From Octopus sinensis (Eukaryota): a stretch of DNA of 64,000 nt. The notes beneath the pieces are model-generated. The model did no database searches. It saw only the letters and a program-made list of their open reading frames with translations, and was not told the DNA's origin. A program made the translations under genes and the position numbers. Positions 1 to 64,000 of this stretch are shown in pieces (positions within the stretch are counted from its first letter, which is position 1; every line of letters starts with the position of its first letter). The stretch spans positions 43,648,001 through 43,712,000 of the forward strand of contig NC_043007.1 in NCBI RefSeq assembly GCF_006345805.1, written 5' to 3'.

Positions 1-1365
1 GCACCTGTCACTACTATCGGACCTGTGTGCGGATGCCTTGCTGGGCCATGATTTTCTCAAGCAAAACGAAGGAGTCCATATCTCATTTCCAGGTAAACGA
101 CCCCTTTTGTCACTCTGTAGCCTCACTCCTGTAAGTATAGAAGCACCGCCCTTTTTCTCAACCCTTGTAACAGACTGTAAACCAATTGCAACTAAGTCTC
201 TTCGGTATACAAAAATGGATGAACAAGAAATTCAATGAGTTAAGAAATTCAAAAGCTTTTGGAAGATGGCATTATAGAGCTCTCAAATTCACCATGGCGA
301 GCCCAAGTTCTCGTTACCACTAACGAGTGTCATAAAAAAGAGACTCGTCAAAGATTACAGTCAGGCCATCAACAGATAATTATCTTGACGCGTATCCCCT
401 GCCGAAAATTGGGAAGATGGTTGAAGATATCGCAACACATGCAATCTACAGCACTCTCGATCTTCAAAGTGCGTACCATCAAATCCCAATCAAAGAACAT
501 GCGAAAATGTATACGGCATTCAAAGCTGTGGCCAGTTATACCAGTTTTGTCGTAACCAATGGAGTTGCATGTTTTCAAAGAGTAATGGATTCAATCGTTA
601 AAGAAGAGAAGCTCAAAGGAACCTATGCGTACATCGGCAATATTACCGTCTGTGGTACCAAACGCACAGAACATGACAAGAATTTAGAAAATTTCCTTGC
701 TGTTACGAAGAAGTATGGACTTACCTTTAATGAAAGTAAAAGCATCATAGCTACTGATCGGATGACTCTGTTGAGGTACTAGATTTCTAAGGGTAACATT
801 AAACCAGATCCAGAAAGATTAAGACTCCTTGTAGATTTTCCACCCCCAACAGATATGAAAGCCCAAAAGAGGGTTGTGGGAATTTTTGCTTATTACTCAC
901 CACGGATCTCTCATTTTCCGACAAAATTCATCCACTCGTTCATAACACGAAATTTCCCCTTCCTGAGCGAGGCCAAACAAGCTTTGAAAACCTTGAGAAG
1001 GAACTTGAGCATTCCGTCATAACTACAGTAAAGCCTGACATTCCATTAGTGGCTGAAACAGATGCTTCCGACATCGCTATTGCTGCAACTCTAAACCAAG
1101 TAGGGCGTCCGGTAGCTTCCTTCTCAAGGACTCTATATCCCAGCGAGCATCATCACTCTGCCGTTGAGAAGGAAGCTTATGCTATTGTGGAAGCAACAAG
1201 GAAATGGAGACACTTCCTATTGGGAAACCATTTCAAATTTATCACTGACCAGACATCGGTTGCCTTCATTTATGACACCCATCAAAAGGGTAAAGTCAAA
1301 ATTGACAAAATACAAAGTGGGAAATAGAACTCTCCTGTTTTAGCTATGAATCTGTTTACCAAACC
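1..1365 (+). mobile_element. Ty3/Gypsy LTR retrotransposon pol fragment (protease end, RT, RNase H), frameshifted
   Basis: ORF pieces show LLGHDFL (protease C-terminus), IELSNSPWRAQV, STLDLQSAYHQIPI, YIGNI (degenerate YxDD), ETDASDIAIAATL and EKEAYAIVEATRKWRHFLLGNHFKFITDQ, split across frames. Confidence 0.92.
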
Positions 1366-1396
1366 GGTATATATAATATATATATTATATATATAT

Positions 1397-1439
<43 letters not shown>

Positions 1440-1686
1440 TTATATATATATAATATATATATATTATATATATATATATGATCTATCTATCTATCTATCT
1501 ATATCTATCTATCTATCTATCTTCTATCTATCTATCTATCTATCTATCTATTTATCTATCTATCTATCTACAATTATGCATATATATATATGTATATATA
1601 AATTTAATTAAGGGTAGACATTGATATTTATCAATTAAAACCAGTGGTCTAGCATATTAAAAAAGAATCCGAAGATTAAAATATTT

Positions 1687-1891
1687 ATATATACCAATTA
1701 AGGACTGAACACGAAAAGTGGACAGTCAACATGCTAGATATAGACGTCAATCGCCATTCTCCACAAAGATTATGTTCTCAAATCAAACTCTTTGATTTGA
1801 GAACATAATCTTTGTGGAGAATGCGATTGACGTCTATATCTAGCATGTTGACTGTCCACTTTTCGTGTTCAGTCCTTAATTGGTATATATA
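1687..1891. repeat. Near-perfect palindrome, arms about 100 bp, 3-nt loop
   Basis: ataccaattaaggactgaacacg...aatcaaa-ctc-tttgatt...cgtgttcagtccttaattggtat. Confidence 0.95.
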
Positions 1892-2005
1892 TGTATATAT
1901 ATATATATATATAAATATTATTAGAGACAAAACCACTATTTTGCAAAACAAACAAGGAAAGACTTAATCAATACATAAAATTTAATAAATAGTCAAAAAA
2001 AACCG

Positions 2006-2048
2006 CCACTACAATCGTTTCTTGTCTTGATCGACAATCTTCAGGTGG
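2006..2048 (-). ncRNA. Minimal type I hammerhead ribozyme motif (mirror copy)
   Basis: Exact reverse complement of the motif at 2096-2138. Confidence 0.75.
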
Positions 2049-2095
2049 ACTTCCAATAATTCAGTGTCAAATTATGACACTGAATTATTGGAAGT

Positions 2096-2138
2096 CCACC
2101 TGAAGATTGTCGATCAAGACAAGAAACGATTGTAGTGG
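2096..2138 (+). ncRNA. Minimal type I hammerhead ribozyme motif
   Basis: CCAC-CTGAAGA-TTGTC-gatcaa-GACAA-GAAA-CGATTG-TA-GTGG: stem I 4 bp, stem II 5 bp, GUA site. Confidence 0.75.
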
Positions 2139-2308
2139 CGGTTTTTTTGACTATTTATTAAAATTTTATGTATTGATTAAGTCTTTCCTTGTTGTTTTGC
2201 AAAATAGTGGTTTTGTCTCTAATAATATTTTATAATATTTTCTATAAAATCGATTTAATCCTAAATCTGATTTTTTCCCTGTATTTGGATTTATTCCCTA
2301 ATATTTAT

Positions 2309-2371
<63 letters not shown>

Positions 2372-2635
2372 GTGTGTGTTGTGTGTGGTGTGTGTGGTGT
2401 GTGTGTGTGTGTATACACACACATACCACCCCCTATTTTCGTCTTATTTTACACCCTAAGGCTTTTTTGCTGTATATGTATTATTATCATTTGAATTGTA
2501 GTCTTCGTGTGACCCTAAACCTTTATTTTGTTTATCGTCTTGTCCCACGTCCGTCTACGAACGGTCTCGTCTCGTTTTATTATGTTTTGGTCTCATTGCC
2601 GGTACCTCCAGAGTGGAAGCAATATTATCGATAAG

Positions 2636-2845
2636 GGCAGTGAGCTGGCAGAAAGGTTAGCACGCCGGGCGAAGTGCTTAGCGGTATTTCGTCTGCCGTT
2701 ACGTTCTGAGTTCAAATTCCACTGAGGTCGACTTTCCCTTTCATCCTTTCGAGGTCGATTAAATAAGTGACAGTTATGCACTGGGGTGGATGTAATAGTC
2801 TTAATCCCTTTGTCTGTCCTTGTTTGTCCTCTCTGTGTCTATTGC
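2636..2845 (+). mobile_element. SINE family A (tRNA-like head, Meta/MESC-like core)
   Basis: gagctggcagaa...gagttcaaattcc...tttcatcctttcgaggtcga; many copies in this window. Confidence 0.8.
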
Positions 2846-3323
2846 GTATCGTCAGATCCCAAAATCTGTTGGCCCATGACCTCTTCAAAATATGGAGGGG
2901 GGCATATGCCTCTCTACTCAAAGGTAAACAATTGGAAATTATTTCCCTTTACTGGCTATCGACTTCCGGTTGTGCCGCCATATTGTGGGTTCCAAAAAGC
3001 TAGCAGGAACTTTCTAAAATCTCCGTTCTGGAGTTAAGGATGTTCTTTATTTCGAGCGTGTCTTTTAGGATTCTCGCGTGTTCAGCTATGCGTAACTTGC
3101 AACGCTTCATCCCGTTGATGTAGGTAATCCCATAAACCGGCCTTCCCCATTTTTAATATATACTGCTCTACACTTTAGAGTGTGCTCTACTTTCGAATTT
3201 GTTTTCTACAAACGAAATATATATATAATATACATATATATATATATATGTATAATATATACTATATATATATATATATATATATATAATGTGTATATAT
3301 GTATGCATATATATGTATGTGTG

Positions 3324-3400
<77 letters not shown>

Positions 3401-3424
3401 CATACATATATATATATATATACA

Positions 3425-3645
3425 AGGCGGCGCAGAAACATTAGCACGCCGGGTGAAATGCTTTACGGTATTTCGTCTGCCGTTACGTTCTGAGTTCAAA
3501 TTCCGCCGAGGTCGACTTTGCCTTTCATCCTTTCGGGGTCGATAAATTAAGTACCAGTTACGCACTGGGGTCGATGTAATCGACTAAATCCCTTTGTCTG
3601 TCCTTGTTTGTCCCCTCTGTGTTTAGCCCCTTGTGGGTAGTAAAG
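3425..3645 (+). mobile_element. SINE family A
   Basis: High similarity to 2636-2845; B-box gagttcaaattcc. Confidence 0.8.
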
Positions 3646-3855
3646 AAATATATATATATATATACATACATGCATATGTATGTATATGTACATATGTATA
3701 TACATACATATCTTCTATCTATCTCACTATACATACACACATACACACACGCGCGCACCGCACACATGCGTGTGTGTGCGTGCGTGTGTATGTGTATGTA
3801 ACTAGTAGAACATGTTCGGTGATAAATTTTCACATTAACTTCATATTGGTGTTAA

Positions 3856-3958
3856 ACTACTACAACTACTACTACTACAACAACAACTACTACTACTACT
3901 ACTACTACAGCTACTACTACTACTACCACCACCACCACCACCACCACCACCACCACCA

Positions 3959-3995
<37 letters not shown>

Positions 3996-4060
3996 AACTA
4001 CTACTACTACTACTACTACTACCATTGCCATTACTGCTGCTGCCACCGCCGCCACCGCTG
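3856..4060. repeat. (CTA)n/(CCA)n trinucleotide microsatellite
   Basis: Seen directly. Confidence 0.95.
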
Positions 4061-4849
4061 TTATCGTGAAACTGAAATATTTTTCAAATAAATTCTTTGT
4101 TGATCAATGTCGTAGTCTACGAGAAAGAAAATCGCTTCTTTACAAATATTTAAATGCCAATACTTCAAATAAATTACATTTCGTTTCATTCAGTCTTTGT
4201 CCGAAGAATGACAGTTCTTTTGATGACAATATATCATTCCAGACCAAATCAAAGCCAATAAAGAAAGAAGTCTTTTGAAACTGAAATAACAAATTGCTAT
4301 GAACAGTCTTCCTTAAATCATAAAGCGAAACGAGAGAAGCTTCTATTGGGTTCTTGTAAAGACAGTGAAATCTCTGTTAAACCTTTAAAAAAAAACGAGT
4401 GGATAATCTAACCTACATACAGTATTCGAAAAGAGGAAGAAGAAAATGATTCGGGTCACGGTTGGAACGTATCTGATCATATAATATAATGGCTTGACCA
4501 CAGTTGATCTGGAAGTACAGAACAATGATCCTAGAAGCAAGGTAAGGAAGATCGATAAATTATAGTGGTAGTGAAGCTGTAGGTCGTTAAAATATTGTGA
4601 AGATATCTAGGAGAGGTTTATCTCGTGTTAGGATGATGAATAAAAATCTGTTCAAGGGGAGAACGAATTACAAAATTTCTAGGTAGCGCCTCAACCTGCT
4701 AAAAATAGCAGTCAAATCATACTCTACCGTTTTAAAGAAGGAAAAGATGCATTAGACTTTGATCAGATGTCTGTTCGGTGTGGGATGAACTGGAGCTAAA
4801 CAACAACAGTAACAGCGAGGACAACGACGACGACGACAACAACAACAGT

Positions 4850-5035
4850 GGAGGTGCAATGGCCCAGTGGTTAGGGCAGCGGAATCGTGGTTGTAAGAAC
4901 GCGGGTTCGATTCCCAGGCCGGGCATTGTGAGTGTTTATTGAGCAAAAACACCTTAGCTTCACGATGCTCCGGTGGTGATGGGGGTGAACTCCGCTGCAC
5001 TCTTTCACCACAACTTTCTCTCACTCTTTCTTCCT
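4850..5035 (+). mobile_element. tRNA-derived SINE family C (5' part)
   Basis: A-box tggcccagtgg, B-box ggttcgattcc; similar to the reverse complement of 30240-30535. Confidence 0.75.
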
Positions 5036-5325
5036 ACTTCTGCCACAAAGCAGAGGAATCATGGTGTAACCCACTATGGTGTGGTAAACTTTCAGACCCT
5101 AGTCTAGATTACGAATCCTCTGTACTCCAGGATGGTTCAGCTCTCCACCCGTTAAAAGCCACCGTTTACGGAATGAGGATAACAACATAGCTTTCGCGCC
5201 CGTGCAACTGCCAGTCTATCGTGTGTGGTGGGTGGATCTTCAAGTTGCCACACGCATTCTTAGTAGCTTAGAGTAGGCTCGAATTAGAGATTATTCTTTG
5301 TGGCTAATGGCGTGAGTACTGATTG

Positions 5326-5515
5326 GAAGAAGAAGAAGAAGAAGAAGAAGAAGAGAAGAAGAAGAAGAAGAAGAAGAAGAAGAAGAAGAAGAAGAAGAAG
5401 AAGAAGAAGAAGAAGAAGAAGAAGAAGAAAGAAGAAGAAGAAGAAGAAGAGAAGAAGAAGAAGAAGAAGAAGAAGAAGAAGAAGAAGAAGAAGAAGAAGA
5501 AGAAGAAGAAGAAGA
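5326..5515. repeat. (GAA)n microsatellite
   Basis: Seen directly. Confidence 0.97.
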
Positions 5516-5579
5516 CAACAGCAACAGCTAGAAAGAGCAGTTTATAAGAGGAGGCTGCAAACACAATTCGGAAAAACGA

Positions 5580-6135
5580 AACCTTAGCAGTTGAGCGGAT
5601 ACATCTGTCGGACAAAATACCTTGCTGTATTCGTTCCGGTTAACGTTCGAAGCTCAACCTTCACCGTGGTCAACTTAGATTTTCATCCTTTCGGTGTCTA
5701 TAAAATTATCAAAATTTGAGGCTGTGTGTCTGTAAAAGAAATCATTACTAATTGACTGAAATATATTTAGTGACAGAATCTTTAGATCACCGGAAAAAAT
5801 GCTTTGGTTCTTTACGTTCCGAGCTTTTTATGTTCTGATTTTATATTCCGTTGAGATCAACTTTGCCTTTCCTCATTTGGTGAACCAATCAAATGAAGTA
5901 CTGATTAAGTTCTAGAGTAACGACTTAACTCCTCTCAAAATTGGTGACCTTGTACTTAAACCAGGAACCATTATTATTTAGACGGACATATATTTTATCG
6001 ACCCCAAAAGAATGACAGGCGAAGTCAGCTTTGCTTTTCATCCTCCTGAGTTGATAAAATTAAGTATCGGTCAAGAACTGGGGTTGATGTAATCGAATTG
6101 GCTCCTTCCTCCAAAACGACTGGCTATGTGTCTAA
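5580..6135 (+). mobile_element. Cluster of degenerate SINE family A fragments
   Basis: Three decayed copies of the tttcatcct...gataaaat core. Confidence 0.6.
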
Positions 6136-7233
6136 ATTGGAAACAGTTATTTAATTTGGGACATAATGATGGTTATCATTTATCATGAAGAATAATGATG
6201 GTGGCTGTGTCCAGTGTCGTGCTTTCAAATTTGTGAGATCGATGTTGTAGCTGTTTAGCGTAAATGTCCATGAAAAATGATGGCAGAAGGTTTGTTTGGA
6301 AAGGATTGCGGTTCTAGTAATAAAATCCGAGTAATATAATAAATGCAGAGGCTTACTCGATGTGACAAAAAAATGAACGACGAGCAGGCCTGTGATGAGT
6401 GCATCATAGAAGTTCTATGTAAAAATGGAGTACAGTAATGTTCATAGTAGCATTAAAGGAAATATGGAGAGAAAGGAGCGTGTTTATGTACCAGTGGTTT
6501 TAATGTTGGTGAGTGAATAACGGCCAATCAACCAGAAATGTGGAGAAATAAAATTATACTCGGGTTTTTAACTGTAATACTTTATGATACTTGGTATCGT
6601 AATTCAATAGCTTCAATTTTAAATGGCAACCATCTATTTTGATTATTGAGACAGTCTCCCCTTATTTGCAATTTATATCCAGCTTTTGTAAACTTCCCTT
6701 TCAATGAATAAATAATCATTAAAACCGTATCTATCAGGGCTGCCATGCTTCTTGTCAAAAAAATTATCATTATCATCTCAAATAACTATATGCATATTTA
6801 ACCAGATGAATATTTAAACACTTAAACAGAACACAGATGATAAATTGGAAACAAGTCTGCACGTGATCAAAGTATGACTCTGTAGAGTCATAGAATCTTC
6901 AACATTAACAATGGCACGAATGTTTAAATTTTGATAGGAATTGGGTCAATCTATTCAAAAACTTTTCTTGAAGAATAGTATAAATCAACTGCTCGAGGAT
7001 GCTAGCAGCGGAAGTTTTCAACTTGAAAATATCTCTTTACTCGTGCATGGGTACAGGCAACGCTAAGTACACATGCTTGGCTAATGGTTAAGAGCTTCGT
7101 TTCACAATGATGTAGCTTCAAGTTTAAGCTCTATGCACGGTAAAATATAACCTAGCCTCAGATTGACGAAAGCTTTGTAAGCGGGATCTGGCAGACGAAA
7201 ATTGTGCGGAAACCCGCTGGAAGAACAACAGTT

Positions 7234-7298
<65 letters not shown>

Positions 7299-9289
7299 AC
7301 TTAAACCGCCACTCAGTTTAACACCCCCTTGTTCCTTGGTTGTCGTTAGCGGAGTCCATTCCGTTGTCTGAGAAGCATTTCTCTTTCGAATGACAGGGGC
7401 CCCAAGAGGTTCTTAAGAAAACAGTTAAAAGGTTCTAAAAATTAAAATAGTTTTACAAAGTTGTCGGGTAGAAACTAACGACTTATTCCCAGTATGTTTC
7501 TCCTTAGTGCCGTTCGGGGTATTTAAGGCACACACGAATATTACCTCTGCTTCCAGTTTTATAATCAAAAGCGTTTTTGGAATTTTTCTTTTTAAAAAGG
7601 TGAATAAAAATGTTCTTTGACCAAGCAGTTATGGGTTTTGAAATGTCCAGGAGAGGTCGTTTAAGTATTAAGTTTGATAAATATTAATTTTGTCTCCGGG
7701 GAAATAAAAAGATATTTGTTTACACTTGTACAAGTGTACTCAATTATCTATGAGAGTGGTTGGAAAGCTCTTGCACTGCTTATGAAGGATTAATTTAATA
7801 CGTCACAGTATCAAGCACATATCGTCCACTGGCTGTAGATCTCTGTAGTTCAACTATGCGGATTCAGTTGTTCGATCTAGAGAATTACTTGCTTGAATTA
7901 ACGCGTAAGCGACCGAGCATTCCACAGTCACATGCAATTTTAATGTAAAATACAGGCACAATCAGCATAACACAATGTGCAATAATGCTGTATCTTTCGA
8001 ATTAAAAGTTTAGTCACCTGACGGACATCCCTATACTTTCCTGTTACCCAATTCTATCCACAAGGTAAAAATCGACCCGAAGTTATAGAAACTTACATTT
8101 ACTTTAGATGCCACTTAGTGGGATCGAACGTTGGATCCCGTCTAGTGCATTCATGCATAAATGTATTCAATGTCTTTGAATGGCTTAGTGTTAATGAATT
8201 TGCTAAATTATAGATTTAACTATGTCAACTACGGTATTACAAATACCAGAGCATTTCCAGTTAATTCTGTGAATATAAAGTTATTCTAAATTTCTACAAA
8301 TATTCCATTTGTATTCACGGCGTTCGATGGTCTTTTGTCCTATTTTTATTTCGTTTTATAATTATAATGGCAATAGATTCTGATAAAGAAGTATTCCCAT
8401 TACTAATTAAGCTGACAGAAAATTGCTAATGAACCACATGATCTCAAATAATAAACTAGATGAACTCAAATAATAAATAACATGAACTCAAGCAATTACT
8501 ATGGATCCCTTGTTGAAATATAAAAGAAAACAAAGAAAAAAATAAAAACACTAGATATGATTTTAGAATTGTTTATTCTCTATTTTGAAAACAAAATTCA
8601 TTTCTCTGTTCCTTATAAAAAAAGGAAGCAAGAAAATTACTGACAATTCAATTTTATTGGATCTGTTTGCTTAGAAAAGCGTAAAGAAAATAAAGAGACC
8701 GTTTCAAATTTACTATAAAAGGCATGTTACTTATTGGAACAGACATATGTTTTATTATTTCCACGAAAATCATCTATTTTAGGGTTAGTATGTGTTAGAC
8801 TCTAAAATATGTTTATTAAATTTGCTTATTTCATGCTTAGATAAATTAAACTACAGTTAAGGTTTCTTAGAAAATGTGATCATTGACGGTGATATAAGGC
8901 TTTTGTAAAGTTAAATGATGTACTCAATGATCTATTTTAAAGTTATTAGATGTTCGACTATAATCTGTGGTATATGTTGCTCTCCGTTTTGTTTTGATCG
9001 TTAAAACGTATATATTTTAAGAATTTCAAAGTATCTTTTACCTTCTTGCGTAAGGAATTCTGAAAGTGATTGTGAATTAATTCATTAACATTACTTTTTA
9101 CCAGTTGGTGTTAAACCTCACTTACTGTTAAAGCTGCAGCTTTCAATAAATTATTTAGTGTTGTGCTTCTCGTAGCGAACACCTTTTTTTATTCTGATTG
9201 TTTATACCATAGCGTGAAGGTATTTCTCTCTCTAATTCTGTTTGTCCATTTCTCCCTCTTTCTGTGTGTGACTCTCCCCCCTCTCTCTC

Positions 9290-9443
9290 TATGTATGTAT
9301 GTATGTATGTATGTATGTATGTATGTAGATGTATGTATGTATGTATGTATGTATGTATGTAGTATGTATGTATGTATGTATGTATGTATGTATGTATGTA
9401 TGTATTATGTATGTATCTATATATCTATCTATCTATCTATCTA

Positions 9444-9497
<54 letters not shown>
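9290..9497. repeat. Compound (TATG)n/(TCTA)n/(TA)n microsatellite
   Basis: Seen directly. Confidence 0.95.
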
Positions 9498-9499
<2 letters not shown>

Positions 9500-9502
<3 letters not shown>

Positions 9503-9682
9503 GTAAAAAGTGAAAAAACTACAGAAGGCTTGTTTTAAAAGGTTAAAGAATATATATTTAAGTCAATATGTCTGAAGAATATTATTAATTTTTTTCTTAC
9601 AATGACATAGTTTAGAAGAAAGACCGGTTTCGCGTTTGGCTTTTCAAATTTCTTACGTCGTTATGTTTATGTTTATATATAT

Positions 9683-9715
<33 letters not shown>

Positions 9716-11750
9716 TGCAAATACAGGTCTATATAGGCACAGGGAAAAATGCAGGGTGGAAGGTAGAGTACAGAAAAAATTACGTGTAAAAACCAAATTC
9801 TCTATAATATGTAAGAAATATATGTATAAAAATATATAAATAAAATCAAAGTAAAAGGTATAATGAGGTAAAAAAAACTTGTGCGTGGACATAATATAGA
9901 AAGCAAGTTCTATCTGTAGTCTTGGGGGGACCAAAAACGTAACAAAAATTTGGCCACGTGTGGGCATGATCCGAAAAATTCTGTCCTTGAGTTTAGTCAT
10001 GTAGTGGGGTTTAAGCTGCTTTTCCAGATGAGCCATTTTTCCATGTCGCATAGACCGCACTTTCCGCTGCCGTTGGTGTAGGGCTTACATTTGGCTAAAA
10101 TCTTCCAATGGATGTTGCAACTGACACCTTTATCTTTTAATGACCATATATGACTGGATAATTTTGTCGTTTTCCTTTTGTCCCAGTATCTTTAGTGGGC
10201 ATAGAGTCCACGGTAGCTTCGTAGATGATGGTCTCGGACATGCAAGCTCCATTTAGCGGGCACAATTTTTTTGTCCCTGCATGAACAGCTGGTTTCATAT
10301 TGTGGTTTTTGTGTGTTGTGTGCGATTATATTTTTAAAATTGGTAGTTGAGCTGAAACTGATTCTTAAGTTGTGTTTATTGAAGAGCTTCTTGTAAGTTG
10401 ACTGGAAAATGTCTATCTATCAGTGCTAAGAAATATTTACATATATTGAAGGTCACCTCGGGTGTGTAGGGAGGTGTGAACCAGATGATCTTCCTATTGC
10501 TATTTCTCCTCTTCTTTATTGTTGGGCTAGTGAGAGGTGTATAGGTTATTTCTTCGCTAAAACCACTATCTTTTAAAGCCTTATTATATACTGGGAGAGG
10601 CTAGAAATTCTCTTACTAGTGTTTTTAACTAAATTTTTAAATAATATAGGGGGATGGAATGAACCTACATTAATATAACTAAGTCTATCATTGGGCTTCC
10701 TATAAGGCTTACAGATGTTCTTATTTAGATCTAAGGATACGTCTAAGAAACTGACAACCGCCAGGTTGGTATCTATAGTTATACTAAGTCCGAGGTTTTT
10801 CATTAAATGGATAATATCCGTCCTAAATCGATCCTGTGCTGGTCCATTTGTATTAGCGGTTAAAGCGAGGGCATCATCTTTGTAGATGGTGAAGTATACG
10901 TCAGGAAAGGTCTTATTCAACGTATCGAGTAGAAATAATCCAATAAGAGCGCATATGCCTGCTCCATCATATGACCCCATGCTCACATCGAAAACACCCT
11001 CTGTGTCGGTAGTTTTGACCCACTCTGCGTTCTCGCTGAAAAGTAAAGTCTTTCTAGCATGGAAGATTATATCCTTATCCTGTGTACTGATTTCTATGAA
11101 ATTGCTTGCGAAGGTGAGGGCTTTATCTAGCAGTTCTTTAGAGATAGAGGCATAAAAATCGACAATATCGAATTGTGTAAACCTCGCTTTTTTCTTATTC
11201 TCAATGGCTTTAAACCAGTCAACGACTTCTATATTTTTGGACCATTATACTAGCCTAGTGGCGGTCTTAATTTTTGCATTTATTTTTCCTAAAATTTCTT
11301 TACGACTAATGCCAAGTTCTGATTTAGCTGGGTTAATAAGCCTACATTTAGGGTTGGATAGGAAGTTCTCTTTGTGGTCTTTGATTGTAATAAAGGCCTC
11401 TTTTTTGGGAAGGACCTCTATTTTTTTTTCATCTAATTTAAGTCTAGCGGCGATAACGCTAGCTTCTTTGTTAATTTCGTTATAGGTCTGTGGCCTAGCC
11501 TTGGTGTAATTATTAATGATGCAGTTGTGTAATAGTTGTGAATATTTGCTGTTTTCTACCAGGTACAAGTTCTTGGTTTTGTCGGAAAAAAGTGCCCTTT
11601 TCTTGGAGCTTTTTATGTAATTTATATCTTTTTTCAGTTTGTGTTGGAAAGTGTTAAAAGACTTACGAAATTTTATTTATTCATAAGCTTCCGTAGGTCC
11701 ACTTCGAAGTCTTCCAATCCTTTGATCTTGGGAGGGAATTTCTTAGATTA
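9500..11750 (-). mobile_element. Penelope-like retroelement remnant (RT + GIY-YIG endonuclease + 3' pseudo-LTR), disrupted
   Basis: EAFITIKDHKENFLSNPKCRLINPAKSELG, MGSYDGAGICALIG, YKDDAL, FLDVSLDL, PYRKPND; Cys-rich CPLNGACMSETIIYEATV near 10200-10290. Confidence 0.9.
9616..9654 (-). ncRNA. Minimal type I hammerhead motif, U3-A8 variant
   Basis: Minus strand AAGAAA-t-TTGAAAA-GC-caaac-GC-GAAA-CCGG-TC-TTTCTT; palindromic helix III ACCGGT, GUC site; sense to and downstream of the PLE ORF. Confidence 0.7.
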
Positions 11751-11809
11751 TACGATAGAATGTATTTTCTGTATAACGGTCATTTTTCATAGCGTTTTTC
11801 CGATGGCCG

Positions 11810-11870
11810 GATAACTGAAGAGATGGTGGTGTGGATTTCCACCTCGGCATCCGGAACTCAGAGTTTTATC
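11810..11870 (+). ncRNA. Degenerate type I hammerhead motif
   Basis: GATAA-CTGAAGA-GATG...CATC-c-GGAA-CTCaGAG-TT-TTATC; GAAA is mutated to GGAA. Confidence 0.5.
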
Positions 11871-12029
11871 TTGGCTACTGAATAATTGTCACATATTATA
11901 TTTACAGATAAATTCCTCTATTTACATAATATTGATGTCTCTTTCTTTCTTTTGTTATCTTACCATTTTTACCAATATATATATATATATAAATAGTATG
12001 TATATATGTTATTAGACACTAAATATGCG

Positions 12030-12339
<310 letters not shown>

Positions 12340-12619
12340 TCTATATTTGCTGTACATATATTCTGTTGAAAACAGGATTTACCATAAGCATTACTGTTTG
12401 ATTATTCACGCCGAAATGTATCAGGCAAACCAAGATACAATCTGATATATATCTCTTGGGAATTCAAATTATAGATAAAACATTAAAAGAAATGGAAGGG
12501 TTATTGAAATTTCAAAATCTAACTCCTTCACAGCTCTCTATGCTACTTTCGATCTTTGAATTTTATTACTGGATTGTTTTTTCTTAGAAATTAGTCACTT
12601 TTTTTATAGAAAAAGTTTA

Positions 12620-13175
12620 AAGAATAAATAATATTCATAGATACATGCATGCATAATTACATAAAATCTACATAATACATACATACATACACCTAGACAT
12701 AAGTACATAGACAAATACATGTACGCATGTTTATACATGCATACGCACAAATAGCCATTCATATATACGCATAAATACACATATACACATACATAATGTA
12801 TACATATACGTACACATATACATGTATGCACATATATATATATATACATTAATACTTATACACAAACAAATATATATATACATATATATATATTCGCACA
12901 GATATACATACACGCACAATAAACACATATACACATACGTACGCACATACATAATTTAAATAATACATACACACACATGCACGCATATAAACACATACAC
13001 ATACACACCACATATATACATACACATACATCTATAATGCATGGATACATACATGCATATAAACATACATACATACATACATACATACATACATACATAC
13101 ATACATACATACATACAGAGATACATACATACACACATATATTCACACATACATACGTATATAAACATATATACA
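12620..13175. repeat. Degenerate (TACA)n low-complexity tract
   Basis: Seen directly. Confidence 0.9.
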
Positions 13176-13459
13176 TAGCTGCTGCCATTAAAAGCCTCAC
13201 AAATCTTCACTCGTGCATTCAAGTACAGAAAGTTTTTTTCCGATGTTGCAAATATTTCAAAGGAAATATTGCAAGAAGACAGTCCGTCTGTGATTCTGTT
13301 TATTTTAGCATATAAAAATTACCGTTATTTCCTTTGATAAATCCAACGGACGATATCAAGATCTAAAGTAGAAATATTTAACATTGCTTAACAACAGCTG
13401 GATTTAGTAACAAAATTCACAGTTTATATAGAAATGGAAATCGTTCTAAAGACAAAAGT

Positions 13460-13680
13460 CAATAAATACAGTAGCCTGACCGGCCGCTATCAGTTTGTGT
13501 CGGTCGCTATCGACACACCAGATATTCCTCGGAGCATGGACTATAGATTTCCTTTGTAAAATAGAGATAACGGCTGCTCAGTAGAGAAATGAGGACCGCA
13601 AGGCGGAGTGGCTTGTGCAGCGAATGTCCTTGACCATTCTCCGCGGCAATGCTATCGTGGTAATTACCATGGGGAGCTGT
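13460..13680 (+). mobile_element. 3' fragment of an RLE non-LTR retrotransposon (CRE-like C-terminus)
   Basis: Hand translation gives KYSSLTGRYQFVSVAIDT and AEWLVQRMSLTILRGNAIVV, matching the KY..F.P.A.ET and QR.S...QRGNA pattern. Confidence 0.6.
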
Positions 13681-14452
13681 TGAGCACGCCATTTGTTTTG
13701 GGGTATGCGGCCCATCTTATGTTGCGTTACCCCCAATTATTCTTTTCTTTTTTCCTTTTTAATCTCCTCTTTTTTCCTGCTTCTTTGTTTTTAAATGTTA
13801 CAATTTGAATTAAAATGATATCGTAAATAAAAAAATTCAATACAGGGGGAAATATTTTGCACTTTCGCAAGAGTTTTGACTCGAGACTGTGAATTGAAAC
13901 CAATTTTCTTATAATTGGGAAGAGTCATAATTAATACAAGCTATGAATATACTCACCAGTAGTTGCTTGTGTATATTTCACTTCTTTTCCTTTTTCAAAA
14001 CAATTCAGAAAGGGAAGTGAACAATAGACTAACAATAACGAGTGAGTATATTTTGTAGACTTTAACAGATTATGTTCTTATCAAATATAACAATGGCTCC
14101 CGAAACAAACTTTGCGTTAATGGTCTCTCTTTTACTCCGTGATGAAAAATGAGTGCTACAAATACTTGAGTATTGACGAAAATTGATGATAGGAAGTGAC
14201 CAATGTATCTGTCTCCCCATACCAGACTTAAAAAATAAGTCGCAGCTCTACTCAATATATCATACCACAGTGTGTTTGCTGTAACAATACTGTTATAAAC
14301 AGCTACGATACTTGACTGAATAATAAAGAAGACTTGTACAACAGTTATAAAGATCTGCATCATCCTGAAAATCAACTGGTAGCTTGCACTAAAATGGCAA
14401 TATGCAAAGAATTTATCTCAGAAGAAAAAAATAGAAGCGACATAAAATCAGT

Positions 14453-14490
<38 letters not shown>

Positions 14491-14857
14491 CGGGAAGCTT
14501 TATGAAAATAGACAAAAGACGAAGGCAGGTGGAAAACAAACAAACAATTGTATTAGTATGGCGCTCAGGAAATATAAATAAAACAAGTCTTTAACGTTTC
14601 GAGCCTACGCTCTTCAACAGAAAGATACACAGAGAGAAAAAAAACACAGAAAGAAGGAGAGAAAAAAAAATGCGTGCAGTAACTAACGAATCAACATGGC
14701 GATATATATATATATCTTATGATAATAAAGGTCACAAAAGTGACAGATGGTACTGACTATCACCGCTTTTGCTAAAAATAAGAGTTAAAATAACTCAAAA
14801 GCCACAAAAGCAATAAACTTAATGACTGATAAAGGGAGGTAAGTCTCCAGCGTACAT

Positions 14858-14913
14858 AGTTGGATCACGATTTCGGATTTTGATACAGACCATCTTAATC
14901 CTCATCAGCGACT
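14858..14913 (-). ncRNA. Type I hammerhead motif (unit copy 1)
   Basis: AGTCG-CTGATGA-GGATT...AATCC-GAAA-TCGTGA-TC-CAACT; core intact, one stem I mismatch. Confidence 0.75.
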
Positions 14914-15183
14914 CTTAACGCCTAGGGTTAAACTCAACCACCTCTGTCAATCTTATAAGAAAAACCGTTGAAAGCCTGTACGTATTTTCAAAAAGGTAAA
15001 AGTTTAAGCAACAAATTGGCTTATTAGCAATTAGAACCTAAAAGCAAAATTAGTAGAGGTCACAAGAGGTCACAAAAGTGACAGACGGTACTGAAAAGCA
15101 CTGCTTTTGCGTTAAAATAACTCAAAAGCCACAAAATCTCTGCCCTACCGACTGACAAAGGGAGGCCAGTCTCCAGCATACAT

Positions 15184-15239
15184 AGTCGAATCGCGACTTC
15201 GGATTTTGATGTAGACGATCTTTATCCTCATCAGCGACT
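15184..15239 (-). ncRNA. Type I hammerhead motif (unit copy 2)
   Basis: AGTCG-CTGATGA-GGAT...ATCC-GAAG-TCGCGA-TT-CGACT; perfect stem I, A15.1 changed to G. Confidence 0.65.
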
Positions 15240-15516
15240 CTTAACGCCTAGAGTTAAACTCAACTACCTCTGTCAGTCTTATACGAAAAACCGCTCAAAC
15301 CGTCCTGATTTTCAAAACAGTAAAAGCAGCAAAAGCGGTGCAACTCAGAACCCTTTGTCACTTTTGTGACGTCTATTAATTTTTCTTTTTTGGTTCTAAT
15401 TGCTAATAAGCCACCCTTTTTTAATTTGTTGTTTATATTTTTATCGTTTTGAAAATCAGCACGTTTTCAATGGTTTTGATTCACAGATGTATTTGAGATT
15501 AACCTTAGGCATAAAG

Positions 15517-15572
15517 AGTAGCTGATGAGGATTAAGATCATCTATATCAAAATCCGAAATCGAGATTTGACT
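15517..15572 (+). ncRNA. Type I hammerhead motif (inverted copy 3)
   Basis: AGTAG-CTGATGA-GGATT...AATCC-GAAA-TCGAGA-TT-TGACT. Confidence 0.65.
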
Positions 15573-15833
15573 ATGTACGTTGGGGATTTATCTCCCTTTG
15601 TCAGTTATTAAGTTCAGTGCTTTTGTTATTTTTGAGTCATTTTAACTCTTATTTTTAGCAAAAAGCGGTGCTAGTCAGCTCCATCTGTCACTTTTGTGAT
15701 CTCTATTAATCTTGCTTTTAGGTTCTAATTGCTAATAAGCCATTCTTTTTAGTTTCTGTCTGTCTTCTGCTGCTTTGTTCCCTTTTTCTCCCTTTTTCTT
15801 TTCTTTTTTTAAAAATATTTTTAAAGTGTATAA

Positions 15834-16165
15834 TCTCTCTATATATAAACGGCAAAATATCTGTCTGTGTGTGTGTCCTTTATACAAATCCACAATTTTT
15901 CAGTTAGAGGGCTCGCACTTTCTATGGTCATTCAAAACCGTCCAAGGGTGGTCGTGCACATCTTTACATTTCCCCAGTCACCACGCAAAGCCATTAAAAA
16001 CTCAATAGAAGTGACTTTTTGTGAATTTTCTATCCAAAACCCAATCATAATGCCCGAAACTTGATATGCCAATTGAATGCCAGCTTGCTGTATGTGATTG
16101 GTCGGAGATTTGGACAGTACTCGCGTGTATGTGCGCACGCACGCAGCTGTATATGCATGCACTAG
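15834..16165 (+). mobile_element. Possible non-autonomous Helitron
   Basis: 5' TCTATATATAAA followed by tgtc-type repeats; 3' GC-rich tract then CTAG. Confidence 0.35.
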
Positions 16166-17658
16166 CACTATTAGTAAATAAAGTATTTTCTAATTATATG
16201 TAAAAAAAATTTGATAGGTAATTATAACTTGACGATGAAGATAATGAAACATTAGAAGGAATGCTTATGCAGTCAAAGAGGTGCGTAGATCTGATGAGTT
16301 GTTATAGTTCTGTGTGATAATATTAACATCGGTAATACCTCTACAATTGAAACAAGAGTAGTAGAAGGAACAACAACAACAATATAGCATATATGTTCCT
16401 TTACTCCTATGGCATTTGCCAACATCAGAATATGAGGTACTAGTTTCTGTAGATAGCTGGTAACACATTACCCTGGCGGAGTACAGTACATTAATTTTCT
16501 AACTAGCTCAATAATTGGTTATCAATAGTTTTGTCAATATTGCGTATTGGAAGCCGAATGAATATTATTGGTCTACATTGCACAGGAGGTTATTTATAAA
16601 AAAACAATTATATTTTCAATTTTAAAATTTAAAAGAATATTGTATATCTTCTTTCATTCATTCATATTTGCCAATGACAAAATTATGAATTCTTATTTTC
16701 TATACACCTAAACATTAGCATCATATATTTACTAAAGCCTTAAATTATATTTTTTAAAGTATACAGTTTACGTGAGTACACAACAGGTCTTAGATAACAT
16801 TCAGCACAATAGCCCTCAAACGGTGTATATGTTTTGAGAGTCACCATGTCTAATTTTCCATTTGAATGCGACGGTGTCAAATACTAAAATTCTAAAATAT
16901 GAGGACACTAAAAAGAATTATAACCAAATCATTGATTGCGGTGTTTATTCTATTTTAAGCCATAAATTCTGTTCACAGTTGACACGAGCCTGGCATAATG
17001 CAATACACGAGATTTCATAAGAACAATAACCTCGTAAATGACATTTGACATCTTTTGATCGTAAAGATTCAGCGCCAGATTTCATAGGGTTAGGTCAAAC
17101 CAAAGGCCATTGTACGCTGAAGATGAAATATGAATATATGAATATAAAGTAGATGTTGAGAATCAATTCTCAACATTCAAATTCCGAAGATAAAAGTTTG
17201 ATAGTTTTGCTGGTTCTTTAATTCTTTAGTTTATTCTAAATATTACAGAGGACGTACTGAATTAGAAAATACATTTGAACATCGGAGAAAATGTAGTATT
17301 TGTTGCGGATCTCTGCAGAGTTCAAACCCCGCCGAAGTCATCCTTTTGAGGCCGAGAAAAAGTTCCAACTCATGGAGGTGGATTGGCGGAACGTCAACTT
17401 TTCACATTTGTTCCAGCTTTTTGCTTTCTGAGTTCAAATCTCACTTTGGCCTGTTTGTGTAATAAACTTAATCTGCAGCTAGTTTGAAACTGTCGCTTCT
17501 CTGCTGTAGTGAGTTATTTCAGCTAAGGCAGATCACTGCCGTTTTATTCATACGACTCCAGCTCTGATTGGATAGTACTTTCCACAGCACAACTGAACTA
17601 TGCCACAACAACAAAATAGATCTTTCCTATCTCGCTACAACACACACACACATATATA

Positions 17659-18949
17659 TTGGGTTGGCAACTAAGTTCCCGCCCTTTTTTAAATTTTGGA
17701 ATTTATTGCGTTTTTAAATTTTGGAATCTATTTTTTTCGAGAATTCTATTTTCGAATCATTTTCGAATCTATTTCTTTTTTTCTAGTTAATTTTAGTTAT
17801 TTTTTGTTATTTTCAGATCATTAAAATGGGATGTCAAGTTCAGAAAAACGAACATTTTCGACAACTCCTTATTTTTGCTTTTAATGAATGTTCTAAGGCC
17901 GCAAAAGCTGCTCGCGACATTTGTGCTGTGTATGGAGAGGGTTCCATAGCTGAAAGAACCGCTCGTGATTGGTATGCCAAGTTCAAAAATGGAAATTTTG
18001 ACCTCAAAGACGCACCTCGTTCTGGCCGTCCAGTTGAGTTTGATGAAGAGAGATTAAACCAACTTTTGCATGAAAATTCTCGTCAAACGACAAGAGAACT
18101 GGCAAAGAAAATGGAATGCTCCCACACTGCTATAGAGAAGCATCTTCACTCGATGGGAAAGGTTCAGAAGTATGGAGCATGGGTTCCGCATGCTTTAAGT
18201 GACAACAATAAAAATCAACGAGCCACAATCTCCGCTGGTTTGCTTGCTCGTCCCCGCTCAGCTCACGGACACAAGCTACGATTTCCTTACCGAATCATTA
18301 CTGGCGACGAAAAATGGTGCCTGTACATCAATATGAAGCAGCGTAAGGAATGGCTTAGCCCCGGTAAACAAGCGACACTGCGTGTGAAACAAGATCTTCA
18401 TCCGCATAAAACGATGTTGTGCGTATGCTGGGACTGGGAAGGGATTATCCATTACGAATTGCTTGAACGGAACCAAACGTCAACGCGGAACTTTATGTTC
18501 AACAGATGGAACGAGTCAACACGGCTATTCAAGAGAAAATACCTAATCGTCAGCATGGAGTTCTTCTGCTGCACGACAACGCCCACCCTCATATCGACAA
18601 TATGACCAAGGAAGTCATTCAAACGCATGGCTGGGAAGTGTTGCCACACCCACCGTACTCTCCTGATATGACACCAACGGATTTCCACCTCTTTCGATCT
18701 CTTTCAAATGCTATGCGCGGAGTTTCGTTCAATACTGATGCAGAATTGAGAGAGAGGTTGGTTGGATCAATTTTTCGAGTCGAAATCAGGTAATTTCTCC
18801 CAACGAGGTATTGAAAATTTTGTTGAACGTTGGAAAGAAGTTGTAAACAACAAGGGTGAATACATTTTTGATTAATTAGTTGTTATTTTTTATTAAACCT
18901 TTCAAAAGATTTAAATTTAAAAAAACGACGGGAACGTAGTTGCCAACCC

Positions 18950-18951
<2 letters not shown>
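17659..18951 (+). mobile_element. Near full-length mariner DNA transposon (mellifera-subfamily-like)
   Basis: TIRs ttgggttggcaactaagttcccg / cgggaacgtagttgccaacccaa; about 1.29 kb; TA at the left flank. Confidence 0.95.
17826..18875 (+). pseudogene. Mariner DD34D transposase with two frameshifts (about 18480 and 18750)
   Basis: PRSGRP, WVPHAL, ITGDEKW, LLHDNAHPH, HPPYSPDMTPTDFHLF, ending GEYIFD-stop. Confidence 0.93.
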
Positions 18952-19006
<55 letters not shown>

Positions 19007-20359
19007 GTATATCAACAATAATAATAATAATGATTATTACGAAGTTGCATACCCCTTACTATTTACAACAATAACAACAACAACAACAACACACACACAG
19101 ACACACACACATACACACACATGCATGTATGAGTACAGGATGTAACCAACATGAAATACGAAAGCAAATGAGTTCAATACGCAAACAACGAGAGAAACAA
19201 ATGGAAAACAGGACAAGTAACATAAAGAACGGCCCTTCGTAAGTTGTAGGCTGTCTATCTACTCTTCATTTTGAGCATTGAACGACAATATGAGTTTTCG
19301 AAGACAGTTGCTCCCATACGTACCAAAATAAAATTTGGGACTTATGGAAGGTCAAAGTTGGGATCAAAAGCAGGACAGTGGGGACATACAAGGAAACCGA
19401 ACGAAAACAAACATGGAGGGTCAAGTTAACAAGGGTAAAATAGCGAACGCTGGAGAAATATTTTCTTTCACAAGAGAAAAGATAGAAGAGAGAGATGGGA
19501 TGCGTACTGTCCTTAGGACAGATCTGATAGAAAAGAACGATGATCACGTGAGGAAGAGTGAGGTGGAAGATGGTCACATGTGAGCTACGAGAGAGAGAAA
19601 CGGAGAAACGGAGAGAGAGACAGACAGATAGAAAACGGGGAAGGAGGAAAAAAGGGAATTAGAGAAAGGATGAGAAAGAAAACAGTATAAAGTAGAGTGG
19701 CATCGAAAATATGCATATTAATTATACCATTTTAAACTTGAAATGGGAAGCCTGCCAAATTTGAAGCTGATCTGGATGGAGAGGGCATATCATTAAAAAG
19801 GTCGCGAATGGCAACGAAATGACTTTGGCAAACACGATTGATTGATTAACGGACTGATGAAGTAAACAATAGATTAGTTTGTTGGTTAAATCGCTAACCA
19901 ATTGATGAATAATAATAAAGTGAAACTGAACCAGTGCGAGTGTTTATCATTGGCGTAAAGACCCTCCCCACATACAAGAAAATTTAAAAAATTATTATTT
20001 GCTTTGAAGTCAATTCCGAACTTAGCACTTCGACACTTAGTATTCAATAAAATCGGTTCCAGGCTGAAATATTATTCGTATCGATATGATCATCGCACTA
20101 TAAACTGCAGGCTAAAACAAGTAAATGCAAAATAAAAAATAACTGAGCAAAATAAACAAAATCGTTGCAAATTGATAATAATTTCCATTAGCTTAGAAGG
20201 CGAACTAATTATAAATAAAATAAGGAAGATTACTTCTTAAGAAAATATTTTGGTTTCGAAGAAATTTTTGGTAGAATTATTTTCACTCAATACTGGCATT
20301 TGAGGTCGTGGAAAAATTAAATTATTGAAGTCACTAAAATGGTATAAACATTGTATTTG

Positions 20360-20412
20360 GAATATGTGTGAATGTGTGTGTGTGTGTGTGTATGTGTGTG
20401 AGAGATAGAGAG

Positions 20413-20486
<74 letters not shown>

Positions 20487-21300
20487 ATAGAGAAAGAGAG
20501 AGAGAGAAAGATAGATAGAGAGGGGAAGAGACAGAGAAACAGACAGGCAGAGAGAGGGAGGGGAGAGACAGGCGTGGATAGTAGGGGAGAGAGACAGAGA
20601 ACGAAAAATTGAGAGGAAGGGAGAGAGAGACAGGAAGAGAAAGTGAGAAAGACAGATAGAGAGGGAGAAACAGACAGAGGGAGGAGAGAGAGAGAAGTGG
20701 ATAGTAGGGAGAGAGAGAAGTGGATAAGAGGGGAAAGGAAAAAGTGGATAGGAGGGGAGAGAGACAGAGGACGAAAGATTGAGAGGAAGGGAGAAAGAGA
20801 GAGGAAGAGAGAGTGTGAGAGAGATAAGACAGTGTAAAAGAAAGCGGGTTGTGAGAGAGATGAAATAAGACTGAGAGAGAGGGAAAGAGAGAAAGAAGGA
20901 GAGGAAGAGAAAGGGAGAGGGAGAGGAAAAAAGGAGAAGGAAGGAGGGAAAGAGCAGGAGGGAGGGGAGGGAAGGATAGAGGGGGGAAGATGAAAAGTAA
21001 AAGATAGGGAGTAAGAAGGAATAGAAATACGTACAAAAAGAGAGAGAGAGACAGTGTGTGTGTGTGAGAGAGAGAGAGAGAGCGTAAAAGAGAAGACGAA
21101 AGAAAGAGAGAAAGAAATGGAGAGAACGAAAGAAAAGGAGAGAGAAAAAGATTAGGAGAGTGCGGGAGATGGAGGGAGAAATAAAGAGTGAAAATAAAGA
21201 GGGAAGGGAAGAAAAATGTATAAAGAGTGTAGAAAGAGAGCGTGAACGAGGGAGGAAAAGGAAAAGGCGGAGAGAGCGGTAGAGAAGGGGAGAGAGATAT
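20360..21300. repeat. (TG)n, (GATA)n and a long polypurine low-complexity tract
   Basis: Seen directly; explains the Ser/Leu-rich ORFs. Confidence 0.95.
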
Positions 21301-21742
21301 AGTTCCCAGTCGACATCTCTAGCAATCAAAACAAGCCAATTAAATACTGTAAAACAACTAAAGAATATCAATGTTAATATATTTTAATACATTTATTTAT
21401 TTGGGTAATTAGATAAACATGTTTACATTTCACCAATAACACACGCACAAACATATATGTACACGCACACACATATGTACCAACACAAACATACGCACAA
21501 ATACACACACACACACACACACACATACATAATTAGACAACAAACACATATATGTAATTCTAATCGGGTAACTTTTGTTTCACTGCGGACAGTAATAAAG
21601 GAAAATTGCCACTATAAGGTATTGTTACTATGATACAATACGTCCAAATATTTGTACACGCAGGCACGCACACACACACGTATGTATGTATGTATGTATG
21701 TATGTATGTATGTATGTATGTATGTATGTATGTATGTATGTA

Positions 21743-21784
<42 letters not shown>

Positions 21785-22384
21785 TGTGTGTGTGTCTGTG
21801 TACTTATAATTGTTTGTATATATGAGATTTGAGTATGTATAGAAAATTCTGTTCGAGATTTAGTATTATTTACGAGAAAAGAAATGACATTTAATGCTGC
21901 AAATTTAATCGTATATATTTTCTTATGTTTTCTATCACTTCTCTGTATTTGTATTATTTGTAAGATTGTTTTGAATATCTGATATGAAAAATTCTTGTGG
22001 ATTTTAAATGAAAATATATATCGAATTAACTTTTTATATCTCTTCTGCGAGACCTACTTTTCTCGGTAAATGATTTTGCAAAGTCTTATGGAGTGAGATT
22101 TGGAGAATATGAAGCGTGCAGCATCTTTTCCCACCCGAGCTATTCCTGAACACTTTTAGTGACTTTAGTGCAGTGTGAGGTCGAGAGATCGAGTATTATC
22201 TTGAAAGAGAACCACTTGAACTTTATTAAAACAGATAATTTTCTATCGAAAACAATCTTTAAACAGTGAAGTTGCTCTGTTTCAACCCTAAAAGCTTATA
22301 ATGAATAATTCCTTCATTATCCTACCAAACACCCAATAAAATTTTCTTAATCACTGTTTGCTGTGCATAACATTGCCATAAAGA

Positions 22385-22600
22385 AAGCAGCGAGTTATAA
22401 GAGTCGTTAGCTCGTCGGGCAAATGCTTAGCGACATTTTCGTCTGTCTTCACTTTCTGCGCTCAAATTCCGCCGAGGTCGACTTTGCCTTTCATTCTTTC
22501 GGGGTCGGTAAGAAAAGAACCAGTTGAGTATTGAGGTCGATGCAATCGACTATTCCCCTTCCCCAAAATTGCTGGCCAAAATTTGAAACAAATATTGCCG
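22385..22600 (+). mobile_element. SINE family A
   Basis: aaattccgccgaggtcgactttgcctttcattctttcggggtcg. Confidence 0.8.
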
Positions 22601-23644
22601 TAAAAAATCTATTTCTCATCTCCTGTCACGACCCAGTTTTAACATAATGTCTGGTGATTACGTGAATAAGATAATTCATAGTAGCCAGGGTTTCCTAGCT
22701 TCTTCAAACGATAATGAAGGCCATAATTTTAAGGGGCTCACACTCGTAATCCGGAAGTTTTAATAAACACAGACTTTATAATCATTCTCTTTGTATAGAT
22801 TGTTTTGGGACACCCTGTATATATAGATATAGAAAATATCAATGGAATTAATATATCCGAAAGTACATGTTAGCACAACGTTTTCAAGGCGATCCTAAAT
22901 TAGGTGAATTCAAAGTGAAGAAAGAAAATATTTCTAGTACACGAACGCATACAAAAAGAACGTTAAGAAGAAATATAATCCAAGGAAAGCTATTTTTGTA
23001 TTCAACTCTTGGTGGCATCAATGGATAACGGAAGAATAAAAACTAACCATAAGAATTCTACGTTACATGGGGATTCTACGCCACAACAAACTTTTTAAAG
23101 AAAAATTATGCATATTATATAGCACATGAAAAACAATTATAATTAAAAATTGAAATATTTAAATGCCTTCCGAAATATGTGACAACATTTCATTGTAAAA
23201 TTCTCATTAAAGTTTAATAAAATTAATTTAGGAGTAATTATATAATACATGTCTTCAAGGCAAAGATCAAATGTAGAATTGCCAATTTTGTACGATGGTG
23301 AGTAACTAATAATGAATCACTTTAAGTCATACTTAACGTTCTTATCTTTTAAATACCAAATGTATTTAATAAAGTCGTAGAATTATCTTTTTCTTCTATA
23401 CTTAAATGAATGAGAATGATTATGAAATCTAAATTTCTAAATTATTGCAGATGAATCTATATGATGATCCTTATGATTCTCTGTTATTATATTATATCGA
23501 TAGATTGTTTTTCCTTAAACACTAATTTTCTAAAGGACAATTTTGATTTTACAATTACGCATGCATTTATTCACTTGTATTTGGTACCGATAGTTGAAAT
23601 AATTCATAATAGTCCTCCTCTCAGAATTAGGTGTTAAGACAGCG

Positions 23645-23748
23645 TTGTTGTTGTTGTTGTTGTTGTTGTTGTTATTATTTATTATTATTATTATTATTAT
23701 TATTTATTATTATTATTATTGTTATTGTTATTGTTGTTGTTGTTGTTG

Positions 23749-23785
<37 letters not shown>

Positions 23786-23842
23786 GCTGCTGTTGTTGTT
23801 GCTGTTGTTATTGTTGTTGTTGTCGTCGTCGTCGTTGTTATT
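23645..23842. repeat. (TTG)n/(TTA)n microsatellite
   Basis: Seen directly. Confidence 0.95.
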
Positions 23843-24142
23843 GAGTGAGAGAGCAGTGCATGCCATCAAAATGACACTAGGGTACAAATATACGCAGCCC
23901 AACATACCCGTCGTGATTATCCATCTGATAAGGGTACACCAGGCATATGCATCATAGCCATATGTGCGCAATATGATTATCTTATATTAAGATAAACAAC
24001 ACATGATCTTGTAGTCTTGAATTTTCTTCAGGTTGAGTAGCCCATCCTGCTCAAAAGGTCCTTGAAGAAAGTTTGTTAAAGAATGATGAACAAAACACCC
24101 ACATTTCTAGAGGTGAATTATTCAAACCTTAAAGAATTGCCA

Positions 24143-24205
<63 letters not shown>

Positions 24206-24208
<3 letters not shown>

Positions 24209-25150
24209 GTTTGACTCAGGTTCGGTCTTATTTCTGGTAGGATTTATTTGGGTAGGAGATACTACCTGTAACCTCAAGTATCCAAAAGCTTTCAATAGTT
24301 TTTCGAGTGCTTAGAACCCATCTGACAATCCTTGCTTTTTGTTGGACAATCCAAACTTTTTGTGGGAGCTCTACTGGGTATTTCATCTCAAGCTCATTCA
24401 GCCATTTCTCTATGTCTTTGCCTTACTATTCCCAAACACCAGTTATTATAGGTACAGCCTTGACAGTTCTCATACTCCAAATTCTTTCTATTTCAAATTT
24501 TAAGGGATTGTATATTTTGGTTTTCGTCCTCTTTCTTTTCGATAGTGGAATCGATTAGTAAGCAGCTTCGCTTTTCCTTATCTATAATTGTTATGTCCGG
24601 TCTATTATTTTCTAACTTCCAGTCCGTTTGAATAAGAAAGTCCCACAAAATCTTACATTTTTCCGACTCCAATACTCTTTCGGTCCGATGATTGTACCGT
24701 GTATTTCCAACTTCAAATCCCCATTTCTGACAAAGTTTCCAGTCTAAAACTTATACAACTTGGTCGTGCCTCCATTTTTATACTCTTCTTTGCCAACTTG
24801 GGGCATTTTTCCACAATGTGTTTCACTGTCTCATTCGAAGTTCCACAGGGTCTACCTTTTTCTGACATATTCTCTCCAAATATATTTTTTCTCGAGTTGT
24901 TTGTTTTTATTGATTGATCTTGGGCTGCTACAATTAGGTTCCCTGTATCTTTTTTTTTAATTGTCCCTTTTTCAACAAGCCCAGGATTTTGTTCCACATA
25001 CATCTTCAGTGGCTCTCCAAAATTGACTATGCAGAGGTTTCTCTTCAATCTGTCAGACGTGCTCTCTTTGTATTTCATTCTTGACCTTTTCTCCTTTAGT
25101 ATCTTCAGAGCTGGATCTATGCTTTTTAATAATATATTCATCTTCAATAC
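24206..25150 (-). mobile_element. 3' fragment of an RLE non-LTR retrotransposon (R4/Dong-like)
   Basis: LIVAAQDQSIKTN, degenerate CCHC knuckle (CGTSNETVKHIVEKC), KILWDFLIQTD, NRPDITIID; 3' end abuts (TAA)n at 24145-24205. Confidence 0.8.
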
Positions 25151-25225
25151 TTAGTTTTTAAAATCATTTTTTAACATTTGTATCATTATTCTTCTAGCTT
25201 TCATTTAACTTAGTTAAAAAAGATT

Positions 25226-25494
25226 GACAGAAATTGCAGGAAGTCGAAAGATGTCGTTCGCGAGTTCGTTCGTGGAGTCGCATGAAATCGTTGAGAAGTT
25301 GTTATAGTGCGTTGAGAGTTGTTTTGGATTGGTCACAGTTGTTGACAGAGTATTTGGGTATACATCACATGGAGACAGCTGATGTCTACTCCGTTCCGTG
25401 GTATAGTATATAACCCTGTTGTAAGTCCACGTTATAAAAGTGGCATAAAGCGCCACGATATAAAAGTGGCGACGAGGATATCTACGTCACAACA
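25226..25494 (+). repeat. 5' LTR (5'-truncated)
   Basis: Aligns by eye to 28350-28608; ends ...caaca just before the PBS. Confidence 0.85.
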
Positions 25495-25644
25495 ATTGGC
25501 GACGAGTGATTCGAAGCTTACGTTGGTCATTAACAATTTTTTATGATACAAAATATTCGTTAGTTATGGAAGACCTATGAGCTGGCATATTACAGTTGCA
25601 AAAGCAACAACAACAGCAGCAAGAGGAGTACAACAGCAAAAGTA

Positions 25645-25805
25645 GAAAGAGTCGAACAACAGTACTCAGGAGTCGAACAACAGTATTCAAGAGTCGAACA
25701 AAACTCAAGAGTTGAGCAACAATACTCATCAGTCGAACAACAGTACTCAGGAGTCAAACAACAGTAATCAAGAGTCAAACAAGTGTGCAGAAGAGTCGAA
25801 CAGCA
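25645..25805 (+). repeat. 21-bp minisatellite in the gag N-terminus
   Basis: About 7 copies of gagtcgaacaacagtactcag. Confidence 0.85.
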
Positions 25806-28265
25806 GTTAGTGGAATTAATATGGATGTCGGGAAACACTGCATGTTCTTTTTCGTCAGACAGCTTAGCGAATGCTATAACTGAATTTAGTTATAACCCAG
25901 AAGAGGGTATAACTTTTTCAGCGTACTTCAGCAAATACGAAGAAATCTTCAAGGAAGAATGCAAGTGTTGGACAGACGATGAAAAGGTGAGACAACTGTT
26001 ACAGAAACTAGGTTCTTCAGAACATGAAAAATACTGTAATTTTATCCTGCCTAAAAAAAATAAGAGAAATCTGTTTCGAGGGAACAATTGAATCGCGATC
26101 CAAAATGTTCAGTGATAGGAGTTCCCTGTTTAACACCCACTGGGAGTGTTTGAACTTAGTAAAAGAAGAGGACGAAGATTTTGTCAGTTATGCCGGAATC
26201 GTTAATAAAATGTGCGAAAAATTTAAACCGAAGGAATTATCTCCGGACATATTTAAATGCCCCATCTTTGTGCAAGGTGACGGCAAACAACGATGCAAAA
26301 AAAAGTGCACGGATTCTTATAAAACTAGAGCAGGACCAGAATTTAACTCAACAGTCAGAAACAGAAGAATGTCAAAGAATTATCAACCTGCAACAGAACG
26401 TAAAGAAAATTAAAGAAAATTTCTCTCAAGTACAGATATATAGACCGGGAATAAATAAACAAACAAGAATATTAGGACGAAATCCAGGAAATGGATGTGG
26501 AGGTCTGCGTTTTAAGCAAGACTGTCCATTTAAAACTCTGAAATGTTTTAGTTGCTAAATAGTAGGACATAAACGCTCGCACTGCATAACGAAGCAAAAA
26601 AGGTCGGAAAAAATTGTTCAAAAAAGGTTTGCTTAACGAAAGTCGTGACGGCACCAAAAACGGAAAGTATGTGTAAAAATAAAAGACGCGAACCTAAAGC
26701 TACAACAAGACACAGGTAGCGACATTACAATTATTGATACCGACACCTGGGAGAAAATTGAGAAACTTACATTAAAGAAAGCATCGAAAAATGTGCGAGG
26801 CTTCACAGGTGAAAGATAACACTTTTTAGGCAAAATTGTAAGCGACATTACATTTCGTAGTAAAATATATAAAGCAAAAGAGATTGTGTTAAAAAATGCG
26901 ACAAACTTGTCCGGTATTGACTGGATGGCGTTGTTTGATTTATAGGACTTCCCCATAAATCTGTTCTGTAAAAATATTTTGTGTAACATCATTCGAGAGC
27001 TGCCAGTAACTGTTCAAGATATAAAATTAAAATCTGAGAATGACAAATACACATTGCAAAGATGAAAGAAACGTTGAAGGAAAAAGAAAATACAAATAGA
27101 CGTAACTCAAATGCAAACTATTTTTCTCTGTGTGATGTGTTGATGTACACACAAAGATTTGTGCCAGCCGCACTACAAAAGCAGGTATTAAGTGAATTTC
27201 ATATAGAACACCCAGGGATTTAAAGAATTAAATCAGTAATGTGGAGTTACGTGTATTGGTCCACTACAGACCGAGATATTGAACAATTGGTGAAATCCTG
27301 CAGAAGTTGTGCTCTTGCAGCAAAGTCAGCACCGGTGAAATTCCAGTCGTGGCCTAAGAAAGACAGTCCGTGGTCCAGGCAACATATAGATTTTGCAAGA
27401 CCGGTAAACGACGCGTATTATCTGATCATAGTAGACGACCAAACCAAGTGGCGTCAGATATATAAACGCAGCCAACCAATCTCGAAAATAACAACTTTTT
27501 GCGCGATACGGTATCCCGGACACAGTTTTCGGAGTACGAATTAAAAAATTTCTGTTAGAGGTATGATCAATCACATCTCTACTCTGCCGTACCACCCGAG
27601 ATCAAATGGGCAAGCAGAATGGTTCGCAGACACATTTAAGCGAGTACTAAAAAAAAAAAAAACGACAGGAAATGTGTTAGGTAATGATGCAGCACTAACT
27701 CAATTCTTAGGGGTTTACAGGGTAACACGTAACACAAACACCTGTTCAGGCAAGTCGTCCGCAGAGCTAATGTTCGCCCGAAAGATAAAATCAATTTTTG
27801 ATAAATTGTTACTTGCAAAAAAAAAAAAAACTTATAGGGAAAAACCCAAGAAACACAACAAAGTATGTTAATGTGTGAGATTAAGATAATTTCAAAATAT
27901 ATAACAATGGAAGACAAGGTTGGTGGGACGATATAGTGAAGAAAAGAGTAGGCAGTATGATGTGCATAATAAAAGGTCAAACAGGAGAGCATAAAAGACA
28001 TTTGAAGCAGTTGAAGACTACACATACCGAAAAAAGAGAAGAAATACCGATGGAAGTTTGTTATGACTTGTTCGACGTTCCGACACCAAAAGAGGTTGAA
28101 CCTATGCGGATCAGCAATAGTAAACGTAAACAAACAGAACAACTAGAAATAGTCCCTAAGCGGAAAATAAAATCTCAAAAAAGGGAGAGGTGAGGATGAA
28201 AAAAATGGATAAAATTAAACAAACAATTTGTACTTCTAACAGAAATTAAATCTCAAAAGAGGAGA

Positions 28266-28608
28266 TGTTATGGCTAGAGTCATGACATCCCCTGTGAGAA
28301 TGGACTAATCGCACTCATATAAGTAGCAGCGTGTTTTGACTGGAAGGCCGAGATGAGAAATCGTAGGAAATCGAAAGGTGTTCGCGAGTTCGTGGAGTCG
28401 CAGGAAATTGTTGAGAAGTTGTTATAGTTCATTGAGAGTTGTTTTGGATTGGTTACAGTTGTTGGCAGAGTATTTGAGAAGACATCAGGTGGAGACAGTT
28501 GGTGTCTACTCCATTCTGTAGTATCGTATATAACCCTATTATAAGTTATAAAAGTGACATATAACACCACGATATAAAAGTGGCGACGAGGTTATCGACG
28601 TTACAACA
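28266..28608 (+). repeat. 3' LTR
   Basis: TGTT...AACA termini, preceded by aaaagaggaga. Confidence 0.88.
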
Positions 28609-28629
28609 GATTACTTGATGCATTTATTT

Positions 28630-29030
28630 CTATACTCTTTTACTCTTTTACATGTTTCAGTCATTTGACTGTGGCCATGCTGGAGCACCGCCTTTAGTCG
28701 ATCAAATCGACCCCAGTACTTATTCTTTGTAAGCCTAGTACTTATTCTATCGGTCTCTTTTGCCGAACCTCTAAGTTACGGTTGGTTGTCAAGCAATGTT
28801 TGGGGGGGGGGCAAACACAGACACACAAACATACACACACACACACATATACATATATACGACGGGCTTCTTTCAGTTTCCGTCTATGAAATCCACTCAC
28901 AAGGCTTTGGTCAGCCCGAGGCTATAGTAGAAGACACTTGCCCAAAGTGCCACGCAGTGGGACTGAACCCGGAACCCGGAACCATGTGGTTCGTAAGGAA
29001 GCTACTTACCACACAGCCACTCCTACGCCT
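28630..29030 (-). mobile_element. SINE family B (bipartite, tRNA head + CORE-like region, internal microsatellite)
   Basis: Reverse complement of the copies at 33990 and 58950. Confidence 0.8.
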
Positions 29031-29149
29031 ATCTTCATTTTTTTAATTACACTCACTAAAGATGAACATATTAAAAAGCATAGATCCAACTCTTTAGATA
29101 CTAAATACATGGTTGCTATAAACATATAATAATAATAATAATAATAATA

Positions 29150-29183
<34 letters not shown>

Positions 29184-30122
29184 TATTATTATTATTATAA
29201 ACTTAAGAATAAAAATTATTATAGTACAATTTTGGTAAATTTGGCATTAATTGTTTATAAATAATCTCTTTTAGTATTGATTTAGAATACAATGTTCGTA
29301 TCCACTGGGTAGCTATCTGCACAAATGTACATGGTATTTGTTTTCTGTCTCAAATAATTATGTCAGACGTGATGTTTTTGCATTTAAGGAATGTTTAAAT
29401 GACAATGTTCCACCGGTATTCATTGTCTTGTAATGTGTGAATGTTCTCAACTTTAGAAATATCCTTTTCATATTCATCTCAAGGCAGTGTCTTCTATTCG
29501 TAGCATATTGTTTTATCAACAACGTAGGAAGCATAAGACGGTAATAGCTTTTGGGCAACTACCGTTTATTTGTGTAATATCCTTCATAGATACGTGATTT
29601 AATCAATATTTTCGCTTGCATCTAGGAAATCTATGTGAATCATTATTTCTTTTGTTTAGCAGGTATTTCTCTTATTCTTCGATCGCAAAAGCATAATCTT
29701 CGAAACACGCGCTGACGCAGCGGTCACGAGTCTAAGAAAGGCTACACTTCTTGTCAATATTGACACGCTCTCGTGTTTCTTGGATAGTGAAACTCATAAC
29801 AGAATACTGTTTCCATAAGGTGTTGCTGCTTTGTGCACGTATAACAGAAACAAGACCTAGAAAAATAAACCCAGCCAACTGATTGGGATGACGTCACTTA
29901 CTAACTCATTCCTACATTCTGCCCTAACATGCTGTCTGTTCTCTCTTACTTTTATATCAGAAAATAGACAGGACTCTTCTCTTCGAAACTGACTGCTCTT
30001 GTTCCACTTCATTTCACCCCCTCTCAAACTGCCAAATTTCTGTTGCCAGTTCTATATTTAAGAAATGAGGAATTATGTACATTATTTACATTTGACGAAT
30101 ATTTGTCCTCATCTTGTTGTTA

Positions 30123-30166
30123 ACACAACGTTTAGGCTGATACACCCGCCAGCCCTCATCAGGTAT
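30123..30166 (-). ncRNA. Degenerate hammerhead motif
   Basis: ATAC-CTGATGA-g-GGCTG...CAGCC-TAAA-CG-TT-GTGT; G12 changed to U. Confidence 0.55.
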
Positions 30167-30239
30167 CTTGGGGAAATTTCGAACCGAGGTTTTCGATGTT
30201 GTTATTATTATTATTTTATTTTTATTTATTTATGCGCTT

Positions 30240-30535
30240 TTTTCAAGCCTAGCCAGACTCATGGGCCCGGTTTCCCGGTTTCTGTGGCGTATGTGTTCCC
30301 CGCAGCTGGACGAGACGCCAGTCCATCGCAGCGTTACTCAAGAAACAGGAAGAAAGAGTGAGAGAAAGTTGGGGCGAAAGAGTACAACAGGGGTTGCCCC
30401 CCCCCCTGCCGGAGCCTCATGGAGCTTTAGGTGTTTCCTCTCAATAAACACATACAATGTCCGGTCTGGGAGTCGAAACCGCGATCCTTCGACCGCGAGT
30501 CCGCTGCCCTAACCACTGGGCCATTGTGCATCTCC
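30240..30535 (-). mobile_element. tRNA-derived SINE family C
   Basis: Head tggcccagtggttagggcagcggactcgcgg...gtttcgactcc; (TAA)-type tail. Confidence 0.8.
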
Positions 30536-30609
30536 GGTCACTGCCTGGAATCGAACTCGGGATCTTATCGTTAGTAGCCCATGCTCTTAACCACTATGCC
30601 ACATGCCCG
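30536..30609 (-). pseudogene. tRNA-like sequence or SINE head with Pol III A and B boxes
   Basis: tggcatagtggttaagagc...gagttcgattcc; acceptor stem pairs poorly, so not a functional tRNA. Confidence 0.6.
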
Positions 30610-30734
30610 CGGGCATGGAGTGAATTTTTAGGGCTTATAAATCTATCCTTCCTATTCTTCCTTAATACCGGCTCCCATATGCTAATATAAAAAATACCTT
30701 AGGTATAGGAACCCAGGTTCGAAATTTCCCCAAG

Positions 30735-30780
30735 ACACCTGATGGAGGATTGAGGGGGCATATCAGCTGAAACGTTGTGT
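30735..30780 (+). ncRNA. Degenerate hammerhead motif
   Basis: ACAC-CTGATGG-aggattg...cagct-GAAA-CG-TT-GTGT; A9 changed to G and stem II eroded. Confidence 0.5.
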
Positions 30781-31387
30781 TAACAACAAACAAGATGAGA
30801 ACAAATATCCGTCAAATGTAAATAATGTAAATAATGTTTCTATTGCCACTCGTATTATATTTCCTCTAACCCTTTACACACATCATTAGGCTCCCTACTA
30901 ATTGCTATCAACATGCAATACCTACTCGAAAACGTCAGAAATTGGATTTCTTTCCCGTCCATGTTTTTTCCTGCAGTCGTGAGTTTGCAGCTCTTCAAGA
31001 AAAACATCAAACACACCAACGCCTTGGCCTGCAAAAGCAATGAAGTCAAGTCAGTCCCTACTTCTAGAACAACCTGTTGGAAATTATGTATGCTTAACTT
31101 TTTGTAGGTGAGGAGTGTTTCTCCTCGAGATCTTCCTTTTCAAGATAGCTTTATCTGGCAGTTACAAGATAAGATAAAAAGTCTTCAGATACAAGTACAT
31201 GTTGGCGGTGGTGGTGGTGGTGGTGAGAATTTAACTTCCGGTTCTAAGATTTTTTCCTCCTCATTTTTGAGCACTTATTGGATATAATTGCTTTTGTTAT
31301 TGTTTTGTCAGGCACTGTTCTGGTCAGTTCAGTCCCTACTTCTAGACCAACCTGGTGAAAAATATGCATGGGTAACTTTTTATAGGT

Positions 31388-31418
<31 letters not shown>

Positions 31419-32228
31419 CGATATGATATGAATGGCAATAGAAGTGACGAGTGATTTGAGAGGGGATGAATTAAAGTGGCACGAGAACAGTCAGTTTCGA
31501 AAAGAAAAGTCCTGTCTATTTTTTAGTATAAAAGTAAGAAAGAACAGATAGCATGACTAAGAGTAGAATGTTGGAATAAGTTAGTAAATGACGCCTTTCC
31601 AGTCTGTCGGTTGGCATTTCCTGGGCAACATCTTACCATATATGGAAGGAGTTTTCTGTTGTAACTTGTATCATATATAGAAACCTGAGGTTTTTTCTTG
31701 ATGTGAGGCTCAAGAACGTTTACGAAAGCTTATTTGTCGATATAAACTTGGGCCGAAAGTTGAATAACCGAATGACAAATTGGTCGACAAGCATATTTGT
31801 AGAAAACATATCAGTAGTAAAATAAATTAATCAAAAGACAAATTAATCACAAACATATTAGTTAATGTTAAATTCATGATGATTTCTGTAAACAACTTAC
31901 TGTAATTTTAAAATGATAATAACAAATTATGGAATAAAATATATTTTCAGTTTATTTTCAGGCTAGACTTTATTTCTAAAAAATTCAATGCAATTATAGG
32001 AAATATATTTAATTATATGAAAATATATTCAATTACATTCATAAGTGTTCCCAAAGACTCAAAGCTTATTTATATCCAATATTGTACGGAATAATCCAAA
32101 AGAGCAGACCAAATACGTTATATAATTTCTATTCTTTTTCATTGCATACAAATGTCGTTAGACCTCCGTCATAATGATTAGCAAATGAATGCAATTATGA
32201 AACAAGCAAAATACGCATATATATATAT

Positions 32229-32270
<42 letters not shown>

Positions 32271-32379
32271 TAGGTTTAAGAGACAGAATCACCCTCAAAC
32301 AACTCAATCATCATTGAATGACATTATCCACGATAGATACATATAAGACTAAATATTCAAATTATCAAAATTAATACCT

Positions 32380-32965
32380 TTAATTCTTGTTCGTACTTGA
32401 ACCCATCGCATGTGCGACCATCTTTTTAACCTGATCATTATTTTCGGGGGTCCGTATAGCTCTGGTCCACCCGTTACATCTCTCTTTGAGGGGGAGGTCG
32501 TCTTGGCTGTAGAATTTATAGTGGGGAGTGGGTCTACCTCTTATCGCTCTAGTGGGGTAGAAACAACTAAGGTCATCTTTATATAAGTAATCATTATCGC
32601 ATGCCAGTCTTATGAGGAGGCCTAGTTCTTCAGTGTCAACACCACGGAACTCCGCATCGCTCTCGCTGATAACCTCCACACATTTCTCCACAGCAAAATC
32701 AACATCAATGGATGAGTATAGGGACACAACATCCATGCAGCCTATTATACATCCAGTCAGGTCGTAGGCTTGGTTGCACTCATTGATTCTGCAGAGAAGG
32801 TCCTCCGTGCTGTTACACACATCTGAGGACATTTTTATCAGAGGGCGTATGATAATGAAACTCATAACAGAAGTAGGAGATCCGGTAGTTGTTGGCAACA
32901 TTGGCTCCTCAAACCGGTCTCATCGGTGGTCCTGTCACTGGGTTAGTGGTCATCTTATGGTCCTT
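32380..32965 (-). mobile_element. Penelope-like RT fragment
   Basis: RPLI..CNSTEDLL, IGCMDVVSLYSSID (the D..SLY motif). Confidence 0.75.
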
Positions 32966-32990
32966 GCACAGTCCATCCATCCATCCATCC

Positions 32991-33083
<93 letters not shown>

Positions 33084-33989
33084 CATATATACATATATAC
33101 ATAGGAAAACAAGCGAGTTAAATACGCAAGCAATGAGAGAAAAAATTGAAAACAGGACAAGTAAAACAAAGAACGATCCTTCACCAGTTGTCGGCTGTGT
33201 ATTTACTCCGCATTTCGAGCATTCTGTCCCGCATTCGCCATGATTGATCGCTAGCCACTAAAACTTTTTTTTTCTCTCTCTGTTTATTTCTGTGTTCCTT
33301 TCTGTTGAAGAGTGTAGGCTCGAAACGTAAAGGACGTTCTCACTTCCCGAGCGTTAAACTAATACATCTGTTTGTTGTTTACACACCCCTGTTCGTCTTT
33401 TGCTTTGTTTGTTTTTTGTTTGTAAATTCTAACTATACATATAATTATTAAAAGAAAGAATTTGGAAAAACATCTGGTCATTATATTTCTGACCAAAGGT
33501 CAACTATTCAAATGTCTTCATAAAACACTCCTTTAACTCTCCACCCACCTTCCAACTCCACCCCCAATGAAGTATCGTGTGTTGACCATTCACTACTTTC
33601 TTTCAGTTATCTTTCACTCCCACACTGATTAACAAATCCCAACCCCATCACAAACACACCCAAGTCCCAAGACTGCTCAGCTGGCAAAAATGAATAATAC
33701 CCGCATTTCAAAGGGTTAGTCTTGTCACGCTGAATCTACCTTAGAACCACGTCGAAGGTGTCTGTAGAGTGCTCAGACACTTGCACGTTAATTTCACAAG
33801 CAGAACTTTCCGTTGATTGGATCGACTGGAACCCTCATTGTCACAACTGACTGAGTGCCTGTTAGTTATTCCGTTCTACACAAGATTAATTAAAAGATAT
33901 CCATATTAAGCCCCTTGATAATTTAAATTGGCTCAAAATACACCCGAATTTTACCTTAAAGATTTGAATGTTGCCAAACGTTGTAAGAA

Positions 33990-34530
33990 ATAAGGAGTGG
34001 CTATGTGGTAAGTAGGTTGCTTACCAAACACATGGTTCTGGGTTCAGTCCCACTGCGTAGTACCTTGGGCAAGTATCTTCTACTATAGCCTCGGACCGAC
34101 CAAAGCATTGTGAGTGGATTTGGTAGACGGAAACTGAAAGAAGCCTGTCATATATATATATATATATATATACAACAATAATACTAAAGAATGGCATTGA
34201 TAGGCCATTCGACTCACTAAAACGAGCAGCCAAACTCAAACCGCTAAATAGTAGTAATTCAGAAACCATATATATATGTATGTATGTATATATGTATGTA
34301 TGTATGTGTGTGTATACGTTTGTGTATCTGTGTTTGTCCCCCCCGCCCAACATCGCTTGACAACCGCTGCTGGTGTGTTTACGTCCCCGTTACTTAGCGG
34401 TTCGGCAAGATAAACCGATAGAATAAGTACTAGGCTTACAAGGAATAAGTCCTGGGGGTCGATTTGCTCGACTAAAGGCGGTGCTCCAGTATGGCCGCAG
34501 TCAAATGACTGAAACAAATAAAAGAAAGTA
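33990..34530 (+). mobile_element. SINE family B
   Basis: ggagtggctatgtggtaag...ggttcagtccc...ccttgggcaag...gtcaaatgactgaaac. Confidence 0.8.
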
Positions 34531-34879
34531 TAAAGAGAACGTTTGGTTGTAAATGTATTCTAGGGAACAAATTTAGTTGATAATTAAGGTCTTATTAATT
34601 TTCAATCAGATGATAATTATCTCAAACACAATGTTTCTAATAAAGAAACTTTATGGAAGAATTAATCCTCAAATTATACCCAAATTAACACCAAACCTGA
34701 TAATTATCGAGGAATTAAGTTCAAGTTAAGATTACAGATGTACTATCATTATCACTGCCTGCGTTATCATAAAAACCACCACCTCAACCTTCAGCCATCA
34801 CTGTCCTCTCCTTCCTCTTCTTCATTATCTTCATCTCTGTCATCCTCCTCCTCACTGATACCATTATCAGCATCTTCAT

Positions 34880-35195
34880 GATTGCCGCCACCACAACAGT
34901 AACAACAACAGCCGCCTCCGCTGCCTCCACCGCCGCCTCCGCCACCACCACCACCACCACCACCACCACCACCACCGCCTCCGCCGCCTCCTCCTCCATC
35001 ACCGCCGCCGCCTCTACCACCGCTGCTGCCTCCACCACCGCCGCCTCCACCACCGCCGCCGCCACCGCCTCCACTACGCCGCCGCTGCCTCCACCACAGC
35101 CGCCGCCGCCTCCACCACAGCCACCGCCGTCTCCACCACTGTCGCAGCGCCAGCGCCACCACCACCACTATCACCCTCGCCCCGCCACCGCCACC
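34880..35195. repeat. (CCA/CCG)n GC-rich trinucleotide tract
   Basis: Seen directly. Confidence 0.92.
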
Positions 35196-35569
35196 ACAAT
35201 ATATTCAGTACCGAAGTAAGATTGAACGGAAGACGAAGGAATTCAAATAATGTGGATGAAAATTTTCATATGTTTTTGCTTAGCCCCAAAGGAGTTCTAT
35301 AAGTGTTCCGATTGTGACCATCGAAAGGCGTTCCAGATGTGACCATCCTGCTTTTACTTTGTTGAAGACACACAGGACAATATTATTCAACAGTAGGGTA
35401 AGATTTGAGGGCAACCGTCATTATCCCCTGTCGATAGATTGGTGGTGGTGGTGATGATCATGAAAATATTGATAATGGTATTAGTAAGGAAGATGACAGA
35501 GATGAAGATAATAATAAAAAAAGAAGAGAAGGAAAGTGATGGTTGAAGTTGAGGCGGTTGTTTTATGAT

Positions 35570-36110
35570 TTGAATCTAGTCTTATCACTGAGTTAAATAA
35601 TCTGTTAGGGTCAGAAATAATTCGTATGGCAGCCTATCACCTTGCTTCTAATGGGATAATAGATCATTTCCACTATTCCGACTGCAATAGCTGGTTGGAA
35701 TCCCTGCCGGTCGTGCTGCTATGTTTACATACAGTTATCGAAGACTACTTCAGTTACTCCTCAGCGGAATTACTGCAGAATACGGCACTCACATTGCCCG
35801 GTCAGATGGCACTTCCCAGAACGAGTCAGCAGTATGATCATTTTAGTTATGTACAACGACTGAGAAGCTATATGGCGCAGTTCATCCGATGATTACGAGA
35901 CCGCAGTCGATTAAAATTTTTGTTCCGTTAGATATAAACACTTGGACTGACGTTTTCGTGCGCAACGCTGCAGTTAAGCATCATTTAAGCGCTTCTTATC
36001 TTTGTCAATATCAAATTTTAAAAGCAAAACAAAAAGATATGATCCTCAACATGCAAGGATGACAAGAGAACTGTTAGTATTGATAGTCATAAGAAAACTT
36101 TTCTTGAAGC
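35570..36110 (+). mobile_element. Gypsy integrase core fragment, decayed
   Basis: AAYHLASNGIIDHFH...WLESLPVVLLCLHT...SSAELL...LTLPG matches the TAYHP.SNG.VERFH / W...LP.VLLG.RT / S.AELVYG..L.LPG pattern. Confidence 0.75.
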
Positions 36111-36291
36111 AATACCTATTTGAAGCAGTCTTCTTTAACATCTACAACATTTAAACAGTCAGAATATGAAAACAGCACATTCTCTCATAACTCTACCTTA
36201 CTTCACACACGTAGAGTGACTAAAAACAACAGACAGGTGCATTGACCAACTAAATGTACACAAATCTATTTGTGTATCTACGAAATTGTAT

Positions 36292-36327
<36 letters not shown>

Positions 36328-36374
36328 TAATAATATAATAATAATAATAATAATAATGTTCTTCTCTCTCTATC

Positions 36375-36650
36375 TTATTGCTTGTTTTTGATTTGCAACA
36401 CTTTGTACATGCCTTTGCACATTCAATGGCGTTCTTTTGTATTTTATATTTTGCATGTAAATTTCTCGCCACTTTCAGGTTAGGTGATGTGTCCTGGTTA
36501 TCAACCAATCGGCCAGCAGAAATATCACAACGTACGGTAGAACATTTTACGAGTTTCCAGTAGTTCCTGCGCTTTTCGTTGTTATAAAAGTGAAAGTCCA
36601 CCAGGGTCAACGAGAGGGCGGCACTTCGAAGCATAAGCAAGTGGCCTTTG
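36375..36650 (-). mobile_element. Probable Gypsy integrase zinc-finger-region fragment, inverted relative to 35570-36110
   Basis: VRCDISAGR...AKACTKCCKSK. Confidence 0.45.
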
Positions 36651-37499
36651 CAACGTCAAGTTTTCATTTGCTGAAATTCAGCTCAGAGTAAAAGAAAAAA
36701 AGAAAAATTAACCAGTTATGACGAACAAACACTTCCCACCTCTCGAACAATACTAATAATTTTTTTTCTGTAATTTAATTACAGCAACGTTCGATTCTAG
36801 CTCCCTACAACACACTACCGGCAAGTACTGGAAATCTTTTATGCATAAATTCAAATATCGTTGTTACTTTAATAACAATAAGATGTATTTTAACAATGTG
36901 AGCATTTAGTTTGCTACTGAACAGCACGTAGCAAACTAATACCAATCAGCAATGACTTATACAACAAACTGACTTATACACACATGTATGTATGTATGTA
37001 TGTATGTATGTATGTATGTATGTATGTATGTATGTATGTATGTATGTATGTATGTATGTATTAATCCGCATTACTAACCTCTCAGCAAACGAGGAAGTAT
37101 TTAAACTAAACGAGGACTTTTATAATTAGTTTAGCATTAGAGAAGGCGGGATATAGAGTAAAACTGAAATTCTTTAATGGTAGTAATAATAGAAATAATA
37201 AAAGTAGTGGGATGGACCATCCTAACAATAATCAAAATGCATAATATGAAGAATACAACTAACCACCAAGAACGGTCATTGGCAAGCGTTTAAGATGGAA
37301 AGTGTGTAATTAAAATACAATAATAGAGTACCTAGAATAAAAAAAAAACAGTGCAAACTTACATGAGTTTGTGCCAAATAAAGTGCTAAGTGACTTAGAT
37401 AAGAATGAACTTACCAAGAGGTCCCATTCAAATAGGGGAGGTAACAGATACATAAGCTCTGCCAATAACACTCTACAAATAACTGCCAAATATATATAT

Positions 37500-37900
37500 A
37501 ATTATTTGTGGGAATATTATTTCTAACTTACAGGGAAAAATTCAATTTAGAAATACTAAATCAAATTTCACAAAATATAATAATATATATAAAAATTAGA
37601 AAAAAACACCTTTTATCAATTCAAAATGAACAATTAAATTACACCATCTAGAAAATTACATATAATAGAAATATAAAAAATATAATAACAATAATATACC
37701 AATGATTAAGTAAATTGCAAAATAATAATAAAAACGTATATATTTGGTAGAATAACGACACGTGTTTCGTGGCTATATTTAAGAAATGATTACTGTAAAA
37801 CAATTAATTGTAATAGAAAAATCACTTCGATATAAATATAGCCACTCATCAGGTTAAAAATAAAGTAGAATGATAAAATATTTAATTAATAAATATACGT
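37500..37900 (-). repeat. PLE pseudo-LTR-like repeat
   Basis: Bounded by (TA)n, contains an HHR, partial inverted copy at 42316-42490. Confidence 0.7.
37753..37856 (-). ncRNA. Canonical type I hammerhead motif with a long (about 77-nt) helix II
   Basis: TAAC-CTGATGA-GTGGCTATATTTA...TAAATATAGCCAC-GAAA-CACGTG-TC-GTTA; all core residues present, GUC site. Confidence 0.88.
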
Positions 37901-37929
37901 AAAAATGTTTTAAAATATATATATATACT

Positions 37930-37983
<54 letters not shown>

Positions 37984-38300
37984 CATATAAGTTTAACAAT
38001 TAAGGATAATCTCTTAATAAGGGATCTTAACAAGAAATTATTTTCGAATTCTTTTCTTTTATGAGGTTTTCACGCTAGCTACCCGATAATTTCTTGTTAA
38101 GATCCCTTATTAAGAGATTATCCTTAATTGTTAAACTTATTCCGAAATACTTTTCATTACCCGACATGCAGTTCGTAAAAAGCCCGCCATTTACCGGATA
38201 TATGATTTATAAACATTCCATGTGCTTGGCCGGAGTGAGCAGTTGTCTGTTCGTCTTCGCTACGTAAGGTTGGTAGTTTATTTATGATGTGTTCAGAATC

Positions 38301-38358
38301 AGTTCTGCTGACGATCATTAGACGTAAGTTGAATGTGAAATCACGGTGATACAGAACT
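38301..38358 (+). ncRNA. Type I hammerhead motif (array unit 1)
   Basis: AGTTCTG-CTGACGA-t-CATT-a-GAC-gtaa-GTT-g-AATG-t-GAAA-TCACgGTGA-TA-CAGAACT. Confidence 0.82.
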
Positions 38359-38779
38359 AAATTCATTTTTTTAAATGTCTTGCTTTGAAAAACTGCATTT
38401 GGGTATGATTAGTATAATTTTGGTAGTAATGACTTTGTCCCTCCTAGTGTGAGGCATTTATGTGTAATAATGCCCTCTATACAATATAGATATAATTAAT
38501 TTGTTCAAAAGAAAAAAATTATTTTCGAATTCTTTTCTTTTATGAGGTTTTCACGCTAGCTACCCGAAATTTCTTGTTAAGATCCCTTATTAAGAGATTA
38601 TCCTTAATTGTTAAACTTATTCCGAAATACTTTTCATTACCCGACATGCAGTTCGTAAAAAGCCCGCCATTTACCGGATATATGATTTATAAACATTCCA
38701 TGTGCTTGGCCGGAGTGAGCAGTTGTCTGTTCGTCTTCGCTACGTAAGGTGGTAGTTTATTTATGATGTGTTCAGAATC

Positions 38780-38837
38780 AGTTCTGCTGACGATCATTAG
38801 ACGTAAGTTGAATGTGAAATCACGGTGATACAGAACT
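38780..38837 (+). ncRNA. Type I hammerhead motif (array unit 2)
   Basis: Identical to unit 1. Confidence 0.82.
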
Positions 38838-39258
38838 AAATTCATTTTTTTAAATGTCTTGCTTTGAAAAACTGCATTTGGGTATGATTAGTATAATTTT
38901 GGTAGTAATGACTTTGTCCCTCCTAGTGTGAGGCATTTATGTGTAATAATGCCCTCTATACAATATAGATATAATTAATTTGTTCAAAAGAAAAAAATTA
39001 TTTTCGAATTCTTTTCTTTTATGAGGTTTTCACGCTAGCTACCCGATAATTTCTTGTTAAGATCCCTTATTAAGAGATTATCCTTAATTGTTAAACTTAT
39101 TCCGAAATACTTTTCATTACCCGACATGCAGTTCGTAAAAAGCCCGCCATTTAACCGTATATGATTTATAAACATTCCATGTGCTTGGCCGGAGTGAGCA
39201 GTTGTCTGTTCGTCTTCGCTACGTAAGGTTGGTAGTTTATTTATGATGTTTCAGAATC

Positions 39259-39315
39259 AGTTCTGCTGACGATCATTAGACGTAAGTTGAATGTGAAATC
39301 ACGTGATACAGAACT
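39259..39315 (+). ncRNA. Type I hammerhead motif (array unit 3)
   Basis: As unit 1, but helix III is the perfect palindrome ATCACGTGAT. Confidence 0.82.
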
Positions 39316-39436
39316 AAATTCATTTTTTTAAATGTCTTGCTTTGAAAAACTGCATTTGGGTATGATTAGTATAATTTTGGTAGTAATGACTTTGTCCTCC
39401 TAGTGTGGCATTTATGTGTAATATGCCCTCTATACA

Positions 39437-39510
<74 letters not shown>

Positions 39511-39511
39511 T

Positions 39512-40837
39512 ACTCACATCAACGAACTCCCACATCGCATCAAAAAAGAATTCGTGATAGAAGGGGTTAAATTCATCCTGGAAAATAACTTCTTCGCCTT
39601 CAAAGACAACTTTTACCGACAAAAATCCGGGACTGCGATGGGTACACGAATGGCCCCCTCCTTTGCCAACCTAGCCATAGGATATCTAGAAATCAGTCTG
39701 TATCGTAAGGTTCTAGAAAGATATGGCAGCCCTTTCTCCATCTACATAGAAAACAACTGGAAGAGATACCTAGATGACTGTTTCATTCTTTGGCATGAAA
39801 ATATAGAGAAACTCAAAGAATTCCAAGAAATTTTAAATGGACTGGACGTAAACATCCAATTCACGATGTAATATAGCCAGCAACAACTCCCCTTCCTCGA
39901 TATCCTCATTAAGAAAACTAATAATGTAATAGAAACAGACATATATTATAAACCTACAGATTCTAAGCAATATCTTCCATTCAATTCATGCCACCCCAGA
40001 CACACCAGGATGAATATCCCCTTCAATCTAGCAAAAAGGATATGCACTATAGTTTCTAATGCAAACACCAGAGACACACGACTACAAGAACTAAAAGATA
40101 TCCTTATCACCAGGAACTACCCACTTTCACTTATTGACATATGCATTCAACGTGCCCTTCAACTTAACATCCAGGAACTGAGACATCCCAAATCAAAGAA
40201 AAACTTACGACCAAAGGCCTTACCATACATCTCCACACACAACCCTCTCAACAATGAAGCCTTCGGCACCATCCTCCAAAACATACCTCTCCTAAAAAAA
40301 GACCACAGAATGAACACAATCTTCCAAACACACACGATCATAAAAAGCAAGAGACAGCCAAAATCTATGAAAAGTCTCCTGACACAAGCCCGAATACACT
40401 CTTCAACACAGAAGCCGACAGTAAAAAAATGTGGAAGACCCAATTGCGGGATATGCGATTATCTAATTGAGGGATCAGTGTTCTCCTTCAAACAGGGACA
40501 ACGGTTTACAGTGAAAAGCAACTTCACATGTGCTTCGGAGAACCTAATATACACACTAACCTGCTCTGGGTGTCAAGAGCCGTACATAGACCAAACAAAA
40601 AATAGTTTGCGTAAAAGAATGGCCCTGCACAGATCCCAGATAAGAATTCCCCAAAACAGAAAAATAGCTTTCAGCCAACACATAGATACTTGCGCCAACA
40701 ACAAAACACCAGGCTTCAGGATTTTCCCCCTCTACCAATTTAGGGACGATACAACCTCGAGGCAACGAATAAGTAAAGAAACTCTCTTTATTACAAAATA
40801 CAGGCCACTTCTTAACGGGTCTACGACAAACGATTAA
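39512..40837 (+). pseudogene. PLE reverse transcriptase C-half, thumb, Cys linker and GIY-YIG endonuclease; one in-frame stop at 39869-39871
   Basis: GTAMGTRMAPSFANL, WKRYLDDCF, LPFLDI, YYKPTD, SCHP, CGRPNCGIC, NLIYTLTCSGCQEPYIDQT..LRKRMALHR. Confidence 0.92.
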
Positions 40838-40989
40838 TACACCTCAACTTTAGAATAACAGAAATACACACGCAATATTACATTCCAAAGAATCCATTAC
40901 AAATCAGCCCCAATCACAGCTATAATCCATAACGCCATAACGTGCCAACTTCAAGTCATACAACACCTCACTACTTCCACTCATTGATA

Positions 40990-41097
40990 TTCTCCCTTCT
41001 CTTTTTTCTTCTTCTTCCTCTTCTTCTTCATCATCATCATTATCATCATCATCGTCGTCATCATCATCACCCATCTCATCATCTTCTCTCCTTCTTC

Positions 41098-41129
<32 letters not shown>

Positions 41130-41376
41130 ATCATCATCATCATCATCATCATCAACATCAACAACATCGTCATCTTCTTCTTCTTCTTTTTCTTTTCTTC
41201 TTTCTCTTCTTCTTCTTCTTCTTCTTCTTTTCTGTCTTTTCTTCTTCTTCTTCTTCTTCTTTCTTCTTATTCTTGTTTCTTCTTCTTCTTCTCTTCTTCT
41301 TCTTCTCTTCTTCGTCTTCTTCTTCTTCTTCTTCTTCTTCTTCTTCTTCTTCTCTTCTGCTCCACCTTCTACTTCT
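40990..41376. repeat. (TTC)n/(TCA)n tract
   Basis: Seen directly. Confidence 0.95.
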
Positions 41377-41699
41377 TAACTTTATCACTAATGCTTTTTA
41401 GTATAACCCCTACGCAAATTCCATAAACAAACATTTCAATAGAAATATTCTCCTGCTAGCCGTCACTTGTATTCAAAATACAATCAAGGCACTCCCAAAT
41501 TTTTCCACCCATTCTCCTCATCAACCTTCTTCTTCTACCCTACCAAGAATTCACGACGATCTCGAACATACAAGTGCAAACAAGAGAGACAGAGAAAGGC
41601 AGAAACAAGAAAAATGCCACTTATATTTGAACACTATACAAATATTCCTTTAAAAAAACTTTTCTTTTAATTTTTCTAAATTTAATTATTTAATCGTTA

Positions 41700-41736
41700 C
41701 AGTTGAAAAGGTCTCAAAATGACCGAACCGGTACTG
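41700..41736 (+). ncRNA. Minimal hammerhead motif, U3-A8 variant, one A missing from GAAA
   Basis: CAG-TTGAAAA-GGTC-tcaaaat-GACC-GAA-CCGG-TA-CTG. Confidence 0.55.
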
Positions 41737-41783
41737 AAATGTTCTTTATAAATTATTTTAGCATTTTCTATCTTGACTTGTCT

Positions 41784-41880
<97 letters not shown>

Positions 41881-41941
41881 TATATATATATATATATGTA
41901 ATATAAGATGTATTATATATATATAGTATATGTGTATATAT

Positions 41942-41981
<40 letters not shown>

Positions 41982-42111
41982 TATACACTATACAATATAT
42001 AATATCCATATACATATATATATACATATATATATATAATTATATATATATATATATATATAGAATATATATATATAATATATATATATATATATACATA
42101 CATACATATAT

Positions 42112-42228
42112 ATAATAAATTAAAAAACGAAAATACGCACACTTATAAGTTTTAATATAATTAATAATTTTTTTAAAATTATATTAAAACTATGTAAGTG
42201 TGCGTATTTTCCTTTTTTAATTTCATAT
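42112..42228. repeat. AT-rich imperfect palindrome
   Basis: gaaaatacgcacactta...gttttaatataatt / aattatattaaaac...taagtgtgcgtattttc. Confidence 0.85.
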
Positions 42229-42315
42229 ATACATTATATACCGCGTGGGGATAATCGAAATTCCTCTTTTCTGTTACTATTATATATATATTACTATTAA
42301 TTTTTTTACTATAAC

Positions 42316-42483
42316 CATTTCTTAAATACAGCCACGAAGAACGTGTCGTTATTCTACCAAATATATACGTTTTTATTATTATTTTGCAATTTACTTAATC
42401 ATTGGTATATTATTGTTATTTATTATTTTTAATATTTCTATTATATGTAATTTTTTTGAATTGATAAAAAGTGTTTTTTTCTA

Positions 42484-42490
<7 letters not shown>
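42316..42490 (+). repeat. Partial inverted copy of the 37590-37790 repeat (3' half of the HHR only)
   Basis: catttcttaaatacagccacgaagaacgtgtcgttattctaccaaatatatacg. Confidence 0.85.
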
Positions 42491-42524
<34 letters not shown>

Positions 42525-43729
42525 ATATACATATAATATATATATAGGCACACCAAGGGAAAATGAAAGTAGCTAAATAGGCTTAGAAAGAGAAAGAGAG
42601 AGAGAGAGAGAACGATAAAGAGGGAAAGTGAGAGAGAAATAAAGAGGGAAAGTGAGCAAGAGAGAGAAAAAGAGTGAGTGAATGAGAGATAGATAGATAG
42701 ATAGAGATAGATAGATAGAGAGAGAGAGAGGGAGAGAGAGAGTGTGGATGTCAGATCGATGATATCTGACCTTTTACGAATCAGAATATTTATGTGAGTC
42801 AAGTAGATGCGTGTTCATACTCAAAGTCGTAATAAGTTGTTCCAATATTTTTCCATATTTCTAAATAAACTACTTACAATATTTATTTCGTTGTTTATTC
42901 ATTTCAACAAGCACCGCATAAATTTGAGAACTGTCACCATAAGATAGCTGTTTTACTGGTATGCCGGTAGTTACTGTAGTGGAATGGGAGTTTGTAAGAA
43001 GTAGAAATGTTATAAGGTTTCTTCTGTAATGCAATGAAAAACCAGTACAAAATTATCAACGTTCAAATACATACAGAAAAATTATCGCAGAAAAGATAAA
43101 ATCCTTCAGATGCCTCGCATTATCTGGATTATGAACGTAACAGGCTACAAAAAGTCGAACATGGGAGTTACTAAGATAATATGGAAAATGAATTTTAAAA
43201 TATCCACCTTTACATTTTATCTAAAGGAATTAAAAAAAAAGATTTGTAGCTTATAACTTCAAAGTGAATACTGCAATTGATAGTTCTTTCTCATCCCCAG
43301 AAGAAATGACTCGAAAATTAACAGATATTTATGATGAGTTTCACAAAGAGAAAAAATATCAAAAGAAGAAAAAACTTGAATTATTGAGAAAATTTGAAAC
43401 AAATTTACTTAAGAACTAAAGATAAAAATGCAGATTAAATCAGCTTTGTAACAAAGTATATTTAAAAGTAAATGGAATTTAAACACTCTTTAATAAGTAT
43501 TAAATAAACAGGTACTAAAACTGAAATGAAATAACCAAAGTCAAGCAGATAAGGGATACAAACGAAAGAATTGGACATAACAAGTTGTGGCATTGAAGAA
43601 AAGAAATTGTATAAAGAATAGGACAGCCAGGTGAAAATCTGGCTGTCCTATTGGCTTTTGTTCACGGATTTGAGTTGAAGGAAATAAAAGCATAGAAATA
43701 TGTAATTGTGGGCATTAAAGGTTATATTG

Positions 43730-43935
43730 ATTTCAAATTTTGGCACAAGGCCTGCAATTTACGGGGAGTGGGTAAGCTGGTAACATCAACCTCAATGCTC
43801 AATTTGTATTTATATTATCGACCCTGAAAGGCAAAGTCGAGCTCGACGGAATTTGAGCCCAGAACGCAAAGACGGACAAAATTCCGCTAAACATCTCGCC
43901 TATCTTGCTAACGATTCTGCCGGCTTGCCGCCTTA
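43730..43935 (-). mobile_element. SINE family A
   Basis: atcgaccctgaaaggcaaagtcga...ggaatttga...ttgccgcctt. Confidence 0.7.
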
Positions 43936-44480
43936 ATTAAAGCATTATACTGAGAACTTGTTAATCGTGGATTGACTATTAAGTTTAATATGATGAATAT
44001 GGAAAATATATAGTAGTAAAAGGAACGGTAGAATTGTCACTGATAATAGACGATGCACAAATGCCAGGGTTTTCCAATCATTTTTATTGTATTCTGTAGA
44101 ATACTGTATGTGAAACTGAGTGCGTATGTTATATTCGGAACACAGAATTGAAGTCGAGCAGGTGATTACCAAAGAGAATAATGATTGGAAATAAGTTCAG
44201 AGAAATATTTACTTTTACTGGTTTCAGTCAAAGGCTGCGGTCATGTGAAGGTGGGTGGGGTGGGGGACCAAAGCTGAACCGATCACATGAGAACGAAGTT
44301 GTGAAAGAGTGTTTATGGAAACTAAAAATAAACGCAATGGAGATTAATCTGCTTGTAAAACGAAAGGTAAACTGGAATCCTTTGTTGCTTTATATGTGGA
44401 ATTAAAACATTTGATTCTGATAGTGTTTTATCGATCAATTCTGGTCATACATTTCACACACACACAGACACACACACACA

Positions 44481-44523
<43 letters not shown>

Positions 44524-44526
44524 GGA

Positions 44527-45460
44527 GTAAAAACTGTCTCACACTCAAAGCGGTGTGCTAGGTGCATTCTCTTGATGAAACCACCACTCTCCACTTTGCT
44601 ACAGGTCAGGCCGTTGTCGTCTCAGCGCGTCTCGTAAACGCTTCGGTATTTCCAAGTAAAATGTCTGGTTAATAGTTTGACCAGGAGGAACAAATTTTGT
44701 GTGAACAATTCCTTTTGCATCGATAAAACAAATCAGCACCGTCTTGATATTGGACTTCACTTGACGTGCTATTTGGAGACGTGGTAACGTTAAATACTTC
44801 CATTGACCGGACGGCTGCTTCGATTTCAGGTCGTAGCCGGTAATGACCTTCGGAAAAAGGTCCGGATCAATTTCCAACTATTCTTTCAGTTTACGACACT
44901 CATTCAGTCGTGACTGCTTTTGATTTTCTGTGACCAAGTGAGGCACTAATTTTGCTGCAACTCTTTTCATTCACAATTCCTTACTCAAAATTCGTTAGCA
45001 GGAGCTCCAGGACACACCAGTCAAATCAACAAGTCCTCCAAAACCAGTTCGTGAATTTTCATGATGTTTCATTCGTTCGGTGGCCCTGAACGAGGTTGAT
45101 CTTCAAGTGACAAGTGACCATTCCTAAAGTGTGAAAACCAGTTGTAAAGTTGTAAACTTGTGATTTGCTCATGGCAGCGTCCTTGTAAGCTATTTGAAGC
45201 ATGACAAATACTTTGGCCGCCATTTTCTCCGGCAGAATACAGAATTTCACAGAAGCACGCTGTTCCGTCTTTTAAGCTATCGCAAAAATCGGCGACCAGG
45301 GGACAAGCACTGCAAAACAATGATGCACCACGTGCAGTACGACTTTACACTATGACGCCGGTAGACAGACTGATGCCTGAGGGTCGCATCAAGTCGTTTC
45401 TTGAGGTGGAAGTCTGAACCACAGTGAACGTTTCCGGTTACTTTTGGGTACCTCTTCGTA
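44527..45460 (-). mobile_element. Mariner-like transposon, 3'-truncated and decayed
   Basis: EQRASVKFC, AMSKSQVY, SLEDQPRSG, RVAAKLVPHL, KVITG, FIDAKGIVHTKFVPPGQTINQTFYLE; left end tacgaagaggtacccaaaagtaaccggaa. Confidence 0.85.
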
Positions 45461-45895
45461 TATATATATATATAGTTCACTTTTTCGTTATAATAAAATC
45501 AACAAAAAAGTACTCTATCAGGTGAGAAATAAATAGAGTATATGCACACAGTATATAGTTATGAGCTACTAATACAGTGAATAAATTATCTAGGCAGGTC
45601 TTTAAACACACCTAGGGTTTCCAAGTAACCTGCAGGCTCTGAGCACATAGCCTATAGCAGTTACAAATCAGGACAATAGAACAAGTGTAATCACGAGATA
45701 AAACGAGATGAAGATGTGTTTAAAAAGCGGAATTGTTTTAAAAAAAGAAAAACGGAAAAAGAAGGACAGAAAGAGAAAAAGTAGATGTATCCATGGGATC
45801 ATAAGTCAGTGCTCACATCTGCGTTCTTGAGGTATTTTTATATTTCATGCATTGAGATATGTGACATACGGTAGGGATTAATTTATATGAGATGT

Positions 45896-45944
<49 letters not shown>

Positions 45945-46018
45945 CGGAGATGTACTTGCATAGCAAGTGATTTCATCTGAGATCGTGTGCTGAAACGAAA
46001 ACAATTGCAGCACGGATT

Positions 46019-46069
46019 TTTGTTAGTGAACAGGTCGCGGTCTTAAAGCGACGAAAATATTTTGACAAA
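46019..46069 (+). ncRNA. Type I hammerhead motif, G3-C8 variant
   Basis: TTTGTTA-GTGAACA-g-GTCGC-ggtcttaaa-GCGAC-GAAA-ATAT-TT-TGACAAA; stem I 7 bp, stem II 5 bp, palindromic AATATT, UUU site. Confidence 0.68.
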
Positions 46070-46176
46070 TTAAACTTAAATGTTGAAGTGAATCGAACGG
46101 CTTTTGTATGTTTCTTAAATGGCTTACAAACACCTTCCACGCTGCAATTGTTATATCTATATCTATATCTATATAT

Positions 46177-46286
<110 letters not shown>

Positions 46287-46309
46287 ATATATATATATAT
46301 ACATATATA

Positions 46310-46862
46310 ATTTCGCCGACACTTTCCCCTTGCATAAAATTCTCTGTTAAAATGGAATGCACTTATCCTGTGGTTATTCCCACTTCATTATCAATTTCCT
46401 GAATTGTTACACGACGGTTTTCCACGACTATTCGCCAAACCTTCTCAGTCGGCTCCTTGATTTAGCCTGTGGATAACCTGCCTGCCTGGGCGTACCTCGC
46501 TCTTCATTGAGGTGCAGCCATATTTGAAGCGTTTGTACCACTCCTTGATCTGAGTTTTGCTCATGACATCATCGCCCAAAACCTAATGATTCTTCTAGAA
46601 TGGTTTGAGTTTTTGGCAAGACTTAATGCTATATCTCTGGTCGATACGTTCGGTCATCTTGAATGAAAACGAAAATCGACGAGCGTGCATCTACACGTCA
46701 GTACTCTAGGTGCGACAGCCGAGACCTGGCACGGTTTACCGGGGCGAAAATTTTCACGCGTGTGCAACAAGGGTGGCGTCACCTCCCACCCAAAGGATTT
46801 TGCCTGCATGGCATTAGTTTGGGTAGGAAAAAATAAAATCAGATACTATTTGAACGCACCTG
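46310..46862 (-). mobile_element. Mariner-like 5' fragment
   Basis: End sequence caggtgcgttcaaatagtatc; hand translation MTERIDQRYSIK and GDDVMSKTQIKEWYKRFK. Confidence 0.7.
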
Positions 46863-46884
46863 GTATGTGTGTATGCGTGTGTGT

Positions 46885-46935
<51 letters not shown>

Positions 46936-48608
46936 GTGACGTCAAAAGAATTATATAAACTTTAGAATCAACATGAAATAATTCTTTTTAGGAACATTGG
47001 CCCTAGAGGCACATCACATAAAGCTATAAATATTAGCATGTAAACAGGTTAAAAAACTCATTTGGACAGAAAACTTTGAAGGCTGTCATGTGTGTGTGTT
47101 AGTATGTGCGTACGTATATATGTATGTATTTATGCATGTATGTATTTATGTAAATACGTACATATTTATGTATGCATGGGTGTATGAATATATTTTGAGG
47201 AGCAAACTTGATGTCGAGTTTTGATCCATTACGTCAAAAAGAACGAAAGTCTATTTATCGAATGTTGACATTCAGTAAACGTAGAGCGATAAAATAAGTA
47301 TCAGATGGCGAAATAAGTATTTGAGTTGATATAAGCGATCAAAATTTCCATTATGATAATCATCCCGCCAACTTCTATATCAGGAACAGCATTGTTGGGC
47401 GTGGCTTTCTTCATTTAAGAACAACTTTGCATTTTAAGGACAACTTGGCTGCTAATTGTAGTGGAACTACTTGCTACTTAGATGCTTCCTGGTTAGATGA
47501 ATACACTTCGTTCTTAAAAATAATGCCGTTACTTATTTCAACTCTGTAACTGTTATAGCGACCGAAAATGGATTTAAGCCACATACTAACAAGAGAATGA
47601 TGCTTTATGATCTTAGCGATGATACTGTGTATATGAGATCTATAATAATTTCTAATATCTATTGTAATATCTACCCTAGGTTTGGGGGCGACAAAACTTG
47701 TCTTCAGCTCGGACTCATTCTCTTTTCCATTCTTTTTTATTCGCTGCCACCTCGCAACACGCTTTCCCCTTTCCTTCACTCCCAATTTCATCATCATCAC
47801 TACAAGACGATGTGGGTGGGGAGAACTACCATTCGTAGCTTCTGGTTTGCTCTGTTTGGAGGAGGAAACTTCTTGGTTTATTTGCGCTCTACCTCACTCG
47901 TAAACATCACCAAGAGCCCACACTCAGTCGTAACAGCAGAAACTCTGAAACTTGTCCACTTGACTAGGCGTGTGTGATAAACTCCGACGTATGTGAGGCA
48001 GACGTCACAGCTACGCTTCAAGTTTACCTTAATCGAAAATAAGAATTACATCGGGTTGTGTAAAGGCAATCTAATAAAACACGCTGGTGGTGCAGAGGGT
48101 GTAAAGAATTGCTTCGTCTTTTTCCTGTTCTAGCTATCTTGAGTTGGAACAAGTAGATGCCGTGAGGTTAGCATCAACAGCACCCATGGTTTCCCCTCTG
48201 ATGTTTTCACCTGTTGTTGTCTGCGACCCCTTGTGCTTTTCTGTTTCTTCTTCTTTTGGGCAGAAGTACTTCGTGTGGTTTTAACATGACACGAGTATCT
48301 TCTGAATACTCAGGGTGAGCAAAGTATATTTGAGTTTATTGAAATTTATTTATGATACATTGAATTATCAAGAATGTGTTTTATTTAATGTATTCCACAA
48401 AAGATCGATCATGCTTTACGCATTGACTGATAGCAACTATAGCAAATCAATGAAATATTCTGCAACCGTTGAAAGATTTATTTGAATTTGAATAAGAGAT
48501 TTTTACTATGTCTAAACCTAAATGAGGGAACAGGAAATTGAGTGAGGACCATAAACTTGATTTAAAGCGAAAAAAGTTCCTTAATTTCAATGCTTTTAAC
48601 AGCTGTTT

Positions 48609-48676
<68 letters not shown>

Positions 48677-50869
48677 CACTGATCCAATATTGGTAGGATC
48701 AACAAAAAAGTACTCCATCCAGTGAGAGATAAATTTCAACTTGATATACACAATTACAAAAGAGCAACAAATTGTTTCATACTTTACAATACATTAAATT
48801 GGCAGATTTATAAAGCATACCACGTATCTCTAAGCAGTCTTTCAGACTTAGTTCATATGTTACATATATTTAAAAACCAGAAAGCTAGACTATGAAAAAT
48901 CATGAAAAAAAATCGAGAAGGAAAAACGCGAAGAGGGTTTAGGCAAAAAGCAAAGAAAAGTAAGAAAATCAAGATTTTCGTCCTCTGTTTTAATATGATC
49001 ATTACAATTTATAAACACTATCAAGAGCCCACTCCCGGTTGTAACTGTTGGAACCCTCAAGCTTACCCACTTGGCCAGGTATGTATGACTAATTCAGCCG
49101 CATGAGAGGCAGAAGTCACAGCAACGCTTCAAGATAACCTTAACCAAAAATAAGAATTATATCGGGATTAGAGAAGACAATTTTACAAAACGTTTCTGGC
49201 ACATCGACAAAAGTAATCCCACTAAGTTGGCTAGCCACATATGGGGATTGAAGATCAAATTCACACCACATACAATAAAGTGGAGAAACATGGAGAACAC
49301 CAAGCCATATGTTAACGGCTTATGCGTTGTTGAAGCATAGCACAGTCTTTATAGGTTCAAGAATTCTATCACACTGCTTAGTTCCAGATCGGAAATTTTT
49401 AGAAAATGCAAGCATATGGACAGGTTTCTTTTGTCGAACTGGAAGACAACACCTGCTCCGGATTGAGTAGCTATCTCACAGACTTTGGACTCTCTTCTGT
49501 TATATTAATCTGCACCAGCTACATCGATTATGGTTTCTATAGTCAAAGAGGACGAAGATCTTGGTTTTCTTACTTTTCTTTCTTTTCGTTCCACTTTTTG
49601 CATCAACATTCTTCGCAATTTTTCTTTACGCTTTTCCCTCATGTTTTCTCATAGTCTGCACTCTGGTTTTTGAATACGCCTAACGTATGAACTGAGCCCG
49701 AAAGATTGCTTGGAGATACACGGCATGTTTTATAAATTTACTAATTTAATGTATTGTAAAGCATGATACTATTAGTAGCTCTTTTGTAATTGTGTAGATT
49801 AAATTGATATATATATATGTATGTAAATTCGTGCGCGCGTGTGTGTGTGTATAAATAAGTACACTCAAATGTAAAATATATATTATCCCTCGTTTATTTT
49901 GCGCAACTTTCCAACCATTTACCATTCTAAACATGTCATTTCTTAAATGTTCTTTATAACAAAGTACTTAATGTTTCCTTACTTAGCCGAGAACAAGATT
50001 TTAGAGCTGTAGCATTTTAGTTGCAGCTGAAACACGAGGAAATGAAAATAAATTTATCTTAAATGTCTAGATAAGTGCAAAACGAATGCTATCTCCAGAT
50101 TTTTCCTTGGGAAATAAAGCAGTACTATTTCTCAGATACCGAAATGTCATTCTTTAGTAAATTAAATTCCGGAAATTCTTTATTGAATAGAAGGAAGTTT
50201 CATATTCAATAAAATAATTGGAGGTGACTAAAGCTTCAAACAGCTGTAAACTAGGAAACATTCTAGATAATATAAACTGTCCCTACATGTCTTTTAGTTT
50301 CACACAAAAGCTGAATTTACTTCAGTTCTTTTAGTTCAGATTGTTGAAGAATATTTTACATTTATACTTTTAATTTTTACAACAGGAATATTTCACCTAA
50401 GGGAAAAGAAACTGAACGATCATTGATGTCAGCCTTCAATAGTACTTGTCATTCTATGAAATTATCAAGAACATCTTTTATACTATTCTTGATAAAGGAA
50501 CACTGCTTATGAATTTCGAAGGTAGAAGCTTGAATCTCTAAACTTTATGTATGATAAAGGAACGGTTAAAATGTATGGAAATTTTTACAAGTGGCATTCT
50601 GCATATCTTGTATTATAGATGTTGAAGTTATGACATCTAATATCGCAAAAGTATGAAATAGAAGTGTTAGCATTTCATTTAGTAGTCTGTTTACCACTTG
50701 CTGGTTTGACAGCCACTGTGCACTGCAAGGTTTAACATCTCAATTGCTCTAGACGTTTGGACATTAAAAGAAAAATTCTAGTCAACGCCTCCAAGGAAGT
50801 TGGAAACTCAGCACGTGTATAAAATGCACATAAATACATTGAATTGCATATATAGTTTAGCAGAAAAGA

Positions 50870-51080
50870 GGCAGCGAGGTGGGAGAATCGGTAGTATGCC
50901 ACATAAAATACTTAACGGCATGTCTTCTAGCTTTACTCCTAAGTTAAAATTCTACCCTGGTCGACTTTGACTTTCATCGTTTCGAGGTGGATGGAATATG
51001 TACCAGTCAGGTATTGGGGTTGATGTAATCAACTAATTCTTTCCAAAAAATTTCAGGCTTTCACCTTTAGTAGAAAGAAA
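50870..51080 (+). mobile_element. SINE family A (decayed)
   Basis: gtcgactttgactttcatcgtttcgaggt. Confidence 0.65.
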
Positions 51081-51629
51081 AAAATATTTTGCAGAAAGTA
51101 TTCCAGCTTTCTAGAAGACTTTAGTATCGCATTTAACCTCATCAGTTGCATTTGCACTGTCACTTGCACATCCCATCAGATGCCGTGTCTTTTACTGAAA
51201 TTATTATGCAAGCCTCAGGCAGTAAAGTAATTTCCAAAAGAGTTAAAAACTCGTCGACTAATTTAAAAAAAAAAACTATGGCTGTAAAATCTAGCTAGAA
51301 TTAGAACTTTCTATTTTTTTGTCTGTACATTCATCAATAATTAATGAAAATTTAATATATTCTTCAACAGGTATAGCATACCAAATGACATCAAGAAAAA
51401 TAGCTGTTTCTTTTAATCATGTATATTTAATTGCCTTGGCAATTTTTGTACTAGGTCATGTATTACATAGAAGGCCTAGAAGATAATCCTGTATGGAAAT
51501 GAAGAAATTGTGTTCTGTCACAAACACACAATTTTCAGTTCAGTGGAAATTACATTTGAGACATGCTACACGAAAAGGTAGGAGAGCATCAGAGATCACT
51601 CACTTTAGACGTTTGGACATTTGCATTGA

Positions 51630-51965
51630 TATTGGTTTCAAATTCTGGCACAAGGCCAGCAATTTCGGAGGAGTGGGCAAGTCAGTTACATCTTACCCAG
51701 TACTCGTCTGGTACTTATTTGATCGACCCCGAAAAGATGAAAGGCAAAACTGACCTCGGTGGGATTTTGGCACAAGGCCAACAATTTCGGGTGGAGAGGA
51801 AAGTCAATTACATCGCTTCCAGTGCTCGTCTGGTACTTATTTTATCGACCCCGAATAGATGAAAGGCAGAGCTGACCTCAGCGGAATTTGAACTCAGAAC
51901 GTATAGCCGGACAAAATAAAGCTAAGCATTTTGCCCCGTGTGATAACGATTTTGCGAGCACGCCA
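51630..51965 (-). mobile_element. SINE family A with a duplicated 3' half
   Basis: tggcacaaggcca...ctcgtctggtacttattt...atcgaccccga appears twice in tandem. Confidence 0.75.
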
Positions 51966-52557
51966 CCATAACAATTGCCTTAATGTTGTTTAAATGTTTC
52001 TCACGCTCAAGATGCTTCTCATATATGGAAACACCTCTAGATATGTCACAGCTACATATTTAAAAAAATGTTTCTAATTTTTCCATCGTCATCTAAAACG
52101 ATTAAAGTTAGGATCATTAAGTCGTTTTCTTGGTAAGTGACATTCACTTGTAACTAATTTTACAATATATTTCTTATATTTCAGATATTTTCTCTTAAAT
52201 TCCTGTCTTTATCCCCACCTTTTAACTAAGCGATTATCATATTTACATGCATGATCATAGTTATAGATACATGTACACACACACGCGTACACATACACAC
52301 ACATACACACACATACACACACATACAAATTATATAACGCTAAGTCTCGTATCAAATTCTTTTTGTTTGTTGGTTCTAATTGACGGATGAGGTGTTATAT
52401 CGCTCTACTATGCACAGTGACAGAAGAACGAAAATGTTAGTTGGATGTAGACAATATAAAGTAACCAATCAGCGTTTTCGGCAGAAATTTTAAGCTATTT
52501 TCAGATTAAAATTACACCAATATGTTGATGGCACTTTTGCATTATTTTGTATTATTA

Positions 52558-52790
52558 AGGCGGTGAGGTGCCAGAATCGTAAGCATGCCAGACAGAATGC
52601 TTAGCGGTATTTATTCTGACTTAACGTTCGGAGTTCAAATTCATTCAGTGTCGACTTTACCTGTCCACCTATCGGGGTCGATAAAATAATTACCAGTTGA
52701 GCACTGGAGTCGATGTAATCGACTGGCACTCCCTCCCCCCGCCTCATCCATAAAATTTAAGACCTTGTGTCAATGGTAGAAATAAATTAT
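52558..52790 (+). mobile_element. SINE family A
   Basis: aggcggtgaggtgccagaatcg...gagttcaaat...ggggtcgataaaataa. Confidence 0.75.
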
Positions 52791-53451
52791 TTCTATTAAC
52801 AAATTTTATGGTTAGAAATTCGTAAACAGAAGATAATGTTTCTTTGTTAGTACAAGTAATCGTTGCAACATATTTTAAATTAATATCTCATTACATATGC
52901 TCTCGAGATCATGTTTATATATGCATTCACAATGATTCCTTTTTCACTTTTATTAAAACTATTGCTGTTATGTGTATCCGTATTCTTTAAGAAATCGGAA
53001 ATAGAAGTTAACTCTTCCTTATAATTAACATTAGAATGTTATCTATCATATGACTGGTAAGTTTGGAAGTAATTTTTGTCATTATAGAAACTACGGCATA
53101 AATACGATTATTCAAATCTAACCTTTATCTTGGTGCTTATATAAAATGATGAAATGAACGCTAATTTCAAAACAAAAAAGCTATTAAATTAAGTCAAAAT
53201 AGATATCTCATCTGTATATTTGCAGTCCCTTAATATTTGATATTCAGTATTTCATCTATTCAATAAGACAATCAATACTTAATTTCATTTTACACTATAT
53301 ATACAATTTATACTATATATTCTATATTCTACATTAATATTATAAGGAATATAAATAAAAAATAAAAAAAACAGAGTAGGAATTCCTTTGAATAATATAT
53401 ATCCCTCTATACACAATCATACAACCCCCTTTATATATATATATATAATAT

Positions 53452-53483
<32 letters not shown>

Positions 53484-56400
53484 GGTTGTTATTTTTCTGA
53501 TCTTTATCAACATAATTGAATTCTATTTCATCGAAAACCTATGTCTCGCAAAATTTGAACTCCTTCAATTACTCCATCAATTACTCTCTCTCCCCATCCC
53601 ACTGTCTCTTTGATTCTTTCCCTCTTTCTCACTGAGTCTTTTTTACTCTTTCTCTTTCTCTCCACACTCTTTCTATACGATTTCAAGCGCAATTGGAGAA
53701 ATGAATCAACTAACCAACATTTTTATCTGTTATTAAAATACAGACGTTTTCATAAAATTCGTTGCTGTTTGTCTCAGAAGTAATTATCTTTAAAGTTTTG
53801 TTATTTTCCTTTTCAAATTAAATCTTTGGAACAGCTTTCATACTTTTTCCCTTAACACAAGAAAAAATATCAAAATGGTATTTTTTTTTCTTGTTGGTTA
53901 GGATTTCATAAGTCGATTGTTCTGTTGTACCTCTTTGCATACATCGTCCACTTTCTGTTTAATATCATATTGCAGAAATCATACGCTTTCTTTTTGTTTG
54001 TTCATTTTCAAAGGTTTCCTTTTCTTTGCTATCTGTCTCGGAATTCTTTACAAATTCAAAAGTTGAAGTAATTATTTGGTTTTAATTAATATCTTTTTTA
54101 ATTTCATATTTGTAGCTGATCTTATATTGTTTACAAGGACACACACACACACACACACAACACACACACCAGCTATCTCTCTTGTTTTCCCTTACAACTC
54201 ACACCTCACTTCGTTCTATATCTCTCATTTATTGTGATCACGCACATGGAAAAAATTCGAGGAAAAGCAGTGGTGCTTGGCCCGTGAGAGAAAAATTAGA
54301 CAAAGAATACGAGAAAGAGAAATCTATAGAACAGCAACATATAATTTAGTCTTTCAAATATACAAGAGAAAAATGAAAGTAAAATTGGTGAACAAGTTCT
54401 CGGCCAGAGAGAAAATGCTTGTCTTTGATTGGAGAGAAAAAGAAGTGCTGTAAAACGACAACGAGAAGCAAAATCATGGCTAGAGACAAAAAGAATAAGA
54501 TTAACTGAAAGAATATTAGATGAAATATAAGAAAACAATACGTCACTCGAAAAATAAAAGAAGAATAACTTTAGGACAACGAGAGAAAGTACGAAAAAGA
54601 TGATTAATTGCTAAAGGTAGATCTAGGGTTCTTGTCGCTTTAAAAATGGTAGAAAATCAGTATCACGGTAACGATATGTAAATATTATCCAAAACAGAAA
54701 AAAGGTTTTAAAAATAGTGTCAACATAAGAGAAAGAAATGTAAATATCATTCAAAATAGAAGAAATGCAAGTGTTCCTAATAACAGAGACATTTGTTTTT
54801 CAAGAGAAAATTTATTGCCTCTTTAATGTGGATCTATGAATACCTATTGCTAACTTTGAAACGCCAAACATTCCCACCAGAGAGTTCCTCAAACCGTAAA
54901 TCTTACATCTGCTGTCATAAGAGTAAAGTCATATCGCTTAACCAAAGAGTAACAGCGCTGTATCACAGTAATATAATGAACAAACCTAGGAATCGCAGTT
55001 ACGAACACTTCCATGACAGCATTAGATCTTACAAGACTGCATTTTTGTTGGAATACAGATATCTGCTGTTCTTGGGCATAGGCATTCTTGACCAAATCTA
55101 CCATTGCACGAGCAATATGTTATCCTACAGGGGGAGAACCCCAGTAATTTACCAAATTTCACATCATTAATTCGGAAATAATTCCACTGATATTAGATTC
55201 TAGAATCTGAATAAAGGCAGATGCATTCCTCAGATCAGAACTTCTTTAGACCAGACCGCCGGAACAAACAATGTTTATATTTTCGTATATAAAATGTTAG
55301 GAAAGGCTGAGTGTTGAAACTCACAGAGACCTGGAAAGTATTATTTTCTAACGCTAGTAGTCAATATATTTAAGAGAGACGGGAACAATGGTCCGAAACT
55401 TCATAAATTTTCAACAGTGGATGAAGTGGTAATGATTAGGTCCATAAGATATTTCATCTCTAAGACTTTAATACACTAATCGTCCCGATTATACTGACCA
55501 AGGAGGAACATATAATGCTTATTCCGGTGAGATTTGAACTCAAATTGTAAGGGGTGCAGTGTGAGAAAATACTGTAAGGTATTCAATGTTTAAGACTTTA
55601 CAGTCTCTCCCACCAACCTGGTCCCCTGGAACATAGTCTCAATTACATTAAAAGTGTTTTTAACAGTGACACAGAGTCACAAATTTTGCGTGGGTGGAAG
55701 GGTATCGTCGTGTAACAATGGAAATTTAACCCTGTTGTAATAAAAGGGGATAGGTATGCGTCAACGGGTGGAAATGATATCTAAATCATTCCAGGAACAA
55801 AAACAAATTAGTAGGAATACAAGATAATTAGTTTTACGCTGCCAGAAGGAAAGAGAGCTCAAAGTTTCAGACGGTGGTCCTTCACCATAAAAATACATGG
55901 ATAAAGTAAAGAAGGATGTTCCGTAGAAACCGAGTAAATCGACGGAAATACTTGAGGGAAGATTGTAAGCGCGCAGCTGACATTGCATCTCTCTCTGGTT
56001 CTCTCTCTCCCTCTCCCTCTCTCTTATAATTTCATTCCACTAAATATATTTGAAACTACAAGTAACACTGGTGCAAATACAGTTATTTGGTAAGATTGCG
56101 TTGTCTCATTTAAAAGTTCACAGAGGAATTAAAGCAAGTTGACTCAGACTACGTAAAAAGAAGTAACTAAATGCTAACTTCTTATATTGACACAGGACCA
56201 TGAATTCGCAGTAATGTCGACTTAATACAACTCAGCACTTAATCAAAATGTATGACATCGAACCAGGTTAAAGATGAAAAGAAATTCGACACAGCAAAAT
56301 TAGAATACAGAACGTGAAGTTTATTTAGCAAAAATAACGCAAAGCACTTTCTACAGCACTCTACTATTTCTGGCAGATTTTTGTTCCCTGAATATTTTCT

Positions 56401-57024
56401 AAAACATAAACAAGACCACCACTTTTTGGGGAGTGGTATGGACGATTATATCAAACCCCAGTATTTAACCTGTACTTTATTTTATCGAATTTAGAAAGAT
56501 GTAAAGCAAAGTGGCGTTGATGGATTTGAACTCAGACAGTAAAGATTCGAAACAAATAACGCAAAGAACTTTTCCTGACGCAGCAAAATTCTGCCAGTTC
56601 ATCACCCTCTCTCCTCATCTTTTCCTTTCATCTCACTCACAACCTTGCCTGTTTCTCCTTATCTCATTACTCCTTTTTTCTTCTTTCTTACACTGTTTTC
56701 CCACGTAGTCCTGCGTTCACGTATGAAGCTTACGTAGTCCTGCGTTCCTTTGGTTGCTGGCAGTTTTCCTTTTAACTTAGAGATGTAGAAATCTGCTGTC
56801 TCCCATTCATTTCTCTCCTTTCAACTTCTCCCTGAAGAAGACCTGTGTTCGTAACGTTGAATTTTCCACTCATCAGGGCAATTTCACTGTACTCTATCGA
56901 TTTTAGTACATAATATAAATTTTGCCGACACAAAAACACTAGCATCATTGGAGTCTGTCTGATCATGTGTGTGTGTGTGAGTGTGTGCACGCGTGCGTGT
57001 GTGTGTGCAAGCGTGCTTACATGC

Positions 57025-57098
<74 letters not shown>

Positions 57099-57397
57099 TG
57101 ATGTACTATAAATTAAGTTAGCTGCTTTTATGTTGAGTTCAAATCCAATCAAATGAACTTTGTCTTTGAACCTTTCAGTGCTGATTAAATAAAACACCAA
57201 TCAAATGCTAAGGTCAATTTAATCAATTAATAGAGGTGTCTATGTCAGACTTCTTCGAGAAAAATGCTACGACCGAGAATAACAAACTAATTTAATCAGT
57301 ACTGCTTGGGTTTCAAGAATGGATGAGGATATAAAACCCGAATGATCACAATATTCCTGCGAGAACTACGGATTATTAGCTTAGAATGACACAATGT

Positions 57398-57540
57398 CCC
57401 TGTCAGTATAGTTGTGTACAATTATGTGCTTTGACTACAGCATTAGATCATCTTAGCTCTTATTTCTAGCAATGTAGGTGTTTATAACACCATAGATACA
57501 TTTAGTGACGATTATAGTTTTCCTTTTTGGTGACACATTT
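57398..57540 (+). repeat. Fragment of the 59438-60125 repeat family
   Basis: tcagtatagttgtgtacaattatgtgctttgactacagcattaga matches 59987-60120. Confidence 0.85.
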
Positions 57541-57609
57541 CAAACAGCTGTCTATATTAATTTTATATATGTGTGAATGTGTGTATGTGTGTGTGCGCAC
57601 GCGCACGTG

Positions 57610-57676
<67 letters not shown>

Positions 57677-57694
57677 ATCTATCTATCTATCTAT

Positions 57695-57992
57695 ATTCTT
57701 TTATTCTTTTACTTGCTTCAATCATTTGATTGCGGCCATGCTGGAGCACCGCCTTTAATGGAGCAAATCAATCTCAGGACTCTGTAAGTCTAGTACTTAT
57801 TCTATCAGCCTCTTTTGCAGACCTGCTAAGTAACGAGGACGTAAACACACCAGCATTGGTTGTCAAGCGATGTTGAGAGGACAAACACAGACACACAAAC
57901 ATATACACACACATACATACATATATATATATATAAATATATACGACGAACTTCTTTCAGTTTCCGTCTACCAAATCCACTCGCAAGGCTTT
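57695..57992 (-). mobile_element. SINE family B (5'-truncated)
   Basis: gcggccatgctggagcaccgcc...tttccgtctaccaaatccactc. Confidence 0.75.
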
Positions 57993-58843
57993 TAAGCAAG
58001 TAACCCTGAATGGGAAGATCTGCAAGCAGATCACTGACTTGTTTTGGAGAATTTGTTGCAATTGCTTCCTCCAGAGTCATATTCCAATGATGATCATATT
58101 CGTCGCTAAAAATCGTTAAAAAAAAATCGCCGAAAATGATCGCAGTAATGAAAAACATAGGAAACCAAAATATCAGGATTGCAGGCTCGGATTCGACCTG
58201 GAATGTTTTTTAATTTACTCATGGAGTCAACCTGATTCCAAAATGGTATGATATGTTGGGCTACGGCCTCTAGGAGTAAAGTTGAAAAAGTGTGACACAC
58301 TGACACACTGACATTCACATTTACTATATTAGATATGTTTAATTTTGAGGAAACTGTATTTCATTTAAAGTGTATGTGTGTGTACGTATACATATGCATA
58401 TATGTATACACACACACACACATATGTATGTATTAAAGAAAGCAAAAAGTAAAACAAAAATGTTGGTTCAGTATGCTGGCCACAGGAATTTCTGTCCAAG
58501 AAAGTTGTGCACCATCTCCATCTTTCTCTCAAATACCCCACCCCCTCTCTCTCTCTTATTATTACTCCCATTACCACCATCAACACTACTACTCTCCCTA
58601 AATTTCTTTGTTTCTCTTTCTCTCCCTCTCTTTTTCTTTGTTTCTTTTTTCTTCCTTCAATCTTTCTTCCTTTCTTTCTCTCTCTCTCACTCTCTCTGCC
58701 TTTGCCACTGCCCTCAACGTCTCTATGTCTACTATAACTCTCACCCCATCACGAGGAAATGTTATTGAATAGTAAGAGAGGGGTCAAAGTGTGACACCCT
58801 AACACTCAGAAATTAGTTTTCCCATTTATATTATATTATATTG

Positions 58844-59412
<569 letters not shown>

Positions 59413-59437
59413 ATGAACAAAATAGTATATATATATA

Positions 59438-60125
59438 ATCGTTACTAAATGTGACTAGGGTGTTATGAACACCTGGATTGCTAGAATTAGGAGCTAGAAT
59501 GCTCTAATGTAGTCAAAGCACATAATTTTATACATATATATACTTACAGGGACTGTAATTCGTCTGAAAAACACCGTTCGAGGATTACTTATACTAGCCA
59601 GTCAGTTTCGGCAATTTTGGCGAATTGCTAATGTGTATATAGAAAATTAATATAGACAGCCGTGTGCAATGTTTCACCAAAAAGGAAAACTATAATCCTC
59701 ACTAAATGTGACTAGTGTGTTATAAACACCTACATTGCTAGAAGTAAGCGCTAAAATGCTCTAATGCTGTAGTCTACTCTCTATATTGATTTTCTGTATA
59801 TTATTAACGATTCACTAAATCATCCATAGATTACTATGATGAAAACGTATATACTGACAGAGAATTAAGTCTGGAATCTACCGAAGTCGAGACAGTCCTT
59901 ACTGATGAAGCAACGGAAATTGCTGAAACTGACCGGTCTGTGTAAGGAATTCTCGAACGGTGTTTTCGGACGATTACAGTCTCTATCAGTATAGTTGTAT
60001 ACAATTATGTGCTTTGACTACAGCATTAGAGCATCTTAGCTCTTATTTCTAGCAATGTGGGTATTTATAACACCCTAGTTACATTTAGTGACGATTGTAG
60101 CTTTCCTTTTTGGTGTAACTTTGCA
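59438..60125. repeat. HHR-bearing repeat in a tandem plus inverted arrangement
   Basis: actaaatgtgactag recurs at about 59444 and 59701; 59915-60120 is its inverted copy. Confidence 0.85.
59896..59948 (+). ncRNA. Type I hammerhead motif with a bulged stem I
   Basis: TCCTTA-CTGATGA-AGCAA-cggaaa-TTGCT-GAAA-CTGacCGG-TC-tgtg-TAAGGA. Confidence 0.65.
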
Positions 60126-60128
60126 AAC

Positions 60129-60202
<74 letters not shown>

Positions 60203-60214
60203 AATAAATGTGCG

Positions 60215-60442
60215 TGTATCTGTGTATCTTTGTGTCTGTGTTTGTTCCCTACCACTGCTTAACAACCGGTGCTGGCTTGTCTACGTCCCCGTAACCTAGT
60301 GGTTCAGCAAAAGAGAACGATCAAATAAGTGTCGTGATTTAAAAAAGTAAGCACGGGGATCGATTCATCGACTAAAAACATTCTCAAAGGCGCTGCCCCA
60401 GCGTGGCTGCAGTCTAATGACTGAAACAAGTGAAAGATAAAA
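60215..60442 (+). mobile_element. SINE family B 3' half
   Basis: tacgtccccgtaacctagtggttcagcaaaagag...gtctaatgactgaaacaag. Confidence 0.7.
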
Positions 60443-60487
60443 GCTATCGAATCGATCGAATAATAAAGAGCTGATAAGCACAGAAGG

Positions 60488-60555
<68 letters not shown>

Positions 60556-63500
60556 ACACAAAGAGTGAGTGAGAGAGACAGAGAGAGAGAAGAGAGAGAG
60601 ACAGCGCCTTTGTGAACCAGGAACTGATGTAAACTGTTTCTACCAATCAGTAAAGTGGACTTCTCGGTATGCGGTATATAATGTTTCTATGTGTAACAGT
60701 AGCAACAACACCGCCTCATTTGTAGGAGCATATGGATGTCAGACAATCTCATTGGCCGACTCTTCTATATTTTATGAGTTTGTAATAAGATAGTGCGGAT
60801 GTTTTCGTCGATATGGTGATGTCTGATAACTATCTCATAATTTACCTTCTTGCATTCCGTGCTTAATTATTTTTAGTCTATCATCTATACTTTCTCAAAT
60901 TGTTTTTACTGTTTTTCTTAAATTAGCAATTCTTATTTCCTGTTTCTCTGTATTAATTCTATCTTTAAGTTGAAAACAAGAAGCAGTTTGTCTTTTATAG
61001 ACTCACACAAAACTTTCCTTCATTTTAAACATGGCATCAGTTTTAATTATTTACGTTGTTAAAATATTCATGTATGCTTGTTTTAAATTTACAGTTCAAA
61101 TTTATATTTCTATTTGTAATTGTATTTGTTTTATTTTCTTTATTTTTATTAAAAGAAATAGCGTTGTTTGAACTTAAAAAACAACAGGAAATCTTTAATA
61201 ATTCCCTGCCAAACTGATAACTATTCTGTTCGAATATTTTACATTGGAAATGACGAGTGATTATGTTGTCGTTGTTGTGTTGTTGTTGCTGTTGTAGTTG
61301 GTAATGGTAATGTTACAGTAATTGTCGTTGTTGGTAGAGGTGGTATTGTTACAGCCGGCAGATGATTGCACCAACAGTTTCTACACATAACGACAACTGT
61401 TCAAATGATACCGTTTCAAATTATGTTTTTTTTTCCAGTTTTATTGCGGGACATACTATTGTACAACCAAGAAGTTACTATTAGTGTATTTATTTTCGAT
61501 GTTGTTGCTGACATTGTTGTTACTACTGCTATATAGAGCCCATATATGTAACTGACTTGAACAAATATGCTGCAAGCCTGTGATTGTACTGAATTTATTC
61601 TGATATCTATTTACTTTTAGTACAAAGTGTTTCAGTTCGGAGTTTATTAATTCTTTGTTGATAGTACACAATATTAGGTGGGGTGTGTGAGAAGACAAGA
61701 ATGACTGCACTAATAATTGTTTGAATTTCCTTATATTTTTGTCCACCTGCATCGTTTATATATACATGTGTACATATAATTGATTTAATGGAACATCTTC
61801 ATGAAACAATGAACATAATAGCTAGGAATCTTTTGTAAAACAACTTGCTAGGTAATACTATGAAAGTAGATCATAGTTATTTAAGATGGAATGAGCAGAA
61901 AGAATTAGAAGAATCAGAATTACTGTATGTAAATAATTCTTGAGTGACTCAACATTATAATCCAAGGCCAGAACCGTTAAGCATGTTAAGTAAGAAAAAG
62001 TAGAAGAGTACAGGAGACCTATTCACTGAACAAAGCAACATAGCTCTGTGTGGAGCACCGGATGAATCTGGTGTGAGGTTGAATTCTCTAGTTTTTTATA
62101 ACCATAAGCAAAAGTTTCAAGAACTTTCTCTCCAGCTATTTGATGAGAGAAACTTGCTCAAATCCTTTGAAGTTAGCCGCATCAGACATAACAAATTAGC
62201 AAACGCTGATTGGTCGAACTATATTCACGGAGGCGTCAATGTCTTTTTTGATACCGCATTACATTTTATTCGCGATATGGCAAGGGTTAGCTGGAAAAAA
62301 TCTTAGATCGATGGTTTAAAACTCAGCAAGAGTCTCGTTACTATATCTTGAGTCAATGGTTGTTAAGTATTTAACCGCAATCACAGTAAGCACCGTTGAG
62401 GGAGTACGAAATATCAGTTATGGCAAATAGTCACTATTCTAGGTCATACATCTCCCTTACACGAAGTTGAAATGTTAATTGAACTTTGATAGCATCTATT
62501 AAACACTCATACAATCACTTAGTCATCCAGTCATTCTGTCTAGCATTGTCATTCATTCTAAACTGTAAAACGGTGAATCAAGCACTCGGGTCTACTTGAG
62601 ATCCCGTATATCACAAAAGCTAAGCCACTGACCTAGTCAGTCGACTTACTCAGTCCAATCTCACAAAAATGTTGAGCTCTGACTCAGTCACACATTGAAG
62701 TGTAATCCTTCGTTTATACATTACTACATACAAAGGCATTGACCACGCTACTTAGTTACCTAGTTGATACTGGTCTTTTATTCTTACCAAACTGTAGTTC
62801 TGTAGCTCAATTATTCGATCAAGTCTCTCTCATGTCTTACGATACTTATCCACCTAATCGATATAGTTATTGTAGAAAATCTATCGGTACATGTAATTGC
62901 TCCATTGAATTATTAAGTTGAACTTATAGAATTAAAGAGCCCTAGAAATTGTTTTTGTAAACCAATCACAAGCCAAACAGAACTTTCAAACGTTTCAATA
63001 GCTGATAGCAGTAACATACTCAGTAGGTTTCTTGATACGGTGTTGTCAATATACATCGACTGGAAGGAGGTGTTTCCTGGGGGCGAAAACAGTGGTTAAT
63101 ATATTCACGTTAAAATTTGCCGGAACGTATTTAGAATGAATGTGTGCGTCATCCCTTTGGTCTTCACTGTTCATACGCATATAATAATTTTTTGTATACT
63201 TTATCTATTGTATACTAGGTCTTTATTCGTCGCTTACGCTGCCTGTGAAAATATTTGTTTAATCATGCACTTAACTTTTAATATAGACTGTGAAAGTCCC
63301 CTTAGTTACTATGCTGACTACCTACCTATCTTTCACACACATTCTCTCTTAGACACGCACACACACTCTCTCTCTCTCATTCTTTCACCGTATTTCTCTC
63401 TTAACAACAACGTGTTTTTCTTGAAACAAATTTTAATTCTATCACACGCACATAGACACATACACACTTACACACACACAAACATACTCTCATTGAATTT

Positions 63501-63632
63501 GTCTCTCAACAACAAGAAGCTGTCATCATAGTGTAAGTCCTTTTTTAAAGTATGTGTTGCATTGTCTTTATGTAGAAACACACACAACACACACACACAC
63601 ACACACACACAACACACACACACACACACACA

Positions 63633-63673
<41 letters not shown>

Positions 63674-63875
63674 CCCCCCTCTCTTTCTCTCAAACTGTGT
63701 TGCTTTCTCAGCAACATTTTCTCCTCCCCTTCTAAAAATACATTCTGACGTATATTTTGTTTCTTCCCCTTCTTCCTTCTCTCTAATAGATGTGACGGAC
63801 AGACAGACGGAGATCCGCTTCTCATTTATAGTATAAGATAAATGTATGTATATGCATGTATGTGTGTATGCATGT

Positions 63876-63922
<47 letters not shown>

Positions 63923-64000
63923 TGTGTGTGCATGCGTGTGTGTGTGTAGAACTTCAGTTTGTTTGCTTTATAATAATTGAATCGGCCACCAACACTACGA

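Follow-up and report, generated by a model that had tools for sequence, protein, structure and literature searches.

We identify a tandem array of 2.9 units at 38035-39443 of a 64-kb stretch of Octopus sinensis DNA (hereafter the window), with an intact type I hammerhead core in each unit. By sequence criteria the array qualifies as an animal non-LTR retrozyme, an identity that an earlier note on this DNA had put forward and that anatomy and precedent support. It is a real, new family within a published class; the class itself is not new. We propose that this retrozyme was inserted by the machinery of a Penelope-like element (PLE), which we consider quite probable, and that it likely entered a (TA)n microsatellite in one event with the PLE enzyme acting in trans. 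A ligated circle, rather than an uncut multimer, may have been the template, a reading to which we give slightly less than even weight. Retrozymes have already been published for corals, mussels, amphibians and fish, with PLEs as their suspected carriers; PLE mobilisation of retrozymes was proposed in PMC7229834, and a recent preprint links vertebrate retrozymes to PLE pseudo-LTRs (Li, Clavereau and Pollet, bioRxiv 10.64898/2026.07.22.740005). The insertion step of retrozymes becomes testable with a family such as this one, young, high in copy number and with clean ends of the PLE type.

Tandem units and their hammerheads

The tandem repeat described in the earlier note as three units of 479 bp is real by both TRF (38035-39445, period 479, 3.0 copies, 98%) and alignment, although the count is better given as 2.9 and the length needs revision. 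All units lie on the plus strand. Unit 1 (38035-38515) is 481 nt long, non-coding and 33% GC; unit 2 (38516-38994) has 479 nt and differs from unit 1 by two 1-nt deletions; unit 3 (38995-39443) is truncated, ending 135 nt beyond its own cut site where unit sequence merges with (TA)n. Since unit 1 holds the majority letter at every alignment column, the true unit is probably 481 nt. No substitution separates the units within the unit comparison, where unit 2 carries its two one-base deletions and unit 3 seven small indels; an eighth unit 3 indel and the sole listed substitution sit at the element end, outside that comparison. This all-indel pattern, set against the transition-rich differences between the locus and public runs, suggests that the indels are probably assembly or consensus errors, as the earlier note had suspected, and we rejected them as a sign of divergence. 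Both the indels and the precise unit count may be wrong. The description of the units as non-coding holds: the longest ATG ORF is 33 aa on the plus strand and 69 aa on the minus strand, and a Pfam scan of five unit frames gave no match. A tRNA search found none, and a promoter scan, whose model is bacterial and unsuited to an animal host, found nothing.

A 25-nt linker (38491-38515) is present at both internal junctions and at neither flank, and it bears on two explanations that would make the repeat a secondary product. Were the tandem an assembly artefact of one unit, one would expect the differences seen here, only small indels that become more frequent towards unit 3, as in an unpolished long-read consensus, and among the listed contig pieces none spans the stretch. 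However, a linker confined to internal junctions does not fit a simple assembly duplication; the array sequence also recurs in many independent runs, and the bins holding both junctions are deeply covered in 4/4 runs (177-nt bins, in which the junction is not isolated). We regard an artefact as scarcely credible. Local DNA amplification, in which a single PLE-derived monomer was inserted and then expanded as a minisatellite by tandem duplication or unequal crossover, is improbable. The near-identity of the units suits it, and such a model is discussed by Li, Clavereau and Pollet (bioRxiv 10.64898/2026.07.22.740005), but the linker is absent from both flanks, so the monomer as bounded here could not generate it.

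A strict type I descriptor run over the whole window matches only at 38308, 38787 and 39266, all on the plus strand, and the same descriptor finds nothing on either strand of 150 dinucleotide-shuffled windows. One hammerhead per unit, with the stem I, cores, GUAA cap and AUA site previously noted, is recovered in this way in 3/3 units. Hammerhead 1 occupies 38301-38358 (plus strand), with a predicted cut after 38351. Descriptor and folding place its stem I at 38301-07/38352-58, the first core at 38308-14, a U-U pair at 38315/38336, helix II at 38316-35, GAAA at 38337-40, helix III at 38341-49 and a distal stem I extension at 38296-99/38361-64. Hammerheads 2 (38780-38837) and 3 (39259-39315), both plus-strand descriptor matches, have predicted cuts after 38830 and 39308. 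The 7-bp stem I, the CUGACGA and GAAA cores and the AUA site are common to all three. Stem I continues through a 1x2 loop into the 4-bp distal extension, and helix II consists of 4 bp, an A-G mismatch and 3 bp under the GUAA cap. The non-consensus U10.1-U11.1 at the base of helix II, likewise recorded earlier, is seen by the descriptor in 3/3 copies. Helix III had been called palindromic throughout; it is a perfect palindrome in unit 3 only, and in units 1 and 2 an extra central G interrupts it, which leaves either 3 bp closed by a CGG loop or, in a dimer, a duplex containing a G-G mismatch.

Thermodynamic predictions favour a dimeric ribozyme. The minimum free energy fold of the isolated motif is not the hammerhead (z -0.1 to -1.1); the motif minimum is -9.9 kcal/mol and the active fold has -8.8 kcal/mol. 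For the local piece and the circle alike, the active hammerhead fold costs 2.7 kcal/mol relative to the minimum. Predicted pair probabilities in the monomer are 0.87-0.97 for stem I, 0.2-0.7 for helix II and 0.05-0.07 for helix III. A helix III duplex formed by two units reaches -11.9 kcal/mol, which favours the dimeric hammerhead form, and this form is known for animal type I hammerheads (PMC4209133). The option of dimeric cleavage raised earlier is supported by this anatomy and precedent, and self-cleavage would probably be better as a dimeric ribozyme. Cleavage at successive predicted sites would release monomers of 479 nt as assembled (38352-38830, plus strand) and 478 nt (38831-39308, plus strand). 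Closed into a cut-to-cut circle, the monomer has a circular minimum of -120.5 kcal/mol (z -5.5; 0/60 shuffles as low) with 68% of bases paired, and the folding z of -5.5 on the plus strand compares with -3.2 on the minus strand.

A search with the Rfam hammerhead model, suggested earlier as a check, did not recover the motif: neither the gathering score nor a limit relaxed to E 10 gave a hammerhead across the array, and what Rfam did return was hairpin and microsatellite noise. Rfam was equally blind to eight descriptor hammerheads in seven related PLE loci (best E 2.5), so its negative result on the array says little. With its U-U, the array motif lies outside the canonical hammerhead as defined by an Rfam Hammerhead_1 score and a paired 10.1-11.1. 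The motif pattern had 0 matches in the metagenome and viral contigs searched.

The U-U at the helix II base is natural and not a product of decay. The axolotl hammerhead HHR_Amex2, as described in PMC7229834, has the same U-U helix II base as the array and cleaves 22% in an hour as a monomer and far better as a dimer; U-U is reported as the best-tolerated mismatch at 10.1/11.1 (PMC3088659). A second precedent comes from 41 loci encoding relatives of the protein of the neighbouring PLE. Sixteen of these loci contain a hammerhead (18 matches in total), and 6/18 carry U-U; these six lie 172-205 nt beyond the ORF match and have four different helix II sequences. Shuffled sets of these loci are expected to give 0.43 matches and 0.07 U-U matches per set. 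Given the axolotl precedent and the 6/18 PLE-locus hammerheads, we rejected U-U as a sign of decay.

These loci yielded no parent PLE for the array. A covariance model built from 10 of the 16 hammerhead-bearing loci (two misaligned rows, three near-duplicates and L002 were excluded), whose structure covaries strongly, scores the array motif at only E = 2, and blastn of the unit against the 41 loci gave no match. Within the set, the U-U hammerheads belong to L004, L006, L007, L021, L025 and L026, about 170-205 nt after the ORF match, with a helix II that varies yet stays paired and a CCC/GGG-type stem I. Another locus, L001, has identical hammerheads at 58 and 3757, 3.7 kb apart and one on each side of the ORF, and is probably a full-length PLE with both pseudo-LTRs.

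Insertion ends and the nature of the template

The array sits between two (TA)n microsatellites, a left target flank at 37915-37986 (TRF 37915-37989, period 2) and a right target flank at 39444-39512 (TRF 39437-39512). Between the left flank and the forward units lies a short inverted arm on the minus strand (37987-38041), which is an exact 55/55 reverse complement of 38086-38140 and confirms the inverted 55-bp piece first noticed at the 5' end; its outer end runs into (TA)n. The arm and the start of the forward arm have 7 nt of microhomology in common (38035-38041), with a chance of about 1.4e-4 per junction as calculated from unit composition. On the unit, the outer end of the inverted arm falls 270 nt past a cut site, and the 3' end of the array falls 135 nt beyond the last cut site, on a short hairpin, so that the two ends are 135 nt apart. 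The insert crosses three cut sites with no scar. Ends at 135 and 270 nt past the cut indicate that the insert was not begun at a ribozyme-cut end.

A (TA)n target and an inverted 5' piece are PLE-type insertion features. PLE insertions are reported to show inverted 5'-truncated copies and a (TA)n bias (PMC8557442). The purified PLE system PAc nicks AT-rich DNA and both strands are extended; it initiates within the RNA at 111-118 nt of its ORF, on the downstream side of a hammerhead that cuts at +26 (PMC11167929). In our analysis the ends, arms and microhomology suggest PLE-type footprints; the short arm fits either a second priming on the same RNA or a fold-back of the cDNA. Head-to-head geometry is common in the window, as two further elements illustrate. 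One, within (TA)n at 1913-2300, consists of two inverted arms of about 160 nt that share a compact hammerhead (2002-2052 minus, 2092-2142 plus), one arm being about 75 nt longer. The other, at 30056-30860, has older hammerhead-like arms at 30072-30191 and 30710-30835, and the roughly 520 nt between them are probably later insertions.

We propose the following sequence of events. A plus-strand transcript covering at least two units would cut itself after 38351, 38830 and 39308, and the resulting monomer of ~480 nt could, on the pattern published for coral, mussel and axolotl, be ligated to a circle with a strong fold. A PLE protein supplied by an intact copy elsewhere would then nick (TA)n DNA, and reverse transcription would begin inside the RNA, 135 nt past the cut, and run almost three rounds of the template. 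The 55-nt inverted arm would be added at the other target end by second priming or cDNA fold-back, and the two arms would be joined at the 7-nt microhomology.

Because the linker is confined to internal junctions, the template must have held the junction, and so was a circle or a multimer and not a lone linear monomer. The choice between these two concerns the template step only: the same element and PLE enzyme could have used an uncut multimeric transcript of another array, with the hammerhead a slow or idle passenger and no circle formed. We rate this as a serious but doubtful alternative. Its best precedent is PAc, for which uncut RNA is the dominant substrate, ribozyme activity is unneeded in vitro and ribozyme mutants insert normally (PMC11167929), and among Xenopus retrozyme dimers only 1/9 was cleaved in vitro, leaving 8/9 uncleaved (bioRxiv 10.64898/2026.07.22.740005). 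Slow cutting is also predicted here from the U-U base and the weak monomer helix III, and the absence of scars where the cDNA crosses three cut sites fits a ligated circle and uncut RNA equally. Against it, the units show 0 substitutions in a family that has thousands of copies and visible variants, as repeated copying of one molecule would leave them; the cut-to-cut circle is strongly structured; and circles are the predominant RNA form in coral, mussel and axolotl (PMC7229834).

The ligated circle, if it was the template, invites a fuller reading that we offer tentatively and think rather unlikely to hold in every part. The whole 1.46-kb insert would be a single rolling-circle reverse transcription event, in which a PLE enzyme of the Neptune type primed synthesis from each of the broken (TA)n ends on a single ~480-nt circular RNA, 135 and 270 nt past the cut, and the cDNAs were joined at the 7-nt microhomology; the family would still be active in octopuses, and the U-U hammerhead would come from a PLE lineage with that trait. 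If this rolling-circle reading is true, the proposed PLE mobilisation of animal circular RNAs would gain from it a direct footprint in the genome as well as a substrate for in vitro work. From the array ends one can predict the start sites of reverse transcription on the RNA, and variants private to one unit could separate a circular from a multimeric template. We view the mechanistic footprint as useful yet unproven.

The neighbouring PLE and the age of the array

Outside the array, on the same strand and 72 bp away, lies a 5'-truncated, broken PLE fragment with RT and GIY-YIG domains and a CX4CX2C linker of the Neptune/Nematis type (39515-40834, plus strand). The earlier note had proposed mobilisation by a PLE RT such as this one; PLE-type machinery is supported by anatomy and precedent, but the downstream RT itself is truncated and broken. 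Compared with a 557-aa homologue the fragment starts only at residue 128; an in-frame stop interrupts it at 39869-39871, and YID stands in place of the YIG motif, defects that leave it unable to supply the enzyme. Named relatives of its protein include Argonauta hians and Octopus vulgaris entries. Its own 3' pseudo-LTR retains a decayed minimal hammerhead at about 41700-41737 (plus strand; recognised in the sequence, with a G-C base pair and a CCGG helix III), to which the descriptor scans gave no match and which is unlike the array motif. The unit compared with the PLE 3' region and the two flanking repeats gave a best E of 0.018, which is AT-rich noise. We rejected the adjacent PLE as the enzyme source: this copy has been truncated and broken, it predates the array and its sequence is unrelated. 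The two are independent insertions into one microsatellite cluster, the PLE being the older, and the family of that PLE could have acted as carrier in trans.

It is very improbable that the array represents the pseudo-LTR region of an autonomous PLE that arrived as one insertion with the downstream RT-GIY-YIG fragment. Strand and a 72-bp spacing would fit such an origin, as would the presence of type I hammerheads, some with U-U, in PLE pseudo-LTRs. However, about 70 bp of (TA)n separate array and PLE, the PLE possesses a hammerhead remnant of another kind and a 3' region without similarity to the unit, the two differ in age, no ORF follows the hammerhead within the unit, and the 41 related PLE loci show no similarity to the unit. 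In an autonomous PLE, the pseudo-LTR would be found beside the RT-GIY-YIG ORF and again 3' of it; here the unit resembles neither the 3' region of the neighbour nor the 41 loci.

The age difference is read from public sequencing runs. At least half of 31 words sampled from 38145-38500 occur in 18/24 listed runs, and all 31 in one run. The 18 word-rich runs come from eight studies under five organism labels, and the source sample may be among them; none of the 18 is on record as RNA. The two runs that are on record as RNA hold 0.10 of the words each, which is no evidence either way, and six runs with words are guessed to be RNA. The summed contig depth of the three hammerhead bins is about 1,900-8,700 times that of low-copy contigs in 4/4 runs compared over 37300-42600, a rough measure that is not a copy number; it suggests a family copy number in the thousands. 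Among the family variants are copies that lack 3 nt at 38273 or have a shortened T run at 38366. The 40 best-supported substitutions (274 further ones exist) fall in the PLE ORF (18), the PLE 3' region (5), the flanking repeats (16) and the array (1), a count in which reads are split among the three units so that differences private to a single unit are invisible. One of 40 in the array against 18 of 40 in the PLE ORF indicates that the array is younger than the PLE. On these read-derived differences, the array is near the family majority and the PLE copy is aged.

Relation to known elements and other repeats in the window

The closest known counterparts of the array include the metazoan non-LTR retrozymes of coral, Mytilus and axolotl (Cervera and de la Pena 2020, PMC7229834), which, as described there, share its short, low-GC tandem units, one type I hammerhead per unit without an ORF, a highly self-paired predicted circle and thousands of copies. 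Their units span 150-450 bp, compared with ~480 nt here, and the array differs in its cephalopod host and in a helix II that is longer and contains an internal mismatch. The PMC7229834 retrozymes have been demonstrated to cleave and to form circles; for the array both are predicted. Retrozyme target-site duplications, when present, exceed 4 bp; both ends of the array lie within (TA)n. The vertebrate definition of Li, Clavereau and Pollet (bioRxiv 10.64898/2026.07.22.740005), a run of no fewer than two units bearing complete hammerheads and a minimum free energy below -5 kcal/mol, describes the array as well; their size range of 51-972 bp includes its unit, and most of their families have at most seven units. 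The vertebrate link to PLEs rests on homology and co-occurrence across 35 genomes, with no mollusc reported among them; the link for the array rests instead on its insertion ends, and the 41 loci yielded no parent PLE. Plant LTR retrozymes have a type III hammerhead in two LTRs, whereas the array has type I hammerheads in head-to-tail units and falls outside that group.

EN+ PLEs of the Neptune/Nematis type (PMC8557442, PMC4209133; PAc in PMC11167929) share with the array a (TA)n target, an inverted 5'-truncated piece, a 3' end downstream of the hammerhead and a partial-tandem layout. Unlike them, the array has no ORF, and its hammerhead is larger than the minimal pseudo-LTR motifs (model E = 2); the typical PLE tail is 30-40 nt, compared with an end offset of 135 nt here. 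Our literature search found no paper on cephalopod retrozymes, although invertebrate cases may be listed in the supplements to PMC7229834 and to the 2026 preprint; the words hammerhead, ribozyme and retrozyme occur 0 times in the main text of a 2026 repeat annotation for Octopus vulgaris. In Drosophila virilis Penelope, the intron extends up to the 5' end of helix I (PMC4209133). In unit 1 there is a splice-donor-like site at 38235 and an acceptor-like AG at 38296 or 38302, at the start of helix I, signals that are common by chance.

The surrounding DNA is AT-rich and full of microsatellites. No host exon was recognised among the 247 of 399 stop-free frames of at least 55 aa that were scanned against Pfam; the scan returned transposon domains, DUF7083, an Atrophin match and one sub-threshold Lit match (E 0.001). 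We rejected the Atrophin match, which comes from a TC microsatellite. Transposon remains at 336-1324, 17787-18790, 25768-27541 and 44602-44877 comprise LTR-type RT/RNase H, mariner-like transposases and DUF7083 with an integrase zinc-binding piece. A weak minus-strand match to the PLE hammerhead model at 9614-9656 (E 0.8), with a CCGG helix III, is possibly the decayed end of another PLE, and unannotated frames lie upstream of it on the same strand (9689-11676).

A separate, very high-copy repeat at 37592-37915 carries an intact minus-strand type I hammerhead (motif 37856-37753) whose helix II is unusually long, its 13 bp forming the base of a ~75-nt hairpin (z -4.1), with a palindromic helix III and a GUC site. 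Cleavage is predicted after 37757, and some 165 nt further downstream the repeat reaches its 3' end within a short (TA)n. A plus-strand relative at 42106-42500, 83% over 42289-42497, does not have the 5' half of the hammerhead; it sits between (TA)n tracts with its own 130-nt self-inverted segment in front.
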